DNA of 21,568 nucleotides from a virus. Under the pieces are notes generated by a model, which was not told where the DNA came from, ran no database searches, and was given only the letters and a program-made list of their open reading frames with translations. Both the position numbers and the translations under genes were made by a program. The first letter of the stretch is position 1. Every line of letters starts with the position of its first letter. Shown here piece after piece: positions 1 through 21,568 of this stretch. The stretch lies in the IMG/VR virus record IMGVR_UViG_3300025545_000026; one strand, written 5' to 3'.

Positions 1-459
1 GATTTCAATAGGGCGCTTGTTGTTGGTGAACCGACATTAGAAAAATTTGGTGCTCCAGGAGTTGCAATATCAATTCAACATAAAGATAATTCTAACTATG
101 GCGCTGTCGATCAAAACTTGTATTCAGGAGAAAGTTATACTATTACTTTGTTAGACTCATCTATTGCTTTATTAGCTCCAGATTATCAAACTGTGAAAGA
201 AGGTGTTATGGTTGAAAAATCAAATAATACATCATTAGATTCATTGTGGCTACCATTTGTGAATAATGTTCAGCATATATCTCAAACTATTTCTGGAACA
301 GTAATAGGTAGTGGTGGTAATTTGAGAAAATCAGGGTTGGCAGCACCAATAATGATTTATCCAAAACGAATTTCACAACAAACTAAAACTTCAATAGTAA
401 TTACAGGTGAAAGTTCTGGGGCAGTAATAGAGTTTGATGTTACTGTTCGTAAATCATAA
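1..459 (+). CDS. Virion structural protein, 5'-truncated; probable paralog of 483..1178
   Basis: Frame 1 is open from base 1 (DFNRALVVGEPTLEKFGAPG...), so the track's TTG at 118 is probably internal. The C-terminus TSIVITGESSGAVIEFDVTV matches TSIIITGQMSGAIYVLPIEV of the next gene, and GESYTITLLD resembles NEKYSFLVLN. Confidence 0.75.
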   Translation, partial: DFNRALVVGEPTLEKFGAPGVAISIQHKDNSNYGAVDQNLYSGESYTITLLDSSIALLAPDYQTVKEGVMVEKSNNTSLDSLWLPFVNNVQHISQTISGTVIGSGGNLRKSGLAAPIMIYPKRISQQTKTSIVITGESSGAVIEFDVTVRKS

Positions 460-482
460 AATAATAACACGAAGGAAAATAA

Positions 483-1178
483 ATGGGATTTATAAATAAT
501 ACTTCGTACATACTAAATGCGGTATTAACTAAAAAAGGTAGAGAATATCTATCAAAAAGTGATGGTAAGTTTAATATATCAAAGTTTGCATTAGCAGACG
601 ATGAAATAGATTATACATTATGGGATACAGCACACCCAAGGGGGACAGATTATTACGGTGCGGTATTGGAAAGTACTCCAATGATAGAACCAGTTGTTGA
701 TCCAGAAGTGGTAATGAAATATAAGTTAATTACACTTCCAATAGGAACAACAGCTTTACCATATATTAGTAACATAACTCCTCCAACTGGTTTAACAGGT
801 GTGAATGCATTAAATACAGAATATAATGGAAATACAATTCCGAAATGGTCAATGAGTGACCACGTTTTAAATCCAAGTACGGTAGGAGCAGATGGAGCAT
901 TTTCCAATGAAAAATATAGTTTTTTAGTATTGAATAAAAATGTAATTGATATTGGAACAGGACAAGGTGAAAATGTAAATTATGATATTGGAGCGGTTTA
1001 TAATGAAGAAAGTGGTAGATTGAGTAAAAAGGTAGTTTCAAGAGTATCAACAATAAAATCTCAAATGCTTACATCTAATAGAGAAACTTCAATAATTATA
1101 ACAGGACAAATGTCAGGGGCAATTTATGTTCTTCCAATAGAAGTAAAATATGTGGATAATACTTCAGGTGGTGTATAA
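483..1178 (+). CDS. Virion structural (baseplate/tail-collar-like) protein, array A, 231 aa
   Basis: SD GAAGGA upstream. N-terminal motif NAVLTKKGREYL...ISKFALADDEIDY is shared with 1178..1480 and 1744..2280. The structural role is inferred from context and resemblance to tail-collar N-termini. Confidence 0.7.
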   Translation: MGFINNTSYILNAVLTKKGREYLSKSDGKFNISKFALADDEIDYTLWDTAHPRGTDYYGAVLESTPMIEPVVDPEVVMKYKLITLPIGTTALPYISNITPPTGLTGVNALNTEYNGNTIPKWSMSDHVLNPSTVGADGAFSNEKYSFLVLNKNVIDIGTGQGENVNYDIGAVYNEESGRLSKKVVSRVSTIKSQMLTSNRETSIIITGQMSGAIYVLPIEVKYVDNTSGGV

Positions 1179-1480
1179 TGGGATTTATAAATAAAACAAC
1201 TTTAGTTTTAGATGCAGTATTGACTAAACGTGGAATTGATTATCTACGGTCTGCTGTTTTTGGTGAAAATCAAAATAGAGAACACATTATTACTAAATTT
1301 GCATTAGGTGATGATGAAGTGGATTATGGTTTATGGGATGTTACCCCAAGTGGTTCTAATTTTGTAAAACCATATGGTCAAGTAATAGACAATCAACCAG
1401 TATTCGAACCTATAATTACAAATACTGAAATTATGAATTCTTTTATTTTTAAAAATAGAATTGAAGAGAGTAATAAATAA
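1178..1480 (+). CDS. Array A paralog, N-terminal domain only, 100 aa
   Basis: TAATG overlap with the previous stop. Motif DAVLTKRG...ITKFALGDDEVDYGLWD...YGQVIDNQPVFEP. Confidence 0.75.
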   Translation: MGFINKTTLVLDAVLTKRGIDYLRSAVFGENQNREHIITKFALGDDEVDYGLWDVTPSGSNFVKPYGQVIDNQPVFEPIITNTEIMNSFIFKNRIEESNK

Positions 1481-1734
1481 TGTTAAGTGCAAAACAAGTT
1501 GGTAAAGATGGTATTGGAAAAGAAAAAACTTTGTTTAGTAGTGGAGTTAGATTAAAAGGAAAGGAAATTTCAACTACAAAGTTTACAACACTAAAAGTAA
1601 CAGGAATGAATACTGGAGCAACTCGGACATTAGATGTAATGGTTAAACCTGGTGGTGGAGTATATTTTACTCCACCAGCAGAAGAATATACTCCACAATT
1701 ACCAACTGCAAATTTTTCATTCAATATAATATAG
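1480..1734 (+). CDS. Small protein matching the C-terminal domain of array A proteins, 84 aa
   Basis: TAATG coupling. TTLKVTGMNTGATRTLDVMVK aligns with the C-terminal motif of 1..459 and 483..1178. Confidence 0.6.
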   Translation: MLSAKQVGKDGIGKEKTLFSSGVRLKGKEISTTKFTTLKVTGMNTGATRTLDVMVKPGGGVYFTPPAEEYTPQLPTANFSFNII

Positions 1735-1743
1735 GAAATAATA

Positions 1744-2280
1744 GTGGGATATTTAGATAAAACATCTCTAACAGTAACTGCAAATTTTACAAAACGTGGA
1801 AGAGAAGTTTTGGCCGATTGTATTTCTGGTGATGGGGAAGTAGATTTATCATATATCATTACTAAATTTGCATTAGGAGATGATGAAATAGATTATGGAT
1901 TATGGGATGAAACTCAATCTTCAAATTTAAAGGGAAGAATAATAGATAATATGCCCATGGTAGAATCATTTATAAATCAAAAAGAAATTATGAATTCGTT
2001 TATAGTAGATCCACCACCTACTGGATATGGACCAACATTGTCAAATTTACAAGACCAAATAGAATTAACTGGAGTCGGTGATATAATAGATATTTTACCG
2101 ACAACGGATAATTATGATGATACAGAAGTATATGAGTTTTTCTTAGAACATGATAACTTATTTGAAATGTACGTTCCTTGGAACGCACCAACATCAGATT
2201 TTAGTTGGTCAGTAAATTCGGATGGAAGTGATATAAATTTACCACCTATTTCAGGATTTACTTGGTCAATAGGATTTTAA
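1744..2280 (+). CDS. Array A paralog, 178 aa
   Basis: GTG start with AGGA SD. Motif ANFTKRGREVLA...ITKFALGDDEIDYGLWD. Ends in two PxSxFxWS segments. Confidence 0.75.
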   Translation: MGYLDKTSLTVTANFTKRGREVLADCISGDGEVDLSYIITKFALGDDEIDYGLWDETQSSNLKGRIIDNMPMVESFINQKEIMNSFIVDPPPTGYGPTLSNLQDQIELTGVGDIIDILPTTDNYDDTEVYEFFLEHDNLFEMYVPWNAPTSDFSWSVNSDGSDINLPPISGFTWSIGF

Positions 2281-2296
2281 CCAGAGGAGAATAAAA

Positions 2297-2647
2297 ATGT
2301 CAGTACAGTCAATACAACAGGGAACAGCACCGTTAACAATAAATTTTAATGATACTTCCATCGGTGATGGGTTAACATATTTTTGGGATTTTGGAGATGG
2401 TAATTCATCCACGGATAAAAATCCTACTCATACTTTTATAAACGGTGGAGTATATTCTGTTTCATTAGCTGTAAGTAATGATAATGGAAGTGATATTAAA
2501 TCGGTTCCAATAGTAGTTGCATCTGGTGGAAACACAGGTGGAGTTGGTGGAAACACAGGTGGAATTGGTGGAAACACAGGTGGAGTTGGTGGAAACAAAG
2601 GTGGAGTTGGTGGAAACACAGGTGGAGTTGGTGGAAACAAAGGTTGA
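2297..2647 (+). CDS. PKD (Ig-like) domain protein with Gly-rich (GGNTGGV)n tail
   Basis: SD GAGGAG. GTAPLTINFNDTS...TYFWDFGDG...KNPTHTF...GVYSVSLAVSN matches the PKD signature WDFGDG. Confidence 0.85.
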   Translation: MSVQSIQQGTAPLTINFNDTSIGDGLTYFWDFGDGNSSTDKNPTHTFINGGVYSVSLAVSNDNGSDIKSVPIVVASGGNTGGVGGNTGGIGGNTGGVGGNKGGVGGNTGGVGGNKG

Positions 2648-2655
2648 GTTGGTGA
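2525..2655 (+). repeat. Tandem repeat, 21-bp unit GGTGGAAACACAGGTGGAGTT, 6 copies plus a partial
   Basis: Units start at 2525, 2546, 2567, 2588, 2609 and 2630, with 0-2 substitutions each. No spacers. Confidence 0.95.
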
Positions 2656-2692
2656 TTCTAGTGGATTTAAACTTAAATAATTTAATAACAAT

Positions 2693-2700
2693 ATATTTAT
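2693..2700 (+). promoter_or_regulatory. Recurrent intergenic motif ATATTTAT, candidate promoter
   Basis: 22 nt upstream of the 2723 start. The same octamer precedes three other gene starts. Confidence 0.45.
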
Positions 2701-2722
2701 AGATATATTAAGGAGATAAACA

Positions 2723-3766
2723 ATGAGTGAAGTAAGTAACTTCTTTACTATTTTAGAAAATAGTGATAAAAGAACAAACATACCAAGTACTATTTCATCA
2801 CCAGTATGGTCTGGTGGTGCTGCTACTCTAACATCATTTTATACCGGATCAACTCAAAGTGGTAGTAGTGGTGATTATTATTATGATGTATATGATAAAG
2901 CTGGAAGTGATTCTACACGACAGGTACAATTTGCTGTGTCTTATGGACACATCGAAGGAAGTGGATCATTATCTACATCTGCCGGTAACAATCCAACAAA
3001 GGCAATTTATCGTCAAGTTAGAAACATTTGTATTAAAAATGCGTCAAGTGAAACACGATTCAATTTTAATGCTGATGGTGATGGTACATCTTATGAAGCA
3101 GCTGATGTATTTGCGATTGGTGTAAACAGAGCAAGATATAGAGAAAAAATAGATCCAGGTAACTGGGAACTACATTTGACTAAAGGTGGAAATACTTTAA
3201 AATTAATTGACGATAGTGGTGCAACTTCTGATTCAACAGTTAACGCATCTCAACGAGTATTCAACATAGTTAGTGGTTCAATAAGTGGTGGTACTGCAAC
3301 AATAAAAACGACAGCAGTTGCCCAATCAGCAACTAATGGTTCATTTGGATATTTTTATCCAGAACTCGGTATTATTGTATTGAATGCATACGCGTTAAAT
3401 CAAGATTCACTCGCAATTACACTGACAAGATCAACTGCCACAAACGATAATACTGCATACGAATTAGTATCATCTATTAGTACAGGAGCAAGATTCCAAG
3501 CACGTAGAGAAGAAGAAATTAAATCTTCTCATTACTTTTGTAGAGTTAGATCTGATGAATATAACTGGAGTCAAAATCCAACATATTACACAGGGTCAAA
3601 TGCAGAATTGAGAAATCCTACATTTATTCAAGATCCAAAATCTTATATCACTACGGTTGGTCTTTACAATGATAACAATGAACTTTTAGCAGTAGCTAAA
3701 TTAAGTCAACCATTACTAAAATCAAGAGATAGAGAAGCTGTAATAAAAGTTAGATTGGACTTTTAA
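2723..3766 (+). CDS. Virion structural (baseplate-like) protein, array B, 347 aa
   Basis: SD AAGGAG. C-terminal YITTVGLYNDNNELLAVAKLSQP...IKVRLDF. Full-length paralog of 3778..4803. Confidence 0.75.
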   Translation: MSEVSNFFTILENSDKRTNIPSTISSPVWSGGAATLTSFYTGSTQSGSSGDYYYDVYDKAGSDSTRQVQFAVSYGHIEGSGSLSTSAGNNPTKAIYRQVRNICIKNASSETRFNFNADGDGTSYEAADVFAIGVNRARYREKIDPGNWELHLTKGGNTLKLIDDSGATSDSTVNASQRVFNIVSGSISGGTATIKTTAVAQSATNGSFGYFYPELGIIVLNAYALNQDSLAITLTRSTATNDNTAYELVSSISTGARFQARREEEIKSSHYFCRVRSDEYNWSQNPTYYTGSNAELRNPTFIQDPKSYITTVGLYNDNNELLAVAKLSQPLLKSRDREAVIKVRLDF

Positions 3767-3777
3767 GGAGAACTTAA

Positions 3778-4803
3778 ATGTCATTTAAAGTTTTTGATTC
3801 TAAAGATAAATTGGAAAATATGATCAGTACGGTTGCTGAACCAATGTGGTCAAGTGCAGTAGGAACATTAACCACGTTTTTTACTGGATCAGTACAATCA
3901 TCCAATACTGGAAAATACTATTATGACGTACATTCGTCAGATGATCAAACAACGGATGTTCAGTTTGCTGTATCGTATGGTCATAGATTAGGTTCCGGTT
4001 CAGAAGGTGGAACTGCTACTGGAGAAACAAATCCTACTAAAGCAATATACTCTCAATTTAGACAAGTTTTACTTCCAGCAGAAACAACTAAATTTAATTT
4101 TCATGGGGATTCTGGTACAAATTATTATAGTGATGATGTTCTAACTGTAGTAGCAAATCGTGCACGATATAGAGAAAAGATGGATCCAGGTAATTGGGAA
4201 TTACATTTAACAAGTGGTAGTAATACTATTAAACTCATCGATGACAGTGGAGCTTCTTCAAACTCGAATGTAGGAGATGCTCAAAGAGAATTTTGGGTAG
4301 TATCTGGTTCAATTGCAAACGGAGTTCATACAACTGCAACTTCAACAGCAACATCCACAACTTCAGGTTCATATGGATTATTTTATCCTGAAACGGGTAT
4401 AATTTTATTAAATCCAAGTTCTTTATCTTCTGGACTTAGTGATAGAGTTATGCATACAATGGGAAGTAGTGCTTCTACAAATGACTTAAATCATAGAAAG
4501 CTATTCACTTCTATAAAAAGTGGATCATATTTTGCATCACGACGAGAAGAACGTAAACGAAGTTCATTTTACTTCTGTAGAGTACAAAATACTGAATTTA
4601 ATCACAGTCAAAATCCGTCATATTTCACAGGATCTAATGCTACCCTCGTAAATAATTCATTCATTACCGAACCAACTTCATATATTACAACTGTTGGTTT
4701 ATATAATGATAAGAATGAACTTCTTGCAGTTGCTAAATTATCTCAGCCTTTCAAAAAAGACCAAAATACCGAAGCACTTATCAAAGTACGACTTGATTTT
4801 TAA
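3778..4803 (+). CDS. Virion structural protein, array B, 341 aa
   Basis: SD AAGGAG. Shares NRARYREKxDPGNWELHLT, IKLIDDSG and the C-terminal motif with 2723..3766. Confidence 0.75.
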   Translation: MSFKVFDSKDKLENMISTVAEPMWSSAVGTLTTFFTGSVQSSNTGKYYYDVHSSDDQTTDVQFAVSYGHRLGSGSEGGTATGETNPTKAIYSQFRQVLLPAETTKFNFHGDSGTNYYSDDVLTVVANRARYREKMDPGNWELHLTSGSNTIKLIDDSGASSNSNVGDAQREFWVVSGSIANGVHTTATSTATSTTSGSYGLFYPETGIILLNPSSLSSGLSDRVMHTMGSSASTNDLNHRKLFTSIKSGSYFASRREERKRSSFYFCRVQNTEFNHSQNPSYFTGSNATLVNNSFITEPTSYITTVGLYNDKNELLAVAKLSQPFKKDQNTEALIKVRLDF

Positions 4804-4814
4804 GGGAGATCCCA

Positions 4815-5948
4815 ATGTTTAAGGATATATCTCCAGACGATAGATCAATAAAAGAATTCAAAACTTATAAAAAATTCACCTTCACGCAAACAGATAGTGG
4901 AAGTGGTGTTTATGGAATAGAAGGTGTGAGTGGTAGTTTTCACAATTTCCTAACGGGATCAGCTGCATCTCAAAGTTATGGTGTATTTAATCAAGATTCT
5001 CAAAGTGTAGGTAAAGATTGGAAAACTTGGTATAGTGATGGAACTTTTTTTAAGATTCCATTATATTATTCATTAAATCATCTATATTATCAATACGATA
5101 AAACTTCAAATCCAAAATCAAATACTACAAGATTCCCAATTTATACTGTCACTGATTGGAGTAGAAAATGGCCACATGGCAGAGAAAGTTGGGGTTCAAT
5201 AAATCCACGACAACTTCATAATAAATTTAATGTTATAACAATTCCACAAGAATACTATGGCGAAGAAATAAAACCACACTCCGTAAAGATATTAGATGAT
5301 AGTGGAGACACCACTTTAGATTTAAGAGATGATGGAAACGGACAACTCTACGATTACCAGTATTCAGCAAGTTTTGCCGCTGGAACTCCTGGTGGAAGTC
5401 CTTTAACTGGAAGTTGCGTGGGAAATGTATTTTACGAACATGGACTTATCACAATTACAGATACAGGTTCTCTATATATTTCTGCAAGTATTGGTAGTGG
5501 TTCATCACCGTCTGGACAATATGATGGAACTGATGGATTTACTGTTACATTTCAAGCAACAAAAACTTCATATGAATATGAATATGTTTGTCATGTTCCA
5601 GAATTTGAATTTACTGGTACTACAAATCCAAGTGCAGTTAATGGACGAAGTGGAAGTATTTATGTCCCACAGGGTGCAAAATATATTTACGATGGAAACC
5701 TTCAAAATCCACAATATGAAAATACTATTGATTTAGTAATGCCACCAGCAAGTAGTTCATATAATTTATCATACGATTCTGGAACACATTATCAGAATTT
5801 CACAACCCATTCAGAATTTGGGACTTATATTACTAATATAGGTCTTTATAATGATGCAAATGAATTAATGGTTATAGCAAAATTATCAAATCCAATTAAA
5901 AACGATAAAGAATTGCCACTTTCATTTTTAATTAGATTTGATTCTTAA
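4815..5948 (+). CDS. Virion structural protein, divergent array B paralog, 377 aa
   Basis: SD GGGAG. EEIKPHSVKILDDSG...DDGNGQLYD core and C-terminal YITNIGLYNDANELMVIAKLSNPIK...IRFDS. Confidence 0.7.
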   Translation: MFKDISPDDRSIKEFKTYKKFTFTQTDSGSGVYGIEGVSGSFHNFLTGSAASQSYGVFNQDSQSVGKDWKTWYSDGTFFKIPLYYSLNHLYYQYDKTSNPKSNTTRFPIYTVTDWSRKWPHGRESWGSINPRQLHNKFNVITIPQEYYGEEIKPHSVKILDDSGDTTLDLRDDGNGQLYDYQYSASFAAGTPGGSPLTGSCVGNVFYEHGLITITDTGSLYISASIGSGSSPSGQYDGTDGFTVTFQATKTSYEYEYVCHVPEFEFTGTTNPSAVNGRSGSIYVPQGAKYIYDGNLQNPQYENTIDLVMPPASSSYNLSYDSGTHYQNFTTHSEFGTYITNIGLYNDANELMVIAKLSNPIKNDKELPLSFLIRFDS

Positions 5949-5984
5949 AGTATATTATAATTTATGATCCATGGGAGAAATACA

Positions 5985-6203
5985 GTGTATAATGACGATA
6001 GTGGAAAATTAGGAAAATTGTTATTGAATACTAATACTATTACAAAACGACAATTATCAAAGGCAATTCAAAATCAAATGAGGGGGGACGATAGAAAACT
6101 TGGTAAAATACTTGTTGAATTAAATTATTGTAATTATGATGATATAATAGACGTTTTATTAGATTTAAATCGTAAATTAATTAATTTGGATGATACGATT
6201 TAG
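5985..6203 (+). CDS. Stand-alone MshEN (T2SSE_N)-like protein, about 72 aa; candidate c-di-GMP-binding protein
   Basis: KLGKLLLNTNTITKRQLSKAIQNQ fits the 24-residue MshEN register, followed by a second KLGKILVELNY copy. The in-frame GTG at 5985 has a GGGAG SD 7 nt upstream and is preferred over the track's ATG at 5964. Confidence 0.7.
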   Translation: MYNDDSGKLGKLLLNTNTITKRQLSKAIQNQMRGDDRKLGKILVELNYCNYDDIIDVLLDLNRKLINLDDTI

Positions 6204-6213
6204 TGTATATATT

Positions 6214-6221
6214 ATATTTAT
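6214..6221 (+). promoter_or_regulatory. Recurrent intergenic motif ATATTTAT, candidate promoter
   Basis: 33 nt upstream of the 6255 start. Confidence 0.45.
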
Positions 6222-6254
6222 ATAAGGGAAATATAATATATTTGGAGAATGTAA

Positions 6255-6623
6255 GTGGATCAAGAAATAAAACTGTTAGTAGAAGATGTGTTAGGACATT
6301 ATGGGTGGATGGTGCTAATGATAGTAGCGGGATTTTTATTTAAAGAATCTATAACAAACGCTTTAGAGGCTATAATGATTTTTATTGGTAATGATTTTAA
6401 TAATGATGATGTGATTTATATTAGTGGTAGAGAGGCTCGTATAGTTAGAGTAGGAATAAGTAAAACTGTTTTTTATATGACTGACAGGGGAACTAAAATG
6501 ATTGTACCAAATGAAAAATTAAAAAATTTAACATTAGAAAAAATATTACCACACCGTATAGGACATAATTTATCAAAGGATGCGACACCAGCAGATACAT
6601 TAAGAAAAAAAACGAATGATTAA
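6255..6623 (+). CDS. Mini MscS-like membrane protein (TM segment plus beta-domain), 122 aa
   Basis: SD GGAG and GTG start. Hydrophobic GWMVLMIVAGFLF, then FNNDDVIYISGREARIVRVGISKTVF...MIVPNEKL, which follows the MscS pattern F..GD.I.i.g..G.V..Ig...T......vPN..L. Confidence 0.65.
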   Translation: MDQEIKLLVEDVLGHYGWMVLMIVAGFLFKESITNALEAIMIFIGNDFNNDDVIYISGREARIVRVGISKTVFYMTDRGTKMIVPNEKLKNLTLEKILPHRIGHNLSKDATPADTLRKKTND

Positions 6624-6999
6624 ATTAAAACATCTATTATTAGAACGAGTTGATTATATAGAATTTGCGGAACAGCTCGTAAAACAATATAAGTTAAAAT
6701 CAAAAGTAAAAATCACCAATGGTCCAGATAAAGCTGACTACGATGTGGATAGAGACACTATCAATATAAGATCATCTTATTCATCCGTTAAAGATTTTTA
6801 TATTACAGTTTTACATGAAATCGACCATGCTAAAGATGCCAAAAAGATGGGTAAGTCTAAATATAAAAAGGATTATGAAATGGAAACTGCTTATGCTATA
6901 GAAAAAGGTGGTCATCACCATGACGATAATAGATATGAAGAAAAGGCGGAGAATTGGGCACAGAAAGAATTTATTAGGGTGTGGAAAAATAAAATATAA
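6616..6999 (+). CDS. Zincin-type HExxH metallopeptidase-like protein, 127 aa
   Basis: TVLHEIDHAK at 6814-6828 and a downstream YEEKAE candidate third ligand. Overlaps the previous gene by 8 nt. Confidence 0.7.
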   Translation: MIKLKHLLLERVDYIEFAEQLVKQYKLKSKVKITNGPDKADYDVDRDTINIRSSYSSVKDFYITVLHEIDHAKDAKKMGKSKYKKDYEMETAYAIEKGGHHHDDNRYEEKAENWAQKEFIRVWKNKI

Positions 7000-7045
7000 T
7001 TGATTTTGAGGTTTTAGTTTAATAGTTATTAAAAAAGGTTACAGT

Positions 7046-7414
7046 ATGACTAAAAAACGAAAAATATCAGTCCAGAGTGGTAAAGCTAAAGGTCGTAAAT
7101 TACAGCAAACAGTTAGGGATTTACTATTAGAAGCATTCAAAGATGAATTAGAGCCCGATGATATTAGATCAACTTCAATGGGAGCTGGTGGTGAGGATCT
7201 TCAAGTCTCCCCATTATGTCGTAAATTAATCCCATACTCATGGGAAATGAAAAATCAGCAGTCCATTTCAATATGGAGTTCATTAGAACAAGCAGAAGCA
7301 AATTGTCCTGATAATGTAGACCCTGTTCTGGTATTCAAAAGAAATAGAAGTAAAACATACGCAGTTATAGAATTGGATAAATTTATAAAGTTAATACATG
7401 ACAAATCAAAATAA
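7046..7414 (+). CDS. Holliday junction resolvase-like PD-(D/E)XK nuclease (Hjc / T5 D14-like)
   Basis: SGKAKGRKLQQ...SMGAGGED...WEMKNQ...PVLVFKRNR matches the phage D14/Hjc-like pattern, and it lies beside the primase and Mre11-Rad50 genes. Confidence 0.8.
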   Translation: MTKKRKISVQSGKAKGRKLQQTVRDLLLEAFKDELEPDDIRSTSMGAGGEDLQVSPLCRKLIPYSWEMKNQQSISIWSSLEQAEANCPDNVDPVLVFKRNRSKTYAVIELDKFIKLIHDKSK

Positions 7415-7538
7415 AATAGTTTATTTATTAGACAGAGTTATAGGTTCAAAGGGTAGGAAGTTAAAGAAACAAAATGAGTATATGTATTGGTCCCCATTCA
7501 TATCACACCATAAGCCCAAACTTAAATATAGTAATTGA
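7398..7538 (+). pseudogene. N-terminal remnant (46 aa) of a second primase gene
   Basis: Not in the ORF track. MTNQNKIVYLLDRVIGSKGRKLKKQNEYMYWSPFISHHKPKL aligns with the intact primase start MSSLLDKLYYLVERLIGKYQKLKSGELQFYCPKCNHYKKKL. It terminates 4 codons later (KYSN, TGA). Confidence 0.75.
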
Positions 7539-7668
7539 GTGGGATGAAGATAGTCATTATGAAAATGGTGAATTAATGGATAAAGATAAACATAGACAAT
7601 CTGAAATAATTAAAGCTTTAAAATGTGATTTTTATAGAATAAAACAAAGTGAGTTCGTTATTGGATAA
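7516..7668 (+). pseudogene. C-terminal remnant of a DUF559/Vsr-like endonuclease
   Basis: PNLNIVIEWDEDSHY...DKHRQSEIIKALKCDFYRIK fits the vIExD..H...D..R...RI pattern. The upstream Asp-containing motif is absent, and the first residues of track ORF 7474 are the +1 shadow of the primase remnant. Confidence 0.6.
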
Positions 7669-8617
7669 ATTATATTATTTAGTTGAACGACTTATAGGAA
7701 AATATCAGAAATTAAAATCTGGTGAATTGCAATTTTATTGTCCAAAGTGTAATCACTATAAGAAAAAATTACAGGTAAATTTAAATCGAAATTCTAAACA
7801 ATTTGGTTTTTATCATTGCTGGGTGTGTGATTTTAAAGGAAGAACGTTATTCCAGTTATTCAAAAAGTTAAATGCAACAAAAGAACAATGGAGTGAGCTT
7901 CGTGATATCGTTGGTGAAACTTCGTATAATCGAACTAGTGTAAAAAATACACAAGTTCAAACTGTAGAGTTACCAAAAGAATATCAACCATTATGGAATG
8001 GTGGTAGAGGTCCTGAATTTGAAAATGCTAAAAAATATATGTTCAGGCGTGGTATTACACAAGAAGATTTATTAAAGTATAATATAGGATATTGCACAAG
8101 TGGATTGTATACTAATAGAGTTATTATACCGTCATATGATAATAACAGCCAATTAAATTTTTTTGTGGGTAGGGATATATTTGATAGTAAAATGAAATAT
8201 AGAAATTCGCCGTCTCCAAAGAATATTATTGGATTTGATTTACTTATTAACTGGGATGAGCCAATATGTTTAGTTGAGGGAGTATTTGACGCGATAGCAA
8301 TCAAAAGGAATGCCATTCCTCTATTCGGTAAAACTATCCTATCAAAATTAAAAAGAAAAATTATTGAAAAAAAAGTAAAAACGATATATATATCATTAGA
8401 CACTGACGCTATTAAAGATTCATTAAAAATGGTTGATGAGTTTATGAGAAACGGTATAGATGTATATTTTGTAGAACTTTCACAAAAGGATCCATCGGAT
8501 TTGGGATTTACAAAAATGGTAGATATACTAAAATCTACCAAAAAAATGAAGTTTTCAGATTTGATGCGATATAAATTAAATGGCAAAAAACCAAGACGTT
8601 TGGAAACTTTACGATGA
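7649..8617 (+). CDS. DNA primase, T4 gp61-like (Zn finger plus TOPRIM), 322 aa
   Basis: CPKCNH...HCWVC zinc finger, VIIPSYD...FFVGR core, and TOPRIM motifs LVEGVFDAIA and LDTDA. Confidence 0.9.
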   Translation: MSSLLDKLYYLVERLIGKYQKLKSGELQFYCPKCNHYKKKLQVNLNRNSKQFGFYHCWVCDFKGRTLFQLFKKLNATKEQWSELRDIVGETSYNRTSVKNTQVQTVELPKEYQPLWNGGRGPEFENAKKYMFRRGITQEDLLKYNIGYCTSGLYTNRVIIPSYDNNSQLNFFVGRDIFDSKMKYRNSPSPKNIIGFDLLINWDEPICLVEGVFDAIAIKRNAIPLFGKTILSKLKRKIIEKKVKTIYISLDTDAIKDSLKMVDEFMRNGIDVYFVELSQKDPSDLGFTKMVDILKSTKKMKFSDLMRYKLNGKKPRRLETLR

Positions 8618-8786
8618 TGAATACAGAATTCATTCGGAGAAAAAACGTAAAGTGAACAAAATAGTCAAAGAAGCAAACGGAAAAATCGTATGTGAATATT
8701 TTAAGAAAAGTAAAGTATTTGCATGGGATATTAGTGTTCCTGCAAATAAAATAAAAGTTGCAAGAAAAATTCTCAAGGAGAAATAA
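8580..8786 (+). CDS. Hypothetical small basic protein, 68 aa
   Basis: Fills the gap between the primase and the nuclease, overlaps the primase end, and has plausible composition. No motif recognised. Confidence 0.6.
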   Translation: MAKNQDVWKLYDDEYRIHSEKKRKVNKIVKEANGKIVCEYFKKSKVFAWDISVPANKIKVARKILKEK

Positions 8787-8791
8787 ATAGT

Positions 8792-11700
8792 TTGAAAGAG
8801 CAAGTTGTAAAAGTTCCATTTCGTAAACTAAAAAAAATATTTCATATATCCGATATACAAATCAGAAATTTGAAACGCCATCGTGAATATGAAGAAGTGT
8901 TTGAGCGGTTATATGAATCAATAAATAAACACAATGATGGTAATTCAATAGCTTATATCGGTGGTGATATAGCACATTCAAAAACTGAAATGTCACCTGA
9001 GTTGATTGACCAATTATCAAGGTTATTTAAGAATTTATCTGACATTTGTCCTACAATTATCATTGCGGGAAATCATGATTGTAATTTAAATAATTTATCA
9101 AGGATGGATTGTTTATCACCAATAGTAGATAACCTCAATCATCCAAACTTACATTATCTAAAAGATAGTGGAATATATAAATTCGCAGATGTTAGGTTTG
9201 TGGTGTGGGATGTATGGGATGAATCGAAAAATTTTATCAAAGCTACAGATGTAGAAGGTGATACTAAAATAGTATTATTTCATGGAACGGTTGATAAAAG
9301 TTCAACAGATTTAGGATTTAGATTGCCATCCGATGTTAAAATTAACAAATTCAAAGGTTACGATTTGGGATTACTGGGAGATATTCACCTTCGACAGCAT
9401 CTAAATAAGGAAGAGACGATAAGTTATTGTGGTAGCCTCGTACAACAAAACCATGGGGAAGGATTAGATCACGGTTATCTATTATGGGATGTTCCAAATA
9501 GAAAATCTGAATATATAAAAATACAAAATGATTACGGATATTATACTATGGATATTGATGATGGTATAGTTCCTGATGTACCCGATATGCCTCAAAAGGC
9601 CAGGTTAAGAGTAAGGGTATCTAACACTGACTCTGTTCAACTAAAGAAGGCCTTGACTGTAATACAGACGAAATACGGTATAAAGGAGATAGTTGTAAAT
9701 AGGACTGACAGATTGACAGAAAGAGTTCGTGGGGATAGAACCGTTGATGTTGGAGACGTTACAAATCCAGATTACCAGTTTAAATTAATTAGAGATTATT
9801 TAAAAAGAAACCACACAGTAAGTGATGAAATATTATTAGAAATAAAAGGAATAAATGATGATTTAAATAATCAACTTCCAGATGAAGATGTTTCTCGTAA
9901 TATAAATTGGAAATTAAAGAAATTTGAATTTTCCAATATGTTTAGTTATGGTGAAGATAATATAGTTGATTTTACTAAGTTAAATGGTATTATTGGATTA
10001 TTCGCACCAAACGCATCAGGAAAGTCAGCTCTTTTGGATTCTCTTTCTTTTTGTTTATTCGATACGTCAGATAGAGCATATAAAGCGGATAGAGTATTAA
10101 ATAACAAAAGAAATTATTTTAAATGTAAAGTTAATTTTGAAATAAACGAAACTGAATATTTTATTGAACGTAATGCAAAACGACAACGAAATGGGCATGT
10201 AAAAGTTGATGTTGATTTCTGGACAATTGATGATAGTGGAGATAAAATTTCCTTAAATGGAGATCAACGTAGAACCACAAATAATAACATATATAGAATT
10301 ATTGGAACATACGATGATTTTATTATAACATCTCTTTCTCTACAAAATAATTCAACTGTATTTATAGATAAAACTCAAAAAGAACGGAAAGATCTACTTG
10401 CCCAGTTCATGGGATTAAGTGCATTCGATAGTCTTTATACTTTAGCAAACGATGAAATGTCAGATATATCAGCAGTATTACGAGATTTTAATAAAACTAA
10501 TTATGACGTGGAATTGGCTGATATAGAAAAAGACAATACTCAATATAATGAAGTTCGTAGGGATTTAAAAAGTCAAAAGAAAACTCTTACAACAAGACGA
10601 ACAGAATTAAGTGAGCAAATATTAGGATTGACTAAAAAGTTAAGACCTATCGATGCATCCATTTCAGATATAGATAAGTTGAATGTGGAGTTAGATGGAT
10701 TTAATACTCAACTTGATGTAATAGATACGAGACTTGGCTCAGTTAAATCAGAAATGATTGTTTTACAATCAAATAATACTGAATTAACGAATAGAGCGAA
10801 ATCATATACTGATTCAAATGTGAATCAAAAGTATAACGATTTTATTAATTTGGAAAATAAACGACAGAAAATTCAGATAGAAATTGACAAGCTAAAAATT
10901 GAAGTTCGTAATAAATTAGACAAAATTGAAAAACTTGGTAATTTAGGATGGGATGAGAATTGTGAGTATTGTATGAACAATCCATTCACGTTAGATGCAA
11001 TGGAAACCAAAGAAAGATTAAATGGTGACAAGAAGTTAGCAAGTGAATATATTTCTAAGTTAGATGATATTGATGTTAAATTAAAAAAGATTGAAAACAT
11101 TCACGATGACAAAGTAAATTATGATGAAGTGATTGAATCATTAAAACAAATTGAAATAACGCAAAATAAATTAGAATCAGAAGAAGTTATTTTAAAAGAA
11201 AAAAAGATAAATGTACTTCATCAAATGTCAAATACTAATAATAAGATTGAAAAATACCATGAAAATGAAAATGATATAATCTATAATAATAAGACAGAAA
11301 TAGAAATTGAAAATTTAAAAAATTCAGTTGAAGATTTTGATTATCAAATAGAAACCATAGATAAAAAAATACAAACTATTCATGGTGAAATAAAGATAAA
11401 TCAAACAAAGAAAACGTCTATCATTGAAACAATGAATAGAGTGGAAGATTTAGAAAATAAATATGAAGCTTACGATTTTTACATGGACGCGGTAAAACGT
11501 GATGGTATTCCATATGAACTTATAGAGAAGGCACTCCCTGCAATTGAAGGTGAGGTTAATGATATTCTTGCTCAGATGGTAGAATTTGGTATTGTATTAG
11601 AAATGGATGGAAAGAATATAAATACATATATTACATATGATGAAGATAATGTTTGGCCACTTGAATTAAGTAGTGGAATGGAACGATTTGTTAGTTCATT

Positions 11701-11956
11701 AGCAATACGTGTTGGATTGATTAACGTGTGTAATTTACCACGAGCCAATTTTTTAGCAATAGATGAAGGGTTTGGAAATATGGATTCGGATAATTTGAAT
11801 TCTGTTTATATGCTATTTCAATATCTTAAAACTCAATTTCAATTTGTATTTATTGTTTCTCATATTGAATCAATGAGAGATGCCGTAGACAGTTTATTAG
11901 AAATATCTAAAATAGATGGATTTAGTCAGTTGAAATTACCATCTAAATTTAAATAG
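8792..11956 (+). CDS. Fused Mre11/SbcD nuclease - Rad50/SbcC ATPase (T4 gp47-gp46-like), 1054 aa
   Basis: Phosphoesterase motifs HISDIQ, GGDIAH, AGNHD, LFHG and LGDIH. From about aa 373: Walker A APNASGKS (10004-10027), Q-loop SLQNN, coiled coil with zinc hook CEYC (10961-10972), signature LSSGME (11666-11683), Walker B/D-loop AIDEGFGNMD and H-loop VSH. Confidence 0.93.
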   Translation: MKEQVVKVPFRKLKKIFHISDIQIRNLKRHREYEEVFERLYESINKHNDGNSIAYIGGDIAHSKTEMSPELIDQLSRLFKNLSDICPTIIIAGNHDCNLNNLSRMDCLSPIVDNLNHPNLHYLKDSGIYKFADVRFVVWDVWDESKNFIKATDVEGDTKIVLFHGTVDKSSTDLGFRLPSDVKINKFKGYDLGLLGDIHLRQHLNKEETISYCGSLVQQNHGEGLDHGYLLWDVPNRKSEYIKIQNDYGYYTMDIDDGIVPDVPDMPQKARLRVRVSNTDSVQLKKALTVIQTKYGIKEIVVNRTDRLTERVRGDRTVDVGDVTNPDYQFKLIRDYLKRNHTVSDEILLEIKGINDDLNNQLPDEDVSRNINWKLKKFEFSNMFSYGEDNIVDFTKLNGIIGLFAPNASGKSALLDSLSFCLFDTSDRAYKADRVLNNKRNYFKCKVNFEINETEYFIERNAKRQRNGHVKVDVDFWTIDDSGDKISLNGDQRRTTNNNIYRIIGTYDDFIITSLSLQNNSTVFIDKTQKERKDLLAQFMGLSAFDSLYTLANDEMSDISAVLRDFNKTNYDVELADIEKDNTQYNEVRRDLKSQKKTLTTRRTELSEQILGLTKKLRPIDASISDIDKLNVELDGFNTQLDVIDTRLGSVKSEMIVLQSNNTELTNRAKSYTDSNVNQKYNDFINLENKRQKIQIEIDKLKIEVRNKLDKIEKLGNLGWDENCEYCMNNPFTLDAMETKERLNGDKKLASEYISKLDDIDVKLKKIENIHDDKVNYDEVIESLKQIEITQNKLESEEVILKEKKINVLHQMSNTNNKIEKYHENENDIIYNNKTEIEIENLKNSVEDFDYQIETIDKKIQTIHGEIKINQTKKTSIIETMNRVEDLENKYEAYDFYMDAVKRDGIPYELIEKALPAIEGEVNDILAQMVEFGIVLEMDGKNINTYITYDEDNVWPLELSSGMERFVSSLAIRVGLINVCNLPRANFLAIDEGFGNMDSDNLNSVYMLFQYLKTQFQFVFIVSHIESMRDAVDSLLEISKIDGFSQLKLPSKFK

Positions 11957-11968
11957 TTATAATTTAGA
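11942..11968. terminator. Weak candidate hairpin over the two convergent stop codons
   Basis: TCTAAATT...AATTTAGA forms an 8-bp inverted repeat with an 11-nt loop. It is very AT-rich and lacks a clear U-tract. Confidence 0.2.
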
Positions 11969-12136
11969 CGACAGTAAAATATTCCTTGGAGAAGAATGAC
12001 CTTCTCTATCCCGTTTCAAATTTAAAATATAAGCATTAACAAGGGCTGACATAGTAGTATGTTCGTCCTTTATGTGCAACCTAAACCAAGCTATTAAATC
12101 TTCATCAATAGTAAAAGATACTTTTTCTTTTTTCAT
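11957..12136 (-). CDS. Ribbon-helix-helix (CopG/Arc/BrnA-like) DNA-binding protein, 59 aa
   Basis: Not in the ORF track. GGAGG SD 8 nt upstream of the ATG. MKKEKVSFTIDEDLIAWFRLHIKDEHTTMSALVNAYILNL shows the RHH strand, helix 1 and S..vn helix 2 pattern. The stop abuts the Mre11-Rad50 stop. Confidence 0.8.
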   Translation of the reverse strand: MKKEKVSFTIDEDLIAWFRLHIKDEHTTMSALVNAYILNLKRDREGHSSPRNILLSSKL

Positions 12137-12165
12137 CTATATATCCTCCATATAATATCCATACT

Positions 12166-12173
12166 ATAAATAT
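12166..12173 (-). promoter_or_regulatory. ATATTTAT on the minus strand (overlaps TATAAATA at 12165-12172 on plus), candidate promoter
   Basis: 29 nt upstream of the minus-strand RHH start. Confidence 0.45.
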
Positions 12174-12191
12174 CAATAATTCCCATTTCGT

Positions 12192-12199
12192 ATATTTAT
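12192..12199 (+). promoter_or_regulatory. Recurrent intergenic motif ATATTTAT, candidate promoter
   Basis: 30 nt upstream of the giant gene TTG. Confidence 0.45.
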
Positions 12200-12201
12200 T
12201 A

Positions 12202-12219
12202 CTGAATAACACTATTCAG
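12202..12219. promoter_or_regulatory. Perfect inverted repeat CTGAATA-ACAC-TATTCAG overlapping the SD of the giant gene
   Basis: 7-bp arms with a 4-nt spacer. The right arm includes the first bases of AGGAG (12218-12222). Confidence 0.55.
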
Positions 12220-12229
12220 GAGAATCCGA

Positions 12230-15200
12230 TTGGGTGTATTAAAACGTAAAAACGAGTTATTAAACTTAAAAGACATAGATATATTAGTAGAAGATACTTT
12301 ATTTGATTCCAAGTATTTTAGGGTATTGGAATGCCCTACAATATTAACTCAAGGTAAAAGTAGTTTCCTAATCGGTGGATCATCCTATTTAAAGTCTGGT
12401 GTTGAATTAAAATTTGAGTTAATACATAACGGAACCGGTGAAGTAATATATACTCAAGCCGTTAGTGGTCATTTAGAAGCCGGTTCTCGTAGAGTTTCCA
12501 TTGAAATATATGAAGATGTTGAACCAGGTCCAGCAACTCTTTATATAGTTGGAGAATTAAATCCAGATTCTTCTGATGTAAATATACCAACAGAATGGCA
12601 AGGGATTTATAATGTAAGGTGGACTAAACAGATTACAATAAATGCTGCTGGTGTAAATACCGAACCTATATTTTTCTATAAACAACCAACTATAACAGTT
12701 TCAGAAATTTTTAAGGGATATTTAAATGTTCCAAGTGTAACTCCAATAACTTCTTCTTTACTTGTAAGTGGTCAACCGAGAGACGGTTTACAAAGTATTA
12801 CACCAACTCCAAATTCTGTAGCTGGTGATTATCCAGAACTTGATTTTAAACAAAAAGCAAATAAGGCTACAATAGAAGAAAATAAACCACTTATTAAATT
12901 AACTGGTAAAGGTGGTCATATTGGTTCACAAGGAAAATTATTAAAAACGAATTCTCCATCTCCAAATGATTATATAATTACAACTGATTCTTCCACATTA
13001 GTAACAAGTTTATATGTAGGTCAAGAAGTTACTATAACTTCACCACAAGTAGATGCTTCAAAATTCACATTAGAATCATATCACTCCATCCCTACTTATT
13101 TCAGTTCATCAGTAATGAAAGTATTGAATGAAACTTCATTTGTAACTTCTGATCTATTTTATGTTCACGATACGAGAACTTCTCCTGTAACTCTTGTACC
13201 AGCCCCTTTGGCATCTCAAACTATAAATACAAGTTACAAAGATATTTCAACTCAGACTACATCATCTATAAATTATGTTTCATTCGCTGATATGGAAATT
13301 TCCGATTTAAAAACATTTTCAGGAGATGTACATAAAGTAAAGATTTATTCAAAGGCTGAAGGTTCACTTGGGGACTTTGAAAAGATATTTGATTCTCCAA
13401 TAGAAAGTTCAGAAATATTATTTGATTCTAACGAAGATACTTCATTATCTAACATGGGGTATTGGATTGACCAGGCGAGAATAACAAAATACTGGGAATC
13501 GTATGAAGGAAATAATGGAGATGGGGGAAGTGGAACATTAACTTTTGATTCTTCTATTGTAATAGATTCTATGAAAATCTCTGGATCAAATAGAGAATAT
13601 GAAAGTGAACTACGTGTTCAAGTAAAAAATGATTTAAATTTTGTTGCTAACGGACTATACACTTTCCGTGCAAAACTTTACGGTACAAAGACGAATAAAA
13701 AGGATGTTAGTGGGAATGTAACTAAACGGGGTGATTTTCAAGTATACGTGGTAGGTGATGCATTTAATAAAGATACTACAGAAGCATCACATTGGGGAGT
13801 TCAAAAATTAGAAGTTCCAGAATTCCCAAGCGGAGTTGATAATTACGACTTTGGAACCATAGAAGGAAATTTCACAGCAGACAATACAGGAACAGGAAAA
13901 TTACAATTTAAAGTTCCGTCAGGTGAATGGTATATTTCAGATATTTCTGTAAAAGCAGCGTCAGATACTGCTTTTAATCCTGATTATGTAAAAGTAGTTG
14001 CACCGATACCACCATTGTACACCCGACCAGATAGTGTAAGATTTTTAGTGGAGTTTTATGATGTAAATAATAATATAGCCGACACGGTAATTTTTAGTGA
14101 TTTTTTTACATTTCAAGGAGAGAATACGTCCATTGGTGGAACTGATAATATATTAAGTGGTTCTATGTATATTGGTAATGCCATCGGTAGTGGTATTGAA
14201 ATGGCAGGTGTAAGTTCTGGCTTTATTCGTTCAATAGGATATGAAGGATTCACAAGTGCATCAGAAGGAACTGGTCAAGGTGGATTCTTAATGTGGTCCG
14301 GTTCAGTATTACCAGATAGTGGTGATTCTTATACGGGTGTTGGGTTAGAACTCGTAGCTACAAGTGAAAGTTATTTAAGATATAGAAGTAGTCCAAGTGA
14401 ATTAGATATTAGAGCCGATGCATTCTACGTAGGGAATCAAAACACTCAATACATTAGTGGTAGTGGTGGAAATATAGAAATTAGTTCATCTAATTTTCAT
14501 TTATCTGCAAGTGGTGATGTTACTATGACAGGAACTATTACAGCCACGGCAGGTAATATTGGTGATTGGATTATTAAAGATGGTAAATTAAGTGGTAGTA
14601 ACGCTACATTAGATGCAACTGGAGCGGCATTATATATGTCCGACAAGGGACCAGATACTGATAGTTCGGCTACATTTGATATTCAAAGAGATGAATATTA
14701 TATTGATTTTACACCAGCTGATCAAGGTAATACTACTAATTATTTTGTTAAGTTTGGACCTAATTTTGCAGTTGATAGTGATGGAGTATTGGTTGCGAGT
14801 GGAGCAGTTTTTGAGGGACAGATAACAGCTTCTACTGGACAAATTGGTGGAGCAGATATTGGAGATACATCATTAGAATATTCACCATATTGGAGAATCT
14901 CATCTTCAGCAAATACATCAGATCCAGTATCATTTATATCATCAAGTAGATTTAAAGTTTCTGCTGGTGGTAATATAACTGGTTCACAAGTATTGTTTAC
15001 GGGTGGCACTGTCGGCGGATTTGAATTATCATCAACACAAATAAATTCTACAAATGATAATTTAATATTAAAATCAAGTGGACATATAACAGGTTCACAA
15101 GTTAATTTTACTGGTGGTAAAATTGCAGGATTTGATATAAGTGGTACTAAATTGCAACAAGGAACTTCATTTTATTTAGATGGAGATAGTGGTGGTACGT

Positions 15201-18200
15201 ATTTTATATCATCTTCTAATTTTCAAGTAACACCGAGTGGTGATGTAAGTGGTTCACAAGTATTATTTACTGGTGGAAAAATTGCTGGTTGGACATTAGC
15301 TTCAGATAAATTTAGTGCTGGAACTGATGCTGATTATATTGCATTGATACCTGGTACAGGAATCCAAATGGGAGATTCAACATTTGGGGATGCTCCGTTT
15401 AGTGTTACTAACGCAGGTGTATTAAAGGCTGAATCTGGGACGATAGCAGGTTGGACTCTTGATTCAACAACATTAACCGGCGGTAATATGATTATTGATA
15501 AGGATGGTAGTGTTAAATCAAGTGGATATGCAAGTAATGTTGCTGGAAGTGGTTTTATTTTATCAGCCGTTTCGGGAGGATTTCTTGAAGTAGAAAATGC
15601 AAAAATTCGTGGAACACTTGCAACTGCCGTATTTGAGAAAGAAAGTGTAAGTGCGGTTGGTGGGCAATTATACATTGCTAATGCTACAACCTTAACTTCT
15701 TCAATACACCATCCTAAGAATTCTTATGTAGCAAGTGATACTACAATGTCGGTTGTGAATGTAACGGGGTTTGTAGAAGGTGAAATACTTTCTGCTAAAA
15801 GGGTCAGCACATCTGGATTTGCCACCGAATATATTTTAGTAGAATCTGCTTCCCGAAATAATGCAAGCAGTGCTACAGATTATAGTGGACAGATTTATGT
15901 TGAAAGAGGTTATGGTTCTGGAGTATCCGGTGATTCTGGGTCTTTAGGGGGCACACCAAGTTCTGCACTAACATATAGTGGAAGTCAAGTAATAGTTTCT
16001 ACTGGAAAAGTTGGAACTGGTTATATTAGATTAAATGCCAACCCAAATGACCAAACTACACCATATATTGATATTGTAGAAAGAAGTGGAAGTGGAATTT
16101 ATGATGTAGAATTAAAAGCAAGGCTTGGTGATTTGAGTGGACTATCAAGTGGATTGTTATATGGCGAAACAAGTCCTGGATTTGGTTTATTTAGTGAAAA
16201 TGTATTTCTACAGGGTTCTATTACGGCACAGACTGGTTCATTTACAGGAGCAGTGCATGTTGGTACTGGTGGGACAATGAAATTTGGCCAAAACGTTTCT
16301 TCAACAAATGATGGAATTTTTATTAATACAAACAATTTTTGGTATGATACAGGAAATTTCAAAGTTGGAGATGGAACTTCTTTTATTTCTTCATCGGGAG
16401 AAATTCAAACTGATAAATTTGAATTGAGAACTGATAGAGTAAAGGTTTCTTCTACATATGCTTCTATGAGTATTGGAAATGATCCAACTCTTACAAGTGG
16501 AACAGGAATATTCCTATCTGGTTCAGGTGAATTTAGATTGGGTGATGATGATGGTAATATTAAGTTTGTAAATGATAGTTTTTCTTTAACTGGAGCCGAT
16601 GTAAATATTAATGTTAATCAACTTAATATAAGTGCAAGTGGATTTACATTATCTTCACCACAGGCTTCAATGTCATTTGGAGATAGTCAAGAAATATTAC
16701 TTCATGCTACGGGTGGAACTGGTGGAGTACCGATTTTTAAATTAAGTGGTGGTGAAATATCAGCATCTAACTTTTTTGTTGATGCTGCTGGTAATTTAAC
16801 TGCCAGTAATGCTGATTTTCAAGGAATTATTTCTTCATCTGAGGCAAATATTGGTGGATGGACAGTTGATGACGGTGCTATATTTAAAGGAGTAACAAGA
16901 TTAACCAGTTCAGCTGAACCAGGATTATATATTGAAGATAGTTATGGTAATCCTATGGTATTGATTGCAGAGAAATCAATGTTTGAAATTGGATCTGCTC
17001 CTGATGAGGCAGGGAATGATAGTTTTGAATTAGATCCAGATAGTTCATTTACATCTGATGGATATCATATCGGTACAAGTGCATCTTCATTAGCAATCCC
17101 AAGTTGGTCATTTAGTTCAACTGGCCCTGTTTCACATTCTATTACAAAGAGAACTACTGATGCAGTATTTGGTGGTTTTAATGCCGCAGTTCTTGGTGAT
17201 TTTACATTTGATGTTGTTCATCCTGGTCAGTTTGCTCCGATTACATCGTTGAGTAGAAGTTTTGGAGATGCAAGTGCTTCATATTTAAGTGGAAATACAT
17301 ATGAAATTTCTCAAATAGTAAGTGCAAGCCAGGCCAATGGCCAAATTTGGGGAGCAGGAAATGTTGTTTCTTTTGCAGGAGTGGCAAAAATGTCTCATTC
17401 ATTTGCGGGAGTAGGAGTAAATAGAGGACTTCAAAAACAAAAATACAAAGTTGATTATTGGAACGGTTCGACTTGGACAACATTTATACCAAAATCAGGA
17501 AGTAGGGGAATGAACTCTGATGGATTTGCACACTATTCATTAGGTACAAGATATACTTCAATAGCAAGTGGGGGTGAATTACCAGTAAATACAGAAAAAT
17601 TAAGAATAGTACTTTCTGGTTCAATAAATCCAGATACTTCATATATTAAAACAACTTCTACATATCAAGGTAACGTTGTTGATCCTATGGCATCATTACC
17701 CGGCGAAACTAATGTTGATGATGTGGAAGAAACAATTATATTAAATACTGAAGAAGCTGCAAAATATCCATACACAGAAATAACATTTGATAATTTTAGA
17801 CTTAAACAATCTCAACCAAGAGTTGAATTGTCTCCAGATGGATTTTTATTATATGCATCAGATTCTTCTTATATTAAAATGACACCAGAAGGTATAGATT
17901 TTAGAGGTGGACAAGGATTTACTCAAACAAGTACTATGTTGTCAGGAGAAACTAATTCAGATAATGTAGATGTTTATGGTTCACTGGCAGCCCCATCTTT
18001 ACAAGCATATACGGCTGATACAGCCAACGTAAGTACTACTGGATTCGCAGGAAATGTTGGTGAGTATTCTATGGGTAATCACAGACATGCATTAGAATTT
18101 TCTACTGTAAATTCAATTGCAGGAACTTTTACAAATGGAGTTTGGAATTCAACTTTTGGAGCAACTGCTAATACTTTAATTAGTGGTAGTTGGCAAGGTT

Positions 18201-21200
18201 CTATTGACATTTCAACAGACACTAATTTAGTAGCTGGTACGAATATTACTTTAAGTGGTGATACATTAAATGTAGATGATGCATTCCTTAAAAATAATGC
18301 AAGTGACACCACAACTGGAACAATTACTGCCGGTGGATTCACAACTACTGGAACATTAGATATTAGTGGTGGAACATTAACATTAGCGAACAATCAAATT
18401 AGTGGAGATAAAGTTGAGGGTGGAACAATAGCAGCCACAACTATTACATCATTAACAACTGCTGGAATTACCGCAACGTCAAATATTGATATAGGGGCTT
18501 ATGAATTAAGAGCAAAAACACTAGAATCTGATGTAGCCACAGGAACAGCACCACTGACTATAGCCTCCACAACAAAAGTTACAAATTTAAACGCTGATTT
18601 ATTAGACGGTCAAACGGGAACATATTATACTGATTTTTCAAATATGGTAGTTTCTAATGATGAAATTCCAATAGCAAAACTTCAATATGATAATGTAAAT
18701 TTTGGTGGTGTTACTGTTACCCTCGGAGGATCAAATACTACACCATCATTTAACTTAACAGATGCTACTTCTCTTCCAATAATAGCTGGAACAACTGGAA
18801 CATTATCTGTAGCAAGAGGTGGAACTGGAGCAACATCTCTAAATAATTTAATTACACTTTCAACTCATACGACCGGAAACTATGTAGGAACAATTACAGG
18901 TGGTACTGGAATAGATTCTACAGGAGCAACAAGTGGAGAGGGAATCACTCATACATTATCCATTGATTTAAACGAATTAACAACAGAAACTGCTATAGCA
19001 CAAGGTGACTATATAGCAATGGTTGATGTTACTGATAACGGAAGTGGTAAAATAACATTTTCTAATTTAGAAGATAGAATTTTTGGAAATATAAGTGGTG
19101 ATATAAATATAGCAGCTGGTGGTGCTGTAACCATCCAAGCTAATTCAGTAGCACTTGGAACAGATACTACTGGTAATTATATGTCTGGGTTATCAGCTGG
19201 AAACCTAATTGATATAACACATACACCGTCAGAGGGTTCAACAGCAACTGTAAATGTGGATCTAAGTGAATTGGCAGATGGTACTGCAGATGTAGTCGGA
19301 TCTCAAGATGAGATAGTTTATTTAGATAATTCTACACAAAAACGAAAATTAATTAGTGAAATAAAATTAGGACAATTTAACAATGATCAAAGTTGGTCTT
19401 CAACTGTAGGAACTGTAACATCAATAGCAACGGCAGGCACCATCAACGGAATCACCTTAACCGGTGGAACGATAACAACATCTGGCACTATAACATTGGG
19501 TGGTACGTTATCAATAAATAATTCTGATTGGAGTGGCACTGATTTAGCTGTAACAAATGGTGGAACTGGAGCGTCTGATGCTTCAACCGCTAGAACCAAT
19601 CTTGGAGTTGCAATAGGAAGTGATGTTCAAGCATACGATGCTCAACTCGATACGATTTCTGGTTGGTCTGCAGCACAAACAACGACAATAGGAAATATTG
19701 GAACAGTAACTACAGCGGCTGACAAAATGATTTATACAACAGCAGCTGATACATTTGCAGAAACATCATTGACATCAACAGCAAGAACGCTATTAGATGA
19801 CTCATCAACATCAGCTATGAGAACTACATTAGGTATCGGTACTGGAGATTCTCCAACATTCACTGGATTAACTTTGACTGGTAATTTATCTGTAGCTGGA
19901 ACAATGACTACAACTACTACTAATGAGGTTGTTCTTGGAGATCAAATTTTAACATTGAACGGGGGCTCGGCTGCTGGTGATGGTGGAATATATGTAAATG
20001 ATGCCGCAACTGCACAGACTGGTTCATTACTTTGGGATGTAAGTACAGATAGATGGAAAGGTGGATTGAAAAGTGGTGAAGTTAATTTAGTAACTATTAG
20101 CTCAACCGATACACTTACAAACAAAACTTTAACTTCTCCAGATATTAATGGTGGTACTTGGAATGGTACAGTAGATGGAAACTCAACCGCAGCTGGTATT
20201 ACATGGGCAGATTTAGGTAGTGTTACTACTGTAGATATTAATGGTGGAACAATTAATGGTCTTGATACAGATTTAGCAGTAGCAGATGGTGGAACGGGAG
20301 CTTCAACTTTAACTGGAATGTTAAAAGGAAATGGAGCAAGTGCTTTTACAGGACAAACAAGTACCATAGGTCATGTTGCCTATTGGACTGATGCAAATAC
20401 TATTGGTGGTGAAGATTATTTAGACGTAACGAGAGGTGGAACAGGATTAGGAACGGTTGCCGCTAACAATATTCTTACTGGAAATGGAACGAGTGCTTTA
20501 ACTGCCGAAACTGGTCTTAAATTTGATGGTACTACTTTAACTATTAATAGTGTTGTAGCCGGTTCTAATACATTTACAAGTGGATTTGCGGGAGCTGGGT
20601 GGAGAATAACTGATACGGCCACAACAGCTGCAGAATTTGATAATTTAACAGTTCGTGGTACATTTAGTGTTTATGAATTATTGATTCACCAAACAAGGGC
20701 AACTAATGGGTCTGTTTGGATATCTAATTCATCCAAAGTAGATTCTGTAACAAGTAATGGTGGTGGGGATTATACATTATTCTTCGACACAGGAGAAAGT
20801 TATGGTCATACTTTTGCTGATGATGATTTAATAAGGTTTCAAAGATGGGATAATGCCAGTTCACAATTAGTTCAATCTAATTTAAGAGTATATTCATCCA
20901 CACAAGGTTCTTCTGTTTCTGCTTCATTAATTTCAGGAGGTGCACCTGCCGCTGGATATGATTTTGTAAGGGTTGGCAACTTAACTAATACTAACCGACA
21001 GGGTTCAGTATATTTAACTGCTGATGACAATGACGCTCCATTTATAGATGTTATTGATGGTGTTAGTGCAATTACTGGATCCAATGTTGGAATTTCTGGC
21101 TCTCGTACAAAAACAAGAATGGGTAAATTAGATGGTGTTACTTCTGCGAGATTTGGTACATTAAGTGGATATGGATTTTATGCAAGTGGTTCTGCTTATT

Positions 21201-21568
21201 TAGAAGGAAGTATTAATGCAAAATTCGGTAATATAGGAACTTGGGGGATTGGTGAGACTGCCATTAGTAGTTCAGATGGTATTATAACCCTTGACGCGTC
21301 AGCTAAAAGAATTACAATAAACGATGGAGATGATGATAGAATTTATTTAGGAGAAGTTGGCGGCACTACATACGGGTTAAAAATATTTAAGTCGGGTGGA
21401 AGCTATAATGATGCTGATCGTTTAGTAGAACTTGGATCTGGCGATAATATGATTGCAGGTTGGGATATTATGCCGGGAGCTTTGAAATCTGATAACGCCG
21501 GTGGTAGTGTAGCCCTATCTGCAAATAGTCAATCTCTAATGATTTTCACGGGTTCTATTGACAACGCA
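12230..21568 (+). CDS. Giant Ser/Gly/Thr-rich tail/baseplate-fibre protein, at least 3113 aa, 3'-truncated
   Basis: TTG start 7 nt after AGGAG, with an in-frame TGA upstream at 12203. Begins MGVLKRKNELLNLKDIDILVED. The frame is open wherever I translated it, and the track lists no ORF ending in this frame, so it has no stop in the window. Contains fibre motifs NLNADLLDG, LxVxxGGTG, ARTNLG and TLTNKTLTSP, and IAGW/IGGW repeats. Confidence 0.9.
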   Translation, partial: MGVLKRKNELLNLKDIDILVEDTLFDSKYFRVLECPTILTQGKSSFLIGGSSYLKSGVELKFELIHNGTGEVIYTQAVSGHLEAGSRRVSIEIYEDVEPGPATLYIVGELNPDSSDVNIPTEWQGIYNVRWTKQITINAAGVNTEPIFFYKQPTITVSEIFKGYLNVPSVTPITSSLLVSGQPRDGLQSITPTPNSVAGDYPELDFKQKANKATIEENKPLIKLTGKGGHIGSQGKLLKTNSPSPNDYIITTDSSTLVTSLYVGQEVTITSPQVDASKFTLESYHSIPTYFSSSVMKVLNETSFVTSDLFYVHDTRTSPVTLVPAPLASQTINTSYKDISTQTTSSINYVSFADMEISDLKTFSGDVHKVKIYSKAEGSLGDFEKIFDSPIESSEILFDSNEDTSLSNMGYWIDQARITKYWESYEGNNGDGGSGTLTFDSSIVIDSMKISGSNREYESELRVQVKNDLNFVANGLYTFRAKLYGTKTNKKDVSGNVTKRGDFQVYVVGDAFNKDTTEASHWGVQKLEVPEFPSGVDNYDFGTIEGNFTADNTGTGKLQFKVPSGEWYISDISVKAASDTAFNPDYVKVVAPIPPLYTRPDSVRFLVEFYDVNNNIADTVIFSDFFTFQGENTSIGGTDNILSGSMYIGNAIGSGIEMAGVSSGFIRSIGYEGFTSASEGTGQGGFLMWSGSVLPDSGDSYTGVGLELVATSESYLRYRSSPSELDIRADAFYVGNQNTQYISGSGGNIEISSSNFHLSASGDVTMTGTITATAGNIGDWIIKDGKLSGSNATLDATGAALYMSDKGPDTDSSATFDIQRDEYYIDFTPADQGNTTNYFVKFGPNFAVDSDGVLVASGAVFEGQITASTGQIGGADIGDTSLEYSPYWRISSSANTSDPVSFISSSRFKVSAGGNITGSQVLFTGGTVGGFELSSTQINSTNDNLILKSSGHITGSQVNFTGGKIAGFDISGTKLQQGTSFYLDGDSGGTYFISSSNFQVTPSGDVSGSQVLFTGGKIAGWTLASDKFSAGTDADYIALIPGTGIQMGDSTFGDAPFSVTNAGVLKAESGTIAGWTLDSTTLTGGNMIIDKDGSVKSSGYASNVAGSGFILSAVSGGFLEVENAKIRGTLATAVFEKESVSAVGGQLYIANATTLTSSIHHPKNSYVASDTTMSVVNVTGFVEGEILSAKRVSTSGFATEYILVESASRNNASSATDYSGQIYVERGYGSGVSGDSGSLGGTPSSALTYSGSQVIVSTGKVGTGYIRLNANPNDQTTPYIDIVERSGSGIYDVELKARLGDLSGLSSGLLYGETSPGFGLFSENVFLQGSITAQTGSFTGAVHVGTGGTMKFGQNVSSTNDGIFINTNNFWYDTGNFKVGDGTSFISSSGEIQTDKFELRTDRVKVSSTYASMSIGNDPTLTSGTGIFLSGSGEFRLGDDDGNIKFVNDSFSLTGADVNINVNQLNISASGFTLSSPQASMSFGDSQEILLHATGGTGGVPIFKLSGGEISASNFFVDAAGNLTASNADFQGIISSSEANIGGWTVDDGAIFKGVTRLTSSAEPGLYIEDSYGNPMVLIAEKSMFEIGSAPDEAGNDSFELDPDSSFTSDGYHIGTSASSLAIPSWSFSSTGPVSHSITKRTTDAVFGGFNAAVLGDFTFDVVHPGQFAPITSLSRSFGDASASYLSGNTYEISQIVSASQANGQIWGAGNVVSFAGVAKMSHSFAGVGVNRGLQKQKYKVDYWNGSTWTTFIPKSGSRGMNSDGFAHYSLGTRYTSIASGGELPVNTEKLRIVLSGSINPDTSYIKTTSTYQGNVVDPMASLPGETNVDDVEETIILNTEEAAKYPYTEITFDNFRLKQSQPRVELSPDGFLLYASDSSYIKMTPEGIDFRGGQGFTQTSTMLSGETNSDNVDVYGSLAAPSLQAYTADTANVSTTGFAGNVGEYSMGNHRHALEFSTVNSIAGTFTNGVWNSTFGATANTLISGSWQGSIDISTDTNLVAGTNITLSGDTLNVDDAFLKNNASDTTTGTITAGGFTTTGTLDISGGTLTLANNQISGDKVEGGTIAATTITSLTTAGITATSNIDIGAYELRAKTLESDVATGTAPLTIASTTKVTNLNADLLDGQTGTYYTDFSNMVVSNDEIPIAKLQYDNVNFGGVTVTLGGSNTTPSFNLTDATSLPIIAGTTGTLSVARGGTGATSLNNLITLSTHTTGNYVGTITGGTGIDSTGATSGEGITHTLSIDLNELTTETAIAQGDYIAMVDVTDNGSGKITFSNLEDRIFGNISGDINIAAGGAVTIQANSVALGTDTTGNYMSGLSAGNLIDITHTPSEGSTATVNVDLSELADGTADVVGSQDEIVYLDNSTQKRKLISEIKLGQFNNDQSWSSTVGTVTSIATAGTINGITLTGGTITTSGTITLGGTLSINNSDWSGTDLAVTNGGTGASDASTARTNLGVAIGSDVQAYDAQLDTISGWSAAQTTTIGNIGTVTTAADKMIYTTAADTFAETSLTSTARTLLDDSSTSAMRTTLGIGTGDSPTFTGLTLTGNLSVAGTMTTTTTNEVVLGDQILTLNGGSAAGDGGIYVNDAATAQTGSLLWDVSTDRWKGGLKSGEVNLVTISSTDTLTNKTLTSPDINGGTWNGTVDGNSTAAGITWADLGSVTTVDINGGTINGLDTDLAVADGGTGASTLTGMLKGNGASAFTGQTSTIGHVAYWTDANTIGGEDYLDVTRGGTGLGTVAANNILTGNGTSALTAETGLKFDGTTLTINSVVAGSNTFTSGFAGAGWRITDTATTAAEFDNLTVRGTFSVYELLIHQTRATNGSVWISNSSKVDSVTSNGGGDYTLFFDTGESYGHTFADDDLIRFQRWDNASSQLVQSNLRVYSSTQGSSVSASLISGGAPAAGYDFVRVGNLTNTNRQGSVYLTADDNDAPFIDVIDGVSAITGSNVGISGSRTKTRMGKLDGVTSARFGTLSGYGFYASGSAYLEGSINAKFGNIGTWGIGETAISSSDGIITLDASAKRITINDGDDDRIYLGEVGGTTYGLKIFKSGGSYNDADRLVELGSGDNMIAGWDIMPGALKSDNAGGSVALSANSQSLMIFTGSIDNA

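Follow-up and report, generated by a model that had tools for sequence, protein, structure and literature searches.

A phage-encoded stand-alone MshEN_N-type domain and the marine phage membrane-protein family from which it derives

MshEN ranks among the principal folds of c-di-GMP receptors, and no viral or phage protein of this type is described in the literature searched. In the MshEN_N subdomain of MshE (PDB 5HTL) and in the GSPII-B domain of Thermus thermophilus PilF (PDB 8PDK), two tandem 24-residue motifs form a four-helix unit of ∼53 residues, and the isolated N-subdomain of MshE (residues 1–62) binds c-di-GMP alone (PMC12002112). PilF GSPII-B carries Lys (K167) at position 1 of motif I and has a KD of 6 nM, which becomes 25-fold weaker in K167R. 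Leu is tolerated at position 1 of motif II, and the Q218E variant, in which the Gln of motif II is lost, retains a KD of 460 nM (PMC11731258). The GSPII-A domain of PilF (PDB 9G1W) is non-binding and needs S39R and R62Q (with H33Q) for c-di-GMP binding, while Ala at the position equivalent to G40 of the protein described below costs GSPII-A constructs 10-fold in affinity (PMC12002112). MshEN-like domains that do not bind c-di-GMP are also known as protein-binding modules, as seen for the N-terminal of Xanthomonas citri PilB with PilZ (PMC8389850).

The 72-aa phage protein described here shares with MshE and PilF GSPII-B the two tandem motifs, the four-helix unit, the LG dipeptides, both Leu/Ile clusters and the Gln of motif I, and its Lys at motif-I position 1 corresponds to PilF K167. 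Unlike these proteins it is phage-encoded, has neither MshEN_C nor an ATPase domain, carries Asn for Gly at both turns and ends motif II with Leu; its spacer has 6 residues as opposed to 5 in MshE. With PilF GSPII-A it has the fold and a good motif I in common, but it has Lys instead of Ser at motif-II position 1 and Gln in motif I where GSPII-A has His, and it lacks the C-subdomain that blocks the binding site in GSPII-A.

The 72-aa protein and its ligand positions

The window, by which we mean the whole 21,568-nucleotide stretch of phage DNA analyzed, has a GC content of 33%. Its primase shares 45% identity with the primase of Flavobacterium phage immuto, the sole host hint by homology, and a single tRNA gene turned up across 15 related loci. 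The right part of the window holds a Mre11/Rad50-type fusion protein of 1054 aa (8792–11956; best phage matches to Microcystis phage Mel-JY01 and a 484-kb uncultured phage, ∼40% identity), which precedes a giant ORF of more than 3113 aa (12230–21568) that is open at the window end and has no Pfam match.

The open reading frame of interest lies on the + strand at 5985–6203 and begins with GTG, 6 nt downstream of a GGGAGA ribosome site (5973–5978). Public gene callers instead start at the ATG at 5964, giving 79 aa. We prefer the 72-aa form since both the ribosome site and the GTG are conserved in the sister locus L006, and since a second stand-alone lineage (L002) also has a GTG start, behind its own GGAGG site. 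The next ORF is in the same frame, and read-through or fusion with it is ruled out by three in-frame stops (TAG, TAA, TAA) in between. A promoter and terminator scan gave nothing beyond shuffled expectation, and an intergenic motif search stayed at chance level.

By curated HMM, family profile and predicted fold, the 72-aa protein is assigned as a genuine MshEN_N-type domain. Residues 8–58 match positions 1–50 of the 53-position curated NCBIfam model NF053729 (cyclic di-GMP-binding domain, MshE-related) with 44.6 bits (E 9.2e-12), above the cut-off of 38 bits. Searched as a single sequence against PDB sequences with phmmer, the protein found PilB N-termini (E 9.5e-5), and a profile of 35 family members aligned both motifs with Geobacter PilB (2.7e-12), Thermus PilF (6e-12) and Vibrio cholerae MshE (4.5e-6). 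The AF2 model, made with the family alignment as input, is a four-helix domain with a mean pLDDT of 82.8. In a Foldseek search of the PDB with this model, ranks 1–7 were taken by 5HTL (MshE with c-di-GMP) and five c-di-GMP-bound PilF GSPII-B structures (8PDK and point mutants), with TM scores of ∼0.6 and rmsd of 1.2–2.1 Å over 50–55 residues (5HTL: TM 0.64, 2.1 Å, 55 columns); the E-values are weak, as the domain is small. Pfam PF05157 did not match the 72-aa protein, probably because this 90-position model is longer than the 53-residue N subdomain, and the one Pfam match was a weak one to DUF4388, with which it has a short repeat in common. PHROGs and PADLOC gave no match. As the protein stops at residue 72, the MshEN_C subdomain is absent.

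Motif I (residues 8–31, 6006–6077, + strand) contains K8, L9, G10, L24, I28 and Q31, and all six of these ligand positions are binding-compatible according to the family profile and column comparison, with residue roles taken from PMC5013675 and PMC11731258. It is followed by the 6-residue spacer MRGDDR (6078–6095, +), where the family alignment keeps G34 throughout and mostly has Arg at the position of R37. Motif II (residues 38–61, 6096–6167, +) reads K38, L39, G40, K41, N47, I54, L58 and L61 when compared column by column with the family. Here the consensus Gln of the last position is lost to Leu61, and E41K reverses the charge at a position that hardly varies in the family. Relative to the MshEN motif RLGxx(L/V/I)(L/V/I)xxG(L/V/I)(L/V/I)xxxxLxxxLxxQ, the deviations are thus R1K and G10N, each occurring twice, and Q24L in motif II.

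A first-pass annotation, made from the sequence alone, had read this ORF as a stand-alone MshEN domain of two tandem motifs with a 6-residue linker and with Lys at position 1 and Asn at position 10 of both copies. The ORF is real, the motif coordinates and the remaining residue list are exact, and the domain assignment is borne out by the HMM, profile and Foldseek matches above; only the Leu that ends motif II had gone unmentioned. The further proposal that the paired substitutions may shift ligand specificity finds no support, as Lys also occupies position 1 in the tightly binding PilF GSPII-B (PMC11731258), while at position 10 of motif I the full-length phage relatives have Asp (33 of 33) and Geobacter PilB has Asn.

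Column comparison finds 11 of the 12 ligand positions compatible with c-di-GMP binding. Motif I is complete, with G10, L24 and Q31 the same throughout the phage family; in motif II, K38, L39, G40, I54 and L58 are compatible and L61 stands in place of Gln. Among the full-length members, Thr or Ser predominates at motif-II position 1, and position 24 varies. The family motif II therefore counts against binding, as these are the same two positions (S39 and R62) that are deficient in non-binding PilF GSPII-A (PMC12002112). Going by these residues, c-di-GMP binding by the window protein is plausible, although we regard it as somewhat less probable than its absence.

The same comparison bears on a different role, in which the protein would have no nucleotide ligand and would act as a protein-binding decoy. 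Its target could be a phage sensor such as H-NOX, or the host protein that pairs with PilB/GspE-type N-termini (a platform protein or an adaptor of the PilZ type); titration of the partner would, for instance, disturb pilus or secretion function. The first-pass annotation had likewise named a dominant-negative mimic of a host ATPase N-terminus as an alternative. PilB N-termini are its closest sequences, X. citri PilB-N with PilZ (PDB 7lkm) appears at Foldseek rank 22, and the family carries an invariant TKRQ patch of its own outside the c-di-GMP motif. The degeneration of motif II at positions that abolish binding in PilF GSPII-A (PMC12002112) also fits such a role. However, motif I is a perfect ligand half-site, and the invariance of Q31 and G10 would be hard to explain without a nucleotide. 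We consider a decoy of this kind unlikely, though well worth keeping in mind.

The parent family and its envelope module

An exhaustive HMMER search identified 424 relatives, which fall into two sets: cellular multi-repeat GSPII proteins with ∼33% identity, and a closer set (45–60% identity) whose members carry the domain at their very N-terminus. Scanning IMG/VR gave 112 viral contigs, of which 80 were taken into a locus comparison; locus counts over 85 include five short metagenome contigs as well. Nearly all of the 80 contigs, which are marine, encode a relative of ∼200 aa (186–236 aa). These full-length relatives are laid out as MshEN_N, an acidic/proline-rich linker, one transmembrane (TM) helix and, on the periplasmic side, an invariant EYPSxPxGxNWPRSYEQYK motif followed by a coiled coil at the C-terminus, and the AF2 model of the full-length protein of L006 has the family layout (MshEN_N, linker, TM helix, coiled coil). 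One shorter relative, P0052 (147 aa), combines MshEN_N and linker with a C-terminal HEIDHLSG... that resembles the end of peptide deformylase, and may be a deletion fusion or an assembly chimera.

The window protein resembles the full-length proteins (L006 9983–10558; P0082 and P0084) in a homologous domain of 45–68% identity, in the ITKRQL signature and in its genomic slot after tail-like genes and, for L006, also in ribosome site and start codon. It differs from them by the absence of the linker, the TM helix, the periplasmic domain with its EYPSxPxGxNWPRSYEQYK motif and coiled coil, and the barrel-like and thioredoxin-like partner genes at its flanks. The first-pass description of a domain with no output domain is hence right for this phage but not for the family, where a TM helix and periplasmic coiled coil within a conserved envelope module are the norm. 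Its remark that no characterized phage example was known still stands, both for the literature searched and for the cultured-phage collection, which, queried with a full-length relative, contained no full-length protein and no barrel. None of the cellular genomes searched contained the ITKRQL family.

The module around the full-length gene is well conserved. A 428-aa signal-peptide protein with a barrel-like C-terminal end is encoded upstream of the MshEN gene in 79 of the 85 loci, and a signal-peptide protein with a thioredoxin fold directly downstream in 77. The latter has no CxxC cysteines and is, as judged from its sequence, a redox-dead periplasmic protein. The usual occupant between the barrel gene and the MshEN gene is a ∼200-aa lipoprotein gene, and a small membrane protein with an MscS beta-domain is often the first gene of the module (homologs in 21/85 loci). 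Two of the lipoproteins (L015:9336–9938 and L024:9373–9981) have lipoboxes ending in ...FSC or ...PSC with an acidic run right behind the Cys, which we take to resemble a Bacteroidota surface-export signal, a weak hint at the host. No lysozyme, amidase or peptidase families were found among 92 neighboring ORFs within ∼4.5 kb in 12 loci. Module order is conserved in nearly all of the 85 loci; the window and loci L002–L004 are reduced.

Several other neighbors recur. In L026 (9438–9986) and L077 (9432–9983), an H-NOX gene (Pfam HNOB, E ∼4e-45) abuts the start of the MshEN gene in the slot usually held by the lipoprotein. Genes for Popeye-type (POPDC) cNMP-binding membrane proteins are found nearby in 31 of the 85 loci; the one in L015 (11008–11664, 218 aa) exemplifies their position one or two genes 3′ of the module. 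Prepilin-type genes of 130–155 aa with a KGFTLIEL leader (Pfam N_methyl) lie in tandem 2–3.5 kb downstream in L007 (12813–14177), L024 (11830–13100) and L076 (12965–13408). The pilin and H-NOX neighbors favor the protein-binding decoy considered above, but this window contains neither a pilin nor an H-NOX gene, which speaks against it. A role of the parent domain in signal input, whether from a nucleotide or from a sensor protein, fits this context, since a cytoplasmic domain is placed on a protein that would reach the periplasm, among envelope, H-NOX, Popeye and prepilin neighbors.

The identity of the parent also bears on whether the window protein is an anti-defense sponge for immune cyclic nucleotides (CBASS-type cGAMP or others). 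Like Acb2, Tad1, Tad2 and Acb4 it is a small, soluble, phage-encoded protein that could act by sequestering a nucleotide, and MshEN does bind cGAMP weakly. However, the KD for cGAMP is given as 3.3e-4 M, and c-di-AMP is not bound (PMC5013675). The known sponges are oligomers targeting immune signals, whereas the window protein comes from an envelope-module membrane protein and not from an anti-defense gene. The PADLOC defense-system models were unmatched, PHROG and Pfam gave no sponge- or defense-related match either, and no relation in sequence or fold to the four sponges was found. We regard a sponge of this type as very improbable.

Deletion and constraint in the stand-alone lineages

The window and L006 are collinear over ∼6 kb to the left and ∼7 kb to the right of the module, and the flanking 377-aa gene has 91% aa identity. 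The right border is a conserved zincin gene (127 aa, 6616–6999; Pfam MPTase-PolyVal, with a weak PHROG ‘anti-restriction' match), found in L006 and L002 as well as in the window. In L006, the interval from the 377-aa gene to the zincin gene encodes the barrel-like protein (428 aa), a 127-aa protein, the MshEN-TM-coiled-coil protein (191 aa) and the thioredoxin-like protein (138 aa). The same interval of the window holds the MshEN N-domain ORF, 71% identical to L006 at the nucleotide level over 5971–6151, followed by an MscS-like gene and nothing else. This gene (6255–6623, +) encodes a one-pass membrane protein of 122 aa with an MscS beta-domain (Pfam PF00924, E 2.4e-5) and is the only other module gene remaining.

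Both deletion junctions can be located. Upstream (5949–5984, +, including the ribosome site), L006 has ∼1.8 kb with the genes of the barrel-like and 127-aa proteins, and blastn collinearity stops at 5944 of the window (8150 of L006) and restarts at 5971 (9969). Downstream (6152–6254, +), the linker, TM helix, coiled coil and thioredoxin-like gene that L006 has are replaced by a tail specific to this lineage (starting around residue 57: VLLDLNRKLINLDDTI), the stop and a 51-nt spacer; the match to L006 breaks off at 6151 and is back at 6615.

A second stand-alone lineage, P0017 (70 aa), is found in loci L002–L004, which have the same left flank as the window and the zincin gene directly after the stand-alone ORF. 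Between the 377-aa gene and the MshEN ORF (L002:1012–1115), a 30-codon relic of the 3′ end of the barrel gene (ERYLYYWERFDYGIEFGSNYQFLGF*) remains as a deletion scar, and P0017 retains the first residues of the linker (HEE...) ahead of its stop. The end points of the deletions differ between the two lineages on both sides, and the four-helix domain and ribosome site are spared in both.

From the collinearity with L006, the common ribosome site and GTG start, and the barrel relic and linker start in L002–L004, it follows that the stand-alone state is derived by deletion from a ∼200-aa phage inner-membrane protein. By the same comparison, the window protein is to be seen not as a purpose-built sponge, but as a secondary reduction of a widespread, undescribed family of phage membrane proteins. 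T55I, which is present in both stand-alone forms, suggests a common origin.

The two stand-alone forms compared with each other give a dN/dS of 0.42 at a dS of 0.54 (53 codons, hence weak statistics), against 0.14 for each of them compared with full-length L006. Values for the flanking genes are 0.06–0.08 relative to L006, and 0.32 for the zincin gene relative to L002. At the 19 columns that are at least 90% conserved in the 33 full-length members, those members deviate at none or one, always conservatively. The window protein deviates at three (D17N, E41K and T55I) and P0017 at two (T55I and G40R, the latter at a ligand-contact glycine). The constraint on the stand-alone forms thus appears, at the level of these codons, to be weakened or changed, but not gone.

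Such figures are also what a slowly decaying relic might give, that is, an ORF that the deletions happened to spare, that has hardly any function, if any, and that is being lost. The partner genes and the output part have all disappeared, dN/dS is raised, and columns that are invariant elsewhere have taken non-conservative changes, G40R of the sister lineage among them. The window allele with identical synteny does occur in at least 72 blocks of public assemblies, but this wide sampling is uninformative on selection because the 11 contigs compared are all ∼100% identical and hence clonal. On the other hand, two lineages ∼0.5 apart in dS both retain an intact ORF with its ribosome site and start codon, exactly the four-helix domain was spared twice despite the different end points, and dN/dS has not reached 1. 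Dead DNA is usually lost fast from phage genomes, which we also count against a relic. Decay of this kind seems to us an unlikely explanation, yet one to be taken seriously.

Possible role of the free domain

The reading we favor, albeit tentatively and at less than even confidence, is that the free domain still binds the cytoplasmic ligand of its parent, with c-di-GMP as the first candidate, and that its action is limited to buffering this ligand or competing for it. The gene from which it descends is found widely among uncultured marine phages. That gene encodes MshEN_N, a disordered acidic/proline-rich linker, the TM helix, the EYPSxPxGxNWPRSYEQYK motif and the coiled coil, and its module partners are an outer-membrane-barrel-like protein, the redox-dead periplasmic thioredoxin-like protein and, in most cases, a lipoprotein. 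In this phage lineage, deletions took the barrel gene, the membrane and periplasmic part and the thioredoxin-like gene, and left the ribosome site, the start codon and the four-helix domain. On the favored reading, the 72-aa protein would be the cut-loose cytoplasmic signal-input domain of a phage inner-membrane protein, which would most likely have kept the ligand of the parent domain. If this is c-di-GMP, the leading candidate, its site may be formed, as in MshE and PilF, by the N-terminal ends of helices 1 and 3 together with the Leu/Ile clusters on helices 2 and 4. In a protein that has no output domain, binding could lead only to buffering of, or competition for, the ligand and not to signal transduction. 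The narrower proposal that the 72-aa protein buffers or drains the c-di-GMP pool of the host during infection is more doubtful.

Binding of c-di-GMP by the mini-protein, or by the membrane-bound proteins from which it stems, would mean that phages abundant in the ocean read or buffer a lifestyle signal of their hosts. In that event, the parent module (barrel, lipoprotein, MshEN-TM-coiled coil and dead thioredoxin, often with H-NOX, cNMP-binding or pilin genes) would be a phage envelope device gated by a signal. Nature offers three forms, i.e., the full-length protein, the stand-alone form of the window and the stand-alone form with G40R, which amount to a ready-made experiment. If the mini-protein binds nothing, it is still a clear case of a phage accessory module dismantled by deletion. 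If it does drain c-di-GMP, it would be the first viral second-messenger binder of the MshEN type, and the parent family would couple the c-di-GMP, NO or cNMP state of the host to an envelope apparatus built by the phage.
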